This document shows, piece after piece, positions 1-64,000 of a stretch of 64,000 nucleotides of DNA. The notes beneath the pieces are model-generated. The model did no database searches and was not told the origin of the DNA. It saw only the letters and a list, made by a program, of their open reading frames with translations. The stretch is from Candidatus Latescibacterota bacterium. GTDB lineage: Bacteria; Latescibacterota; UBA2968; GCA-2709665. Position 1 is the first letter of the stretch, and every line of letters starts with the position of its first letter. The DNA is taken from the NCBI GenBank assembly GCA_965226795.1, contig CBDDDZ010000002.1:1-64000 (forward strand), read 5' to 3'. A program made the position numbers and the translations under genes.

Positions 1-120
1 TTCGAATGGGCCCTACCTACGTGCCTGCCCCCTCACCCCCAACCCCACCCTTCCACGTTCCACCCCCCTCCTTGAAGGTGAGTTTCGTATATAGTTCCAC
101 ATGAAGTGTTGCCGATGGGT

Positions 121-151
121 AAAGAAAAACCGCTCGTTGAGGACGGGCGGT
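121..151 (-). terminator. Intrinsic terminator downstream of the NYN gene
   Basis: Minus strand ACCGCCCGT-CCTCA-ACGAGCGGT hairpin followed by TTTTCTTT, about 25 nt after the stop codon. Confidence 0.6.
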
Positions 152-177
152 AAACTTAGTATTATGTAATGGGTAGA

Positions 178-807
178 CTATACCTTCATCCATTCTTGTG
201 GTCTTTCAATTGATTGTCCGGTCTTAGTATCAATTATTAATTCATCTAGCTGGCATCGTTCAAGGTGTGCTTCTGTGATCTTTGCCTTTGAAGACGCAGC
301 ATCTATTAGACTTTGAATGTGAACGGTTTTTGGTGGTAAAACAAGCTTAATTGGCTTTCTGCTATAACGTACAATTGCGTCAACAACTGTAGAAAAATCA
401 GTATCTTGAGATATTAAAAAAGCCTCATCGTATCTATTTCTAAGTGCACCAGCCATTAAGGCCGCAGCAATATTTGCGTCAGTTCGTTTTTCTTCATGTC
501 GTTTCCATGAGTATTTACATCTCTTACAAGACTCTTGCCTTTCTTTAAATTCTCCTAACGTAATCTGCACCTTTTTGGCTTCTAAGGCATTTATGTAAAT
601 TCGATGCCTTCTAGCCGAACTCCTTCGCCATTTAGCTATAGCAGAAAAATAATAAACGCTTGTTAATGTATGTGTTCTAGAAGGAACAAAACAAGCCGAC
701 AATTTCCATAAATCAACCCACTTAAGATAAGGTTTAGCTAAATCATCAATGGCATGGTATAGACTGTAACCGTCAATGTAAACTTCTATCTTTTTCTTAC
801 GACTCAT
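178..807 (-). CDS. NYN (LabA/DUF88, PIN-like) domain putative ribonuclease
   Basis: Motifs VYIDGYSLY, EEKRTDANIA and LISQDTDF; AT-rich; ATG at 807 preferred over the 855 ORF start, which lies inside the leader hairpins. Confidence 0.85.
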   Translation of the reverse strand: MSRKKKIEVYIDGYSLYHAIDDLAKPYLKWVDLWKLSACFVPSRTHTLTSVYYFSAIAKWRRSSARRHRIYINALEAKKVQITLGEFKERQESCKRCKYSWKRHEEKRTDANIAAALMAGALRNRYDEAFLISQDTDFSTVVDAIVRYSRKPIKLVLPPKTVHIQSLIDAASSKAKITEAHLERCQLDELIIDTKTGQSIERPQEWMKV

Positions 808-818
808 AAAAATGTTCC

Positions 819-900
819 AAAAAATCCCACGGGCCGAAACCCGTGGGGCCTGCAAAATGACATTTTGTCAATTCGCAAGAACTACCTAATCGTCTAGACG
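819..900 (-). ncRNA. Candidate structured leader or small RNA upstream of the NYN gene
   Basis: Hairpin 851-877, then perfect 8-bp hairpin CCCACGGG-TTTCGG-CCCGTGGG (826-847) plus T6 (819-824), just before the ATG. Confidence 0.45.
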
Positions 901-935
901 ATTATAGTATAACAATAATAGGACAAAGATCACAA
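901..935 (-). promoter_or_regulatory. Sigma70-like promoter
   Basis: Minus strand TTGTGA-N18-TATACT with extended -10 TG, overlapping a TATAAT. Confidence 0.5.
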
Positions 936-1575
936 GAGCTTTCTCCAACAATAGCCCTCGATTCTCGCTCATTTGGTGGTTGGAATCTGCCGAAGCCGCA
1001 TGAAACAATCGGCGAGAGCCGATCTTCTTTCATGGATTGGAGACCTTCACAAGGAAGGTTTGAGGTGCTCGTCTGCATTTCCCCCGTCTCCAATCAACCT
1101 CTCGCGCCGATAGAACATATGACGTTGAATTGACCGAACGAGCCATCACCACTATATTCCTATGTAAAGTCCTTCTTCATTTTTTTCACGCCAACTTGTA
1201 TTGCCAATAGCCATGTACTGCAGTTGTAGGACCATAGCAAAAATTCAAGTCCGGCATTCACAGATGCAAAATCAAAGAAAGTGTAATGTTGCGCTACGGT
1301 CCGGTCAAGCAGTAAATCCCGTCGACTTATCCTTGGTTTTGGATTGAGATCCAACTTGATCCGTCGATTAGTTTAGTGCGCCAAGTCATCCGTGAAAAAG
1401 CAGGATATTTGGAACTTCTCAGTTGTATAATCTACCGACCAACCGGAGAGGCAATTTAACGAATTAGCAAAGGATGCAACGTCTCAAACGTCTCCGGTTA
1501 CCCCTGATTCACGAGTCCCTCCTGTTTCGCGTCGCCGGACGGGGATCCCCAACGTATATCTGAAACTACCCCACT

Positions 1576-2361
1576 ATGAAAATCCTCATCACAGGCGCTA
1601 CGGGCGTCATCGGCAGCAGGCTGGTACCCGCGCTCGAGGGCGAACACGAACTGCGCCTCTTGAGCCGGCGTCATATTCCGGATGATTCCCGCTGGCATCA
1701 GGTGAACATTACGGATATCGACCAGGTCTGCGATGCCGCTGAAGGGATGGACATGGCCATCCACCTGGCCATCGCCACCGGAAGGGAAGGCGACTACGAA
1801 GACGACGCCTTCAACAGCCAGCGGATGGATATCAACGTTAAAGGCACCTACAACCTCTTTGAAGCCGCCCGGCGTCATCGGCTCAAGCGGGTGATCTACA
1901 CCAGCAGCCTGACCGTCGTCTGGGGCTATCCCCCGCCGCAGTGGGTCGCGGGCGACGCGCCGGCCAGACCCGTAGGGAGCTACGCCCTCACGAAATACCT
2001 GGGCGAAAAAATCGCTGAATACTACGCCGAACTGCACGGTATCTCCGCACTCTGTCTGCGCATCCCCAAACCCTTCGATATTGACGACCCGGAATTCAGG
2101 AATGCACCCATCCTTCCCCAGTGGCTCGCCTTTCCAGACCTTATTCAGGCCTACAAACTCGCACTCGAGGCTCCCGACATCGGCTACGAAATAATCACCC
2201 TTGTCGGTGAAAGCACCCGGCGCCGCTGGGATCTCTCCCGGGCTGCGAAAATCCTCGGTTACCGTCCACGTTACCGGCTGGAAGACCTGGGTTACTCGCT
2301 CCGTGAAGAACCCGACACCTACAACCGCCCCCAATATTGTTACACCTTCCTGAACGCCTGA
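1576..2361 (+). CDS. NAD-dependent epimerase/dehydratase (extended SDR, uronate dehydrogenase-like)
   Basis: TGATGVIG Rossmann motif and YALTK catalytic YxxxK. Confidence 0.85.
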   Translation: MKILITGATGVIGSRLVPALEGEHELRLLSRRHIPDDSRWHQVNITDIDQVCDAAEGMDMAIHLAIATGREGDYEDDAFNSQRMDINVKGTYNLFEAARRHRLKRVIYTSSLTVVWGYPPPQWVAGDAPARPVGSYALTKYLGEKIAEYYAELHGISALCLRIPKPFDIDDPEFRNAPILPQWLAFPDLIQAYKLALEAPDIGYEIITLVGESTRRRWDLSRAAKILGYRPRYRLEDLGYSLREEPDTYNRPQYCYTFLNA

Positions 2362-2518
2362 AGTCCTGTCCCTTGCCGCCGGCTCCGTTACAACTTGCCG
2401 TTCATATGTTTTTCTTCGTAATTTACGGGCCGCAGCCACCAGTTATTCGCGCCTGGCAGCCTTGTATTTTGTGCGTGAGATAATAACGCTTCGCCACTTC
2501 GACATCAGGGAGTAGACG

Positions 2519-3295
2519 ATGGAATCCTTGACCCTGCTTTCCGGTCACACCATGCCGGTAGTGGGCCTCGGCACATATCCGCTGAAAGGCGAACCGTGTA
2601 AGCAGGTGATCAAACAGGCACTCGAGCTCGGCTACACCCACTTCGATACGGCCTGGATCTACGGGAATCAGCGGGAGATCGGCGAAGCGCTCCGGGAGGC
2701 CGGCGTCGATCGTTCAAGGCTGTTCGTAACGACCAAGGTCGGCAAGGACTACCTGCATTACGACGTCGCCATCAAACAGGCGGATGAGAATCTACAGTCT
2801 CTGCAGATGGACTACGTGGATCTGCTGCTGGTACACTGGCCGCCAGATTGCGTGCCCATGGAAGAACCAATTGGCGCCTTCAACGCGATCCTCGACGCCG
2901 GCAGGGCCAGAAGCATCGGCGTCAGCAACTTCTCCGTCGAACAGATGGAACACGCCCGATCCATCTCGAAGGCGCCCATCAGCGTCAACCAGATCAAGTA
3001 CCATCCGGGCTATGAACAGCGCGACGTGCTGCAGTGGTGCCTGGAACACAAGGTGGCCGTAACGGCCTACTCGCCACTGGGCAAAAAGAATATCCTTCAG
3101 GATCCCGTACTGACGAACATCGCCCGCAGCCACGACAAGACGTCCGCGCACGTCGCGCTCAGGTGGCTGCTCCAGAAGGGCATGAACGTCATTCCGAAAG
3201 CCAGCACGGAACAGCATCTCCGCGCCAACCTGGATGTTTTCAATTGGACCCTGTCCGAAGACGAGATGGATTCCATCGACAGGATGGAAGTGTAA
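2519..3295 (+). CDS. Aldo/keto reductase (DkgA-like)
   Basis: GLGTY, FDTAWIYGNQ, LLLVHWP, IGVSNF, IPKAS. Confidence 0.9.
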   Translation: MESLTLLSGHTMPVVGLGTYPLKGEPCKQVIKQALELGYTHFDTAWIYGNQREIGEALREAGVDRSRLFVTTKVGKDYLHYDVAIKQADENLQSLQMDYVDLLLVHWPPDCVPMEEPIGAFNAILDAGRARSIGVSNFSVEQMEHARSISKAPISVNQIKYHPGYEQRDVLQWCLEHKVAVTAYSPLGKKNILQDPVLTNIARSHDKTSAHVALRWLLQKGMNVIPKASTEQHLRANLDVFNWTLSEDEMDSIDRMEV

Positions 3296-3450
3296 GGAAG
3301 CCGGCTGAATCCATCGTGTGTTGAATGCAGTAGTGACGCGGAGGCGCGGCTCCGGACCCGGTGTTTCGGGTTGTGGGCGGTCCTGGGCGCGGCCGGTCCA
3401 CACGGCGGTGGGGGCCGGGTTCAACGGATCGAACACTCAGGTATGCAACC

Positions 3451-4298
3451 ATGATTTCGGGACAGACCAGCATCAAACCCATCGCGGGCTCCCTTGGGGC
3501 TGAAGTCACGGGCGTCGATCTTTCACGGCCGCTTGACAACGATGTATTTGCGGGTATCCATGCGGCCTTCCTGGAACACCATGTGCTTTTCTTCCCGGAT
3601 CAGCACCTCGGTCCGGAGGCGCTCATCGCCTTTGGCCGGAGATTCGGTGAACTGGACATCCATCCCTTTCTGCCGAACCTGGAAGACCATCCCGAAATCG
3701 TCCTTTACAAAAAAAGGAAACCGCGGACACCAACGTCGGTAATGGCTGGCATTCCGACATGTCGTTTCTGGAGACCCCGCCGGTGGGCTCCATTCTCTAC
3801 GCCCTGACCGTTCCGCCGTACGGAGGCGACACCCTCTTTGCCAACATGTACCTTGTCTACGAATCCCTTTCCGGCGGTTTGAAACAGATGCTCGGCGGCC
3901 GGTTCGCCGTACACGACTATACACGGATCTTTCTGGAGGCGGCTCGGCTCGGAAGAACCAAAGCCAGCGCGGAAGACATCGAAGCCGCCAGCGAAAACAT
4001 GCCACCCGTGGAGCACCCCATTTTCCGCACCCATCCCGAAACCGGCCGAAAATTGCTCTACGTCAACCCCTTTTTCACATCGCACTTCAAGGATATGACC
4101 CCGGCCGAAAGCCGTCCGCTCCTCGAATATCTTTACCGGCAGACCGCAAAGCCGGAATTCACCTGCCGTTACCGCTGGCGGGACAACACCGTTGCGCTCT
4201 GGGACAACCGCTGCACGCAGCACTACGCGGTCAACGATTATCACGGCCACCGGCGCACGATGCACCGGATCACCATCAGGGGCGACCGGCCGTTCTGA
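3451..4298 (+). pseudogene. TauD/TfdA dioxygenase, frameshifted (sequencing error or pseudogene)
   Basis: GAEVTGVDL...HHVLFFPDQ in one frame; WHSDMSF...WDNRCTQHYA...HRITI in another; shift at the A7 run 3709-3715. Confidence 0.85.
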
Positions 4299-4431
4299 AC
4301 GGCACCGGTGAATTTGCAGCCCCTCCGGGAACGGCGGCGGGAAACAGCCGCCCCGCTGTCTCGAGCGTTTCGGCCGGCACGTTTTCATCGGACGTTTCGT
4401 ATGCGGGTTTTCAATAAACACAGGGTTCAAG

Positions 4432-5571
4432 ATGAGCTATGACGCCATTGTCATCGGTGGGGGGATTGTGGGGATGTCCGCCGCCTACCATCTCGTCAGC
4501 GCAGGCGCACGAACCCTGCTTGTCGACCGTATGGACAAGGGTCGCGCTACGGATGCCGGCGCGGGTATTCTGTCTCCGGCCACCAATACACGGGATCCGG
4601 ACCCATGGCAGCGCCTGGCCTCTCTTGCCGTTGAGTACTATCCCGGACTGATCGAGAATCTGACAGCCGAACAGGCGGGAGAAACCGGTTTCGCCGTATG
4701 CGGCATGATGATCGTTGCCGTGTCAGACGACGAACTGGAGCCCTTTGACATTGCGCGCCGCCGCATTTTCAACCGCCGGAGTCGCCGCGGGGAACCCTCC
4801 GCGGAGGATCTGTACGAAATATCGTCCGAAGAAGCCCGCAGCCGGTTTCCGGCCCTGGCCGACGTCCAGGGGGCCATCTACTACCGAGAGGCCGCCCGTG
4901 TCGACGGCCGCCTCCTGACGGGCGCCCTGCGCCGGGCCGCGGAGGCCCGTGGGCTGACCATCCAACAGGCGGGCGTTGAAGGCTTGCTCATGGACAACGA
5001 CACGGTCACCGGTGTCGTCACGGATGCAGGGAGCATTTCGGCTGCCGGTGTGGTCATCGCGGGTGGCGCGTGGTCGCACGCGTTCGGCCTTCAACTGGGG
5101 GTCCGGATCCCGGTAGAACCCCAGCGTGGTCAGATCATCCACCTGGGTCTGCCTGCTGGCGCGGATACGTCGTCGTGGACAATCGTCAGCGCCGTTCGCG
5201 GCCACTATATGGTGCCCTGGCCGGACAACCGGGTGGTCGTAGGCGCCACGCGGGAAACCGGATCCGGTTTCGACGCCCGCGCCACGGCCGCCGGGGTGAG
5301 GGAAGTACTCGGCGAGGCGCTGCGGGTGGCCCCCGGCCTGGCTGCGGCGGAAATCCGTGAAATTCGAGTCGGCCTGCGTCCGTATACGCAGGATCTGTTG
5401 CCCGTACTCGGCCCCGTTCCCGGTAAGAGAAACGTCTATGTGGCAACCGGGCATGGGCCCACCGGCCTGCAGCTGGGTCCGTACAGCGGAAAACTCATTG
5501 CCGATCTCATCATGGGCAGGGGTCTTCCAATTGAACTTGACGCCTATCGGATCACACGATTCTTCTCCTGA
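4432..5571 (+). CDS. FAD-dependent oxidoreductase (D-amino acid/glycine oxidase family)
   Basis: IGGGIVGMSAA, PQRGQI, VGLRP, TGHGPTG. Confidence 0.9.
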   Translation: MSYDAIVIGGGIVGMSAAYHLVSAGARTLLVDRMDKGRATDAGAGILSPATNTRDPDPWQRLASLAVEYYPGLIENLTAEQAGETGFAVCGMMIVAVSDDELEPFDIARRRIFNRRSRRGEPSAEDLYEISSEEARSRFPALADVQGAIYYREAARVDGRLLTGALRRAAEARGLTIQQAGVEGLLMDNDTVTGVVTDAGSISAAGVVIAGGAWSHAFGLQLGVRIPVEPQRGQIIHLGLPAGADTSSWTIVSAVRGHYMVPWPDNRVVVGATRETGSGFDARATAAGVREVLGEALRVAPGLAAAEIREIRVGLRPYTQDLLPVLGPVPGKRNVYVATGHGPTGLQLGPYSGKLIADLIMGRGLPIELDAYRITRFFS

Positions 5572-5642
5572 ACGACCGGGCGCGCCCCGGCGGCGCAACA
5601 GAAAGGAATCCGCTTCCGGCGTAGAAAGACACGGAAAGGGGT

Positions 5643-6643
5643 ATGACCGACCGAAGCTTTAAATGCCTGGTCGTGAGCCAGGAGAACAACGACTATATCC
5701 GCAGGGTGGAGCGCCGGTGCATCGATGAACTGCCGGCAGGCGACGTCCTGATCCGGGTCCACTACTCCTCGCTGAACTACAAGGACGCGCTGTCAGCCAC
5801 CGGCCATCGCGGCGTCACCAGGCGCTACCCGCATACGCCCGGCATCGACGCCGCGGGCGTTGTCGCGGAAAGCCCGGACGGACGCTTCCGACCGGGCGAT
5901 GAAGTCATTGTCACAAGCTACGACCTGGGTGTAAACACACCCGGCGGATTCGGCCAGTACATCCGCGTACCCGCCGGGTGGATCGTCCCACTCCCAAACG
6001 GCCTCACCTTGCGAGAGGCCATGGTCTACGGTACCGCCGGATTCACCGCCGCCATGTCGGTGCAAAGACTGGAAGGCCATGGCGTTGTTCCCGGCTGCGG
6101 CGAGATTCTCGTCACCGGCGCCACGGGGGGCGTCGGCAGCCTCTCGGTCGCCATCCTTGCCCGGCTGGGGTACACGGTGGCCGCCGCCACGGTAAGACGC
6201 ACGAGGCCCAATTCCTGTTCGACCTCGGCGCAACCGCGGTTGTGGATCGAAACGACGTCGACGATGCCGGCGGACGTCCGCTTCTGGCAGAACGCTGGGC
6301 GGGCGTCGTGGATACCGTGGGAGGCAACATTCTGGCAACCGCCCTCAAATCCACCCGCCGCCGGGGCATTGTCGCGTGCTGCGGTCTCGTTGCGTCCGCG
6401 GATCTGAGCACCAGCGTCTACCCTTTCATCCTGCGAGGCGTCGGCCTCCATGGCATCGACTCCGCCGAGTGTCCTATGCCGGAAAGAACAGATATCTGGA
6501 AAAAGATCGCGGGACCCTGGAAGATCGATGCGTCAGACGACCTCGTAATGGAATGTGGGCTGGAGACGCTCGAACCGGAAATTCAACGAATGCTGAAAGG
6601 CCAACAGAAGGGCAGGGTTGTTGTCAACCTGAACGCGACATGA
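5643..6643 (+). pseudogene. YhdH/AcuI-family acryloyl-CoA reductase (MDR), frameshifted
   Basis: YSSLNYKD, VTGATGGVGS, then DTVGG...PFILRGV in another frame; one base missing near 6190. Confidence 0.85.
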
Positions 6644-7641
6644 ACCGTACAAAAATCGGTGTCATCGGTCTGGGACGTTTCGGCGTCCAGCACGCCCGTG
6701 TCCTGGCCCAACTGCCGCATGTCGAACTCACGGCGGTCTGTTCCCGCTCGGCGGAACGCGCGGGTAGCGTCGCCTCGACATACAACGTACCCAGGCACTA
6801 TACGGACTATAGAGACCTGATGCGCGATCCCGACGTGGACGGCGTCGACATCGTCACCGAGGTGGGCCGGCACACCGAAATCGCCCTCGCCGCGCTTCGA
6901 CGGCGGAAACACGTCTTCAGCGAGATCCTGCTGACCGACAGTCTGGATGAAAACGACCGGCTCATCGACGAGGCGGAAAAGAGCGGCGTCGTTTTCATGG
7001 TCGGATTCCTCGAACGTTTCGACGTCCGGCGCGGGAACATTAAACAGAAAATCGACGCGGGCGACCTGGGAGAACTCGTCTCCATCTACGGTCGCCGGAA
7101 CATCTGGCGCGGCATCCTGGACGCTCCGCGTTTCAAACCCTATCCCCTCGTCCTTCAGCCCGGGATTCACACCATCGACCAGTTGCTCTGGATGGCCGGC
7201 GAGGAAGTACGGGAAGTCTATACCAGAACGCGCAGCATGACGGAACCGGACCGTCCCGATACCTGGTGGGCCATGCTCACTTTTCAAAGCGGTCTCGTCG
7301 GCGTCATCGAACAGAGTTTTTTCATGCCCGACCGCCGGCTCTACTGGTCCGACGCAGGCCTCGAAGTGGTCGGCACGGACGGGACGGCTCACATCGTGGA
7401 ACCCAACGACGCCTCATGGATATGGACCGGCGAAGCAACGTCCAGCCCGGATCTTTATCTTGCGCCTGAACTTCACGGGAGAATCGTCGGGGCAATGGAG
7501 CAGGAACTCACCCACTTCGCGGACTGCGTCATCGAACATCGAAATCCGGCGCACGGCACATTGCAGGATGCGCGCAATGCCCTTCGCGTGGGCCTGGCCA
7601 TCGTAGAGTCCGCGCGGACAAAACAGGCGGTCCATCTGTAA
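6640..7641 (+). CDS. Gfo/Idh/MocA family oxidoreductase
   Basis: KIGVIGLGRFG, VGFLERF, IHTIDQL; ATGA overlap with upstream stop. Confidence 0.85.
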   Translation: MNRTKIGVIGLGRFGVQHARVLAQLPHVELTAVCSRSAERAGSVASTYNVPRHYTDYRDLMRDPDVDGVDIVTEVGRHTEIALAALRRRKHVFSEILLTDSLDENDRLIDEAEKSGVVFMVGFLERFDVRRGNIKQKIDAGDLGELVSIYGRRNIWRGILDAPRFKPYPLVLQPGIHTIDQLLWMAGEEVREVYTRTRSMTEPDRPDTWWAMLTFQSGLVGVIEQSFFMPDRRLYWSDAGLEVVGTDGTAHIVEPNDASWIWTGEATSSPDLYLAPELHGRIVGAMEQELTHFADCVIEHRNPAHGTLQDARNALRVGLAIVESARTKQAVHL

Positions 7642-7657
7642 TCACGGAGCTTGTCGC

Positions 7658-8965
7658 ATGACGATATCCAACGACACCTACCGGATCGGTGTGTGCGGCG
7701 ATGACATCACGCCACCGGTCGGTATCCATATGGCCGGGTTCGCCGCCCGCACCGAACCCTCCACGGCCGTCTATCATCCTCTGAAGGCCAACGCCATTGC
7801 CATAGACGACGGCACAAGCCCATTGCTCATCGTCAGCGCAGAGATCCTGGGTTTCTACGAACACACGGACCAGGTTCGGTCCCGCATCTCGGCGGCGACG
7901 GGCCTAGCGCCGTCGAGCATCATTCTCAGCGGAACCCACACCCACTGCGGCCCCTGTATTCGTGAAATGGACCGGCAGCGCCACGGCGACCTGGACGAGA
8001 ACTACATCGAACAACTATTCGAACGGGTCACCCGTAGCGCTAGAACGGCCTGGGAGTCCCGCCAGCCCGCCCGGCTTCGTTTCGGAACCGGGAATTGTGA
8101 TATCGCCGTCTCCCGCCGAAAGCCCGACGGGAAGGGTGGCATCGAGTGGAACCCCGATGCTGAAGCGCCTCACGACCACGAAGTTCCCGTCCTGGTCGTC
8201 GAATCTCCGGACGGCGAACTGCGAAGTGTGATCTTCAGCTACGCGTGCCACCCCACGAGCCGGAGCGGCACCCTCATCGGCGGCGACTACGTCTGTTTCG
8301 CCTATGACCACGTGGAAGCAATGGTTCCGGGCGCCGCGGCATTTTTTCTCCAGGGCTGCGCCGGAGACCAGAAAACAAGACCCGTCGACCCCGCGAAGGA
8401 TCGTTTCGTGCCGCGCACCGTCGATGAAATCCGAGACATCGGTGGCCGCCTGGGGGAATCCGTGGTCCATGTCCTCGCCTCGGGCGCCCTCGAGCCGGTC
8501 ACTGGTCCGATTTCGGTGTGCCAGACCGTCCTCGGTCTGGAAACCGAACCCATCGACATGGACCTCGTGAGGGCCGGCCTGAAAGACAACCGGGCGTTTG
8601 TTCAGGCGTGGGCGCGACATCTGTTTGAATGCGTCGAAAAGAATGTTCCCGCACCCACGACCATCCCGTTTGAAGTTCAGACGGTACGTTTCGGAAATGC
8701 CCTGGCGGTGGTCACACTTGCAGGGGAAATGACTGTCGAGCATGGCTTGCGCCTGAAACGGGAACTGGGTCCGCATTTCGACAACGTCCTGGTTCTGGCA
8801 TATACCAATGACATCATCGGCTACGTCCCCGTCACGCGCCAGATTCCCGAAGGCGGCTACGAAGTCTGGTTCAGCCAGCAATACTGGAAGCGAACGGGGC
8901 CCTACGTGGCCGCCACCGAGGATCGGATTCACGCCGCCGTGAGTCGGTCCCTCGGCATTTCGTAG
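7658..8965 (+). CDS. Neutral/alkaline ceramidase N-terminal-like metallohydrolase
   Basis: DITPPVG, MAGFAAR, THTHCGP, YACHPT, QGCAGD, GYVP...EGGYE. Confidence 0.75.
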   Translation: MTISNDTYRIGVCGDDITPPVGIHMAGFAARTEPSTAVYHPLKANAIAIDDGTSPLLIVSAEILGFYEHTDQVRSRISAATGLAPSSIILSGTHTHCGPCIREMDRQRHGDLDENYIEQLFERVTRSARTAWESRQPARLRFGTGNCDIAVSRRKPDGKGGIEWNPDAEAPHDHEVPVLVVESPDGELRSVIFSYACHPTSRSGTLIGGDYVCFAYDHVEAMVPGAAAFFLQGCAGDQKTRPVDPAKDRFVPRTVDEIRDIGGRLGESVVHVLASGALEPVTGPISVCQTVLGLETEPIDMDLVRAGLKDNRAFVQAWARHLFECVEKNVPAPTTIPFEVQTVRFGNALAVVTLAGEMTVEHGLRLKRELGPHFDNVLVLAYTNDIIGYVPVTRQIPEGGYEVWFSQQYWKRTGPYVAATEDRIHAAVSRSLGIS

Positions 8966-9020
8966 GTAATGCGTTGGGTTGGGAAGGTCAAACCAAACCT
9001 TCATCTTTGGCTCGGCAGAT

Positions 9021-10934
9021 ATGACTGGCGTTGACGCGTTGCCCGAAATCGCTCTGGTCCAGATGGATGTGAAGGCGGCACGCCCGGATCTGAACGTGGA
9101 TCGGATGCTGTATTACATCGACAAAGGGAGGGCAGAAGGCGCGGAACTGATCGTTTTTTCGGAACTCTGCATTTCCGGCTATATCCTGGGCGACCTGTGG
9201 GAGGTGGACGCGCTCGTTGAGGATTTCGCGGCATACAGCGAAACGATCCGGGAAGCGAGTCAGGACATTATCGTACTCTTCGGGAACGTGGCGGTGGATC
9301 GGGCGAACATTGGGGAGGACGGCCGGATACGAAAGTACAACGCCGTCCATGTCTGCGCCGACGGCCGCTATGTGACGCGCAACGAGGTCCCTTCCGGGTT
9401 GCCCGCCGGGGTGCATCCCAAGACGCTGCATCCGAACTACCGGTTCTTCGACGACGACCGCCACTTCTACTCGCTCCGGAAACTCGCCGATGCTTGCGGG
9501 AGATCGGTTTACGACTGGATCAGGCCCTTTGAGGTCCGCTTGAGGGACGGCCGGACGTTTCCGTTCGGCGTGCAACTCTGTGAAGATATATGGTGCCAGG
9601 ACTACGGCTACGGAGAAGATACGCTGGATACGCTGCGCGTGTTCTACGACCGCGGGGCGCAGGCGCTGTTCAATCTGTCGTCTTCTCCCTGGACGTGGCA
9701 GAAGAATCTGAAGCGCAACCGGGTTGTCAGGGAGATTCTGCGCCGTTCTCCCATTCCTGTTTTTTACGTCAATCAGGTCGGGGCGCAGAACAACGGCAAG
9801 AATATCATCGTTTTCGACGGCGATTCGACGGTGTATTCCGCGTCGGGAGAGATTCTGAGGCGCGCGCAGCCATGGCGGCAGCAGATTATATCGAGCCAGG
9901 GCGGAGACCCGCCCGCTTCTTCTCAGGACGAGGTCGCCGCGATCTACGACGCCATACTGACCGGACTGCGGCACCTCGACGATATCCGGGAGAAAGAGAA
10001 CCAATTCCTGGTGGGCGCCAGTGGAGGGATCGATTCGAGCGTGGTGACTTGCATGCTCGCCCAGGCCTTCGGACCCGAGCGCGTGTACGCGGTGAATATG
10101 CCAACCCGGTTCAACTCGTCCGTCACGCAGAAGAACGCGAGGCAGGTCTGCCGGATGCTCGAGGTGGACTACCTGAGTTGCCCGATCCAGGATCTGTACG
10201 AGAACCTGTCCGAGAAGATCAGGGGCGTAAGCTTCTCCAGGTCGCCGGGCGACTATACCCGTCTCGTCGACGAGAACCTCCAGGCGCGCATTCGTGGGGC
10301 GGATATTCTCGCCGCATTGGCCGCGAAGTTCGGGCTGGTCTTTACGAACAACGGCAACAAGACCGAGACGGCGCTGGGATACGCCACGCTTTATGGCGAC
10401 GTGAACGGCGCCGTAGCCCCTATTGCAGACCTGTATAAGGTACAGGTCCTGCAACTGGCGCGGTTCCTGAACGCGCACGTGTTTGGAAGCGAGGTCATTC
10501 CGGAAAACCTGATTAGCGGGGAGACGGTGCCCAGTGCGGAATTGTCGGAAGCCCAGGACGTGACCCGGGGTCTGGGGGATCCGATCAAATACGGGTACCA
10601 CGATGCCATACTTCGCCAGATCATCGAGTATCGGAAACACCCCGTCGATTTTCTGCAGTGGTTCCTGGATGGAATCCTGCTGGACGAGATCGGGTGGAAT
10701 GACCGGGAGCAATTCCAGGCCTGGTTCCCGGACGTGAACAGCTGGATTGAAGACCTGGAGTGGATCGAGCAGCAGGTGCGGGTCAACTATTTCAAGCGTG
10801 TCCAGGCGCCGCCGATCATTGTACTCAGCAAACGCGCGTTCGGGTTTGACCTGCGCGAAAGCCAGTTGCCGGCGTATGAGACCCGTCGCTACGGCGCATT
10901 GAAGCAAAAAGTACTCTCAATGGCGATACCATAA
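9021..10934 (+). CDS. nadE: Glutamine-dependent NAD+ synthetase
   Basis: CN-hydrolase domain (FSELCISGY, QLCEDIW) plus synthetase domain (SGGIDSS, ENLQARIR, NKTETALGYATLYGD, PSAEL). Confidence 0.92.
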   Translation: MTGVDALPEIALVQMDVKAARPDLNVDRMLYYIDKGRAEGAELIVFSELCISGYILGDLWEVDALVEDFAAYSETIREASQDIIVLFGNVAVDRANIGEDGRIRKYNAVHVCADGRYVTRNEVPSGLPAGVHPKTLHPNYRFFDDDRHFYSLRKLADACGRSVYDWIRPFEVRLRDGRTFPFGVQLCEDIWCQDYGYGEDTLDTLRVFYDRGAQALFNLSSSPWTWQKNLKRNRVVREILRRSPIPVFYVNQVGAQNNGKNIIVFDGDSTVYSASGEILRRAQPWRQQIISSQGGDPPASSQDEVAAIYDAILTGLRHLDDIREKENQFLVGASGGIDSSVVTCMLAQAFGPERVYAVNMPTRFNSSVTQKNARQVCRMLEVDYLSCPIQDLYENLSEKIRGVSFSRSPGDYTRLVDENLQARIRGADILAALAAKFGLVFTNNGNKTETALGYATLYGDVNGAVAPIADLYKVQVLQLARFLNAHVFGSEVIPENLISGETVPSAELSEAQDVTRGLGDPIKYGYHDAILRQIIEYRKHPVDFLQWFLDGILLDEIGWNDREQFQAWFPDVNSWIEDLEWIEQQVRVNYFKRVQAPPIIVLSKRAFGFDLRESQLPAYETRRYGALKQKVLSMAIP

Positions 10935-10941
10935 ACCGGGT

Positions 10942-11019
10942 AGACGCAAGACGGGAGAGGCGAGACGGAAGACGTTAGAAAGGGAAAAAAAGGCCGCGAG
11001 AGGTAAGACGGGAGACAAG
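10942..11019 (+). repeat. Degenerate heptamer tandem repeats (AGACGNN)
   Basis: AGACGCA AGACGGG AGAGGCG AGACGGA AGACGTT, then AGAGGTA AGACGGG AGACAAG. Confidence 0.6.
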
Positions 11020-11054
11020 GCAAAAACCGAAGCGCAAACCTTGGATAATTTGAA

Positions 11055-11924
11055 ATGACATCTATCGAAACCGCCATCTCGAGGATCGAGGGGACCGTGG
11101 GTGTGTCGGCCAGACACCTGGAAACCGGCCGGCGCATTGAACACAATGCCGACCACGTGTTCTTCACGGCCAGCACGCTGAAAGTTCCCCTTTTGGTCGA
11201 ACTTTATCGGCAGGTGGACCGGGGCGATATCGACCTGGACCAGCACATCGAGATCACCAGGGATCTTCGTGTTCCCGGCTCGGGTATTCTGAAGGAAATG
11301 GCAGAGGGTCTGAACCCCACCGTTCGCGATCTGGCCATGCTGATGATTATCATCAGCGACAACACCGCAACGGATTGCCTGTACAACCTTGTGGGAGGAC
11401 ACAATCTCAACCAAACGATTCAGCAACTCGGCCTGTCCAAAACCCGTATCCCGATGACCTGCAGGCAACTGCTCTTCGTCGTCGTCGGTCTTGATCCTAA
11501 CAATCCCGACCATACCTATGACCTGTGCGCGAAACGGCTGTTCAACCAGGAATGCGTACCGGATGGCTCGGGGTACGACATCGCGCGTTCCGACGTTTCC
11601 TCCCCCGGCGATATGTGCAAATTGCTTGAAATGCTCTATTCCGGCAATATCCTTTCACCCGCATCCCGGGAAGACGCCCTGCACATTCTCGAACGGCAGC
11701 AACTCAGAACCGTTATTCCCCATGCGCTGCCTGTTGGAACGCGTGTGGCGCACAAGACGGGTTTTTATTTCGGTGTGCGTGCCGACGTGGGCATCGTCTA
11801 TTCGCCGACCGGTCCATATACGGTTGCCATAATGGCCAGGGAGTTGAAATGCCCGGACCGAATGGTCGTCGACCTCAGCCTGGCCGCACTTGCAAGAGCG
11901 GTCTACGACACCCTTGCCGCATAG
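11055..11924 (+). CDS. Class A beta-lactamase-related serine hydrolase
   Basis: SxxK (STLK), SDN, HKTG. Confidence 0.85.
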   Translation: MTSIETAISRIEGTVGVSARHLETGRRIEHNADHVFFTASTLKVPLLVELYRQVDRGDIDLDQHIEITRDLRVPGSGILKEMAEGLNPTVRDLAMLMIIISDNTATDCLYNLVGGHNLNQTIQQLGLSKTRIPMTCRQLLFVVVGLDPNNPDHTYDLCAKRLFNQECVPDGSGYDIARSDVSSPGDMCKLLEMLYSGNILSPASREDALHILERQQLRTVIPHALPVGTRVAHKTGFYFGVRADVGIVYSPTGPYTVAIMARELKCPDRMVVDLSLAALARAVYDTLAA

Positions 11925-11959
11925 TTCGTGCCGGGAAGGAAAATAAGGAGAGCCGCGAA

Positions 11960-12682
11960 TTGGGCCGAGCCGTTGAAACCAACCTGGACGCGCTCAGAGA
12001 TTCCGTATATCCGGGACGCGGGATCATCATCGGCCAGACTCCGGATGCCGGACACCTCGTCCAGGTCTACTGGATCATGGGCAGAAGCCCTGGAAGCCGA
12101 AACCGGATGTTTGTCGCCGAAAACGATGTTGTCAGAACCCGGGCCTTCGACGAATCCGCGCTGGAGAATCCCGCTCTGGTTGTCTATTGTCCCATCAGAG
12201 TCGCCAACGCCTGTCACATCGTGTCCAACGGTGACCAGACGGATACCATCTACGGCGCGCTTCGCAGCGGCGGCACCTTCGAATCCGCCCTGAATACCCG
12301 ATCCTTCGAACCCGATCCCCCCATCCTTACGCCACGTATCGCGGGCATTGTCAACCTGGAGGACCCGTGCGCCGCCTACAAGCTCGCGATTCTCAAAGCC
12401 CTGGACCGAGGCGGCGATATCGCTGCCAGACATTACTTCAGCTACGAGACGGCGATACCAGGAATCGGCCACTGCATTACCACGTACCGAGACGACGGAA
12501 ATCCGCCGCCTGCGTTTTCCGGCGAACCGTATGCCGTCGAACTGCATGACAGGATTGAAATGACGTGCAACTTCTACTGGAACGTGCTTAACGAAGCAAA
12601 CAGAGTCTCCCTGCTTGTCAAGTTCATCCACGCGGAGTCGGGAAAAACCGACCTCAGGATTGTAAACAGGTACCAGGAATAG
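11960..12682 (+). CDS. purO: IMP cyclohydrolase-like protein (PurO type)
   Basis: YPGRGIIIG, YWIMGRS..SRNR, SNGDQTD, FEPD..TPRI; TTG start after AGGAG. Confidence 0.75.
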   Translation: MGRAVETNLDALRDSVYPGRGIIIGQTPDAGHLVQVYWIMGRSPGSRNRMFVAENDVVRTRAFDESALENPALVVYCPIRVANACHIVSNGDQTDTIYGALRSGGTFESALNTRSFEPDPPILTPRIAGIVNLEDPCAAYKLAILKALDRGGDIAARHYFSYETAIPGIGHCITTYRDDGNPPPAFSGEPYAVELHDRIEMTCNFYWNVLNEANRVSLLVKFIHAESGKTDLRIVNRYQE

Positions 12683-12684
12683 AA

Positions 12685-13404
12685 ATGCTGGCAGCCCTCA
12701 AACGTTTCTGGCCCGCGATCGTCTGCGCCATCGTCGCGCTGGCGTTCTGGGACACGCCCTTCATCAAACCCTTCAGGGTCTTCGTGGTCCTGGTACACGA
12801 AATGTGCCACGCGGGCGCCGCCCTCGCAACCGGGGGCGAAGTCCTTGAAATCCGTGTCAACTGGGACGAATCCGGCCACGCGCAGAGCCGGGGCGGCATT
12901 TTTCCGGTCATCGCCTCTGCCGGCTACGTCGGTTCCGCTTTCCTGGGCGCCTTTTTCATTTTCGTCAGTTCCTGGCCGCTGCTGCAGCGCATTCTACTTG
13001 CCGGGATCGGCGGCCTCGCTATCGGTATGACCGTACTCTACACACCCCTGGCCAGCATCGATTTCATGTTCGGTATCGCGAGCGGTCTCCTTCTTCTGAT
13101 CCCGGCCGTCCTGCTGCCAGGCGTCGCGCGTTGGGTGGCCACGTGGCTCGGCGTGATGTTGTGCCTTTACAGCCTCTACGACTTCCGCACCGATCTCTGG
13201 ATGTATACCGAACGCACCGATGCGGGCATCCTCGCCCGGCATTGGGACACGCCGCTTCTGGCTTATCCGATTGCTCTGGTCTGGGCCCTGATTTCCGTCT
13301 ACGCGATGTATCGATCCATGAGGTCGGCGGTGCGGAGGGGTCATATCCGGGACGCACGTGACGTCCCTCAAAACGACGCTGTTTCCTCCGGCGAGACGAA
13401 TTGA
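12685..13404 (+). CDS. M50-like membrane metallopeptidase
   Basis: HEMCH, SAGYVG, TDA motif, several hydrophobic segments. Confidence 0.8.
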   Translation: MLAALKRFWPAIVCAIVALAFWDTPFIKPFRVFVVLVHEMCHAGAALATGGEVLEIRVNWDESGHAQSRGGIFPVIASAGYVGSAFLGAFFIFVSSWPLLQRILLAGIGGLAIGMTVLYTPLASIDFMFGIASGLLLLIPAVLLPGVARWVATWLGVMLCLYSLYDFRTDLWMYTERTDAGILARHWDTPLLAYPIALVWALISVYAMYRSMRSAVRRGHIRDARDVPQNDAVSSGETN

Positions 13405-14246
13405 GGATTCCCGAATCCACGCCGCCCGTGGAAGACTCGCCCCAACGCAGTGCCGGTTTATCGCTGTTCGCGAGGTTACCCGATATGCATACCAGCAGAG
13501 TCCTTGCCGCACGGGATTTCGAATATTGGAAGTGTGGGGGGAACGGCCTTACGTCCGTCCCCTTCAAGGAATTCTGTCCCGATTACGTTGAGTCAGATCG
13601 TACGGGAATCGTCTCGCCCTGCCTCGAAGACGGCATCCTCCACGCCTCGTACGCGATTCTGGCGCTAACCACGGCCTTTTACGATGCCTGGCGGGCACGG
13701 GGGGATGACTTCTTCATTTATCCGCAGCACTTCGCCATTCTGGACATTTCGGAAAAAGGCGTCAATACCGGCAGCGGTCGCCTTACACTGGATAAGGAAC
13801 GTCTGGGATGGCCGTGGGGCAACCTGGACGTCTGGCCCGACTCGAAGTGGGTTCCGGCTGACGGCAGCGTTTCAGGCGCGCTGAAGAAGGCGTTCGATCT
13901 CCAGATCAATCGACTCCTCTGGCCCGAGTCCTTCGTTCCCGGCGGGCGCGAGTCGCGTCTTCCGGATTACGCGTTCAAGATGATGCGGACGCACCTGAAG
14001 TCCGTGCATTACTACAGATCCGCGGAACCCGATGTCGAAATCCGCGCCAGATCGAACGTGAACGAGGTTGTACAGACAAGCCGTTACAGGCTGTCCCAAC
14101 TTGAAGGGTTGTCAACGCGGCATTTCCCGACTAAGTACGAAGTTGAAAACCCCGGTAGCGTGCATGGTTGCGTGGAAAGGTATCGCAGGGTAGAGCCCGA
14201 ACAGTTCCTGGAGGACATGGGCGCCTGCTTCGAAGACGGTCGTTAG
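13401..14246 (+). CDS. Hypothetical protein
   Basis: 281-aa ORF overlapping the upstream stop (TTGA); no motif recognised. Confidence 0.65.
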   Translation: MRIPESTPPVEDSPQRSAGLSLFARLPDMHTSRVLAARDFEYWKCGGNGLTSVPFKEFCPDYVESDRTGIVSPCLEDGILHASYAILALTTAFYDAWRARGDDFFIYPQHFAILDISEKGVNTGSGRLTLDKERLGWPWGNLDVWPDSKWVPADGSVSGALKKAFDLQINRLLWPESFVPGGRESRLPDYAFKMMRTHLKSVHYYRSAEPDVEIRARSNVNEVVQTSRYRLSQLEGLSTRHFPTKYEVENPGSVHGCVERYRRVEPEQFLEDMGACFEDGR

Positions 14247-14345
14247 TGGCATATCCGGTCTCGGATGAACCTGGAATTCGATCCGGGACCTGGTCCATTG
14301 TATTTCTCCGCGGCACCCAAGGCTTTTCGCATTTCAAGGTGCGGT

Positions 14346-15701
14346 ATGCATAACGCTCGTAGCCCGCGAAAGAAATTGGCGCGCGCCGAACCCGGGAATC
14401 CCGTTCGGGTGGGTCTCATCGGCGCCGGAAAATTCGGCACGATGTTCCTGGCGCAAGCCCGCCGGATTCCGGACCTGCATGTCCTGGGTGTGGCCGATCT
14501 TTCCATTGACCGGGCGCGCGAAGCCCTCGGGCGCGCGGAGTGGCCGCCCAGCCAATTCGCCGCAACGGACTTCCACAATGCCCTTAAGACCGGGGCCACC
14601 CACCTTACCGACGACGGCGATGCCCTGGTTTGCGCGGATGGACTCGACGTGGTGGTCGAAGCCACCGGCAATCCACTCGCGGGCATCCACTACGCCCTTA
14701 AAGCCATCGACGAAGGCCGCCACCTGGTCATGGTCAACGTCGAAGCGGACGTCCTCGCCGGCCCCGTACTGGCGCAACGGGCGGAATCCGCCGGCCTCGT
14801 CTACTCGCTTGCCTATGGCGACCAGCCTGCTTTGATTTGTGAACTTGTCGAATGGGCGAGGACCAACGGATTCGACGTCGTCTGCGCCGGTAAAGGCACG
14901 AAACATCGGCCGGCCTACCATGCATCGACGCCCGATACCGTCTGGGACCACTACGGGATTGACGCGGAAACCGCGGCTCGCGGCGGGATGAACCCCAGGA
15001 TGTTCAATTCCTTCCTGGACGGAACGAAATCGGCCATCGAAATGGCCGCTGTCTCAAATGCCACCGGGCTGGAACCGCAGCCGGAGGGTCTGAACTTCCC
15101 GCCATGCGAAATCGACCGCCTGCCGGAGGTCTGCCGGCCCCGGAGCGCGGGCGGTCGACTCTCGCACAAGGGAACGGTCGAGGTCGTCTCCTGCGTGCAA
15201 CCGGACGGAACGCCGGTCGACCCGCACCTTCGCTGGGGCGTGTACGTCACCATCGAAGGGTCGGGCAACTATATCCGGCGCTGTTTCGCCGAATACGGCC
15301 TGCCGACGGATGCCTCCGGACGTTATACGGCCATCTACCGTCCCTACCATCTGGTCGGCATGGAACTTGCCACCAGCGTGATGCGCGCGGGGGTGCGCGG
15401 CGAAGCGACCGGCTGCCCCCGTGCGTTTGTCGGAGACGTCGTTGCCACCGCGAAACGCGATCTTGACGAGGGAGAAATCTTGGACGGCGAGGGCGGATAT
15501 CGTGTTTACGGCAAACTCATGCCAGCGGCCGGCGCGGTGAAGGGCGATATTCTGCCCATTGGCCTGGCGCACACACTCAGGCTGAAACGTGGAATTACTG
15601 CGGGCCAGCCGATCCTTCGATCCGACGTGGAACTCGACGAAGACAGCGACGTTTTCCGCCTTCGCAAGGAGATGGAAGGACGACTTTCGGACGCGGGCTG
15701 A
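14346..15701 (+). CDS. Homoserine dehydrogenase-like NAD(P) oxidoreductase with C-terminal SAF domain
   Basis: VGLIGAGKFG, GDQPALI, DGTKSAIEM, RPYHLVGME, AKRDL..GEILDGEGG; start uncertain. Confidence 0.85.
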   Translation: MHNARSPRKKLARAEPGNPVRVGLIGAGKFGTMFLAQARRIPDLHVLGVADLSIDRAREALGRAEWPPSQFAATDFHNALKTGATHLTDDGDALVCADGLDVVVEATGNPLAGIHYALKAIDEGRHLVMVNVEADVLAGPVLAQRAESAGLVYSLAYGDQPALICELVEWARTNGFDVVCAGKGTKHRPAYHASTPDTVWDHYGIDAETAARGGMNPRMFNSFLDGTKSAIEMAAVSNATGLEPQPEGLNFPPCEIDRLPEVCRPRSAGGRLSHKGTVEVVSCVQPDGTPVDPHLRWGVYVTIEGSGNYIRRCFAEYGLPTDASGRYTAIYRPYHLVGMELATSVMRAGVRGEATGCPRAFVGDVVATAKRDLDEGEILDGEGGYRVYGKLMPAAGAVKGDILPIGLAHTLRLKRGITAGQPILRSDVELDEDSDVFRLRKEMEGRLSDAG

Positions 15702-15756
15702 AGCCTCGCCTGCAGAGCAACTTTTTCAACGGACTGCTAAAGAGGAGATGCCGCCA

Positions 15757-17616
15757 ATGCAAGTGTCACAGGATCTGGGCAACGGTTTCCGGCACCACGG
15801 CGTCGCGACTGACATCGGCAACAGCAGGGGGCTTGTCGCCACCGTGGACGGACAAGGCCGAAACGTGGTGCTGCTCTGGTTGTACGATCGTCGGGGCTGT
15901 TACGCCCTCCTGCTGATCGACGCGGAAACCGGCGCCAGCGAACAGTACCCCCTGCCTTTTCCTCCGGGCGATGACTTCAATGCGTGCCCCTTTTCGTCCC
16001 TTCTCTCCAGCGGCAACCTCTTCTGTACCCACTTTCACAGCCACTTCCTGGCCTTCGATCCCGGCGAGCGGGCGTTTACGTTCTGCCACGAAACCGTACC
16101 GCAGATGGCCATGGGTATGACGGAAGACGACAGCGGCCTAATCTGGGCGGCCACCCATCCGGATAGCGGCGTTCTGTCTTACGATCCCCGAACCCGCGCG
16201 TTCAGGGATTACGGTCACGTCTACAAACAGAACTGGCGGCAATACCCGCGTTCGGTTGCCGCCGACGAGGCCGGATGGATCTACTTCGGTATCGGAAGCA
16301 CCGCCAGCCAGATCATCTGCCTGGAACCGGATTCCGGCACTGCGGAACCCATGCTATCCGAAAGCGAACGCGTCCAGGGTAGCGGCCACGTCTACCGCGA
16401 CCTCAACGGGAAGGTATACGGACATGCCGGCGACAATTCCCATAACTGGCTTGAACTCTACAAGGGTACGCGTAAACCTGTCGGGTCGCTGGAAGCACAG
16501 AACGAAAAACCGATCGTCACGGGCAGCCAAGGCCTTTTCTACCGGGATTTCCCCGATGGCAAACGCGTCCTGACGTGCGACCTGGCCAACCGCACCCTGT
16601 CCGTAGAGAATCCCGTATCCGGAGAAATCCGGGAAGTTGACTTCGAATACACGACCGAAGGCGCCCACGTGATGGGCCTTGCCGCGGCTCCGGACAACAC
16701 CATCTGCGGGGGCACCACCTTTCCCGCGCGCTTCTTCAGCTACGATCCTGAAGCCGACAGTTGGACGAATCGCCCGAACCATGGGCAGTGGAACACCGTT
16801 GCCCGGCAGTCGGACCGTTTTTTCGCCGGCGGATACACAGGCGGTTTTCTGCTGGAATGGGACCCCGCCGGACCGTGGGTCCCTACCGAAAAGGACAACC
16901 CCGATTCCAACCCACGTTTCCTGACCGAATGCAAACCCGCCATTAACCGCCCGCATACACTGCTCGCCCACCCGGACGGCAAGACCGTCATCCTGGCGGG
17001 CACACCGGATTACGGTCACACGGGCGGCGGGATGCTGTTCCGGGATCGGGAAACCGGCTCGCACGTACTGCTCGAGCACACCGATATTCTCCCCGATCAC
17101 AGCACGATGAGCCTGATCGCCCTTCCGGACGGCAACCTCCTGGGCGGGTCCACCACCAATCCCGGCACGGGCGGCGAGCGGAAGGCGGAAGAAGCCGAAC
17201 TCTTCGTGATGGATCCGGACACCCGACGGATCCTGTGGCGCGAAGTCGCATTCCCCGGTGTGCAATCGTACACGGATCTCTGTCCGGGTCCGGACGGCCT
17301 GGTCTACGGCGTTGCCGACGGGGAACGTTTTTTCGCCTTCGATCCCGATACCAGGGAAATCCTGCGCAGCGAAACTACCGTCCACCGTTTCGGGCTTACC
17401 GCGATGCAGCAGGGCCCGCGTGTCTTCGTCTCCGGCCCGGATGGCGATGTCTACATGCTGTTCGTCAAAGGGATCGTCCGCGTAAACCCGAATGACCACA
17501 GCCTCGCCATGCTGGCTGCGTCTCCCGTACCCATCGGTTTCGGCGGGGACTGGTTGAACGGACGCATCTACTTCGGGAGCGGATCCCACGTCTACAGCTA
17601 CGGGGTATGCGAATAA
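15757..17616 (+). CDS. Large beta-propeller-like hypothetical protein
   Basis: Repeated 'DG.IYxG...YDP.T' blades; GAGGAG 9 nt upstream of the ATG. Confidence 0.7.
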   Translation: MQVSQDLGNGFRHHGVATDIGNSRGLVATVDGQGRNVVLLWLYDRRGCYALLLIDAETGASEQYPLPFPPGDDFNACPFSSLLSSGNLFCTHFHSHFLAFDPGERAFTFCHETVPQMAMGMTEDDSGLIWAATHPDSGVLSYDPRTRAFRDYGHVYKQNWRQYPRSVAADEAGWIYFGIGSTASQIICLEPDSGTAEPMLSESERVQGSGHVYRDLNGKVYGHAGDNSHNWLELYKGTRKPVGSLEAQNEKPIVTGSQGLFYRDFPDGKRVLTCDLANRTLSVENPVSGEIREVDFEYTTEGAHVMGLAAAPDNTICGGTTFPARFFSYDPEADSWTNRPNHGQWNTVARQSDRFFAGGYTGGFLLEWDPAGPWVPTEKDNPDSNPRFLTECKPAINRPHTLLAHPDGKTVILAGTPDYGHTGGGMLFRDRETGSHVLLEHTDILPDHSTMSLIALPDGNLLGGSTTNPGTGGERKAEEAELFVMDPDTRRILWREVAFPGVQSYTDLCPGPDGLVYGVADGERFFAFDPDTREILRSETTVHRFGLTAMQQGPRVFVSGPDGDVYMLFVKGIVRVNPNDHSLAMLAASPVPIGFGGDWLNGRIYFGSGSHVYSYGVCE

Positions 17617-17687
17617 GGAACGAGGGAGGGCGCCACGGTGACGGCGTCATGCGCCGGGATTGACAGGGTGGGAGCCGTGGCGTTGCT

Positions 17688-18452
17688 TCAGCGAACCTTC
17701 CGAGCCAGCACGTAGAAGTCGTGAGGCAGCTTCTCCGCGCACCGACCCAGTCCCTCTATCGGAAAACCGGCCTGGCTCAGATTGCATTCCACCATTTGCT
17801 CCAGGACGAAGCCGGTTTGCACGTCGGCATTCAAAATGTCCGCCAACGTGTGGGGAAACTCCACTTCGTCGGATTCCTTCGAGACGAAATCGTCAATTTG
17901 AAACGGTGAATATTCCGGCCTCCTGTCGCCGTAGCTCCGAACGACTCTCAGGCTGCCGTCGGTCTCATCCGCTTCCAGGCACCACAGCGTGAGTGGGTGG
18001 TTCTCATGCAGGAACAATCGGCCGTTTGCCCGTAGAACTCGATACCAGTTTCGGCATGCCGTGGGAAGGTCTTCGTAGTACCACAGGTTGCCATCTGCAT
18101 GTACAAGGTCGAACGCACCGTCTCCTATCGTCGAGAGACGTTGAGCGTCGGCAAGGACGAACCGCACGGCCAGACCAACCCTGGCCGCGTTTTGTTTCGC
18201 CTCCTCGATGGCGACCGGGCTGAAATCACAGGCCGTTACGCTGGCGCCCAGGTTTGCGAAAGAAAACGCCTGACTCGCGTCGCCTCCGCAGCTTAGCTGC
18301 AACACATCCAGTCCGGAGACGTCACCCAGAAGCGCCAGCTCCGTTTCAGTGAATGTCGTGCCTCCGTCGCGGAATTCATGAACCCATTCGGGGTGCTCCC
18401 GCCTCCTGGCGGCCAGGTACCGGTGGCCCTCGTCCCAACCCGCCCGGTTCAT
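17688..18452 (-). CDS. Class I SAM-dependent methyltransferase
   Basis: VLQLSCGG, VTACDFS, ADAQ, FDLVH; probable original start at 18488 is cut by an in-frame TAG. Confidence 0.8.
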   Translation of the reverse strand: MNRAGWDEGHRYLAARRREHPEWVHEFRDGGTTFTETELALLGDVSGLDVLQLSCGGDASQAFSFANLGASVTACDFSPVAIEEAKQNAARVGLAVRFVLADAQRLSTIGDGAFDLVHADGNLWYYEDLPTACRNWYRVLRANGRLFLHENHPLTLWCLEADETDGSLRVVRSYGDRRPEYSPFQIDDFVSKESDEVEFPHTLADILNADVQTGFVLEQMVECNLSQAGFPIEGLGRCAEKLPHDFYVLARKVR

Positions 18453-18581
18453 TTTTAGATGCTACTGTTTGGAATGTCCTGCAGCCATAATCACCCTCTA
18501 TCAGCCCTCTCCGCAGTCTAAATCCAAATCGGCCGATTCATCACGTTTCGCCACCTTTGAGGCGGAATCTCCTCCATCCCC

Positions 18582-18831
18582 TAACGTCCCCTATTCTCTT
18601 GCCCTTTTTCTTGCATCGCCCAAGAAAAAGGGCGAAAAAGAAGGGCGCCGCTCGGCGCGCGGCCGGTTTTTCCGCGAATCGCCTCAGGGGCAAGATTGCG
18701 ATTGGGCGACCTACGAGCCCGTCAGATGTACCAGTACTGCTGTGCTGGATGGAAAAACGCGGAAAAACCCCCCACGCCACCACCGGCCGCCCGAGGGAAG
18801 ATTTGCAGTGCTATGATGATGTTTGACGTTA
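18582..18831. mobile_element. MITE-like structured element
   Basis: Ends TAACGTC/GACGTTA; internal hairpin GCCCTTTTTCTTG..CAAGAAAAAGGGC and inverted GGTTTTTCCGCG/CGCGGAAAAACC. Confidence 0.5.
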
Positions 18832-18858
18832 AGGCGCGGAGAATCCGCCTCCGCCCGC

Positions 18859-18885
18859 GTAGCGGGCGACCCTTGTGGTCGCCCT
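18859..18885 (+). repeat. GTAG-type REP-like palindrome
   Basis: GTAG-C-GGGCGACC-CTTGT-GGTCGCCC. Confidence 0.6.
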
Positions 18886-19030
18886 GTTGTCGGGATACAG
18901 CCAAGGCCGTTCAACATCAACCTGACTCTTCACTGTCGAGGACAGGATCATGCCTCTCTTCCCGTTGCCGGGGAGGGGTCAGCAACCAGACGCTGGATAT
19001 TTTCGTACGTTGCCTGTGTTGCTTGTGTTA

Positions 19031-19086
19031 AGCCTGTCGAAGCGCCCACGTTTCGCCACCCTTCCGACCCTTCGACAGGCTCAGGG
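19031..19086. repeat. AGCCTGTCGAAG/CTTCGACAGGCT inverted repeat (REP-like)
   Basis: Perfect 12-bp inverted repeat; same motif family at 34441-34670. Confidence 0.6.
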
Positions 19087-19139
19087 TGCGGCACAGGATA
19101 CATCCTCAATGGCAGTCTGAGCGCGGCACTGCCGATCGC

Positions 19140-19787
19140 TTACCACGTCTTGAACATGACCTGGCGATCCTGGACCCGAAATCCCAGGAGCGACGCGCGC
19201 CCCTGCGGGTCGACCTGGACGAGCGCCGCGAAATCCCCGGGATGCTTCCGGATGTCCTGGACGATCCGCTTTCGCAGATTTTCCGTGACATCGCAGTATC
19301 CGATTCCCAGGTCCACGTAGTCCTGCGGGACCGAAGCAGTCGCCACGGCCCGGTGTGATTCGACGTTTCCGAACGGCGTGTCCACCTGTCCGATTGCCAC
19401 CGAATCCGCGAGCCAGGTACCGTCGCTCTTCTGCCGCAGGTTTACATGAATGGGTTCCCATCGTCGCGCCGTCTTGCCGCGGATCAGAATCGACGCCGGC
19501 GATACGTCCAACGGCCGATCTGCCCATGCCGTCTCGACCGACCACGTGGAATCCGCATGTCTCCGCAGCGTTGCATAGACTGTCTCCCCCCGCTTGCGGC
19601 GCGCTTCAAGCCGTTCGATGTCATAATTCAGGCGGATACCCGATCCTCGCATCACGTCCCTTAAATTTGCAACCTTTGCGGAAAGCCAGATCTTCTTTCC
19701 CGATTCATTCCGGCCCAGGGGCAGCGCAGCCAGGATCCCGATCTGCGCGAGCAGCGCGGCTCCGAACCAGATGGATCTCTTAGCCAT
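19140..19787 (-). CDS. GDYXXLXY-family membrane-anchored protein (motif degenerate)
   Basis: N-terminal TM; RDVMRGSGIRLNYDI in place of GDYxxLxY; overlaps the stop of the DUF2157 gene. Confidence 0.7.
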   Translation of the reverse strand: MAKRSIWFGAALLAQIGILAALPLGRNESGKKIWLSAKVANLRDVMRGSGIRLNYDIERLEARRKRGETVYATLRRHADSTWSVETAWADRPLDVSPASILIRGKTARRWEPIHVNLRQKSDGTWLADSVAIGQVDTPFGNVESHRAVATASVPQDYVDLGIGYCDVTENLRKRIVQDIRKHPGDFAALVQVDPQGRASLLGFRVQDRQVMFKTW

Positions 19788-21114
19788 TGTCCGTGCCCCC
19801 CTGTTTGAGATGCCGCTCAAACCGGATCCCTCCGAGAATCACCCCGATACCGCACAGGATGAAGACCAATGACTTGAGGAGCAGATGCGTTTCCCACTGT
19901 ATAAAGTTGTGGAAGACAACCCACGCCAGAAGCAACAGACCCGTCCAGAAGGATGTCCTTCGATGGACCTTTACCGCCGTATAGAGCAGACTGACCCCGA
20001 TTGCGGCGACGGCCAGATAAGCCCCCAGGGATATCACGACAGCATGCATGGTCAACATACCTGAGGCCAGGAGGACGCCGGCAACGAGTACCGCTATCGA
20101 GCGGTGTCTCAGGTCGGTCCTCTCCGGAGGCGTCCGGATCACGGAGACCCAAACGGCAATTGTCGCGATGCACACCAGCCCGAGCGGTACCGTCCACAAC
20201 CATCCGGCGGACCGCCACGTGCGCGTTGAAAGTTCGCTTGCGACTTCCTGGAAGGATATGATGTACGCGAGCAGCAGAATCCCCGCCAACCCGACAATCC
20301 TCGCGATCATCCCCATCAGCCGCGCGGATTCGGTCCTATGCAGCCGAAGCCCCATGCCGAAGAGGAACGTGGCGGTTACGGCAACGGCGAGAACGGCCGG
20401 CCAGTACTCGCCGCTGTCGAACCCCGCGCACACGGCGGTTGCCGCCCCTGCCGCCAAAATCACGCCGGTAAAGGCCGCGGCACTGCGACGCATCAGAAAC
20501 GGAAGCCCTGCGACCACGATTGTGAGTGGATACCAGCAGAATGCGTGCGGGTTCCCGGCCGTGTGGCCGCAGAACCAGGCGAAACTCGTCGCGCACGTCA
20601 GGAACATGCAGGGTCCGCTCATCGTCGCATAGGCAATAACCGCCGTTCCGAGCGCCCAGACTCCAAAGGCGCCGTAAGGTTCGCCGTGCAGATTGAACAT
20701 CTGCGCGATCAGTACCACGTTCGCTCCAAAGACCAGCCCGCCCAGCACGATGAGGGCCTCCCCGAGTTTTCTGCGGGTTCCCGACACCTTCCACAGGTAG
20801 AACCCCGCGACTTCGCAGGCAAGCAGCGTACTCACAAGGAGCGCCATTCTCAAGGGCACGGGGATCTCTTCCCATCTTGACGCCACGAAGCTGATCGCGC
20901 CCCCTCCGATCAGGCAGGCTCCGATCAGATAGAGCGCCTGTACAAGCAGGCCGCCGGATTTCTCCGCGACCTCGCCCAGCCCGTAGCGTTTCGATATCGC
21001 GGCGGACTGATCGGAATCGACAACGCCTTCGTCCACCCAGGCGCCAAGCTCGCGTCGAAGGGTTGCCCGGAAAGTTGAGGACACCCTGCGGATGCCTGAA
21101 TCGCTTTCGTTCAT
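19780..21114 (-). CDS. DUF2157 multi-pass membrane protein
   Basis: ELGAWVDEGVV, IGGGAISFVASRW, GANVVLIAQMFNL; many TM segments. Confidence 0.85.
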   Translation of the reverse strand: MNESDSGIRRVSSTFRATLRRELGAWVDEGVVDSDQSAAISKRYGLGEVAEKSGGLLVQALYLIGACLIGGGAISFVASRWEEIPVPLRMALLVSTLLACEVAGFYLWKVSGTRRKLGEALIVLGGLVFGANVVLIAQMFNLHGEPYGAFGVWALGTAVIAYATMSGPCMFLTCATSFAWFCGHTAGNPHAFCWYPLTIVVAGLPFLMRRSAAAFTGVILAAGAATAVCAGFDSGEYWPAVLAVAVTATFLFGMGLRLHRTESARLMGMIARIVGLAGILLLAYIISFQEVASELSTRTWRSAGWLWTVPLGLVCIATIAVWVSVIRTPPERTDLRHRSIAVLVAGVLLASGMLTMHAVVISLGAYLAVAAIGVSLLYTAVKVHRRTSFWTGLLLLAWVVFHNFIQWETHLLLKSLVFILCGIGVILGGIRFERHLKQGGTDNG

Positions 21115-21322
21115 CGCAGCCTTTCTTTCGACCCAACAGAATCCGGGAAGTCACAATTCTGTCGCATTTTGACTTCGCTGATTTTGACCCAACAACACAT
21201 TACGAAAAAACAAACCGGCAGTATTGAGTCAAAAGGCCGAGATGGGGATCCGCTTTCTCTCTTTCACAGGTTACAGAAAACCAAAACTTCCCATTCAGGC
21301 CGTAACCTTGCTTTTCTCATAA

Positions 21323-22425
21323 CTATGCCAGATTATCCGTGTAACGAATTGCTTGCCGCTTGAACATTGATGAGTACACGCCTCTGATCGACATCAACTC
21401 CTCATGCGTGCCCTCCTCCACGACTCTACCATCTTCAAGAACAACGATCCTGTCAGAAATTCGAGCGAGGGAAAGCCGATGTGTAATAATCACGGAAGTT
21501 TTGTCCTTTGCAATGTCTGCTAGAAGGGAGTGTATTTCATACTCCGTTTTCGGATCCAGGGCCGCAGTAGGCTCGTCCAGGATTACCAAGCTGCATCCCG
21601 ACAGCCTCATGAAGGCTCGAGCAAGTGCTACCCGCTGCCACTCCCCTCCAGATAGTTCAATACCGTCATCGAGTTCCCTTGTTAAGTGCTTGTCCATAAA
21701 TCCTGGCCGCGTCTTAAGGACCTCACGAAGTCCGGCACCGGTGGCTGCGGCTTCAATAGCATCCCTATCACACAGGTTGTCAATTGACCCGATGCCAATG
21801 TTCTCTGCGCCCGAAAGCGGAAACCGCGCGAAGTCCTGCATCACCGTACCGATTCTTCGTCTTAGATCCGCTAAGCCAATTTCCCTGATATCCATACCAT
21901 TCCAGGAAATTGATCCCTTCACAGGGTCGAAGAGCCGACATAGCAACTTTACAAGCGTGGTTTTTCCTGCTCCGTTCTCTCCAACAATTGCAACTGTCTC
22001 CCCGGCTCGCAGTCTCAGATTAATGTCTTTCAGTACAAGACGAGTTTCACCGGGATACGAGAAGGACAGTCCGTCAATGTCAATGGCTGTTTCATCTCGT
22101 TCAACGATTTCTCCGCCTTGATCCTTCAGTTCTGGTTCAAGATTGAGAATGCGAAAGATAGGCCCGATAGCTAACCCAACAGTCCGAAGCCTGGACGTAT
22201 TGGCGACCAGGATGAAGATGCTGCGCTGTTCCTGGTACACAAGACCAACGTAGAGCGCTAAATCGCCGACCGAAAAACGCCCATCCAAGACTGCGAGAAC
22301 AACGTACACGAACGGCGCACCTACTCCGACAACGCTGAGTAGCGACCAAAATAGAATCTGATAAGTTCCACGCCTCGTCACCTCGTAGCTTTCGCTGAAG
22401 GCAGACCAAAACTTATCCTTCCAAC
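21323..22425 (-). pseudogene. ABC exporter (permease+ATPase), 3' part, IS-interrupted
   Basis: GENGAGKTT, LSGGEWQR, ILDEPT; frame continues up to the IS boundary. Confidence 0.9.
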
Positions 22426-24240
22426 CCTGAGCCCACTCCGAAAAGTCGTGTTTACTTAACCAGGGAAAAGTACTAAATTCGAGGTGTCAACAGGTTGCAA
22501 TGTTTCAGATTGATGTTTGATCACAAAGAAGCGAGGGACATATGTTTAGAAGGAGTGCCCTTTCAAGTCAGCCGGATCTGTTTAGCAGCTTCGAGTCGCA
22601 TTTCAAAGGTCCGAAGCTGGATCGGCTAAATGATCCGGCCGCCTGGAATAATCTGTTCTACGAGCACATCACGTCAAAGGTCGATGAGGATATTTTTCGT
22701 GTGGTGTTTGACCCTGACATAGGCCGTCCCAATGCGCCGATCCGGCATCTGGTGTCGATGATGATCTTGAAGGAGGGCTTTGGGTGGAGCGATGCCCAAC
22801 TTTTTGAGCAATGTCGGTTCAACATCCTGGTGATGGGGGCATTGGGGTTGGTGAATCTTACGGATGAAGTGCCTGTCGAGTCCACGTATTATCTGTTCAA
22901 GCAGGCTTTGTATGCGTATCAACTGAAGACCGGTCGCGATCTGGTAGGAGAGACCTTTTTCAGCTTAACAAAGACGCAGGCCAAGGCCTTTGGTGTATTG
23001 GGTCAACAAATCCGAATGGACAGTAAGTTGATCGGCGCCAACATTGCCTTGTGTTGTCGGTTGCAGTTGGTGGTTTGTTGCTTACAAGGGTTCTGGAGGT
23101 CATTGGACAAGGATGAGAAGGGACGATTATCGGCAACGGATCAGCAGGTTTTGGAGGATCTGATCCAAGGGAAGCCCCATCAGGTTGTCTACCGTCTCAC
23201 CCCTACTGAAAAAGGCGAGAAGCTACAGGAATTGGGGCGGTTATTGAGCAGGCTACAAGAGACCTATACCGAGAAAGACAGCGATCGATATGGTCTGATC
23301 GTGCGTGTTTTTGAGGACCAATATACGGTTTTGTCTTCCCCCGAAGAGGTGCTACCCAAGCCGCCGAAAGCGATCTGTTCATCCTCGTTGCAGTCTGCCC
23401 ATGATGACGATGCGGCCTTTCGCAGGAAAGGCGAGAATAAGGTGAAAGGGTATAATGTCAACCTCACCGAGACCTGCGATGAGGATGGCCTCAATTTGAT
23501 CACGGATGTTGACGTCAAACCGGCGACGAGTCCCGACAACGCGTTTGTCCAACCTGCCATTGAGCAGACACAACGCGTGGTGGGTGACGTCTTGGAAGTG
23601 TCAATGGATGGGGCCTATAATGATCAATCCAACGCCGAGTACGCAAAAGAACAGGACAAGCAATTCTATTACAGTGGCCTGCAAGGAACCCCAGGGCGTT
23701 TCAGTTATGAACGCGCAGCAGACGGTGTCAAGGTCATTGATCAACAAACCGGAGAGGTTCAGCTTGCCCAAGAATACAAACCGGGAAAATACAAAATCAT
23801 CATCGATGGCAAACCACGATACTTTAAAGAACAACACATCGACAGTTACCTCAATCGCAAACAGATCGAAGCACTCCCTGCCCATATTAGAAACAGACGC
23901 AACAATGTCGAGGCCAGCATCTTCCAGTTGAGCTATTACACCCAAAATGGCAAGACGCGCTATCGCGGACTGATGCCACACCAACGGTGGGCCTGGTGTC
24001 GTGGCCTATGGATCAATCTGGTTCGGATCAAGAACTACCTCGCTACACCCCTGATGATCCCCGCATAATCGGGGATTTCTTGTGCAAAACCCTGATTGAC
24101 AACACCGAGACCAACCTGGTGGCCTCCCTCTACGTTGATGCGCCGCAGGTCGCTGTAAAATCCCGGCACCACGATACATCCCTATACGCATCGCTGTCCA
24201 CCAACACGAATCCTTCGCGGCCCCCTTTTCGGAGGCGACT
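22426..24240 (+). mobile_element. Insertion sequence (IS1182/IS5-like DDE)
   Basis: Imperfect IR GAGCCCACTCCGAAAA / TTTTCGGAGGCGACTC; CAAC at 22422-22425 and 24241-24244. Confidence 0.85.
22542..24068 (+). CDS. DDE transposase
   Basis: GRPNAP..WSDAQL (DUF772-like), RMDSK, MDGAY, RNNVEASI. Confidence 0.9.
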   Translation: MFRRSALSSQPDLFSSFESHFKGPKLDRLNDPAAWNNLFYEHITSKVDEDIFRVVFDPDIGRPNAPIRHLVSMMILKEGFGWSDAQLFEQCRFNILVMGALGLVNLTDEVPVESTYYLFKQALYAYQLKTGRDLVGETFFSLTKTQAKAFGVLGQQIRMDSKLIGANIALCCRLQLVVCCLQGFWRSLDKDEKGRLSATDQQVLEDLIQGKPHQVVYRLTPTEKGEKLQELGRLLSRLQETYTEKDSDRYGLIVRVFEDQYTVLSSPEEVLPKPPKAICSSSLQSAHDDDAAFRRKGENKVKGYNVNLTETCDEDGLNLITDVDVKPATSPDNAFVQPAIEQTQRVVGDVLEVSMDGAYNDQSNAEYAKEQDKQFYYSGLQGTPGRFSYERAADGVKVIDQQTGEVQLAQEYKPGKYKIIIDGKPRYFKEQHIDSYLNRKQIEALPAHIRNRRNNVEASIFQLSYYTQNGKTRYRGLMPHQRWAWCRGLWINLVRIKNYLATPLMIPA

Positions 24241-25214
24241 CAACGATCGAGGATCAACGACTGGATCCCGAACAACCGAAGCTCCTTTGCAAATTCCTTC
24301 GAAGTCAGGATCCTTTCGAAGATCCCGACCTGCCTTTGAAGACTTGCTTGTCGCGCCTCTACGTTCCACGCCTTTTCGTCGTAATAGAGCTGAACACAAA
24401 CAGACGGCACCATTAGGCCGAAAATCACGATCGGAACCCACCACTCGATCGAAGCTGACAGAACCAATACAGGAATCACCATGAACGTTCCGATCAAAAG
24501 ATTCCCAACTACGGCGGTAAGACTCCTTAGTCTACCAACTCCGCGAAGCGCAAGCTCGAGTTCGTTCAATAGCTCGGGTGTCTCAAAAAGTGCTATATCG
24601 TTAAACGTTGCGACCTTATGATATACCCTCTCCTTTATTCTGCCCTCAACAACCCGCCCAAAAATCGTCACTCGGAATCCCTGAAACGTCTCGATGGAGT
24701 CCATCAGAAGATTGCATGTAACAAAGGCAATCATCCCCACGATAAGAGCAACTGACAAAGATGCATCAACTGAATAGTCCTTGTGCTCCACGACTTCATC
24801 AATTACTATCTTCTGAATGTACAGGATCGCAGCTGGTCCTGACCCGAGGCCTAGCGTTAGGACAACCAGGCGCACTGTCTGACTTGGGGCAGTACGGACA
24901 ACCATTGCCACGCTGGCACAAACGTTTCGAAACTCTTTTGTCATTTCTCTGATTAGGAATTTGATCCGATGATCCGTAACCTTTACAATATCATATAGAA
25001 ATTCAGGCGCAAAACTTGCTTCATTTTCCCACGCAATCGTATGCAGGTCAGGGTGAATTCGGAATTTCTTAAATTCCTCTTCGTTCTTCAGCGGCAAAAA
25101 AACCGGACCCCTTAGTTCATCTTTCAAATCTATTTCTCCCTCCAGACCATCATCGAATCTGAGCCAGATCACATAGTCGTCTACATAGCGAGCTTCAATT
25201 ACACGGGGTGTCAT
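24241..25214 (-). pseudogene. DUF2442 antitoxin-like domain fused in frame to the ABC exporter 5' part
   Basis: First ~80 aa (LRFDDGLEGEIDL, TIAWENEASFAPEFLY) then TM segments and FAKELRLFG. Confidence 0.8.
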
Positions 25215-25218
25215 ATTT

Positions 25219-25254
25219 TCACTCCAGGGGTGGAATCTTGTTCAATGGCAGACG
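25219..25254 (-). pseudogene. C-terminal remnant of a DUF4160-like toxin
   Basis: RLPLNKIPPLE* ending 4 nt before the DUF2442 ATG. Confidence 0.5.
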
Positions 25255-25354
25255 CTAATATGCGCCGCCGAATCATCCGCGATATGCGTCCGTTGCACGT
25301 GCGCCCACACTTTGAGGAAGCCAACCCGCGTGGAACGGTGACGTCTGCCCTGGT

Positions 25355-25798
25355 TTAGTGATCCTTACCGGAGTAGATCCACATGGGCTCCGTCTTGCCG
25401 GCCCTGGTAAACCCGCACTTTCTGTAGAAGTCGATCGCCCGGCCATCCGCAATGAGCACGTGCTGGTGGAAGCCTTCGTATTTTGCCATCAGCCTTCTCA
25501 TCAACTGAGATCCGATACCTTTCCGCTGAAATTCGGGATCCACCAGCAGGTGTGGATAATACACAACGAGATGACCGTCCGAGATGGCATTGCCCAGTCC
25601 GACAAGACGGCCTCCATCCCAGGCCGTTAGCAGAGAATGAGAGTTCAGCAACGCACCGCGAAGCTCGTTCGGTTTGCTCGCGGACGACCACTCATTGGCG
25701 GAATAGAGTCGCAATATGGCATCGAGTGGAATAACCCGGTTTTCGCAGTATTTGATCGAGGAGCCGCTCAAGACGATCTTCCCCTTCCTGGTTGACAT
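25355..25798 (-). CDS. GNAT acetyltransferase
   Basis: LLVDPEFQRKGIGSQL, FYRKCGF. Confidence 0.9.
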   Translation of the reverse strand: MSTRKGKIVLSGSSIKYCENRVIPLDAILRLYSANEWSSASKPNELRGALLNSHSLLTAWDGGRLVGLGNAISDGHLVVYYPHLLVDPEFQRKGIGSQLMRRLMAKYEGFHQHVLIADGRAIDFYRKCGFTRAGKTEPMWIYSGKDH

Positions 25799-25799
25799 A

Positions 25800-26099
25800 T
25801 CATTCTCGTAGATTCCATCGCATCATGTTCTCGATCTGGTCGACGCGGTCCGTATCCCGTGTGATTGCATCCAGCCATTCCAGCTCCGACCGGATGGCGG
25901 CATGCTCCCTGTAACCGGGCCGGCTGACGCGCAAAAGGTATCTGGCGCCTCCGGCTCTGACCAGGAACGTGGCGTTTTCCAGATGTTGTAACGGCCGAAG
26001 CGTGAAATCCCCCAAATTGTAGGTCGCAAGCGCCACGTGCGCAAGGTGTCGAAGGCGGCGCAGCTGCCCTCTGTACGTCAGGTCATCAAATGGAATCAA
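25800..26099 (-). pseudogene. Truncated phosphotransferase (APH-like) N-terminus
   Basis: HLENATFLV, YLLRVSRPG, IRSELEWLDAI; no catalytic half. Confidence 0.7.
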
Positions 26100-26293
26100 G
26101 AATCCAGGCCCCCTCCTTTGCCGTCTCGCGGCATAGAAGCCTTTACAGGACTTCCGAAAAATAGGCCAAGCCGCTTCTTTTTGCAGGAAATCTCAAACGA
26201 CCTCCCCGCCTCCCGGACACTCGTGATGACTGCTGCAGAAGCACGGCGCGACAGCACCGAAGCTCCAGCCTTGCAATTCCGCAAATCAGCCCG

Positions 26294-27058
26294 TTAAAGT
26301 CTCAGACAGGCATTCAACGCCATCCAGAAAAGCGCTTCTCTAACGGACGTCTCTTTTCCCATATTCCTGGGGTCCCATTCGACGCCGCTGACGTCGTCGG
26401 ATCCGTAGAGCAGTTGTGCCAATTGCACACCGCGAAATTGGGCGACTGCAAAGAACGCTGCGGCTTCCATTTCAACCGTTACGCATCCTTCACCACGACG
26501 TCTGGCTATTTTTGCTCTGGTTTCCCGGTAGAACGCATCCGTAGTCCAGGTTTTTCCTATGACGTACCTGCAACCATGCGCCTTCAGGGTCTCAATGACC
26601 GCCTCCACCGCTTCGGGTGTCGGACTGACCTCTCGACTCGGTGGCAGGTAGTGATACGATGTGCCTTCATCCCGCAGGGCAGATGCCGGTACAACGATGT
26701 TTCCGCTTGCGATGGACCGGTCAAGAACCCCAGCACTTCCACAAACGATAAATTTTCGACCGCCGCGAGCTATGATCTCCTCGAGGCATCCCGCAGCAAG
26801 TGGGGCGCCGACTGCGCCCGGAAGAATCGCCACCCGCCGTCCATCATATGTGCCTGAATAGACAGGAATCTCACCCATTACACACTTGACAGGGCGCAAT
26901 GGTCGAAACGTCAGTTGCCGCCTCACGTGTTCGATTGTCTGTCGAAAGTAGCAGATGACGCAATGCTCCGGGACATCGCGATGCCTGATGGCTTTCGACG
27001 GCTCGATAACGGCCTCTCGTTCCTCGTCAAATTCGAGAATCGGAAAGGAAGTCGCCAT
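26294..27058 (-). CDS. Nucleoside phosphorylase (PNP/UDP family)
   Basis: VGAPLAA, RDEGTSYHY, WTTDAFYRE, VEMEAAA. Confidence 0.9.
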   Translation of the reverse strand: MATSFPILEFDEEREAVIEPSKAIRHRDVPEHCVICYFRQTIEHVRRQLTFRPLRPVKCVMGEIPVYSGTYDGRRVAILPGAVGAPLAAGCLEEIIARGGRKFIVCGSAGVLDRSIASGNIVVPASALRDEGTSYHYLPPSREVSPTPEAVEAVIETLKAHGCRYVIGKTWTTDAFYRETRAKIARRRGEGCVTVEMEAAAFFAVAQFRGVQLAQLLYGSDDVSGVEWDPRNMGKETSVREALFWMALNACLRL

Positions 27059-27120
27059 ATCAGATACGGCCTCCTGAATTCGGCATTTTCAACTCCTCTG
27101 AGTGCATGAGGACGCCGGCG

Positions 27121-27759
27121 TCACACGCTCAGTCGCTCCAGAATTGCCCTGGCAACCTGAATTGCCAGAATCTCCGAACCCTCTTCAGTAAAGTGCACAT
27201 TTCGGGGAAGCTGGAGTTCCTTCAGTCGCGGCAGGGCGAAAGCATGGAGATCGTTGACAGTAATGCCAGGCTCGTTCACAATCTCCGTCGCGGCCGCGTT
27301 ATATTCGGCTGCGTCTCCCTTTCTTCGACCGTTGGCGCCCGCTGGTACGGGCGTCGTTGTCGCCCAGATCAGTTTTGCTCTCGTCGCCTTCAGCCTTCCA
27401 ACCAGCTTCCCCAGTCTTTCCTTATACTGGTCGATGGACGTCAACGGTCCGCCTTCGTGCGGGTCGGTGAGTCTGCCCTCGGCATCGACATATTTCAGGT
27501 CGTGCAACCCCCAATTGAAGTGGATGACTTCCCACTTCCGATTGCCCAGCCATTCGTCCAACTGCGCCAGCCCGTGGCTCGTCGGTCCGCAATTGTCAGG
27601 TGGGCGGTGGACGTTCGCCCTGCCTTTGAGGCGTTCTCGAGTCGGAATCGTAAACCCCATCGAAATCGAGTCTCCGATCAGGAGCACTTCCGGCAGGTTT
27701 GGGTCGCCGGTTATCTCTACAAATGAAGCATGGCGTCGGGCGGCGTTGGTATCCGGCAT
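27121..27759 (-). CDS. SGNH/GDSL hydrolase
   Basis: IGDSIS, NWGLHD, NVHF. Confidence 0.85.
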   Translation of the reverse strand: MPDTNAARRHASFVEITGDPNLPEVLLIGDSISMGFTIPTRERLKGRANVHRPPDNCGPTSHGLAQLDEWLGNRKWEVIHFNWGLHDLKYVDAEGRLTDPHEGGPLTSIDQYKERLGKLVGRLKATRAKLIWATTTPVPAGANGRRKGDAAEYNAAATEIVNEPGITVNDLHAFALPRLKELQLPRNVHFTEEGSEILAIQVARAILERLSV

Positions 27760-27819
27760 AAAGAGCCCCTTAGCTTGAATCAGATTTGAGATTGCAAAAT
27801 TGCGTTTTGCACGAAGGTC

Positions 27820-28020
27820 TTTTCCATTTTCCACGGATCACATCTGACGCCGCCGGCGCCATCGGAACCGTATCATATCTGTGCCAATTGCACACTACGA
27901 AATTGAGTGACCGCGAAGAATGCCGCCGCATTCCTCTCAACCGTGGGACATCCTTCCTTTCGGCGCCTTGCGATCCTTGCCCGGGTCTACCGATAAACTG
28001 CGTCGGTTGTCCACGAAGTT
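27820..28020 (-). pseudogene. Decayed nucleoside phosphorylase 3' fragment
   Basis: WTTDAVYR*TRARIARRRKEGCPTVERNAAAFFAVTQFRSVQLAQI*YGSD aligns with the C-terminus of 26294-27058. Confidence 0.8.
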
Positions 28021-28048
28021 TCGACTCACATGTCCAGGTCCCAAGGTG

Positions 28049-28702
28049 TCAGTGATAATGCCGGATTTTCGGATCCCTGAATCGAGCAATCGCCCGGTGT
28101 CCCCAGGTGCCCAGTGCTACCGCTCCCCTGGGGTTTGTATTGAGCGTGACGCGGTTGACGAGCTTCCCGTTGACGTAGCTTGTTATCGAGTTGCCTCGAA
28201 CCGCCAACACAAGGTCGTACTCCCGTTTCGGATGCAGGACGAAGTTGACGACGTCGAGTTTGGTGACCCCACGTTTGCCGCGCTCGTAGGTGCTGATCGC
28301 CATCGCCTTCCACCCACCGAGATAATCGATCATGTACTCCTGGGTATCCTCGGTTATGCCGAAGCGGATCTGAATATTCGCGCCGTGCACAAGCGTGACC
28401 TGGACCTTGAACTCATAGTGTGACCAGGTGCTGTCTCCCTGGACCAGCCGGCTCGATTTTACCAGGCCTCCTGCGTTCAGGATCACGGTGTCTCCCTCGC
28501 GAGACCATACCCTTTCGTCGCCAGACTTCCAGCCCTTCAATCCCTCACCGTGAAGCATAGATTCCCATTCTATCGCGCCTCGCATGCCACCTATCCGCGC
28601 GCGGCCGTAATCGTCCTCCGAGCCGGGCCGATCATCCGCGGCGGCAGGTGACATCACGGACAGGAGGACCAGAGTGAGAATCAGAACTGGGGACGCTGTC
28701 AT
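28049..28702 (-). CDS. Secreted DUF1080 (3-keto-disaccharide hydrolase-like) protein
   Basis: Signal-peptide-like N-terminus, GLKGW, YVNGK, RFRDPKIR. Confidence 0.7.
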   Translation of the reverse strand: MTASPVLILTLVLLSVMSPAAADDRPGSEDDYGRARIGGMRGAIEWESMLHGEGLKGWKSGDERVWSREGDTVILNAGGLVKSSRLVQGDSTWSHYEFKVQVTLVHGANIQIRFGITEDTQEYMIDYLGGWKAMAISTYERGKRGVTKLDVVNFVLHPKREYDLVLAVRGNSITSYVNGKLVNRVTLNTNPRGAVALGTWGHRAIARFRDPKIRHYH

Positions 28703-28757
28703 CGATTTGCCTCCGGATTTAGACTGGCTCGATGCCGGCATGGGACACGTCCCGATG

Positions 28758-28838
28758 GCCCAACCGTAGGGGCAGGTTTCAAACCTGCCCCTGATTCCCT
28801 ATGTCACCGGACGTCGTGAGATATGGGCCTGGTTGTGT
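28758..28838 (-). other. attC-like site interrupted by a GTAG REP
   Basis: Minus strand ACACAAC-CAGG-CCCATATCTCAC...GTGACATAGGG-AATC-[REP 28766-28792]-G-GTTGGGC. Confidence 0.5.
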
Positions 28839-28846
28839 TTCCTTTT

Positions 28847-29884
28847 TCAGAGGTCCTCCATCCATTCAAGGACGAACCGTTCATCGTTGAGATATTTCTT
28901 ACAGGCACCTTCTATAAAACAGGAGAGTGTCAGGAAATCCGCTTTTGGATTCTCCGCGCGCCAGGATAGCAGGCGAATGCAGGATTCGATAAAGAAACAT
29001 TCGATTATCTGCAGATGATTATCGGGTAACGTGTGCTGTTGCCTGTAACCGTCGAGAAAAGCCTGACAAAGCGCGGGATTCATGGGGTTCACGGCGAAGC
29101 ACCATCCCACATCGGCCGGAAAATACCCGAAGCAACACCAGTCAAAATCAATGGGACGGACCTCGCCCCGATGTACGATGCAGTTGCCACACGAGAAATC
29201 CCCGTGAAGTAATCCCCAGTCTTGTGGAGATTTGTCCATTCCTGCGACATCGGCAATGATGTGGGAAGCAGCCTGTTCCATAACTGCGAAATCACCGGCG
29301 CCAACACGGCCTTCATCTGCGGCCAGACGTAAGCGGTTCAGGTTCCGCGGCATGTCTTCGGCTTCGCTCCCGGGACGAAAGAAGCCGTCGGGAAGGGTCC
29401 ATCGACTGCTGTGCCGGTGGAGTTTGCCGAGGACCGTTCCGACATTATGTAGTATACCTGAAGGCAGGTCAACGAACACCTCGTCACTGTAGTTATCCCA
29501 GGCCACCTCGCCTTCGACCCAGCACAGAAGCGTGACGAGAAAGGACCATTCGCCATCGGACTGGAGTTCGGTGATGAAGTCGCCTGACCGGCTGCGGATG
29601 GGTTTCTGAATGACCAGATCGGTGTCGCGGCTCAAGGCTTCGAGCCAGTGAAGGTGGGAATGGACATCCGTTCGATAGCTATGGATATTCCGGTCTCCGT
29701 CGGCATAATATACGGTGACGAGGAAACTGCCAGATGACCCATCTGCACGGAACTTGACCATGTGGTAACCGGAAAAACCGATATGGCCCACTTCTTTGCT
29801 CTCATCGATGGCGACTTTCCCTACATCGTAGTTTTCCAGGGCCAGTCTGGCGGCGTGCAGAAAGTGGAGAAGATGTTCCTTCAT
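28847..29884 (-). CDS. Phosphotransferase (APH/homoserine kinase type II-like)
   Basis: LGKLH, LHGDFSCGN, IDFD. Confidence 0.85.
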   Translation of the reverse strand: MKEHLLHFLHAARLALENYDVGKVAIDESKEVGHIGFSGYHMVKFRADGSSGSFLVTVYYADGDRNIHSYRTDVHSHLHWLEALSRDTDLVIQKPIRSRSGDFITELQSDGEWSFLVTLLCWVEGEVAWDNYSDEVFVDLPSGILHNVGTVLGKLHRHSSRWTLPDGFFRPGSEAEDMPRNLNRLRLAADEGRVGAGDFAVMEQAASHIIADVAGMDKSPQDWGLLHGDFSCGNCIVHRGEVRPIDFDWCCFGYFPADVGWCFAVNPMNPALCQAFLDGYRQQHTLPDNHLQIIECFFIESCIRLLSWRAENPKADFLTLSCFIEGACKKYLNDERFVLEWMEDL

Positions 29885-30011
29885 AGGCTCTCAATCCTGG
29901 TTTCGACGAGTTGAATCTTGAAGTCGGATGGGTCGTTCTGGTGGCAGGTATGCTCCCGGAGTATTTTGTGCCGTGTCGAGCGAGTCTCAAATCGAGCCCC
30001 GACCCGATGTC

Positions 30012-30686
30012 CTATTTCTTGCGTGCTACCAGAAGCGTATTCGGCGCCTCCCGCCAGGCGCATTGAGCGTTGAATCCGGCTTCGCGCAGGGCGGCGAGCT
30101 CGTCGTCGAGCGGGAAATAGGTGTCTTCGGAGGCCCACTCTTCGAAGTGCTCATAGGCGCGCTGTTCGTCGATGCCGCAGGAAACCAGGTGGGCTGCCCA
30201 GATGCGGTAGCACCGCTCCCGTTCTACCGGATTTGCGCTTATGTTCACGTCGGCGTTCACAAACAGCCCGCCGGGACGGAGTGCCTGGAAAACGTGCTCG
30301 TACAGGGCACGCTTGCGTGCCATCGTGGAAATATGATGCAGGGCCAGGGAAGCGGCCACGGCGTCACACGCCGGGAGCGGAGCATCGAATGAACATTCGC
30401 GAAAACGCGCGCGGGATCCGAATCGCTTGAGCCGGGTGCGGGCACGGTCCAGCATCTCGGGATCGACGTCGATAGCTTCAACGGCGCCCACGCTTTCGTG
30501 TTCGAGCATCACTTCCGCCAGGGCGCCCGTTCCCGTGCCGAGGTCCAGCACCAGGGCGGGGCGGATTCCGGCGACCTCACGGGCGATCCTGTTCAATCCT
30601 TCGTCGTAGCCCGGGATGAACCGCCGGATGGTCTCGTCGTAGGCATCGATCTCAAGACGAAGATGGCTGCGGACGGAGTGATTCAT
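30012..30686 (-). CDS. Class I SAM-dependent methyltransferase
   Basis: VLDLGTGTG, SLALHH, LRPGGLFVNAD. Confidence 0.88.
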   Translation of the reverse strand: MNHSVRSHLRLEIDAYDETIRRFIPGYDEGLNRIAREVAGIRPALVLDLGTGTGALAEVMLEHESVGAVEAIDVDPEMLDRARTRLKRFGSRARFRECSFDAPLPACDAVAASLALHHISTMARKRALYEHVFQALRPGGLFVNADVNISANPVERERCYRIWAAHLVSCGIDEQRAYEHFEEWASEDTYFPLDDELAALREAGFNAQCAWREAPNTLLVARKK

Positions 30687-30937
30687 TCGCTTTCCTTGCT
30701 CCGGGCTCGCCCGTGACAATAATGCGACCGGGTTTGCTGCTTATGTCTCTGTTTTCAATATAACATACTGTTGACAGCGTGGCTATTGTTGATCATATTT
30801 GCTTCAGTGTGTTGCAGGACGCCTCCCGTCCGCGGCAAGGGCTGAGCCCACCTGCGCCCGACCTGTCCTTCCCCGGGTAGCCTCTTTTCAGGCCCGATCA
30901 TCAGCGGACATCGGGATACTTCAGAAAGGGCGCCGCC

Positions 30938-31165
30938 GTGAATGCAAAGGCTTGTGTAAACGTGCGCTCCGATTGGGGGCACGGTTACGTAGTACAGGGC
31001 GAGACACCCCTTCACATCGCAGCCAGGTGCGGTGGAAGAGAGATGATTGAACTCCTGCTAAATGCAGGCGCCGAAAAGACGATGAAAACGGCGCTTGAAG
31101 AGACGCCGTTGGACTTCGCGAAGAAGGAAAGGCGTTCCGGGGATATTCTTGAGCTATTGAAGTAA
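30938..31165 (+). pseudogene. Ankyrin-repeat C-terminal remnant
   Basis: GETPLHIAA..G..EMIELLLNAGA and ETPLDFA; no convincing start. Confidence 0.7.
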
Positions 31166-31186
31166 TGGGTCAGGTGAATAATCAAC

Positions 31187-31219
31187 AGGCGACCCCAATT
31201 TGGGAGTCGCCTTTTTTTT
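31187..31219 (+). terminator. Intrinsic terminator
   Basis: AGGCGACCCCA-ATT-TGGGAGTCGCCT plus T run. Confidence 0.75.
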
Positions 31220-31419
31220 AAAACCGTGAGGATCTCGGCCTTTTAGCATCCCCGAATAAAGACAAGGACTGACGCGATAACCGATACGTTAATTTAAGCG
31301 GACGATTTTAAAATATGCAGAAGGTCAAGCCTCTCGCCGAAACCGGCGTAGCACAACACCCTGGTTGTTGGGCGCCGTGAAAAAATGCGATAGTGTACAG
31401 CACCGATCGCCAGATGAAA

Positions 31420-31698
31420 TCAGGTCAGAACGATGCGGAGCTGCTTGCCCAGCGCCCGCGCAGCGCGGTCCATTGTCCGCAGCGTTACGGAGGGATTGGA
31501 CGCGTCAAGCAATCGGTCCAGCGCTGAACGACTGGTTTGCATGCGCCTGGCCATCGCCGACTTGGACAGCTTGTTCTCGTCCATGAACTGACTCAACTGA
31601 TACGCAATAACGCGTTTCGTTGCCGTAGCCTCCGCTTCACTGAGAAGGCCCTCTTCTGTTAGGAATTCGTCAAAGCTGCTGCCGGCATGTTTACTCAT
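31420..31698 (-). CDS. XRE-HTH antitoxin
   Basis: GSSFDEFL, SKSAMARRMQTSRSALDRLLD; ATGA overlap with the toxin. Confidence 0.88.
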   Translation of the reverse strand: MSKHAGSSFDEFLTEEGLLSEAEATATKRVIAYQLSQFMDENKLSKSAMARRMQTSRSALDRLLDASNPSVTLRTMDRAARALGKQLRIVLT

Positions 31699-32048
31699 CT
31701 TGCCTCCCGTACCGTCATTAGCCTGGAGCGTGCCAAATGGAGATCTCTGGCGGAAGTCTTCTGACTCTTTTTGATGAAACCGTGCAACAGCAGAATTGTG
31801 CCACCGTAGACCGTAAAGAAGACTCGGGCTATTGAATCGGGCAGTGTGCTGCGGACCTCCCAAAGATCGTTGTCGAGCTTTCGGATCAGCGGCATTCCAA
31901 GAGGCCACCCGAATTGAACGGTCTTGATGTCTGCACCAATGATCCTCTTCGCCTCGCGATCCAGGCTGCGCAGCCACGATCTAACCGGTTCACGTCCTGT
32001 CGTCGTACGGAAGAAGCGAACGGTTATTGGCTTGTCTCTGTTCATCAT
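31695..32048 (-). CDS. RelE/HigB-like (Gp49-type) toxin
   Basis: GREPVRSWL, GWPLGMPL, LWEVRS, LLHGFIKKSQKT. Confidence 0.9.
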   Translation of the reverse strand: MMNRDKPITVRFFRTTTGREPVRSWLRSLDREAKRIIGADIKTVQFGWPLGMPLIRKLDNDLWEVRSTLPDSIARVFFTVYGGTILLLHGFIKKSQKTSARDLHLARSRLMTVREAR

Positions 32049-32052
32049 TCCT

Positions 32053-32080
32053 ACTGTACCAATTTTAGTACAGTTGTCAA
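32053..32080 (-). promoter_or_regulatory. TA promoter with overlapping operator
   Basis: TTGACA-N16-TACAGT; palindrome ACTGTAC-N8-GTACAGT. Confidence 0.7.
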
Positions 32081-32233
32081 GAAAAAAAATCTGAAGATCG
32101 AAAAAAAATCACGGATAGCGGCTTGCGCTTAGGGCCGATTTGCCCCGAACTGACGGCACGGTGTAAAGTAACGGTATGGCTCAGTGCTGAGCAGCTTTTT
32201 TAGTCGATTTCAAAACGCAGGTGTCGACGTACT

Positions 32234-32820
32234 CTACTTTTTCACGACAAAGTAAACATGGTTTGTTGAGTCTCTGAATTGAGGCAAATCGGACGTCTCC
32301 GCTGCGAATTCTACAATGTTTTCGTATGCCGCCGGTTCATCTTTCCTGAGCGACTCGAGGAGCGGCGCCATGCCTCCGACGAAGCCTTCTGCGCCGGCGT
32401 AGCTGACAATTCGCAGCCCTGCATCCTGGAGCTCTTTGCCGGCGATCTCGGGGTTGGACCAGTGACTTTCCGTGAAACCGGAACGTTCATGATCTTCAAA
32501 GGTCTTTTCGCCGAGCATGCTACGCAGAAAGGCGGGATTGCTGAAGCGCTTCGGGAAACCGACTATTCCGCTTCTGAGCAAGCCCCACGAATTGAGAAAG
32601 GCGACAATTGCCCTGTCGCCCGGTTTCAGAATGCGAATCATCTCACTCAAAGCCTGTGAACGATCATCCCTCTCGATCAGGTGATAAAGAGGACCGAGAA
32701 GCAGTGCGGCATCGAATGATTCGTCCTCAAAGACGCCCAGATCGCGTGCATCTCCCTGAAAAAACCGTTCTGCGCCGGTTCCTTCTGAGGCAAACGCCTG
32801 CTCTGCTCTTTCCAGTGAGC
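32234..32820 (-). pseudogene. 5'-truncated class I methyltransferase
   Basis: GDARDL, LLGPLYHL, ILKPG; motif I absent. Confidence 0.75.
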
Positions 32821-33293
32821 GAGAGAATAATGGTTTCATGACATACAACGACAACACGATGGAAGGACCGGTATTGTCCTAAAACACGATTGACACGGTC
32901 GCGCACACTGGACATCGGCTCCCAATCTCTCGTCTCAACTGGAGGCCACTCGCCTCCCAGCTTTTGCATTTCTGCCACGGTTTCGTCGACAAGCTCAATC
33001 GAATCGCGCCATCCGCAGATCCATTCGTGCAGATTAAACTCGACTCTAAGTGGAAGATCGAGTATCCGGCTGAGTATGGCAGCTGATTGGAGTGCCCGTG
33101 ACATTGGTGACGAGATAATGAGTTCAGGATTTTCAGTTGACAGGGATTTTGAAGCATTCTCAATCTGGCTGATGCCATTCTCGGTCAACGGAACGATATG
33201 TGCTGCCCATCCCACCTGGGCGCCTTTGAGATTCTCTCCGGCAGCCAAATCCCAATTGGGTTCTCCATGCCGAATGAGATAGAAAGTTGTCAA
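32810..33293 (-). pseudogene. Histidine phosphatase family protein, 3' end apparently replaced
   Basis: LIRHGE, SSPMSRALQSA, LHEW, VVCH; runs into the methyltransferase remnant. Confidence 0.75.
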
Positions 33294-33646
33294 TTCTTGA
33301 TCTCTGTCGAACTGCAATGGCGCGTAACGGTTCAGTGCCCCCGAACCGCGTGGTGAGCATTCGACTCCTGCCCGAAGTTAATTATCGAACAAGATGGCCC
33401 CGACAGCTTCGAGTCGATCTTGGCCGTCGTCATATGCGATGGTCATTAATGACGGATCGCCGATCCTGCGGTCTCTCTTGCCGTGGTGAATAAAGTGAAT
33501 ACGCATTTAGTCTGCCTGTCTTCCGGTATTTCACGTGCAGGATTCGACCGCGCCGGGTTGGGGGTGAACGCCGCGGTCACAGAGGTAACCGTGGTGTTAA
33601 GGGATGTGGGCCATCCATACGCAGGATGGCTGTGAATACCCTTCTG

Positions 33647-34231
33647 TCACGACTCGATAGGAGGAAGGTCAATCGGGGTCATTACCCCGAAAAAGCCATA
33701 CTTGATTCCGGAAGGATCTCCCTTGCCAGGTGGAAAGTACTCCTCTATGAGGCTCAGAAGCCGACGGTTGAATTCGGCCGCCTGCCCTTCCGAGAGTCGA
33801 GCGCGGTTATGGTTGACAGAGCTCTGAAAATCCGGACCGAATATGCCGTCCGCACTTTCGCGAAACGCCTGGTTAAACTGGCAAACAACCTCCGAACCGA
33901 CTGGCTCGGAGGTTCTGGCCGTCTCATCCACCGGGTCCGGGAGTCGAATCTTGCGCGCCGCCGGGAGGCAACGCCAGGCCCTCGGGTCACGACCGGTTTC
34001 TTGGAGATGTACGATATCCGATTCCGCGAGTCGCTTCAGGTGGCGGAGAACCCGGGTATCGGTAACACCCAACATCGACGATATCTCTGCCACGGATTTT
34101 CCCTCGCCAAGAGTTTCCAGGATGCGCCGCCGTAGAGGATCCGCGAGCAAAGTGACTCGTTCGTCATCGATAATAAGCACGGACCCCTTGCTGGTGTCAC
34201 CCGGGAACGTCAATTCGAGCCAGTCAGCCAT
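33647..34231 (-). CDS. ArsR-like winged-helix regulator
   Basis: LADPLRRRILETL, SVAEIS, HLKRLAESDIV. Confidence 0.8.
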   Translation of the reverse strand: MADWLELTFPGDTSKGSVLIIDDERVTLLADPLRRRILETLGEGKSVAEISSMLGVTDTRVLRHLKRLAESDIVHLQETGRDPRAWRCLPAARKIRLPDPVDETARTSEPVGSEVVCQFNQAFRESADGIFGPDFQSSVNHNRARLSEGQAAEFNRRLLSLIEEYFPPGKGDPSGIKYGFFGVMTPIDLPPIES

Positions 34232-34440
34232 TCAGATCCTCCATCGGAATGTCATTGCCTTTGTCCGATTGGACGAGCAACGATTTTCAGGGCCGTGGAC
34301 TCTGGATTCACGGGGAGAGATCAGCCTCGCCTACGGTAAGCCCCACTTGGGCCATTTCCCAGGAATACGCACGATTTTTCCGCCAATTCATACCGTATCG
34401 CTGCATTGGTGTCCGTTGCCTGCGCTGGGCCTGTCGCGGC

Positions 34441-34670
34441 GAGCCCGTTGAAACGGGCTTGTCGAAGCGCGTTCATTGAGCTTGTCGAAATGCCCGCGCT
34501 TCGCTACCTGTTGAACCCTTCGCCGCCCCTTCGACAAGCTCAGGGAGCGGCTCAGGGCAGGGCCAAAGGGCTACAGACCAGGGTCCAGGCGCAATGACTT
34601 TCAAAGCATACACTACGTTTGGTGTATGCTTTAAGCCTGTCGAAACGGGCTCGCCGACCTTCGAAAGGTC
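34441..34670. repeat. Cluster of TGAGCTTGTCGAA/TTCGACAAGCTCA REP-like units
   Basis: Perfect 13-bp inverted pair 34477-34489/34530-34542 plus partial copies. Confidence 0.6.
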
Positions 34671-34734
34671 GCAGGCACATTGCGTTCAGGGCGACTCGTC
34701 GGCTGAATTTTGGCGATCTTTTTTCGGGAAGCCC

Positions 34735-35196
34735 CTACGCAACGTCCCCGCTGACGTCCCGCATTGCTCGTTTCTTCGCCATCCTGGCTATCAAAGCCGA
34801 TCCGACGGCTGAGGCTGCACTCAGTAGAGCCACGGGACCGATTGTTACGACACCCCACAGCCACAGCGGGAAGGCAGTATTTACCGTCCCCGCAACAAAG
34901 GGAAACACGCCCACCAGCAGACCACTCACAGCACCCCAGGCGCCGACCCGAGAAAGCGACAACTCATCGAATCTGCGACGGCCCTCTGCAATCCCAACCA
35001 CTGCGGAAAAGACCGCACCGCAAAGGAAGCCCGGGTACGCCCCGATCGCCACCCACATTTCATCCATGGAACCGCTCGGATCCACGATCATCCCTGTCAG
35101 CACGCCAACGGGCGCCCATACCACGGCCCAGGCCAGGGCCACCAAAACGACACCGCAGATACGTCTAAAGCATAAGTTTATTTGGAGTCTCCACAT
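34735..35196 (-). CDS. Small four-TM membrane protein
   Basis: Four hydrophobic segments; start uncertain. Confidence 0.7.
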   Translation of the reverse strand: MWRLQINLCFRRICGVVLVALAWAVVWAPVGVLTGMIVDPSGSMDEMWVAIGAYPGFLCGAVFSAVVGIAEGRRRFDELSLSRVGAWGAVSGLLVGVFPFVAGTVNTAFPLWLWGVVTIGPVALLSAASAVGSALIARMAKKRAMRDVSGDVA

Positions 35197-35233
35197 AAAT
35201 TCGAACCTTATTCATGAATCCTGCGGATTGGGT

Positions 35234-35415
35234 CTAAGTTACAAGAATATTTCATACCGGCACGGCTTCTCGTCGATCCTGCAAGATGAGCGATATCGCA
35301 TCCCGCAGACTAGCAAGGGCTTCATTCCTGGTCTTTCCCTGTCCATTGGAACCGGGGATCTCGGGGCAACAGGCAATGATCCGTTCGTCGTCCGTTCGAT
35401 CACTGCGGTTAATTC
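35234..35415 (-). pseudogene. HicB-family antitoxin remnant
   Basis: ELTAVIER (frameshift) IIACCPEIPGSNGQGKTRNEALASLRDAISLILQDRRE. Confidence 0.75.
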
Positions 35416-35496
35416 GATATATTCGCCATGGACGCCGGGACGGAGATTTTCACGTCGTTATTCCGGATGTAGTTCGTCTGGATTAGCCTTCTACAT
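35410..35496 (-). pseudogene. Decayed paralog of the 36545-36772 antitoxin-like gene
   Basis: M*KANPDELHPE*RRENLRPGVHGEYIE vs MKKANPEELRPEYCREDLAPGVRGKYLE. Confidence 0.75.
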
Positions 35497-35601
35497 AAGA
35501 TTATATCCTCCGCCCGGTACAGTACATTAAACTTGGAGAGAAAATGTCTCACTGTATATTGGCATCTTAGGGGGAACCTGTTAACTTGCACGTGGGCGTG
35601 T

Positions 35602-36192
35602 TCACTTCTGTTTGATGAGATCTTCTCGTATCTGATGCGCCTCTTCTTTGAATCTTTGGATGCCGGCAACGAGTGAGGGTAGTCGCTCCTTCCAATGAGT
35701 CAGTTCGCGGCCCTCGTTTGACATTGTCTGGGCAACAATCTCTTTGGCTTGTTTGAGGGTAAGGGTACGGTCCTGCAGTTGAAAGGACTCCACGGCATGG
35801 TTGTATTTATCCTGGATATCGTATGTTCGTTGCTGTGCGTTTTGGAGACTCAAGAGATGATTCCCGCTTTTTCGGTAGTATTGAAGGATTCGGGTTCTCA
35901 ATTCCGAATCGTCCAAGAGAACAATCGAGTCCCGATTGTTGACATAAACATGCCGAGAATCTGCGATCTCGGAAAACAGATTGAACCAGACAATGCGACT
36001 GCGCTCCCATCCTTCAGAGATCTGGTCGTATAGCTCCAGCGAGTTGGTCAAGTCATCGGTAATTCCGACGATCAGAAGGTTTTTAAGGCGGCTAATCTTC
36101 GATTTCTCCAAGCGTGACTGAACCAACCATCCTGTCCCAGCCGCAAGGAATCCTCCAACTATTGCAGAAACAATTGTCTCCATTTTCTTCAA
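35602..36192 (-). CDS. Hypothetical protein with N-terminal TM helix
   Basis: IVSAIVGGFLAAGTGWLV followed by a helical domain; lower GC. Confidence 0.7.
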   Translation of the reverse strand: MKKMETIVSAIVGGFLAAGTGWLVQSRLEKSKISRLKNLLIVGITDDLTNSLELYDQISEGWERSRIVWFNLFSEIADSRHVYVNNRDSIVLLDDSELRTRILQYYRKSGNHLLSLQNAQQRTYDIQDKYNHAVESFQLQDRTLTLKQAKEIVAQTMSNEGRELTHWKERLPSLVAGIQRFKEEAHQIREDLIKQK

Positions 36193-36258
36193 GCCTCTAT
36201 GAGATGGTGTCGTTTTTAGTTTTCGTGCGCAATTTATCGATATGTGTTCGTAGAGTAT

Positions 36259-36346
36259 CTACAACGGCGCGATTGGCGTTTGACTGCGGAACTAGCGAAC
36301 CCCTACGGTAATCCGCACCAGAACTGTCGATTCTCAGTCGTTCGGG
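36259..36346 (-). other. attC-like imperfect hairpin
   Basis: Minus strand CCCGAAC...GTTGTAG; inner arms GATTGGCG/TGTCGATT and TGCGGA/TCCGCA. Confidence 0.4.
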
Positions 36347-36367
36347 AAGGTAAGTCACGGAGATATT

Positions 36368-36503
36368 TGCATTCCCAATATACTAAAAAATGCCCCCTAA
36401 GAGGGCATCGTCTCCAGTCAAAAGCAGTCTCCTGCCAATCCATCAATGCACCCGGTGGGCTCGGCATCATTGAATCATCCAGACACGGGACCCCGCAGCG
36501 GTA
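36368..36503 (-). repeat. 136-bp element copy A with terminator
   Basis: Gapless alignment to 38039-38174; ATGCCCTC-TTA-GGGGGCAT plus T run on the minus strand. Confidence 0.75.
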
Positions 36504-36544
36504 CCGGGGGTGTTACAGGAAAGTGCCAAAGTCGACCCTGTATC

Positions 36545-36772
36545 TCAACCGCTGCTCTTGCCAGCGTCCGCCGGTCCTTTGTCCGCGTTCATAAATGACC
36601 GAAGCGCATCATTTACGGCTTCCTCGGTTGGAAATGCCTTCGCGACGTCAGGTTGTAGCAAAACCAGGTTGGTCCCTGATCGGAAAGATTCCAGATACTT
36701 TCCGCGGACGCCGGGAGCGAGATCTTCACGGCAATATTCAGGACGAAGCTCTTCCGGATTAGCCTTCTTCAT
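36545..36772 (-). CDS. Small BrnA-like antitoxin-type protein (orphan)
   Basis: ELRPEY, GVRGKY, LVLLQPDVAKAFPTEEAVNDALR. Confidence 0.7.
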   Translation of the reverse strand: MKKANPEELRPEYCREDLAPGVRGKYLESFRSGTNLVLLQPDVAKAFPTEEAVNDALRSFMNADKGPADAGKSSG

Positions 36773-36786
36773 AGATGCTCCGCACC

Positions 36787-36868
36787 GCCCAACACGATAA
36801 ATAAGACTCTGATGGGAATTTGACTCACTCTATACTGGCACGTAGGGAATAACCCCTGTCAGTTAGTC
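36787..36868 (-). other. attC-like site
   Basis: GACTAAC just after the upstream stop; canonical GTTGGGC just before the next RBS; imperfect hairpin between. Confidence 0.4.
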
Positions 36869-36869
36869 T

Positions 36870-37466
36870 TTAATTTGGGTTTCTCCACGTTCTGATCTGT
36901 GATCGGATCCTTTCCAGGCCTGACTTCATACGTTCTAATTGGATATTATCAAGATGTACTTTAGGTCTCATCATGAGAAATTCAGTCGCATCATACGCTA
37001 CCGTGAGAACTCGAGACAAACTTGCACGTTCGATTGACCAGAAGTCGATATTGCAATGCACAAAGTTGTTTCTAAGTTCGTCGTGTAGGTAGTAGAGGTC
37101 ATCTTTGACCTGCTCGGAAAACACAGCAGATCCTTCGCATCCAAGTGTATGCTTCCGGACCCTCCTAAACAGTTCTTTAAAGTCAGCAAGACGTTCCTGC
37201 GTATTATATTCTGTGTTCGGATTCTGCAATGATTCCTTATGCCACTTCAGGAACTCCTTCTGCGACTTCTTATCGAGTGCGCCAATGTTTGCACTTCCGC
37301 TTAATGCGCACACCATAGCGCCTTGCAGCATGTCATGAGTCGCGATGATAAGCCATTTGACATACAGGTGCTGCTCCTCAATCCTCAGCGCCAACTCGGC
37401 ACAGAGGTCGATCGCGCAGAGGACGTTTTCAGTCTTTTCAAACCGAAACCATTCGGGCAAACCCAC
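36870..37466 (-). CDS. Hypothetical protein with HEPN-like RxxxxH motif
   Basis: LRNNFVH in a helical 198-aa protein; AAGGAG RBS; lower GC. Confidence 0.6.
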   Translation of the reverse strand: MGLPEWFRFEKTENVLCAIDLCAELALRIEEQHLYVKWLIIATHDMLQGAMVCALSGSANIGALDKKSQKEFLKWHKESLQNPNTEYNTQERLADFKELFRRVRKHTLGCEGSAVFSEQVKDDLYYLHDELRNNFVHCNIDFWSIERASLSRVLTVAYDATEFLMMRPKVHLDNIQLERMKSGLERIRSQIRTWRNPN

Positions 37467-37604
37467 CCCTTACTCCTTGGTCTATTTGACTTACGCGCAC
37501 TTACACCAGGTACGGATCGCCAGTCTTTCATTACATTAAAGGCATCCGGACGACCGAGCCCCGAAGGGTAAACGGCAACTTCTGCAGTTTTCGCATCGAT
37601 GTTT

Positions 37605-37898
37605 CTATTTATTCCGACTGGTGTTTTGACGATCCGCGATACAGGCCGTAATTCCACTAATGATCCCGTCCGCGTAGCCTTTTGAATAGTGCTCGTTGTC
37701 CCACTCGCCGGCTATCAGTGTGCCCCGGATTTCACAAGCAGTATTTTATCCAGCCGCATAACCGTCACTATACCCTGGATCGTACCGGGAGTCATCGTCG
37801 TGGGATAGTATCCTAATTAACGATCCGATCGCAATCAAGGCACAAACCACCGTCAACATCTTTGCCTAAATAGAAGAGATCTACCTTGTCTCCCGCAT
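37605..37898 (-). pseudogene. Small membrane/secreted protein pseudogene
   Basis: GAGGAG RBS, hydrophobic stretch, repeated Y..GY.DG motifs, three in-frame stops. Confidence 0.55.
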
Positions 37899-37949
37899 TA
37901 AGATTCTCCTCTGGAACTAGGCCAGAGCTGCTGGCAGTTTCTGTATTTC

Positions 37950-38018
37950 ACAAAACCGGCGTATTACCAAACAGTGAGGACAATATGCAGTTGAATAGAG
38001 GGTCGATATTCGTTAGGC
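37950..38018 (-). other. attC-like site
   Basis: Minus strand GCCTAAC-GAA-TATCGACC...GGTAATA-CGCCG-GTTTTGT, with an extra base in the first L box. Confidence 0.5.
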
Positions 38019-38038
38019 AATAACGCACTTTGGAAGGT

Positions 38039-38174
38039 GGTATTCCGAACAAATTTAAAAATGCCCCCTTAGGGGGCATCTTCTCTGATCAATACCTGTC
38101 TGCCTTTTATTCGTCAATTCATCCGGCGGGCTCCGATAGATTGAGTTATCCTGATCCGTGACGCTTTATTGGTA
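38039..38174 (-). repeat. 136-bp element copy B with terminator
   Basis: Gapless alignment to 36368-36503; ATGCCCCC-TAA-GGGGGCAT plus T run. Confidence 0.75.
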
Positions 38175-38396
38175 TTATGCGGTTTCGTTGTTTATCCCTC
38201 GCAGACCAACCGGCAGTGGATCGCCATGTTCCCTGCAGGATTCGACCAGCTTTCTGGCCACATCTTGCGCGATTTCAACCGCTTCTGCCACAGTTCGCCC
38301 TTGCGCCACCAGTCCGGCGAAATCTTTCGACGTAGCCAGGTAATGGCCGTTTTCTACTCGCCTTATTTGAAGACGAAGCCGATATTCCTCTGGCAT
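38175..38396 (-). CDS. HicB/DUF1902-like antitoxin (orphan)
   Basis: YLATSKDFAGLVAQGRTVAEAVEIAQDV, EHGDPLP. Confidence 0.8.
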   Translation of the reverse strand: MPEEYRLRLQIRRVENGHYLATSKDFAGLVAQGRTVAEAVEIAQDVARKLVESCREHGDPLPVGLRGINNETA

Positions 38397-38695
38397 TTTC
38401 TGCTCCTATTTAAAGCGATGTACCCGGTGAGATACACTCTACGTAATCATTCCCCTTTCGGTTGCCGAATCTCAAGCACGGCCGGTGTGGGTGTAACCAG
38501 AACTTTTGCCCAGAGCCCGCGCCCTAGGTCTGCCGAATGGTGTCGAAGGGTTGCCGAAGTCGCGGGCGCCAATGGCCCCCCGCGGCGTAGTTCGGTTTGT
38601 TATCAGAAGGCGCAGGCCCGATGTGGTACAGACGCCTGGGATTGAAGGGTAGATTCTGGTTCTCTTAATGAAGAAAACGCTGCGCATCAAATTCC

Positions 38696-41600
38696 CTACG
38701 TGATAAGCGCGACGGCTTTTTCTTTCAGCGCCGGAAGCAACTCGTCCGCTGCTCGTTCGAGCGCGGCCAGTGCCTTATCCACGTCTTCAAGGTCCCCGTC
38801 CCGCGCCATGGTTTCCAGCCGCAATGCCGCCTCCATGGCCGGTTCCGCATGGAAGACAGCCGCCGAACCCTTCAGTGTATGGGCCGCGCGCCGCAGCAGG
38901 GTCCCATCGCCGTGTCTGATCGCCCGTTTCATTTCTTCAATGTGCTTCCCGTACTCCGTAACAAACAGGCCGGCCAGTTCACCCAGAAGCGCCTCGTTGC
39001 CGCCAACCTGGTCCAGTGCCCCCTGCCAATCCAGTGCGTCGCTACCGACACCGGGCTCCGCCCGCGATTCACCGTCCGATGAGCCGTTAGTCTCCACAAC
39101 ATCGTAGAGATGTCCCGCCCGGATCGGCTTGGGAAGGTAATCGTCCATCCCCTGTTCCAGACACCGCTCTCTGTCTCCCTGCATCACGTGGGCCGTCATT
39201 GCCGCAATTCGAATATGCTCCCCCGACGACCTTTCCCGTTCCCTGATAATCCGTGTTGCCTCCAACCCATCCATCTCCGGCATCTGTATATCCATCAGGA
39301 TCAGATCGAATGTGTCGTTCTCCAGCGCCGTGAGTACTTCCTTGCCGTTGGTGACGGCGGTAACCTGGTGGCCGCGCGGCTCGAGCAGGTCCACGATCAC
39401 TTTCCGGTTGACCATGCCGTCCTCTGCCAACAGGACGCGGCGCCTGTCGGCGGGCGGCAACGGTTCCGCAATCTTCGCAATATCTACGGGCTCGACAACG
39501 CTCACCTCCAGGGCCGCCAGCGTGGCATCGAGCAGGTCGGACTGCTTGACCGGCTTGGTCAGACATCGCGCAAGCCCCAACGCGTCACATCGCACCGCGT
39601 CGTTTGTTCTTCCCGCGGACGAAAGTATCAGAATCGGTACCTCTTTCACATCCGGATCCCGGCGGATACGCTCGGCCAGCGCGAACCCGTCCATATCGGG
39701 CATCATTGCGTCCAGAAAGAAAAGGTGGAACGGCGAATCCGCATCGCCAGCCTCCCGGAGTGTCTCGAGCGCGGCCGGCCCCGAATCCGCCACGTCAATT
39801 TTCATACCCCAGGTTCCCAGCATCTCCTCGAAGATAAACCGGTTTGTACGGTTGTTATCCACCACCAGCGCCCGGAGACCCACCAGGGTCTGGAGATCGG
39901 CCGCCGACCGCTTCGCCGGCTGGGGTTGGGCCTCGAAGAGCGCTGTGAAATAAAACGTGCTCCCTTTGTCAGGCGCGCTCTCCACCCACATGCGTCCACC
40001 CATCATCGTGGCCAGTTGGGATGAAATCGCCAGGCCCAGCCCCGTTCCTCCAAACCGCCGGGAAGTAGAAGAGTCTACCTGGCTGAAAGAGTCGAAAATG
40101 ATCGGCCGATCTTCGGGCGCGATCCCGATGCCGGTATCCCGAACAAAGAACCTCAGACAGAGCTTCTCTTCCTCCCGTGCGTCCACCTTTACGTCAACCA
40201 GCACGTCGCCTTTCTCCGTGAACTTTATGGCGTTGTCCACCAGGTTAATCACGATCTGCCGCAAACGGCCCGGGTCCCCCACCAGCCTGTCCGGAACCTC
40301 CGGTGCAATATGGCACGCCAGCTCCAGCCGGTTCTGTGTGGCTTTGACCGCAAGGGTCTGAACGGTGTCCCCCAGCGTATCGCGGAGGTCGAAGCCGATC
40401 GCTTCCAGTTCCAGCCGGTCCACCTCGAGTTTGGAGAAATCGAGAATATCGTTCAGAAGTGCCAGTAAGGCCTCCGAAGACTGCCTGCTCAACTTGAGAT
40501 ACTCGCGTTGTTGAGGCGTCAACTCCGTGTTGCCCAGAAGCTCCGTCATGCCCATGATGCCATTCATCGGCGTACGGATCTCGTGGCTCATATTGGCCAG
40601 AAACTCGCTTTTTGCGCGATTCGCCTTTTCGGCGGCGTCTTTCGCTTTCTGCAACTCCGCCCCCGAACGCTCCAGTGCAACCGTACTCTTCTTCAGCGCT
40701 TCGTTCGCTTCACGCTCGGCAGCCGCGGTTTTCTCGAGTTGCCGGTTCTTTTCCTGCAGCTGTATCTCGGTGCGCTTGCGTAGCGTGATATCCCGCACCG
40801 TACCGATCATATGTACATACTGCTCCGCGCTGTCACCGAAAACGCGGCCTTTATTTCCCAGCCACCGAACCGTCCCTTCCGGCCATACAACCCGGTGCTC
40901 GACCTCGAAATCCACCCCTTCCCTGATCGTGCGCCGCACCGCACTGCGAACCATCGCCCGGTCTTCGGGGTGCACGAGTTCATAGAACGCCTCGCGCGTA
41001 CCTTCGAACACTTCCGGTTTAAGGCCGAACAACGGCGCCACCAGATCCGACCAGACCAGTTCTCCGGTCAGCAGGTTGGAATCCCAACTCCCCATGTGGG
41101 CGGCTTCCATTGCCAGCTTGAGCCGGGCTTCGCTCTCACGTAATGCCTGTTCTGAGCGCTTCCGTTCGGAGTCCAGATACGCGAGCGACCGTGCGTACCA
41201 CCAGATCAGAATGTTCAGCGCTACGATCACCCCCAGGGAGAACAGCGACATTCCGGATTCGAAACCCAAAATCACTTCGCCGTAAGGCCAGAGCCAGCCC
41301 AGCGCCAGTGGAATCAGGAAAGCCTGAGGCAGCAACCGGCGCGCCATCGAACCGCCAGCGGTCGAGCTGACGATGGTTGTCGTTGGTTCCAGGTCCGGAC
41401 GGGATAAAAACAGGCCAACGCACAGCAGGCCGAATGTGAGCGTTGTGACGGCGCTCATCTGAATATCCCATGTCACTTCCCGGGGCGAGAGCGTCAGGTA
41501 AAAATGCCCAATTGCATAACCGATCGATACGATTGAGGCGACAGACAGACACGTCAGCGCCGGCCACGCGCTTCCTCTGATTTTAAATTGCCAGAGAAAC

Positions 41601-41968
41601 AAGGCCAGGCCGATCAGCGCAAAATTACACGCCTCATCGCGCAACATATGCCCCGCGCCTGCCTCGAAACCGATAAATACGGGGCCCGCGCCAACCAGTT
41701 CCAGAAACGCGAAGACCACCACCACCGCGCTGATTGCCTTCCCCAGGAACTGCCGCCGCGCGGATGATATTCCGTTACGCAGCAGCCACAGCGCGACGCC
41801 GGCCAGTACGAACATCCCAGCCGTCAGCAGAGACATCCATTCAGCGACAGGGGCGTTGACCAGCCATCCGAACAGAACCAACAGGGATAACAGAACAACC
41901 GCCAGATTCGCCGTTTGCGCGGCTATCGCGGCCAGACGCACCAGACGAGGGTCGGCATAATCGTCCAT
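38696..41968 (-). CDS. Membrane hybrid sensor kinase (TM-PAS-HisKA-HATPase-REC-REC-Hpt)
   Basis: ANMSHEIRTPM, NAIKFT, DTGIGI, GGTGLGL, LDAMMPDMDG, MDIQMPEMDG, AAHTLKGS. Confidence 0.95.
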   Translation of the reverse strand: MDDYADPRLVRLAAIAAQTANLAVVLLSLLVLFGWLVNAPVAEWMSLLTAGMFVLAGVALWLLRNGISSARRQFLGKAISAVVVVFAFLELVGAGPVFIGFEAGAGHMLRDEACNFALIGLALFLWQFKIRGSAWPALTCLSVASIVSIGYAIGHFYLTLSPREVTWDIQMSAVTTLTFGLLCVGLFLSRPDLEPTTTIVSSTAGGSMARRLLPQAFLIPLALGWLWPYGEVILGFESGMSLFSLGVIVALNILIWWYARSLAYLDSERKRSEQALRESEARLKLAMEAAHMGSWDSNLLTGELVWSDLVAPLFGLKPEVFEGTREAFYELVHPEDRAMVRSAVRRTIREGVDFEVEHRVVWPEGTVRWLGNKGRVFGDSAEQYVHMIGTVRDITLRKRTEIQLQEKNRQLEKTAAAEREANEALKKSTVALERSGAELQKAKDAAEKANRAKSEFLANMSHEIRTPMNGIMGMTELLGNTELTPQQREYLKLSRQSSEALLALLNDILDFSKLEVDRLELEAIGFDLRDTLGDTVQTLAVKATQNRLELACHIAPEVPDRLVGDPGRLRQIVINLVDNAIKFTEKGDVLVDVKVDAREEEKLCLRFFVRDTGIGIAPEDRPIIFDSFSQVDSSTSRRFGGTGLGLAISSQLATMMGGRMWVESAPDKGSTFYFTALFEAQPQPAKRSAADLQTLVGLRALVVDNNRTNRFIFEEMLGTWGMKIDVADSGPAALETLREAGDADSPFHLFFLDAMMPDMDGFALAERIRRDPDVKEVPILILSSAGRTNDAVRCDALGLARCLTKPVKQSDLLDATLAALEVSVVEPVDIAKIAEPLPPADRRRVLLAEDGMVNRKVIVDLLEPRGHQVTAVTNGKEVLTALENDTFDLILMDIQMPEMDGLEATRIIRERERSSGEHIRIAAMTAHVMQGDRERCLEQGMDDYLPKPIRAGHLYDVVETNGSSDGESRAEPGVGSDALDWQGALDQVGGNEALLGELAGLFVTEYGKHIEEMKRAIRHGDGTLLRRAAHTLKGSAAVFHAEPAMEAALRLETMARDGDLEDVDKALAALERAADELLPALKEKAVALIT

Positions 41969-41979
41969 TTCAGACCTTC

Positions 41980-43644
41980 CTACGGGAAGATACCCCTCAG
42001 GAGTTTCGCCTGAGTCACGCGGTGGATTCCTTCAATCAGCGCTGCAGTTCGTATATCCAGCCCATCGCGTTCGGACCGCTGCATCGTCCGTCGGAACGCG
42101 TGGAGCATTATCTGTCTGAGTCGTTCGTTGATCTCCTCGAGCGTCCACATATAATTCTGCGTATCCTGCACCCACTCGAAATAGGAAACCGTAACGCCCC
42201 CGGCGTTGCCGAGCACGTCCGGCAGAATGAACACGCCCTTTTCCATCAGGATCTCATCCGCTTCCAGAGACGTGGGCCCGTTGGCGCCCTCGGCCAGAAT
42301 TCTGCACCGGATCCGTTCGGCATTGTCCGCGGTGATCTGATTCTGCATGGCTGCGGGGACAAGGACATCGCACGGTATCTCGAGCAGTTCCTGATTGCTC
42401 ACGGCATCTCCGCCGGCGTAACCTTCCAGAAACCGGTTTTCTTCCACGTGTTGGAGCAGCGAATCCACCGACAGGCCGTCGGGATTGTAAATTCCGGTTG
42501 TGACATCGCTCACGCCAAGCAGCCTGACCCCACAGGCCTCCAGAAACCGTGCCGCATTGCTCCCGACGTTTCCAAAACCCTGTACCACAGCCGTCGCATG
42601 TCGCAAGTCCAACCGGATATGGTTGGCCGCCTCCTCCACCATGTATACAAGCCCTCGCCCCGTGGCCTCGCGACGACCCTCGGAGCCGCCCAGCACCACC
42701 GGCTTGCCGGTCACGACCGCCGGCACGGTATGTCCCATCTGGTGGCTGTACGTGTCCATCATCCAGGCCATCACATGCTCGTCAGTGCCCATGTCCGGTG
42801 CCGGGATATCCTTTTGCGGCCCGATAACGTCGATAATCTCCGACGTATACCTGCGAGTCAGGCGCTGCAGTTCGTGCCGCGAAAGTACGGTCGGGTCAAT
42901 TCGCACGCCGCCTTTTGCGCCGCCGAACGGCAAATTCATCAATGCACACTTCCACGTCATCCACATTGCCAGGGCGGATACCTCGCCCAGATTCACATCC
43001 TGATGATAGCGCACGCCGCCCTTCGTGGGGCCCATCGTCAACACATGCTGAATCCGGTATCCGGCGACCGTCTCCACATATTCGTGTTCATCCCGCCGGA
43101 ACGGAAAGGTCACCACATGGGTACGCTGTGGGAACAACAGCCGCTGGCGGATGTTGTCATCCAGTTCCATCAACTGCGCCGCCTTCAAAAACTGGCGCTG
43201 CGCCAGCCGGAACATCGGCGACTCCCATTCGGCGTGTAGTGCCCGGCTGCGTTCTACGGCGTATCGGATCGACCTCACCAGGAGAGGGCCGTTCAATTTG
43301 GATTTCACAAGATAATCCTGCGCCCCCGCCTCAACCGCCCGCGCCGCCAGTTTGATATCCTTCAGGCTGGACAGAATGACCACAGGCAAATCCGGATATG
43401 CCGCGCGTACACGGAAATACGTGTCCAGGTCCTCGCTGTCGGGCAGCACCAGGTCCAGCAGCAGCACTTCGTATCCGTCCGCAGCAAGCCGGTTCAGCCC
43501 TTCCGCGAGCGTATCCGCCGCATCCACCTCGAATACCGGGCCCGCGGATTCAGCGAGCAATTCTCGAATCAGCCGCGTGTGCAGCGGATTGTCTTCAATC
43601 AACAACGATTTCAGGTTTGTCGCTGGCATGGCTCCATGTTCCAT
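41980..43644 (-). CDS. Response-regulator receiver fused to Glu/Leu/Phe/Val (glutamate-type) dehydrogenase
   Basis: REC: LLIEDN, LLLDLVLPD, VVILSS, DYLVK. GDH: KGGVRYH, MTWKCA, GGAKGG, DIPAPD, QGFGNVG, EGANGPT, NAGGVTVSYFEWVQ. Start 43644 or 43629. Confidence 0.93.
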   Translation of the reverse strand: MEHGAMPATNLKSLLIEDNPLHTRLIRELLAESAGPVFEVDAADTLAEGLNRLAADGYEVLLLDLVLPDSEDLDTYFRVRAAYPDLPVVILSSLKDIKLAARAVEAGAQDYLVKSKLNGPLLVRSIRYAVERSRALHAEWESPMFRLAQRQFLKAAQLMELDDNIRQRLLFPQRTHVVTFPFRRDEHEYVETVAGYRIQHVLTMGPTKGGVRYHQDVNLGEVSALAMWMTWKCALMNLPFGGAKGGVRIDPTVLSRHELQRLTRRYTSEIIDVIGPQKDIPAPDMGTDEHVMAWMMDTYSHQMGHTVPAVVTGKPVVLGGSEGRREATGRGLVYMVEEAANHIRLDLRHATAVVQGFGNVGSNAARFLEACGVRLLGVSDVTTGIYNPDGLSVDSLLQHVEENRFLEGYAGGDAVSNQELLEIPCDVLVPAAMQNQITADNAERIRCRILAEGANGPTSLEADEILMEKGVFILPDVLGNAGGVTVSYFEWVQDTQNYMWTLEEINERLRQIMLHAFRRTMQRSERDGLDIRTAALIEGIHRVTQAKLLRGIFP

Positions 43645-43869
43645 TCAATTTGATGCGCGATTAAGGTTCGACCAGGGTACTATCGAATATTTAGCCCGAT
43701 TGCCTATTTGTGTCAAGCCCAAAGCGCCCCATGAGACGTTTTTTTGCAATTCGGCCGGGTATTTCCTGGAGAATCGGGTCGGGATTCTCAGGGATCCCGC
43801 CCTCGTTTCGTCACGCAACCGATCCGGAGGATTTCCACGGTAGAGCCATCTCCTGTTGCGGGCTATCCG

Positions 43870-44838
43870 TCACCTGCGCTCGCGTCGCAGATCCAGCCAG
43901 TCCAGTTCCTCCGGCGAAAGCCGGATGTCCATGGCCTCCTGGTTCAGACGGCTTTCCTCGACCGACCTGCAGCCGGCCAGCGTGAAGGTGTTCAGCGGTT
44001 GATTGAAAAGGAACGCGAGCGCGATCTGCGCCACCGTCTTTCCGCGCTCGCTGGCGAGTTCGATCGCGCGGTCCAGCCGACTGAAGTTCTCCTCGTATCC
44101 GTAGACCTGCACGCAGCCCTCCGGCATCTCGTTCCCCATCTCTGAAATGTTTCCGCGTGTCAAGCGCCCGGAAAAAAAGCCCTGCGCCAGGCTGGACCAT
44201 GTAAATACCGGCATCTGCGATTGCCGGTACCAGGCGCGCTCCTCGGCCCCCCGGGGTCCGGAGATACTCAGACAACCCTCCCAGATTTCCTCCTTACGCA
44301 CGGCCAGGCTGAAATTCGGACTGCTGGCGACAAATGGCATCAGGCCGTGATTCCGTGCATACAAATTGGCTTCAAGGATGCGATTCACCGACCAGTTGGA
44401 TCCGCCGAAGGCGCGGATGCGCCCTTCGGACGTGTGCTCGTTCAGCGCCTCCACGAGCGGCCCCACCGGCACCCCGGGATCGTCCCGATGAAGCAGGTAG
44501 AGGTCGATGTAATCGGTTTTGAGCCGCGCGAGGGAATCGAACAGGTCGGACGCGATGTCGAACACCGTCACCCGACGGCGGTCCGCATTGTGATGGCCGC
44601 CTTTGCTCAGTATGAATACGTCGCTACGATTACCCCGCAGATCCATCCAGGCGCCCAGCGTCCGTTCCGCCTCTCCGTTTCCATATATCTGCGCGGTATC
44701 GAAACTGTTGCATCCCAGCGCCCGGATCCCGTCAAGAAACTCGATGTTCGCCTCCAGGTCGTCCGTCGACAGCATCAACGTGCCCTGAACGAGCCGGGAT
44801 ACCGGTTTGTCAATCCCCTCGACACGTCCATACTTCAT
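43870..44838 (-). CDS. Aldo/keto reductase
   Basis: FDTAQIYG, LYLLHRDD, FGGSNW. Confidence 0.9.
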   Translation of the reverse strand: MKYGRVEGIDKPVSRLVQGTLMLSTDDLEANIEFLDGIRALGCNSFDTAQIYGNGEAERTLGAWMDLRGNRSDVFILSKGGHHNADRRRVTVFDIASDLFDSLARLKTDYIDLYLLHRDDPGVPVGPLVEALNEHTSEGRIRAFGGSNWSVNRILEANLYARNHGLMPFVASSPNFSLAVRKEEIWEGCLSISGPRGAEERAWYRQSQMPVFTWSSLAQGFFSGRLTRGNISEMGNEMPEGCVQVYGYEENFSRLDRAIELASERGKTVAQIALAFLFNQPLNTFTLAGCRSVEESRLNQEAMDIRLSPEELDWLDLRRERR

Positions 44839-44939
44839 CGAATCCTCCATATTATATGTAGTATATCCATATTATAAAAGCTATGCATCGCGTCGTTTAT
44901 CCTCTCCGCCGCCCGTCCGGATCACTGTGAGAGGCCATT

Positions 44940-45932
44940 CTACGGACATTCTATGGGGAATTTCAGCCCTATCCGATCACGAACCGTATCCATCGTACCC
45001 ATAATCGCAACGGTCTCATCCAGCGTAATGACGTCGCTTTCCAGTTTCCCGTCACGCAAATAACGGCCCACCGCTTCCGCCTGGCAGTTGTAACCATTCC
45101 CGTCGTGCCCTCGTTCGACCACCGTCTCCGTGCCGTTTCTCACCAGCGACGCCGTCGTCCCCCGCCAGAACGGCGGATGAATGCGGATCATCCCTTTTCT
45201 GCCCATAATGAAAGCGCAGTGAGGCGTGCTGCATTGGATCGACGTATACAGCAGGGCCATCTCTCCGGTATCGTACCCGAGCATGATCCCGGCCTGTTCG
45301 TCCACCGCCATTTCGCCGATATGCGCCATGCTCAACACGTGCGACGGCTGTCGCTGGAACACCATGGACGCGAACGACAGCGTATAGATGCCCACGTCCA
45401 TCAGCGCCCCGCCGCCCAGGGCCGGATCATAGAGGCGAGACTTTGTCGTGCCGGGACTGGATCCGAAACCGAAATCCGCCGAAACCATACGGACTTCGCC
45501 GATCGCGTCGTCGCGCAGCCACCGCCTTACCTGGTACATGATCGGCAGGAAGCGCGTCCACATGGCCTCCATCAGAAAAAGGCCTTCTTCTCGCGCAACC
45601 GCAACGACTTCCGCGGCCTCCGAACGACTTATCGCAAAGGGCTTCTCGCACAATACCGCTTTTCCCGCCCTTAGACACAGGATACTGTTCTCCTTGTGGA
45701 GTGAATGCGGGGTGGCAACGTAAATGACGTCCACGTCCGGATCGTCAGCCAGATCCGCGTAGCTCGGGTGTCGCCGCGGAATGCCGAATTCATCTCCGAA
45801 CGCATCCGCCGCCCGCTGTGTCCGCGAACCCACGGCAACCGGTTCCGCGTCCGGAACCGCTTCGAGACCCTTAACGAACGACCTTGCAATGGACCCCGTG
45901 CTCAGTATGCCCCATCGAACGCTGTCACCCAT
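44940..45932 (-). CDS. Gfo/Idh/MocA oxidoreductase
   Basis: WGILSTGSIA, LCEKPF, MEAMWTRF, GGGALMDVGIY. Confidence 0.92.
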   Translation of the reverse strand: MGDSVRWGILSTGSIARSFVKGLEAVPDAEPVAVGSRTQRAADAFGDEFGIPRRHPSYADLADDPDVDVIYVATPHSLHKENSILCLRAGKAVLCEKPFAISRSEAAEVVAVAREEGLFLMEAMWTRFLPIMYQVRRWLRDDAIGEVRMVSADFGFGSSPGTTKSRLYDPALGGGALMDVGIYTLSFASMVFQRQPSHVLSMAHIGEMAVDEQAGIMLGYDTGEMALLYTSIQCSTPHCAFIMGRKGMIRIHPPFWRGTTASLVRNGTETVVERGHDGNGYNCQAEAVGRYLRDGKLESDVITLDETVAIMGTMDTVRDRIGLKFPIECP

Positions 45933-45985
45933 CTCTTCTTCCTCACTGTAATTTCAAGGCACCACGACGGTTTGAACCCCAACGA

Positions 45986-47821
45986 TCATCCCTCGTCGCC
46001 CGCGGGCAGTACGCGGGGCAACAGCATCTCCAGCTGCGCCAGCGGCTCCTCCATGCTGCGGATCGCCTGCACCCAGAAGTCCGGCTGTTCAAGGTTGCTG
46101 CCGATGCTTCGTTTCGCCACGTTTTCAGCTGTGTCGCTGCCCGTTAAACGCAGAAACCTCTCGTACCGGGGCAGGAAATCCGGACCTTCCTTCTTGAACG
46201 TCGCAAACAGACCCCGGCTCAACAGATAGCCGAATGTATAAGGGAAATTGTAAAACGTGACTCCCGTAATGTAGAAATGCAGCTTGGATGCCCAGAAATA
46301 GGGATCCTCGCCCCCCTCCTGAAGCACGTCGCCGAATACACCCCGCTGCTTTTCGGTCATCAGCGCTTTCAACTGAGATACGCTCAGTTCTCCGCTGCCG
46401 CGCTCTTCGTAAAGCGCCTTTTCAAATTCGAACCGCACCGGAATGTCCATGAGATAGGCGCCGGCGTGGCCCACCTCCGAATCCAGAACCACGGCCTTTT
46501 GTAGATCATCCACGTCCGGGTCCGAAAGCACCCCGTCAGCCAGAATCATCTCCGCGAACGTGGACGCCGACTCCGCCAACGTCATCGGGTACCCCCGCGC
46601 AAACGGGCGCAAATCGCGCATCACGTGGCTGTGAAACGCGTGCCCCGCTTCGTGAGCCAGCGTCAGCGTATCGCCCATGGTCCGGTTGTACGTCATAAAA
46701 ATCCGCGACTCCGAAATCATCGCCGATCCGGTACAGAAACCGCCCGGGCGTTTTCCCGCGCGCGGTTCGTAGTCGATCCACCGCCTGTCGTACATGTCCT
46801 GCGTGAACTCCCCCAGGGCCGGATAGGCCCTGGCAAACGCACCCTGCACCAGGCATTTTCCTTCGTCCCAATCCATCGGCGAGACATCGGGAAAGGGCAG
46901 CGGCGCTCCGAGGTCGAACCAGGCCACCTTTTCCACGCCCATCGCCTTCGCCCTGAAACGCAGGATCCGGCGCCCGACCTCGATTTCCGAAAATATCGCT
47001 TCGAACATCGCATCCAGCGTCTTCCTCGTAATGGCGGACTGGAACAGGGCTACCTGCAGAAAATGCGGGACCTCCCGGTACTTGTTCAACGTGAGTCGCG
47101 TGCCGGATATCGCATTCAATGCGGCCGCCGTTACGTCTTCAACGCTTTCCCAGGCGGCGTTGCCCCCCTCGAATGCTGCCCGCCGGATCCGACGGTCCGG
47201 ACTCTCCATCAACGACCGCCGCTGCGAAATCGGCATTTTTTCGGTGCGTTCATCCGGAAACCGCATTTCGAACTCCAGCTTTCCGGACAGCGTGTCATAA
47301 AGCCGTCCCCACGCGGAGATACCGTCCACCCGCAGGTCGGCCGCGAGCGCCTCGCGCTCCGAATCCATCGTATACCGCGCCTCCCGGCGCATCCGCCCAA
47401 GGAAATAACCGGCGTCCGAAAGCGCCTCCCGGCCGGCGAGCGCCTGGAAGCTGGCGTCGGGAGCCGTCTTCAAACCCCGCAATAGCTCGGTCTGCAGCTT
47501 GGAGCACTCGGCGTATTGCAGCGTCAGGGCGGCTTCCTCCTTCAAATACGCCTCGTTACGCGCATCTGCCGCCGTCAGACATCCCACGTACGATCCGAGG
47601 TGGCGCAGCCGCGTGAAGAGATTCTCGCTTCGGAGGAAGATGTCCTCCCACGTATCGACATTGTCATCGGCCAGCGGCGGCAGCGCCCTCGCCTGAGCCA
47701 ACAGATCCTGCGTATCCCTCTCCAGGGTTTTCTTGAACTGCGCCATCTCCGGCCCGTTGAACGCCGGGAAATAGCTCGTCAGATCCCAGTTCATCTCCTG
47801 CTCGGCATCCGTCTTTACCAT
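45986..47821 (-). CDS. pepF: M3B oligoendopeptidase F
   Basis: GKRPGGFC, HEAGHAFH, LAESASTF, FYNFPYTFG. Confidence 0.9.
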   Translation of the reverse strand: MVKTDAEQEMNWDLTSYFPAFNGPEMAQFKKTLERDTQDLLAQARALPPLADDNVDTWEDIFLRSENLFTRLRHLGSYVGCLTAADARNEAYLKEEAALTLQYAECSKLQTELLRGLKTAPDASFQALAGREALSDAGYFLGRMRREARYTMDSEREALAADLRVDGISAWGRLYDTLSGKLEFEMRFPDERTEKMPISQRRSLMESPDRRIRRAAFEGGNAAWESVEDVTAAALNAISGTRLTLNKYREVPHFLQVALFQSAITRKTLDAMFEAIFSEIEVGRRILRFRAKAMGVEKVAWFDLGAPLPFPDVSPMDWDEGKCLVQGAFARAYPALGEFTQDMYDRRWIDYEPRAGKRPGGFCTGSAMISESRIFMTYNRTMGDTLTLAHEAGHAFHSHVMRDLRPFARGYPMTLAESASTFAEMILADGVLSDPDVDDLQKAVVLDSEVGHAGAYLMDIPVRFEFEKALYEERGSGELSVSQLKALMTEKQRGVFGDVLQEGGEDPYFWASKLHFYITGVTFYNFPYTFGYLLSRGLFATFKKEGPDFLPRYERFLRLTGSDTAENVAKRSIGSNLEQPDFWVQAIRSMEEPLAQLEMLLPRVLPAGDEG

Positions 47822-47830
47822 GCGCTTTCC

Positions 47831-48967
47831 TCATGTTTTCGAGTCGAGTCCCAGAATCCTCGCGGTGGTCCCGCCCATAATCATCCTCAGGTCTGCGTCG
47901 CTCAATGTCTCGCAATACTTCTCAATCCATCGCCTGGACTGCCGATACGTACAGAACCGATTCTGAAACGGCATATCCGTACCCCAGTTCAGGTGATCCG
48001 CGCCCACATTGGCAACCATTGCCTCCAGTAACGGCCACACCTCCCGGTACGGAAAGTCGAACCAGTCTCCGATTCGCACCGGAAAGCAGACCTCAAGATT
48101 GCAATTCGGGTTTTCGAACGGCAACCAGATCTCCGGCGGCATCGGCAGAAATTCACCGTCCGAAACAAACGCGCGCCAGGGGAATCCGTGCGTCAGATTC
48201 ACAACCGTATCGGGATAGCGTTCCATCCAGCGGATCAACGTTTTTTGCTCGTCCAGATAGCCCTGGCGGGCGCCCTCCGGCGTCATTCGCCGGGTCACGT
48301 CCCCCGGCCCGGATCCCAGCGTGAAGAAAATCGGCACGCCAAACGACGTCGCCGCATCCCAGAACGGACGGCAGGATGCCGCATCCCACGGCTCGGTGGT
48401 GCCGAAATAGGCCGGTCGGGCGTTGAATTTGATCGCGTTGAGCCCAAGTTTCTGAATGGCTGTGTGGAGTTCCTGAATCACGGCATCCGTCTCTGTCCGG
48501 ATGCGCCACTCGTCCACGGGCGCCATGGACCGGAGCCGGTCCGGGTACAGTCGCACGCAATCGGCCAGGAATTCACTGTTGCGGGTCAGCATCGGATTCG
48601 TGTGGATTAGCGCCACGTCGACGCACGCGTAATCCATCTCCGCGACCAGGCTGTGTGGCGTATACTCCAGGTTCCGCAAATTGGGCGGATAGAACTGCTT
48701 GGTATAATCCTCTCCGTCGATCGTCCAGACCACGCGCCCTTTCTGTCTGTCCGCGCGAAAGTCCACATCGGGTAGTTTCCACGGGAACTCGTAAACCTGC
48801 GGGATCAATCCGTCCGAAGTCGCCGGCGCCCGGTCCCTCACGCGCCATGCCGGCTGATGGTGCAGGCCCTGAGCCTCCTGGATCCAACCCATATGCGCAT
48901 CGACGGTTTCGAAACCGGCCGGCGTATCCCCCGGCTCGAAACAATACGCGTGGGAATCGATTATCAT
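47831..48967 (-). CDS. Amidohydrolase family protein
   Basis: IIDSHAY, WGTDMP, IMGGTTARIL. Confidence 0.8.
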   Translation of the reverse strand: MIIDSHAYCFEPGDTPAGFETVDAHMGWIQEAQGLHHQPAWRVRDRAPATSDGLIPQVYEFPWKLPDVDFRADRQKGRVVWTIDGEDYTKQFYPPNLRNLEYTPHSLVAEMDYACVDVALIHTNPMLTRNSEFLADCVRLYPDRLRSMAPVDEWRIRTETDAVIQELHTAIQKLGLNAIKFNARPAYFGTTEPWDAASCRPFWDAATSFGVPIFFTLGSGPGDVTRRMTPEGARQGYLDEQKTLIRWMERYPDTVVNLTHGFPWRAFVSDGEFLPMPPEIWLPFENPNCNLEVCFPVRIGDWFDFPYREVWPLLEAMVANVGADHLNWGTDMPFQNRFCTYRQSRRWIEKYCETLSDADLRMIMGGTTARILGLDSKT

Positions 48968-48980
48968 ATCTGCCTCCTGG

Positions 48981-49781
48981 CTACGCCGCGACCTGTTCGG
49001 GCATCAATGCGTCCTCTCCAAAGATCGTCGAGAATGAGGCCTTACGGCTTGACCGGGTTCGCGCGTCAATATAACATACGCTGAATGCCCGCCTGGCAAT
49101 ATCCATCCGGTTCACGCCGGACCGGTGCAGCAGCCAGTTGTGGAGAATCACGACCTCTCCGGGCTTCATCGTCAGGTCCACGATCCTGTCGTCGGGACAC
49201 AATTCCCGTTCCTGTTCCCCCGTAATGGTATGTCCCTGCTCGCTCAGAATCCCCAACTGATGCGAACCCGGCACCACCTGCACGCATCCATTCTCCGGTT
49301 TGGCCGGATCCAGCGCCGTCCAGACGGTGACCAGCGGGTCCCGATCCAGATGCCACGAACCCCCGCCGTCCTGATGCCAGGGCAGGTCGGAACCCTGTTG
49401 CGCCGGTTTGTTCATGAACATCGCCCGGAAACAGGCGATGGACGCATGGGCTCCGTAGACATACGCGCAGATTTCCCTGAAAATCGGCTTCTCCAAATAA
49501 GCGAGAAATAATGCATCGTACTCCAGTCCCTGAATCTTCCGATAACCCAGACTCGCGCCCTGATGGCCGATTCCTCCTCCCTTCACATCTTCATAATGGT
49601 CCGTGTTCGGATCCAGTTGCATCGTCAACCGTCCATATTCCAGCGGCGCCTCCCCCAGCATAATCTCGTCGATTCGCCGCTGCAACCCGGCCAGTTCCCC
49701 GCTGCTGCACTGCCTGCCGATTTTCAAAAACCCGTCCCGGTGGTAATTGCTCCACTGGTCCTGCGAAATCATCCGCTGCAT
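48981..49781 (-). CDS. Phytanoyl-CoA dioxygenase (PhyH) family
   Basis: PWHQD, ENGCVQVVPGSH, LLHRSG..RRA; start may be GTG 49856. Confidence 0.88.
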   Translation of the reverse strand: MQRMISQDQWSNYHRDGFLKIGRQCSSGELAGLQRRIDEIMLGEAPLEYGRLTMQLDPNTDHYEDVKGGGIGHQGASLGYRKIQGLEYDALFLAYLEKPIFREICAYVYGAHASIACFRAMFMNKPAQQGSDLPWHQDGGGSWHLDRDPLVTVWTALDPAKPENGCVQVVPGSHQLGILSEQGHTITGEQERELCPDDRIVDLTMKPGEVVILHNWLLHRSGVNRMDIARRAFSVCYIDARTRSSRKASFSTIFGEDALMPEQVAA

Positions 49782-49852
49782 ATGGTTATCCCCCGCTGTT
49801 GTATAAAAATAACGGGCGCCCATGCGGTTGGCCCTGTGCCACACGGTCGACG

Positions 49853-51427
49853 TCACGACGCGGATGCCAACCGGCCCCGTACAACCTGCTTCTGAATTTT
49901 ACCGACCGACGTTCTCGGCAACGCATCCACAAACTCGATCCGGTCCGGCACCTTGAACGCCGCGAGCCGTTTCGCGCAATAGGACCGTATGGCTTCACCG
50001 CTCAGAACTGCTTCCGGTTTCGACACGACGGCCGCAACGACGCGTTCGTCCCGAATCTCGTCAGGCAGGCCCACAACGCAGACATCGGTGACACCTTCGC
50101 ATTCCTGAATCACGCCCTCCACTTCGATGCTGGAGATATTTTCTCCGGCACGCCTGATCAGATCCTTTCCCCGATCCAGAAAATACAGAAACCCTTCTTC
50201 ATCCGCACGAACCGTATCCCCTGAATACAGCCAGGTCCCGTCCGGATGGCTTCGCAGGGTTTCGGCCGTTGCCCGGGGGTTTTTCAGATAACCCAGCATG
50301 ATCGTTCGTCCCGGAATCCCCTTCACAATCACTTCGCCGGGCGTGCCGGCACCCGCCTCCTCACCCGTTTCGTCCACCACCTTCACTTCATACCCGGGCA
50401 CCGGCTTCCCCATTGCAGCGAGGTTGCGACCGCCCGTCAACGGACTCATCACGGGGAGGCCGCACGTTTCCGTCATCCCCCACAACTGCTGCAACGGCGA
50501 CCTGAACCGTCGATGCCAGGACTCGTACTGCACCGGAGTCAGATTCTGGGCGAACGTGATGTTCCGCATCCCATGGGCCGCGTCGGTCTTCCGCTCCGGC
50601 TGGTTCAGCAGCATCCGCAACAATGCTCCGAACATGGCGGCCATGGTGCAGCCGTATTCGATGGCCTGTTCAAAAAACCGGCTCGCGCTGAACCGGGCCA
50701 TCACCGCCACGCTCGCGCCGGTCACGAGGGACGGCCACAACGCGTGGCATTGCGCCCCCGCGTGAAAGAGCGGAAGCGCCACCAGGTGCCGGTCCTCCCG
50801 CCGCAAACCGGAACACGCAGCGAACACCTCGGCGCCGTAGACGAAGCAGGCGTTGGTCAGCATCACCCCTTTGGGCCGCGACGTGGTACCCGACGTATAT
50901 AGGAGTTGCACGACACGCTCCGCCGCACCGGCCCCATCCGGCGGTTCGACGCTCTGTCCGGACAGTGCTTCTTCATAAACCGGGTATTCACCGGGTACAC
51001 CTTCGCCCGTATTGCACACCACCGGAACGATATTTGAATCCGCCGCAACCCGGTTCGCCGCCTCCAGGCATCCTGCCTCCGTAAACATCAACTTGCTCTC
51101 GGAATGCCCTACCAGGTACGCCAGTTCATCCGCGGTAGAAGCCGGATTCGTGGGCATTGCCGTTGCGCCCAGGTACGATGCGGAAAGTATCAGCTGCGCG
51201 TAGGCGGGATGGTTGGACAGATGCAGATTGAAAACGTCTCCCTCACGGATTCCCATCTCACGCAGGAGATTGGCCGCCTGATGAACGCTCTGCAGGAACG
51301 CGGCGTACGTCCATCGGAAAACGCGCCCGTCTCCCCGTTCGTACACCATCCACTCCCGATCCGGCTGTTTCCCGGCGAAACCCGCGAAATCCAGGTACAG
51401 CGTTCGATCCGCCGCAACGTCGATCAT
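49853..51427 (-). CDS. Acyl-CoA ligase (CaiC-like)
   Basis: YTSGTTSRPKG, WGMTET, GENISSIEVE, PRTSVGK. Confidence 0.9.
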   Translation of the reverse strand: MIDVAADRTLYLDFAGFAGKQPDREWMVYERGDGRVFRWTYAAFLQSVHQAANLLREMGIREGDVFNLHLSNHPAYAQLILSASYLGATAMPTNPASTADELAYLVGHSESKLMFTEAGCLEAANRVAADSNIVPVVCNTGEGVPGEYPVYEEALSGQSVEPPDGAGAAERVVQLLYTSGTTSRPKGVMLTNACFVYGAEVFAACSGLRREDRHLVALPLFHAGAQCHALWPSLVTGASVAVMARFSASRFFEQAIEYGCTMAAMFGALLRMLLNQPERKTDAAHGMRNITFAQNLTPVQYESWHRRFRSPLQQLWGMTETCGLPVMSPLTGGRNLAAMGKPVPGYEVKVVDETGEEAGAGTPGEVIVKGIPGRTIMLGYLKNPRATAETLRSHPDGTWLYSGDTVRADEEGFLYFLDRGKDLIRRAGENISSIEVEGVIQECEGVTDVCVVGLPDEIRDERVVAAVVSKPEAVLSGEAIRSYCAKRLAAFKVPDRIEFVDALPRTSVGKIQKQVVRGRLASAS

Positions 51428-52176
51428 CGGTTTTTCTTCCGTGCAATGAACGCGGCCACGTTCGCGCGGGCTTCGTCCGTACCGAAACAAAGCTCGAAGG
51501 CCTCTGACGCGGCGGTATCCCACCTTGCGTCGCGAGGCGAGGATATCCGGTTCAGCAGGGCCTTGGTCTCTCTCAGCGCCACCGGCGGAAACGACGCGAG
51601 ACGCAGCGCAAATGCCCTGACCCGATCCCTCAACGCGTCGTCCGCAACGCAGTCGTGCACCAGGCCGAGACACTTTGCCTCGTCGCCGGTTACCGTCTCG
51701 CACCCCATCGCGATCCACCTTGCGGCCGCTCCGCCAACGACGTCGACCAGCCGTCCGATCCCCCACGGCGGCGTCCATCCCAGTTTCACTTCCGGCATCC
51801 CCAGCCTTGCCGATACAGCTGCGATCCGGAAGTCATGATACAGCGCCATTCCCACTCCGCCGCCGAGTACGTAACCGCGCAACATGGCGACGGTCGGTTG
51901 GGGTATCGCATCCAACAGGGCGAATGCATTCTCATGTTCCCGTTCCACGGCCGCGGCCTCCGCGGGAGGCAACTCCGCCAGGTCCGCCAGATCACTCCCC
52001 GCACAGAACGCCCGACCCGCGCCTTCGGTTACCACTACCCGGACGTCCTCCCGTTCGCGCATCCCTGCAAGGTGCGCGGCCAGCGCCCGCACACTTCCGA
52101 GATCCATCGCGTTCAACACCTCGGGCCGGTTCAGCGTCAGCCAGGCAATTCCGTTTTCAATCGTAAGGTCGATCAT
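51424..52176 (-). CDS. Enoyl-CoA hydratase/isomerase
   Basis: LNRPEVLNA, AFCAGSDL, GMPEVKLG. Confidence 0.9.
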   Translation of the reverse strand: MIDLTIENGIAWLTLNRPEVLNAMDLGSVRALAAHLAGMREREDVRVVVTEGAGRAFCAGSDLADLAELPPAEAAAVEREHENAFALLDAIPQPTVAMLRGYVLGGGVGMALYHDFRIAAVSARLGMPEVKLGWTPPWGIGRLVDVVGGAAARWIAMGCETVTGDEAKCLGLVHDCVADDALRDRVRAFALRLASFPPVALRETKALLNRISSPRDARWDTAASEAFELCFGTDEARANVAAFIARKKNR

Positions 52177-52183
52177 CGCAGTC

Positions 52184-52678
52184 TTATGTGTATTTCTTCG
52201 GATAATCGTACGATACCATCCGCCCGACACCGCCCGATACCTGCGCCCAGGAATCGACCTCCAGATCTACGCAACACACGGCGCAGGTTTGCATATAAAC
52301 GGCCGAATCTGAAGCGAGATGACCGGCCAACTCCGAAAAGCCCGGATTGTGTCCTACCACGATCACTTCGCCACAAACATCCGGGAGCTCCCTCACCACG
52401 CCAATCAGATCGTGCAGGCTCGCATGGTAAATCGCCATCTCCTCAATGATTCTCCCCGTTGGGATTCCCAATGCCTTCGCAATCGCGCGGGCCGTTTTTA
52501 CGGCACGTTTTGCAGGACTCGAGACGATAATATCGGGTTTCGCCCCGTCTTTTTTCAGACGCGTGCCCATTAACGGCGCGTCCTGCTTGCCGCGTTTGTT
52601 CAACGGGCGATCGAAATCACTCAGCCCCGGATCGCTCCAACTCGACTTCGCATGCCGGATCACATAAAGCCGTTTCAT
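52184..52678 (-). CDS. SixA-like phosphohistidine phosphatase
   Basis: IRHAKSSW, DRPLNKRG, SSPAKRA, VGHNPG. Confidence 0.88.
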   Translation of the reverse strand: MKRLYVIRHAKSSWSDPGLSDFDRPLNKRGKQDAPLMGTRLKKDGAKPDIIVSSPAKRAVKTARAIAKALGIPTGRIIEEMAIYHASLHDLIGVVRELPDVCGEVIVVGHNPGFSELAGHLASDSAVYMQTCAVCCVDLEVDSWAQVSGGVGRMVSYDYPKKYT

Positions 52679-52736
52679 ACAGTACCGCCCCCAACTCGTA
52701 TCGATGATAGCTCTGTGCGGACTTGATGCGGTCGGT

Positions 52737-54800
52737 CTACGATGTTTCCGTCTTTTTCAAAGGATTGTCCGAGGAGATATCCCGGGCGCGCGCCGGGGAT
52801 CGACGGACAGCGTCGTCCCGTGCCAGGTCTGGCAGCGGGTGTGGCATTTCCGGATCGGGCGCCGGTCTGTTGGAATCCCAGACCAGCCTGGGACCGCCTT
52901 CAAGCCCTCGAATATGTCCCGTCTCCCTCTCCCGCGGGTATCCCAGACAATGAGAAACATAAGTCACGCCGTCAATCTCGCGAAAACGGTTTCGATGCTG
53001 ATGACCGTAAACGTGAATGGTGGACCCCAGTCGCCGAACCTGTGCATCCAGACGCCCGCACCCGGCCACCCGGCTGAAGTTGAACGCGGGATGGGGATCC
53101 GCCAACGATTTGCCGGACAGCCATTGTTCGGGTATGCCGGATATCAGTTCCCGTCTTGGCAGGAAGTGGCTGAACGAAATTACCGGCGCATCGTATTCCC
53201 CCAAGACGTAGCTCTCGTTCACGCGAAGGAAAAATTCCGCGGCCGGCCTCGCGGTCCCCGGCCATCTGACGAAGTGGTCATCGCTCCACATTGACAGTGT
53301 CATGTCTTCGCCAACCTTGAGTCCCCTCCGAAAACGGGGGTTATAAAAGCCCAGGGTTGGGTATTGTGATTTAGCGTGTGGCGACGATATAACGTGTAGG
53401 TGCGGCAAATCAACTCAGGGTCAACCGAAGTTGCTCAGGGCGTATGGTATGGAGGTTTTTCGCAAGAAAACCCCTCTTATGCGAGCGGGTGTTGTGAGGT
53501 GTTTTTGATCCGAACCAGGTTGACCCATAGGGCACGACAGTGCGCCCACAATTGGTGTGGCCTGTCGGATAGCGCGTCAGTTCCCGTCGACATTGTTGCT
53601 CGGCGGAAGTTTCGATGTGCTGTTCTTTAAAGTATGACCATGATGATTTTGTATTTTCCCGGTTTGTACTATGTGAACCTCTCCGGTTTGTTGATCAATG
53701 ACGGTGACGCCGTCTTCTGTGCGTTCATAAATGAAACGTCCTGGGGTTCCTTGCAGGCCCGAATTGCTTGTCCTGTTCTTTTGCATACTCGGCGTTGGAT
53801 TGACGCCCCATCCATTGACACTTCCAAGACGCCACCTGTTGCGTCCGCTCGATGGACAAACGCATTGTCCGTCGTCGCGGTTTGACGTCAACGTCCGTGA
53901 TCAAATTGAGGCCGTCCTCACCACAGGTCTCGGTGAGGTTGGTATCCTTTGACCGTCCTTCCCTTTCCTGACAGATGCAAGGAGGATGAGGGATCATCGC
54001 TCCGATAAAACGATTGACAGTGTCCATCGCTTGTCTTCGCCAATTGTTCGGGTATGACCATATACAACCTGATCGGGTCACCTTGAGTTCCCGTCTTCCA
54101 ACGACCCCCAGAACGCAGCAACTCACCACCAACTGCAACGACAACACAGGGCAATGTTCGATCCGATCGAACTTACTGTCCATTCGAGAGGGCGACCCAA
54201 TACACCATACAGCGCCATCTGCCAATATTCCCGGCCCTGCCGTAGGTCTCGTTCACGCGAATCGATAGAATTCCGCGGCCGGCCTCGCGACGTCCCCGGC
54301 CATCTGACGAAGTGGTCTTGAAATCGCTCCACATCCGGTTGGCTGCATGACAGAGACCCGCGGGGTCGGCCAACCTTGGGTACATATAAACTGTCGGGTC
54401 CCTCCTCGGGTTTCATATACCACGAAAAGAGAGGGACGATCCACACGCCATTGCCATTTCCGGCCCTGCCGGGTCGCGTCCTGACATCGAGACTGTCGCA
54501 AAGGGCAAGCACCCGATCGAATTTTCCCAGAGACCCGCGGGGCGGCCCCGTTCCCCGGATCCACAACTCATGGTTTCCCGGGACGAAAAAAACGCTCGCG
54601 AACCTGGAGCGCAAACCGGCCAGTGCAGACGCCAACCGGTCCATGCGGTCGCTCACGTCTCCGGCCAGAATCAATACATCCCGCTGGAAATCGGACTCGG
54701 AGAGCGCCTGGATCCAGGTCAGATTCAGCCCCGAGTCCACGTGGACGTCCGACAGCGCGAAAACGCGCCCCCCGTCTTCGTTTTTCTCGCCCATGACCAT
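52737..54800 (-). pseudogene. Metallophosphoesterase interrupted by IS-derived sequence
   Basis: SDVHVD, AGDVSD, PGNHE in the 5' part; FSHFLP, YGHQH, LGYPRE in the 3' part; halves join at YVP/KVGEDMTL. Confidence 0.85.
53319..54240 (-). mobile_element. Garbled or degenerate relative of the 22426-24240 IS
   Basis: IR GAGTCCCCTCCGAAAA at 53319; fragments NLTETCGEDGLNLITDVDVKP and GLQGTPGRFIYER; many short deletions. Confidence 0.8.
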
Positions 54801-54909
54801 CTCTCGTTCAGACCGGAGACAAGGAACCGCACACCGTCGGCCGGCGCCCCCGGGAATGCCCTCACGGCATTCCGACGAAATCACAAGAACCGAAGCGGAC
54901 TTGCCTGCT

Positions 54910-55560
54910 TTATCCCGCCATCACCCGGCACACCGCCCGGGAACCGGCGTCGCAGTACCAGAACGCCCCGTCCCACATCGTCATCCCGTGCGGCTCAGGA
55001 TAGTCTTCGGGAATCTTGATCTTTTCGCGGATCGCTCCATTCGCCGCGTTCAACCGGTAAATTGCACGGTGACCGGTTTCGACACACCAGAGGTCGCTGC
55101 CCTCCCACGCGATACCGTGCGGCCTTTCCCCGGGAGCGGGAATCGAGTGTACCACTTCGAAGCCGCGCTCCGGATCCACCTCATATATCGTCGCCGACGG
55201 CGGCACGGCCATCCACAGGCGTCCGTCGCGCATCTCCAGGCCGTGGGCCCCTGTCACATCCGCGCCAGGGGTATCGAAGTGTTGCAATGTTTCGCCGTTC
55301 TGCCGATCTATTCGAAGTATCTGCCGGTTATAGGTGGATGCCAGCCACAGCGCCGACTCCGACTCCGTAATCCCGCTCCCGCGATCCGACCCCGTATCCA
55401 TTGTCTTTAATACTTCACCCGAGAAGGAAACCAGATCAACCTGGTTCGTTTTCTGATCCAGAATCCAGATTCCGTCCCGCGTTGCCTGCATGCCGTTCGG
55501 CTGCGGCCCGGGCGCGTCGAATTCGTGTGTAATTTCCACCATGTCAGCATTCCATGTCAC
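54910..55560 (-). CDS. Small beta-propeller protein (glutaminyl cyclase/YncE-like)
   Basis: Five repeats of 'PG..PHG+.W.G..LW'. Confidence 0.75.
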   Translation of the reverse strand: MTWNADMVEITHEFDAPGPQPNGMQATRDGIWILDQKTNQVDLVSFSGEVLKTMDTGSDRGSGITESESALWLASTYNRQILRIDRQNGETLQHFDTPGADVTGAHGLEMRDGRLWMAVPPSATIYEVDPERGFEVVHSIPAPGERPHGIAWEGSDLWCVETGHRAIYRLNAANGAIREKIKIPEDYPEPHGMTMWDGAFWYCDAGSRAVCRVMAG

Positions 55561-55615
55561 TCGATTATTCCTTTCCGCGATTCGTCCTCGTCCAGTCTAA
55601 TTCACCCCGGACGCG

Positions 55616-56440
55616 CTACGCCACCTTCGTTGACGCCATATTCATCAATCCGATAATGCTGTCGGGGTGCTCGTCGCGGGTACGGAATCCCGGGGTATCG
55701 CCGCGCCTTCTGTAGCGTGCGGTACGAACGTAAGGCGGATTCATTTCAGGGTATCGGAAAGCCGCCCGATTCGTCTTCAGCTTCTCGATCGCCTCATGGG
55801 CTCCATCGCGGATCAGCGCGCGGGACCTCGCCGGCGCAAGGTTGACAGCGCTCAGCTTCGCGCGGCCGTACGCTTCGGCATCCAGATCATCCAGACCGTC
55901 GGGAAGCAGACCGCGCTTGACGCCCACCGTTACCACGCCGGGCGTAAGCGCCTCCGCCTCCTTCGCAAATGCCTGTTCGCCCGCCGCGAAAATCGTGGGC
56001 ACTCCCAGTTCCATCGCACACAACACGAGTTGCCCGTATTCACCAATCGAAATCCCGTTGATCGCATAGTCCACGCAGGCGAAACTTCCCGTATGGGTCA
56101 GGTGCGAATAGGGTGTACCCGCCTTCGCGTGCTGCCCCACGTATGCCAGGCCCTGGTAAGACCCATCCAGACTCCAGGGCCAGATCGGATCCGCGTGGCC
56201 CCGCATCACCTGAGCGCGCTCGTCCAGCAGCTCAGGATCCATCGCACCGTGCCCGTGTCCGTCGACTACCAGGATCTCTTCCGCGCCGCCTTCGCAAAAC
56301 CCGTCCACCGCGGCGTTAACCTCCAGCGTCAGGAGTCTCTTCGCTTTATCGTAATACATCGCGCCCGGCGTGCACCAGTCCTCGAAATTGAGAATGCCCG
56401 CCACGCCCTCCAGATCCGTCATAAGCATCAGCTTCACCAT
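55616..56440 (-). CDS. M55 (DppA-like) D-aminopeptidase
   Basis: DLEGVAG, EVNAAVDG, DGHG, GQHAKAG, HT, IGE. Confidence 0.88.
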   Translation of the reverse strand: MVKLMLMTDLEGVAGILNFEDWCTPGAMYYDKAKRLLTLEVNAAVDGFCEGGAEEILVVDGHGHGAMDPELLDERAQVMRGHADPIWPWSLDGSYQGLAYVGQHAKAGTPYSHLTHTGSFACVDYAINGISIGEYGQLVLCAMELGVPTIFAAGEQAFAKEAEALTPGVVTVGVKRGLLPDGLDDLDAEAYGRAKLSAVNLAPARSRALIRDGAHEAIEKLKTNRAAFRYPEMNPPYVRTARYRRRGDTPGFRTRDEHPDSIIGLMNMASTKVA

Positions 56441-56477
56441 CGATCTCCCGTTACTATGAATTTATCGCAATGCATGT

Positions 56478-57671
56478 TCACGCCTGGCGCCCGACCCAGA
56501 GGTCGTTAAAGCCCGTCACGGGCCCGTCGTTTTTCGGTCCGCTTGCCAGGTCCAGCCCGCCGAACAGATACACCGATTCATCCAGGGCCACCATGCCCGG
56601 CACCCGCCGTACGCCCGGATACGCCGCGGATTCCGAGTAGTCTTTCGATCCGTCGTGCGCCTGGAGGCAGGTCCAGTCCCCGGTATTCAGATTCACACAC
56701 CAGAGATCGTTCAGTTGCGGTCCATTCACTTCTTCCGGCATGAAGGTACCCTGCGGTCCGAACCCGCCGAAAACGTACCATCGATCTCCTATCCGGGCCG
56801 AACCCTGGCCGTAACGGGCGGAAGGCCGGTTTGCCGCCTCGAAGTCATTTTTCGCGAGGCAGGTCCATACCCGGGTATCCGGATCGAACCGCCAGAGATC
56901 GTTATGGAATTGCGGATCCCGGTCCTGCGTATCCCGTCCTCCCCAAAGATATATACGACCCTGGCAGGCCGTCATCGACGCGACGTACCGTTTCGGCGGC
57001 CAGGCCGCGTCATCCGCTGTTTCGATCCGCTCCCACGTCCCCGTACCCGTATCGTAAGTCCAGAGTTGCCTGCTCAGCACCGCGGTCTCCACCGTCGGTG
57101 GAAGCGGCGCCCGGTGGCCCCATCCGCCGAACAGATAGATCTTCCTCCCGATAACGGCCGTTCCGAACCCACCCATGGTGGTCGGCCGACCCCGACCCGC
57201 GCAGTCAGGGTGCTCCATCAGGAGGCCGTCGTCGGGCTCGAGCAGCGTCCAGCGCGCTTCCGCAGGATCGTACATCCACAGGTCGTTCAACAGGGTGAAC
57301 TTCCATCCCTCGCTCAGGATCGACAACCCGCCGAACAAATAGAACCGGTCGTCTATTTCAACCCATGCCGGCAACATGCGAGCGCACGGACGTTCTGCCG
57401 AGATGTCGAACCCGGCCGCACCGTCGTTCTCTTCCAGCCGGGTCCATTTCCCGACCGACGGATCGTACGCCCACAGGTCGTTCAGTGCGCCCAGCGTGGA
57501 CTTGTTGCCCTGTCCGGACGACGCGCCGTATCTGAGCGTACCGCCACCAAACATGAAGATCCGTCCATGGTAGGCCAGCATGGCGCCAGGCGCCTCCCTG
57601 GCACAGGGCACGTCGACATCTGTCGACTCGACCTCCGGATGACAGAGGCGCCATTTGAATGTTGAACTCAT
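56478..57671 (-). CDS. Kelch-repeat protein
   Basis: Six FGG/WGG ... NDLW.YDP...W blades. Confidence 0.88.
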   Translation of the reverse strand: MSSTFKWRLCHPEVESTDVDVPCAREAPGAMLAYHGRIFMFGGGTLRYGASSGQGNKSTLGALNDLWAYDPSVGKWTRLEENDGAAGFDISAERPCARMLPAWVEIDDRFYLFGGLSILSEGWKFTLLNDLWMYDPAEARWTLLEPDDGLLMEHPDCAGRGRPTTMGGFGTAVIGRKIYLFGGWGHRAPLPPTVETAVLSRQLWTYDTGTGTWERIETADDAAWPPKRYVASMTACQGRIYLWGGRDTQDRDPQFHNDLWRFDPDTRVWTCLAKNDFEAANRPSARYGQGSARIGDRWYVFGGFGPQGTFMPEEVNGPQLNDLWCVNLNTGDWTCLQAHDGSKDYSESAAYPGVRRVPGMVALDESVYLFGGLDLASGPKNDGPVTGFNDLWVGRQA

Positions 57672-57729
57672 CTGATTTTCGCGCCGCCTTTCCCGGTTTC
57701 CACGCGTATCCGCGTCGCTTGTCGCCGAA

Positions 57730-59430
57730 TCAGTCCACAACCTTCAGGATCAAACGTGAGGCGTATTTCGCGGTGTGATGGACTTCCTGTGTCGCCGTCA
57801 ACAGTTCGGTCTCAGCGAGGTCGTTCCCGCCGGTATTGTGATTCCGGTCGTGGTTCGGAAAATCGCTGCTGGTGATTTCCAGGCGGATCCGGTGCCCCGC
57901 GAGAAACCTGCAGGCCGTCGGCGTCATGCGGATGCGATACTCTGTTACCTCTCCCGGAGTGATGAAATTCTCCTCGTCCATCGACAGCCGGTGCCGTGCA
58001 CGGACCAGCCCATACGCGACGTCCGTCGCCGGACCTTCCGGAACGTCGTCCACAAGCCGGGCGAAAAAATCGGTGTCCGCCGCCGCCGTCGCCGCGTACA
58101 GCACCACTTCGGGACACCCCACGGTTTCCACTTCAATCTCCAGGGGAGGGGTCCGAAAGATCAGGATGTCCTGGCGGTAATCAAGTATCCTCCTGTCCGA
58201 AGGCTCCGTAAACAACGCCCGCGACCAGAGGGTGGGTACCGGGTCGTTCGGATCGTACTCGTACCTATCGGGTTTCCGGCCAGCACCAGGTTCATCCTGC
58301 AGACGTCCGGACCCCGCGGCCAGGTGCGCGTCGCCGTCGCTGTCCAGATAGTAGTCCGCCCGAATCGTTCCCCCGGGGGGCCAGGTCGCCGCCGACTTCC
58401 ATTTGCCCGAGCCCATCACGAAGTACCGCACCGGCGGTTCCCGGTCCACGCCGTTATCGGTATCCTTCAGCCAGCGGTCGAACCACCGGATCATCCGGTC
58501 CTGCATATCCATTTGGGCCTCAGGCCCGAAGTCGATCCCGCCCTGGCGCCGGTTTCCCAGTCCGCTGTGGTTCCACGGCCCGATAACAAGCCGCGTCTGC
58601 GTTTTTGCAATTTTGGTCCGGCCATGTTTCTGCATCAGCCCGAGGTGCGCCATCGTTCCTCCGCAATGGTCGTACCACCCGCTGAAATCCAGGTTAGGGA
58701 CTTCCACCTCCCGGTGCACCTCGTCGAATTTCCAGCACCTGCGGTTCGGATGCCGCAACCAGTCCTCGGCGTACCCTGCCATTCCTTCGGGCAGATAACG
58801 TGGAAAGTCCAACCATGGCATAAAGTAGAGCCAGCGCATATGCTCGATGTTCTCCCAGATTTCCAGTGCCTCTTCCTTGCGATGGGGCCCGGGTGCGCCC
58901 TCCCGCCTGCGGAGGTCCGGCGCGATTGTGCCCATCCACCACTTGATCCGCCGCCCGGGGCGGAAAGATCCCCACCAGTCCACCTCGGTGTTTTCCAGCG
59001 GAATCGACCAGGCGCACATGGCGACCAGGTGCGGCGGCCGGAGCTTTGCAAGCATCCACTGCATCCAGGCGTTGTAAGACCCACCGAACGTGCCGACCCT
59101 TCCGTTACAGAACGGCTGACGCGCCAGCCACTCGACGCTCTCGTAGCCATCCTGCGCATCCGGGGTGCCGCCCTCAACCGTATAGGGAATATACGTCCCT
59201 TCCGACGCATAGCGGCCGCGGGAATCCTGGGTGACCACCGCATAACCGGACTGGACGAACCGCTCGAATCCGCCCTGAGCTTTTCCATACGGGGTTCGCA
59301 TCAGGAGGCCGGGATACCGTCCCGGGGCATCCGGTCTGAACACGTTGGCACGCAGTACCACACCGTCCGACATTTCGACCGGGACGTTTTTCTCCACAAC
59401 AATCTCCCGTACGTCGTCTTTCTCTGTCAT
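57730..59430 (-). CDS. CocE/NonD family hydrolase
   Basis: RTPYGK, DSRGRYASEG, GGSY, GWYD, IGPWNH. Confidence 0.92.
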   Translation of the reverse strand: MTEKDDVREIVVEKNVPVEMSDGVVLRANVFRPDAPGRYPGLLMRTPYGKAQGGFERFVQSGYAVVTQDSRGRYASEGTYIPYTVEGGTPDAQDGYESVEWLARQPFCNGRVGTFGGSYNAWMQWMLAKLRPPHLVAMCAWSIPLENTEVDWWGSFRPGRRIKWWMGTIAPDLRRREGAPGPHRKEEALEIWENIEHMRWLYFMPWLDFPRYLPEGMAGYAEDWLRHPNRRCWKFDEVHREVEVPNLDFSGWYDHCGGTMAHLGLMQKHGRTKIAKTQTRLVIGPWNHSGLGNRRQGGIDFGPEAQMDMQDRMIRWFDRWLKDTDNGVDREPPVRYFVMGSGKWKSAATWPPGGTIRADYYLDSDGDAHLAAGSGRLQDEPGAGRKPDRYEYDPNDPVPTLWSRALFTEPSDRRILDYRQDILIFRTPPLEIEVETVGCPEVVLYAATAAADTDFFARLVDDVPEGPATDVAYGLVRARHRLSMDEENFITPGEVTEYRIRMTPTACRFLAGHRIRLEITSSDFPNHDRNHNTGGNDLAETELLTATQEVHHTAKYASRLILKVVD

Positions 59431-59516
59431 ATCTCTCCTTATGAATCCGAATTGGTCCGGGCATCCACAGGTCGCGCGGCGCCAGGGTTCAGGGCTGCCG
59501 GGAGGCAATCCGAACG

Positions 59517-61082
59517 TTAAATGCGTTCCAGAATCTCCCGAAAACCGTTCACCGCATTCCAGAATCCGGCGCGGCCGGACAACGGCCACAGGCAGACGGT
59601 CCCGTCGAAACTTCGACACCTGAGATTGGAGAGAATCTCGACCAGTTCCGCGTTTCCCCCGCCGGGAACTGCGGGTTCTCCGTTGGCGCGCACGACATCC
59701 CGGAAGTCGACGTGCCTTACGAACCTCCGCACCGGACCCTTGTACAATCCCGAATAGAACGGTCCCGCTCCGGAAAGTGCGACTGCCGCCGGATCGTATG
59801 CCATTCCGATCCGCCCGGATCCGACTTCCTTCAACTGTACGGCGATTTCCGCAGGGCCGATCGTGGCAGGGCTGCCCAGAAGCACTCTGACGCCATGTAC
59901 ATCGGCTGCCAGTGAGAGCCGCTGAAGCGAATCATTCAGGTCCGCCGGCTCGAGATCGTCCGGGAGCCGAAGATGCAGATAATCCGCACTAACGCAGGCA
60001 GTCATCTCACAATCCTCTGCCAGCGTCTCCGGCGACGCGAACGGCGCGCGCAATACAACCGCCCTCACGCCCCTTGCTTCGAGCCGTTCACAAAGATCTT
60101 TGGTACCACCCAGGTGTTTCGTATGCAGTTCTACGAGTGAAATTCCCGCCTCCGCGACCAGATCCAATGCTCGTTCGGTATCGACATCGACCGCCCACAG
60201 CGGCATACTCACCCTGAATTTTTCGTCTTCCAATATGGACGCCAGGGAGTCGGTACGTATCAGCCGATCCTCGCCCCCAACCGCCGGACGGCCGCCGGAC
60301 TGTTTCCGGATCTTCTCTCTGAATCCCACGCAATCGGCGCAGTTCGGATTCTCATCCAGCGCAAACCCGGGATCGCGCGACATTTCGCGCCGCATGATGG
60401 CCGCGGCTCCTGGGGCGTCGATCAGGCGGCAGACAGCCGGTCCGACTGTACCCGTCACCATCGCGCCCTCGGCTGTGAACATCCGATCGAATTTCAACAC
60501 GCCGCCGCGGTGACCGCCGGGACAACGGCGTATCGACAACGTACGGATCTCGCCGCCCGCATCGATATACTTCATTTCCAATTCACGCAGGTAGGGCAGG
60601 TCCAGCTCCGCCTCTACCGTATGCAGCAGCGTCATCGTGTCCAGGTCGCATCCCAGGTGCAACACCTTTCCGCCAAGAGGAATCAGGCGGCCATACGGCG
60701 TTTCCGGTCCATCGGGCGCTGCGCTCTTCTCATGATCGGACAGGATCTCCTCCGCCCTCGCTCCGTACCCCGCTACCGGGTGATAGGGATGCCGGCTTCG
60801 CAGCACGCCCGGCCGCAACCGAAACGTCTCGCTGATGACGCCCATGTCGGAAGGGATGGCGTCCGGATCGAACGCCAGTCCGTCCCGCGCCGGATGCGTG
60901 GGCATCAACAACGTTCCATGCTGCCCCAGTACCTCCACCAAAGCGTCGATCACCGCGTTCGCGCCGCCGGATACGGGTCCCAGGCTGCTCAGAGACGAAT
61001 GCACCATCACAATCGTGCCCGGCTGCAACCCCAGGGACCTTGCGCCATCAGCTATATGCGTTTGGGATAGCATCGCGGCCAT
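59517..61082 (-). CDS. AAC(3)-family N-acetyltransferase fused to a xylose-isomerase-like TIM barrel
   Basis: MVHSSLSSLG, GVISETFR, RSRHP, TLLHTVE; C-terminal YDPAA..HVDFRD..PGGGN. Confidence 0.75.
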   Translation of the reverse strand: MAAMLSQTHIADGARSLGLQPGTIVMVHSSLSSLGPVSGGANAVIDALVEVLGQHGTLLMPTHPARDGLAFDPDAIPSDMGVISETFRLRPGVLRSRHPYHPVAGYGARAEEILSDHEKSAAPDGPETPYGRLIPLGGKVLHLGCDLDTMTLLHTVEAELDLPYLRELEMKYIDAGGEIRTLSIRRCPGGHRGGVLKFDRMFTAEGAMVTGTVGPAVCRLIDAPGAAAIMRREMSRDPGFALDENPNCADCVGFREKIRKQSGGRPAVGGEDRLIRTDSLASILEDEKFRVSMPLWAVDVDTERALDLVAEAGISLVELHTKHLGGTKDLCERLEARGVRAVVLRAPFASPETLAEDCEMTACVSADYLHLRLPDDLEPADLNDSLQRLSLAADVHGVRVLLGSPATIGPAEIAVQLKEVGSGRIGMAYDPAAVALSGAGPFYSGLYKGPVRRFVRHVDFRDVVRANGEPAVPGGGNAELVEILSNLRCRSFDGTVCLWPLSGRAGFWNAVNGFREILERI

Positions 61083-61224
61083 CTTTCCTCTTCGCTACAG
61101 CGGTCTGCGCTCAAACCGCCAAGGGACTTCAGCCGTATGTCACGCGCGACGGACGGCCCCGGCTGTACACCGGCAAGGAATCCCGCGAAATCCCGACTCT
61201 CGATCGTCCCCGCCGGTCTCCCGC

Positions 61225-61920
61225 TTACCGCCATTCGATCAACGCCTTCGCGTACGCGCGCCCCACCAGTCGATAGCCGTCCCGGAGATACGGCATATGA
61301 TGTCCTGACAGAATACAATCCACGTGCCGTTCGGAAAGTCGCTTCAGGGTCCGTATGTACGTCGGTTTGTCGAATTCCTCTCCCCCCTGCCAGCCCAACT
61401 CCGGCTGATAGCTGGTATTTCCGCAGAACAGCACGTCGCCGGCCAGCCAGATCGTCTTTCCCACGTGTTGGAACTGAAAGATGACACATCCGTTCGTGTG
61501 GCCCGGCGCATGGATGACCTCGAACCGAAATCCGCAGGCCTCTATCGTGTCGCCGTCCTCAACCACCCGGTCCACCCTGCAGGCCGGCAACCGGAATCCC
61601 GCGGCGTACGGAATGGTGCGCGCGTCCGATCTCTCAATCCCCTCCGCGTCGCCCGGCCCGGCTATCACGAACGCGCCCCGCTCCCGAATTGCGGCCGCAT
61701 TGCCGATGTGATCGTAATGGCTATGCGACAAGAACAGGAAATCGACTTTCTCCAGCGAGATCCCCCATACGCCCAACTGTGCTTCGGCTCGATCCAGGTC
61801 GGCGGGCACCGACCCGGCGTCGACCACGATCGTGCCCGCATCGCTATGCAACACATAGAAATTCGCGTGTTGCGCGTAAGCAAACCCGTCCGCGAGATAG
61901 ATATCCGGCAGAATCTGCAT
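61225..61920 (-). CDS. MBL-fold metallohydrolase
   Basis: SHSHYDHIG, PGHT, GD, GH. Confidence 0.9.
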   Translation of the reverse strand: MQILPDIYLADGFAYAQHANFYVLHSDAGTIVVDAGSVPADLDRAEAQLGVWGISLEKVDFLFLSHSHYDHIGNAAAIRERGAFVIAGPGDAEGIERSDARTIPYAAGFRLPACRVDRVVEDGDTIEACGFRFEVIHAPGHTNGCVIFQFQHVGKTIWLAGDVLFCGNTSYQPELGWQGGEEFDKPTYIRTLKRLSERHVDCILSGHHMPYLRDGYRLVGRAYAKALIEWR

Positions 61921-61946
61921 CCCGGCCTCCGTCGGCTGTCATCCGG

Positions 61947-62822
61947 TTACACGTCCGAGGCGCCCCGGTATCCCGGGGGAATGAGCCCCCTCTGATGATC
62001 CCGGCACACCTCGAGGAAACTGCGGTCCTTCAGCAAGAAGCCGGGATCTTCCACGATACACCGGGTGCCCTCGTCAATCAGTTCCCTGGCGTTCATTATG
62101 GTCACTTTCGCATTGCCAATTTTCCCGTACTGAACAAGCTCCCGATTCTGCATTTCAGGTTCCATCAGAAAATAATCTCGCGGCACGTTCGGCGTATGCA
62201 CCTTCTGGACGTGGAGATGGATCCGGCTCCGTTCGTCCGCCACCTCCAGGCGGGACGGCTCGTCCATCAAGGCGTAAGGCGCATGCCCGTATTCCTCGCA
62301 GGCGTGCATCATCGTGCAACTGTTCCATCCGGTACCCAGGAACATATAGTGCGCATCCAGTTCACCGAGCTTCCCCCAGGCCGTATCCCGTCCGCACGGC
62401 GTGAAGCAGCGAATCGCGCCTTCCGCCAGGTACTCCGCGTGGTTCCCGATCGCACACATCGGGTTGCTGGAGTCCAGGCATCTCACCGCTCCCGGATGCT
62501 GACGGAACACCTCCGTGATCCGCCCCATCCTGGACGGCGAGCGGCGCACGTCGAACGCCGGCTTCCTGCTGGTGCGGGCATACTCGCAGTGCCATCCGTT
62601 GAAATGACACGAATGCACCGCAACCGTACCCCGCGACCCTACCGCCTCGAGGAAGGCTTCGATCACGGTTTCAGCGCCGCCCTCCACGTATCCCATACTG
62701 CTCAGGGAATTGTGAAAAAACACGGTGTCGCCGAGCGCCACCCCCATCTTCCGCAGGCCTTCGATGATGTCAACCTTCCGAACGACCGTTTTCCCTTCCG
62801 GCGAATAGGGTTTACTGGCCAT
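61947..62822 (-). CDS. AAC(3)-family N-acetyltransferase
   Basis: FHNSLSSMGYVEGGA, GRITEVFR, TMMHACEE. Confidence 0.85.
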   Translation of the reverse strand: MASKPYSPEGKTVVRKVDIIEGLRKMGVALGDTVFFHNSLSSMGYVEGGAETVIEAFLEAVGSRGTVAVHSCHFNGWHCEYARTSRKPAFDVRRSPSRMGRITEVFRQHPGAVRCLDSSNPMCAIGNHAEYLAEGAIRCFTPCGRDTAWGKLGELDAHYMFLGTGWNSCTMMHACEEYGHAPYALMDEPSRLEVADERSRIHLHVQKVHTPNVPRDYFLMEPEMQNRELVQYGKIGNAKVTIMNARELIDEGTRCIVEDPGFLLKDRSFLEVCRDHQRGLIPPGYRGASDV

Positions 62823-62925
62823 TGAGGGGTCTCCTTTAGAAAAGTGATTGCTATTCCAATATCAAGGTTGGGCAGCGACGAGCCCTCGCCCGGACGTATG
62901 TGAACACATCACGGCACTCAACCGG

Positions 62926-63516
62926 TCAGTCGCGGTACATGGCGAGAGACGGGTGGTCCAGGACAGACGCAATCCACGCCCAACCCCCGGCGCAGCGATC
63001 GCAGGTTTCGAATGGCACAAAACCGAAGTCCAGGTAGAGGTTGATCGCGCGGGCGCTGGTGGTCTGGGTGGTCAGGTAGGCGCGATCGTGGAAGTCCGCG
63101 ATCCGGCGCAGGGAGGCCGCGAGAAGCGGCTTGGCCAGACCCCGGCCCTGATACTCGGGACGGATTGCGATCCAGTGGATGCGGCCGTAGTCCCTTCCGT
63201 TGAACGCGTCGTTGTACCAGGCCGTGCTCGTACCGACCGCGCGGCCGTTCGGGTCTTCCAGATACAGACACCTGGCCTCCATCCGGTTACGGCCCGGTCC
63301 GAACTCGCGCTCGAAGCAGGCCAGCGCACTGTCCATCGAATCGAACGACGCCACAGAGAGTTCGATGTCGGCCCAGAGGTGCTCTTCGCCGGCCCTGTAG
63401 TAGCGGAGGCGGTAGCCCAGCGGGAGCGGAAACGAGGGCAGGTCCGTCAGATCCTCCCTCACCATGACCACGGGGACGTGCTCCTGCTGCCGTTCCCAGA
63501 CCCCGCTGATTCTCAC
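62926..63516 (-). CDS. GNAT acetyltransferase
   Basis: IAIRPEYQGRGLAK, AINLYLDFGF. Confidence 0.88.
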   Translation of the reverse strand: MRISGVWERQQEHVPVVMVREDLTDLPSFPLPLGYRLRYYRAGEEHLWADIELSVASFDSMDSALACFEREFGPGRNRMEARCLYLEDPNGRAVGTSTAWYNDAFNGRDYGRIHWIAIRPEYQGRGLAKPLLAASLRRIADFHDRAYLTTQTTSARAINLYLDFGFVPFETCDRCAGGWAWIASVLDHPSLAMYRD

Positions 63517-63573
63517 AGCATCTACCTCCGTCCCGGATTCGATGCGGACCCGACGACGGCGCCCATAGTTTCT

Positions 63574-64000
63574 CTAAACACGAACCGTCCCGGCCTCCGT
63601 CAGTTCATATTCCCGGCCCTCGCCCAACACCGTACCCCAGCGTTCGCCATCCTGGTGCTCCAGGGCGAGTCTGATCCGGCCTCCGGACGGCCCTCCGAGC
63701 ACAAATATCCTCTCCGGCCGATGCGGAAGCGCCGGTCCCCGAACAGGCGTCTCGCCGTCCTCCATTAAGGGCACCAGAACCAACTGTGGCGGACTATCGG
63801 GTATCATATACCAGAAAGCAATCATCGAACCATCGGCCCGCTGTCTGACAACGCAATCCCCGCCATGAGGAAGAATCGCCCACAGGACATCGAGCGACGT
63901 CTCGCCGGCCATCCCGAAACAGAAGCGAAGATCCGCCTGATCCATCGCTTCCAGATCTTCCGGTGGAATGTCGTAGCCGGACAGATACGCCTTCCAGTAG
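63574..64000 (-). CDS. Hypothetical protein, 3' part (runs off the window)
   Basis: Open frame from the window edge to the stop at 63574. Confidence 0.5.
   Translation of the reverse strand, partial: YWKAYLSGYDIPPEDLEAMDQADLRFCFGMAGETSLDVLWAILPHGGDCVVRQRADGSMIAFWYMIPDSPPQLVLVPLMEDGETPVRGPALPHRPERIFVLGGPSGGRIRLALEHQDGERWGTVLGEGREYELTEAGTVRV

Follow-up and report, generated by a model that had tools for sequence, protein, structure and literature searches.

A receiver and a dehydrogenase in one reading frame

Can a phosphorelay act directly on an enzyme of central metabolism? As a rule, two-component systems exert their effects through genes or second messengers. In the 64,000-nt stretch of Latescibacterota DNA analyzed here (the window), however, a receiver domain is joined to a glutamate dehydrogenase (GDH), and a gene encoding a hybrid sensor kinase follows at once. 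Both genes, and all features described within them, lie on the minus strand.

An earlier note on this DNA had described the receiver and the dehydrogenase as parts of one uninterrupted frame, and so they are. The fusion gene (41980-43644) is a 554-aa open reading frame with no internal stop, in which Pfam recognizes Response_reg at residues 14-115 (E = 3e-16), ELFV_dehydrog_N at 172-301 (1e-52), and ELFV_dehydrog at 319-551 (3e-79); the residues of both parts are intact, and every motif listed in that note is present in the translation. Translation probably begins at the second methionine, at 43629, giving 549 aa, because GGAG lies just 5' of it and because the called frame is 549 aa in 12 of 14 relatives within the genus. 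Residue numbers are counted here from the first ATG (the 554-aa form). The same three Pfam domains occur in all 120 homologues listed (69-90% identity, from 8000 scored), and a contig from a public RNA library spans 42309-43379 without a mismatch. A chimera or frameshift at the junction was ruled out by the fused homologues and by independent contigs that cross it, and a dead enzyme or dead receiver in the source genome was ruled out by the intact key residues. RNA-library contigs span both genes and the gap between them, although such contigs cannot show transcription or a single transcript. A scan for promoters and terminators was uninformative (5 and 3 sites, where 2.5 and 5.0 would be expected).

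The receiver domain (residues 10-130; 43255-43617) has the expected fold, the acidic pair (E17, D18), the phospho-acceptor D64, S92, the aromatic switch Y111, and K114. Among the 120 homologues listed, E17, D18, and K114 are found in all, and D64 and T/S92 in 119 each. Structural (pseudo-)receivers, such as wing domains, are recognized by decay of the residues required for phosphorylation; in the fusion they are intact. Two further residues are specific to the family: H22 in helix 1 and E105 in helix 4. The closest relatives of the receiver outside GDH fusions (62 matches, 37-57% identity) are mostly kinases, the others including some GGDEF/EAL and HD-domain proteins and a receiver-SpoIIE protein.

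Between the receiver and the enzyme lies a linker of fixed length (43225-43254), in which E139-W140 leads into the first GDH helix (residues 143-158). All 120 proteins, and all 115 aligned rows, have 26 residues from K114 to E139. In a predicted model of the fusion (pLDDT 92.8, pTM 0.82), receiver helix 5 extends to residue 138, as a helix running from 119. The model was built from a 70-row alignment; an earlier fold with 40 close sequences left domain I unresolved. The ratio dN/dS, measured against 14 relatives of the genus, is 0.13 for the receiver, 0.07 for the linker, and 0.06 for GDH.

The GDH part (41983-43224) is of the small (50 kDa) hexameric type, with ELFV dimerization and NAD(P)-binding domains and a GDH fold. 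Its best PDB match is 1b26 from Thermotoga maritima, both by sequence (E = 1e-138) and by fold (TM 0.93 on target). K208, K232, K244, A282, D284, R324, V484, and S487 are invariant in the 120 homologues listed. The three lysines, the aspartate, the arginine, and the serine of this set, which bind glutamate or take part in catalysis, align with their counterparts in 1b26. The coenzyme loop, at D380-V381 within the same segment, resembles that of the NAD-type GDHs of B. subtilis and Arabidopsis and differs from that of Thermotoga, though this is a fingerprint with many exceptions. The four commonest states of the residue after the coenzyme Asp are Val, Ala, Met, and Leu, none of them the Ser that has been tied, again with many exceptions, to the use of NADP (PMC12364357). 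The genome also carries glutamine synthetase (GS) and a 1549-aa GltB frame. The GDH of the fusion is probably NAD-linked and catabolic.

The neighboring kinase

The gene downstream (38696-41968; 1090 aa), whose ATG lies 11 nt after the GDH stop, encodes an unorthodox hybrid sensor kinase, with the domain order that the earlier note had read from it. A multi-pass membrane sensor region resembling MASE (41159-41968), recognizable by hydropathy and a conserved ARRLLP stretch, places about six hydrophobic segments in residues 1-270. No Pfam family matched this region, and in the Atlas its best cluster is unnamed (0.95), clusters of MASE3/4 reaching only 0.78. There follow a PAS_3 domain (40787-41125), a HisKA-HATPase transmitter core with H462 (39941-40615), two receivers (39095-39868), and an Hpt domain with H1030 (38738-38980), so that a single chain carries the H-box His, the HATPase, an internal receiver Asp, and the Hpt His. 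The second receiver is canonical (D893); the first has D753 but an Asn in place of the second acidic residue. Against the same 14 relatives, dN/dS of the kinase domains ranges from 0.06 to 0.20.

No DNA-binding response regulator had been noticed near the pair, and this observation stands, because the receiver matches of the window all belong either to the kinase (two) or to the fusion (one). At 33647-34231 there is an ArsR-type HTH gene, which has no receiver.

One Hpt and one small GDH per genome

The fusion is the only GDH found in the source bacterium, and its neighbor is the only phosphorelay kinase found there. Each of 15 genomes of the genus (which has been found in sponge metagenomes) has one PF00208 match, making the fusion the only small GDH, and one Hpt match, that of the source genome being the domain described above. 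No large NAD-GDH, second small GDH, or second Hpt was found in these 15 genomes; the completeness of the source genome is 95.9%, which leaves room for an unassembled second Hpt or GDH. In all 14 relatives, the kinase directly follows the fusion. Upstream genes encoding an aldo-keto reductase, a Gfo/Idh/MocA protein, an M3 peptidase, and an amidohydrolase are also kept in the genus and in two members of the family, but they were left out of the module because none of 64 neighbors scanned at more distant loci matched them.

Could the Hpt serve some other receiver? The source genome has 21 receiver matches. Four of them have no kinase within 100 kb or none on their contig, and all four lack the phospho-Asp. 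Each of the other intact receivers lies inside another kinase or within 4.6 kb of one. In this genome there is no other intact orphan receiver for the relay to serve.

Spread of the pair across lineages

Fusions occur in records named Planctomycetota, Gemmatimonadota, Latescibacteria, Myxococcota/Deltaproteobacteria, Lujinxingia, and Gammaproteobacteria. Cultured carriers include Halomonas stenophila, Lujinxingia vulgaris, Gimesia, and Roseiconus. The 114 fusion loci collected were grouped into 64 clusters, of which 15 had flanks too short for use. Among the other 49, an Hpt is adjacent in 33 and a kinase is cut by the end of the contig in 5, so that an Hpt or a contig-cut kinase is the constant neighbor in 38; the remaining 11 have neither, and 5 of these retain an intact receiver and active site. 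The Hpt may lie on either side of the fusion gene and may be fused, split, alone, or in the form REC-Hpt. The sensors of the partners vary as well (unnamed transmembrane regions, CHASE, dCache, GAF, MHYT, YfiR, PAS, REC-REC). Where partner kinases have dCache sensors, an amino-acid-binding motif was not found at the 12 loci examined. A profile built on cassette Hpts put the adjacent Hpt first in all five held-out genomes with multiple Hpts, although in two of them not every Hpt match was scored (8 of 12 and 9 of 15). Such a ranking speaks of shared descent, not binding.

The fusions together with two receiver-less GDHs (L012 and L014) form one clade with support of 100, and strict monophyly of the fusions is compatible with the AU test (p-AU 0.3, after removal of four long-branch rows). 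L012 and L014 may have lost the receiver or may be sisters of the fusions. A longer chain uniting kinase and GDH was also sought, but a GDH domain was present in none of 62 long matches, which is weak evidence.

A relay that would switch the enzyme

The reading preferred here, to which we assign a probability of roughly 0.65, is that D64 receives phosphate from a dedicated relay and that this, by way of the fixed-length helix, alters the activity of a GDH that is probably NAD-linked and catabolic. A signal at the membrane or PAS region would set autophosphorylation of H462, and phosphate would then pass to an internal receiver (D893 being the canonical one), to H1030, and on to D64 of the fusion. 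The helix4-strand5-helix5 face of the receiver would switch, and helix 5, which leads into the first helix of GDH, would alter either the assembly of the hexamer or the motion of its cleft. Since the GDH is probably catabolic, the relay would gate the breakdown of glutamate, in a cell whose ammonia assimilation runs through GS-GOGAT. The wiring from the Hpt kinase to the receiver, which the earlier note had postulated, is strongly supported by genomics: the Hpt and the small GDH are each the only one found, no other intact orphan receiver competes, both genes are under purifying selection, and an Hpt subfamily travels with the fusion. The other half of that postulate, a change in activity upon phosphorylation, is inferred.

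The direction of such a change is nearly a toss-up. There is a slight lean toward phosphorylation as a brake, because the relatives with a decayed receiver (L009-L011) retain an intact GDH and have no other small one. Loss of the partner, compared with decay and with position 22, gives three independent pairs that never run opposite to expectation; three pairs cannot reach significance, and the link between loss and decay rests on two clades.

Might the fusion instead be mainly a signaling node? Binding of glutamate, 2-oxoglutarate, or NAD(H) to GDH would alter the gain or loss of phosphate by the receiver, and the hexamer would act as a metabolite-controlled sink, as feedback on the kinase, or as a display of phospho-receivers to a partner. 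The earlier note had offered a similar role, GDH as a metabolite sensor for the relay, and for this there is limited support, from one clade (L129, L201, and L130; support 99). Its members have K244M, L130 also K208L and R324W, yet all three retain the phosphorylation residues of the receiver, and between L130 and L129 the receiver is better kept (68% identity) than GDH (64%). The two genomes of the clade that were checked have other GDHs. Inactive regulatory subunits of GDH are known, as in GdhA of Thermus (PMC9570180), but among the proteins considered here catalytic residues are lost only in this clade, and the fusion of the window keeps them. Moreover, no Hpt lies next to the fusion in this clade, and those of its genomes G055 and G059 reach at most 60 on the cassette profile (cassette Hpts score 93-146). 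K244 is intact in every partner-linked cluster with coverage (37 of 37), and the source relay has no second intact orphan receiver through which to signal. As the main function of the fusion, signaling seems unlikely.

It is likewise improbable that the phosphorylated receiver acts on assembly, localization, or turnover (through higher-order oligomers, docking onto the kinase at the membrane, or proteolysis) and not on catalysis, or that the receiver is a structural appendage. There is precedent in the CheY-like wing domains required for the higher-order oligomers of decarboxylases (PMC6257575), and in L009-L011 the decayed receivers still have E105 and the fixed linker length, which points to a structural contact. 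But the phosphorylation residues are intact in 110 of the 113 loci with coverage, decay being confined to those three, and position 22, Asp in 60 of 62 parent-family receivers, is H, Y, Q, or F in all 38 partner-linked clusters, a shift expected of a face matched to its phosphodonor.

Very improbable, finally, is an adjacency that was merely co-inherited, with the Hpt working for another receiver or solely as an internal phosphatase route, while acetyl phosphate or a different kinase loads D64: kin may share gene order without functional coupling, and some clusters without the neighbor retain an intact receiver, but the Hpt stays adjacent across several phyla despite changes of side, splitting, and swaps of sensor, and the source genome offers no competing intact orphan receiver.

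Switching of GDH by its relay, as preferred here, does not explain, if it acts purely on the enzyme, a clade that keeps its receiver on a dead enzyme. Perhaps the pair is a portable device that lets a phosphorelay control the branch point of carbon and nitrogen metabolism directly, bypassing transcription, taking interchangeable sensors across phyla and working both ways (the relay gating the hexamer, ligands of the hexamer feeding back on the relay). That extension would account for such lineages but is itself doubtful.

The pair is common to several phyla, and what the comparisons make likely is that through it a membrane signal would directly switch a central carbon-nitrogen enzyme. If so, there would be fast, signal-driven gating of glutamate breakdown beside ligand allostery and counter-enzyme complexes, and the only small GDH of a genus would be under phosphorelay control. 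GDH is easy to assay, the genome singles out the likely phosphodonor, and natural variants (decayed receiver, dead enzyme, receiver-less) provide ready controls.

Relation to known systems

Response regulators with enzymatic output include the methylesterase CheB, REC-GGDEF proteins of the PleD/WspR type, and REC-SpoIIE phosphatases. Like these, the fusion joins a phosphorylatable N-terminal receiver to an enzyme. Unlike them, it has a central metabolic rather than a signaling enzyme as its output, forms a hexamer to judge by homology, and has an Hpt subfamily of its own as partner.

Small hexameric GDHs (Thermotoga maritima 1b26, Thermus thermophilus GdhB, Bacillus subtilis GudB/RocG, Arabidopsis GDH1/2; 42-52% identity) share its fold (TM 0.84-0.97 on target) and catalytic residues, but the receiver is covered by none of the 60 PDB sequence matches listed. 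The control described for small GDHs is by ligands or by partner proteins, such as GdhA/APRTh in Thermus (PMC9570180) or the GudB-glutamate synthase "counter-enzyme" complex (7mfm).

The kinase finds its best NCBIfam matches in BarA, TorS, ArcB, and LuxQ, with which it shares the HisKA-HATPase-REC-Hpt relay and all phospho-residues, but it falls below the cut-off in all 25 families listed, and far below that of every equivalog (482 against 890 for BarA). It differs from these four in having two receivers, an unnamed membrane sensor, and as its neighbor an enzyme rather than a transcription factor.

The wing-domain lysine, arginine, and ornithine decarboxylases also carry a CheY-like domain on an oligomeric enzyme of amino acid metabolism. 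Their wing is needed for oligomer assembly (PMC6257575), whereas the fusion keeps its phosphorylation residues and is accompanied by an Hpt.

The fusion is less novel than the earlier note implied. Fusions of receivers to standard metabolic enzymes are a class described by Galperin (PMC5847659), and GDH (EC 1.4.1.3) is entered as a "probable" two-component enzyme in Table 1 of P2CS (2009; PMC2716373). The passages of these two sources on catalogued fusions give no partner, mechanism, or experiment, and literature searches found no experimental study. The catalogued archaeal fusions are called narrowly distributed, but receiver-GDH spans several phyla. Public databases hold many receiver-GDH proteins.

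The receiver-GDH fusion

One open reading frame (41980-43644, minus strand) encodes 554 amino acids, in which Pfam finds a receiver (residues 14-115, counted from the first ATG) and two ELFV dehydrogenase domains (172-301 and 319-551), bearing out the earlier note's reading of a receiver joined to glutamate dehydrogenase (GDH). The second Met is probably the start codon. The note had proposed looking for the architecture in homologues and for reads across the junction, and both point the same way: the same three domains occur in all 120 of the listed homologues (the best 120 of 8000 scored), and contigs from independent runs span both the fusion junction and the 11-nt gap to the neighboring kinase gene. 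The fusion is therefore real and not an artefact. Sponge metagenomes are among the runs whose contigs cover the locus. A contig from run X12 omits 750 bases (window 43896-44647) within the aldo-keto reductase gene immediately upstream of the fusion and represents a deletion-bearing strain.

Both halves of the protein look functional, judging from conservation. Within the 120 listed homologues, receiver residues E17, D18, and K114 are invariant, D64 and T/S92 are each present in 119, and GDH residues K208, K232, K244, A282, D284, R324, V484, and S487 are invariant. Comparison with 14 relatives in the genus gives dN/dS values of 0.13 (receiver), 0.07 (linker), and 0.06 (GDH), with 0.06-0.20 for the domains of the kinase. 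In a structure model built from 70 sequences (pLDDT 92.8, pTM 0.82), helix 5 of the receiver is predicted to reach residue 138, and the first GDH helix occupies 143-158. Of the internal regions, the linker has the lowest confidence (72), and the span from K114 to E139 is always 26 residues (120/120 listed homologues and 115/115 alignment rows).

The GDH part resembles small hexameric GDHs by sequence and fold, the best match being that of Thermotoga (1b26), but its coenzyme loop is like those of the B. subtilis and Arabidopsis GDHs, which are NAD-type, and unlike that of Thermotoga. A Ser at the coenzyme-loop position has been linked to NADP use, with many exceptions (PMC12364357). Since the genome also encodes GS and glutamate synthase, a catabolic role for the fused GDH is likelier.

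Galperin and colleagues describe the attachment of receivers to standard metabolic enzymes as an established trend (PMC5847659), and Table 1 of P2CS enters GDH (EC 1.4.1.3) as 'probable' among two-component proteins (PMC2716373). A literature search that covered titles and the first lines of abstracts, mostly of open-access papers, found no study of a receiver-GDH fusion. Systems available for comparison are Thermus GdhA/APRTh (PMC9570180), the GudB counter-enzyme complex (known from the title of its PDB entry), and the wing-domain decarboxylases (PMC6257575). The receiver-GDH with its putative dedicated Hpt partner is real and conserved.

The adjoining kinase

The adjoining gene (38696-41968, minus strand) encodes a 1090-aa hybrid kinase with PAS, HisKA, HATPase, two receivers, and Hpt by Pfam, preceded by about six hydrophobic segments outside any Pfam family, in agreement with the TM-PAS-HK-REC-REC-Hpt order given in the note. 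The membrane part (window 41159-41968, minus strand) is an unnamed multi-pass sensor domain that many partner kinases share; a stretch of it ahead of the last helices is conserved, and it belongs to no Pfam family.

Genome content singles out the Hpt of this kinase as the fusion's putative partner. The genome (95.9% complete) has one match to the GDH profile PF00208 and one to the Hpt profile PF01627, both at the fusion locus. All 15 genomes of the genus likewise have a single match to each, a large NAD-GDH has no match in any of the 15, and all 14 genus relatives have the kinase gene directly after the fusion. Six of the genome's 21 receiver matches lack the phospho-Asp, among them all four that are far from any kinase, and each remaining intact receiver is inside, or no more than 4.6 kb from, another kinase.

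Five receivers lacking the phospho-Asp lie in genome G000 at C4:16776-18369, C5:2986748-2987656, C5:1304096-1305592, and C3:231766-232323; by eye, three have AraC-like tails (two in tandem), a fourth has a sigma-54 activator domain, and the fifth is a stand-alone receiver. Two kinases of G000 (C5:2967505-2968701 and C5:2981662-2984172) appear by eye to combine, in a single chain, a C-terminal receiver with an OmpR-like tail, the first apparently separated from its own N-terminal part. Elsewhere in the window (31420-32048, minus strand), a Gp49/RelE-like gene and an HTH gene are probably a toxin-antitoxin pair.

Fusions in other lineages

The wider sample comprised 114 fusion loci, made up of 12 from a listing of 80, 22 stretches from related genomes, and 80 retained out of 126 metagenome matches; at 88% identity they fell into 64 clusters. 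An adjacent Hpt accompanies 33 clusters, in five the kinase is cut by a contig end, 11 have neither despite flanks of at least 1.5 kb on each side, and 15 are too short to judge. L196 (440-nt gap) and L007 (CHASE start at the contig end) were classed by hand. The adjacent Hpt may be upstream (19) or downstream (14), and within a full kinase (21), in a separate gene (11), or in REC-Hpt form (1). Partner sensors are varied: the unnamed membrane domain, CHASE, dCache-HAMP-PAS, GAF-PAS, MHYT, YfiR, PAS only, and REC-REC. A profile made from 27 of these Hpts, leaving out the clusters of the test genomes, ranked the adjacent Hpt first in five of five multi-Hpt genomes (Hpts scored: 8/12, 9/15, 4/4, 7/7, and 4/4), which shows a co-travelling Hpt subfamily, as distinct from binding.

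The fusion is patchy within the phylum (23/168 genomes), and named carriers include Planctomycetota, Gemmatimonadota, Latescibacteria, Myxococcota, Lujinxingia, and Gammaproteobacteria. The GDH parts group in a single clade, and the simplest reading would be a single origin and lateral spread. Within it are two receiver-less GDHs (L012:7959-9257 and L014:7896-9254) that keep the EW linker motif, representing either secondary loss of the receiver or a sister form. In one lineage (L211:6222-6974, L237:7004-7756, L162, and L182), the gene directly upstream of the fusion encodes a separate receiver protein of 250 aa that has a helical tail.

A possible phosphorelay

Outside GDH, the receivers most closely related to that of the fusion belong to kinases and to GGDEF/EAL, HD-domain, and SpoIIE proteins. 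Of 62 such relatives compared, 60 have Asp at position 22 (helix 1), vs H/Y/Q/F in all 38 partner-linked clusters (those with an adjacent Hpt or cut kinase). In helix 4, E105 is found in 38/38 partner-linked and 11/11 orphan clusters, the relatives having mostly Gln, Arg, or His. Since helix 1 of a receiver contacts the phosphodonor and helix 4 lies on the output face, the two positions are candidate coupling residues.

Every part of a relay is present and conserved, and from these parts we infer the transfers, the effect on GDH, and its sign. According to the reading we prefer (probability roughly 0.65), a signal would start the phosphorelay at H462 of the kinase, phosphate would pass by way of an internal receiver to H1030 and then to D64 of the fusion, and the resulting conformational change, carried along the fixed helix, would alter GDH activity. 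Two other readings are each rather unlikely: that the fusion serves as a metabolite-sensing sink or feedback node, or that the receiver controls the assembly, location, or turnover of GDH. That fusion and kinase are adjacent to no functional end is very improbable.

Orphan and damaged fusions

The receiver residues are kept in all 38 partner-linked clusters, and K244 in all 37 where it is covered. The 11 orphan clusters comprise three with decayed receivers, three in which the catalytic Lys is replaced (K244M), and five that are intact. The decayed receivers (L009, L010, and L011; genomes G168 and G169) form one Planctomycete clade that has lost the second acidic residue and Thr, with GDH intact and no adjacent Hpt. 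In the two genomes checked, this fusion is the sole PF00208 match, suggesting that phosphorylation is not needed for the enzyme to work. We therefore lean, if only slightly, toward phosphorylation acting as a brake on GDH in the proposed relay.

The K244M fusions (L129:7226-9313, L130:5099-6748, and L201:1849-3558) form another single clade, with receivers intact, L130 having decayed further. Two of its genomes were checked: other GDHs are present, and the cassette-Hpt profile found no cassette-like Hpt. The existence of such receiver-pseudoenzymes suggests that, in some lineages at least, the fusion has a role other than catalysis. Damage thus amounts to two events only, with which an independent-pairs test is unable to reach significance. 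CMAS (cyclopropane fatty acyl synthase) genes lie upstream of L009, L010, L129, and L201, that is, of both damaged kinds, in different clades.
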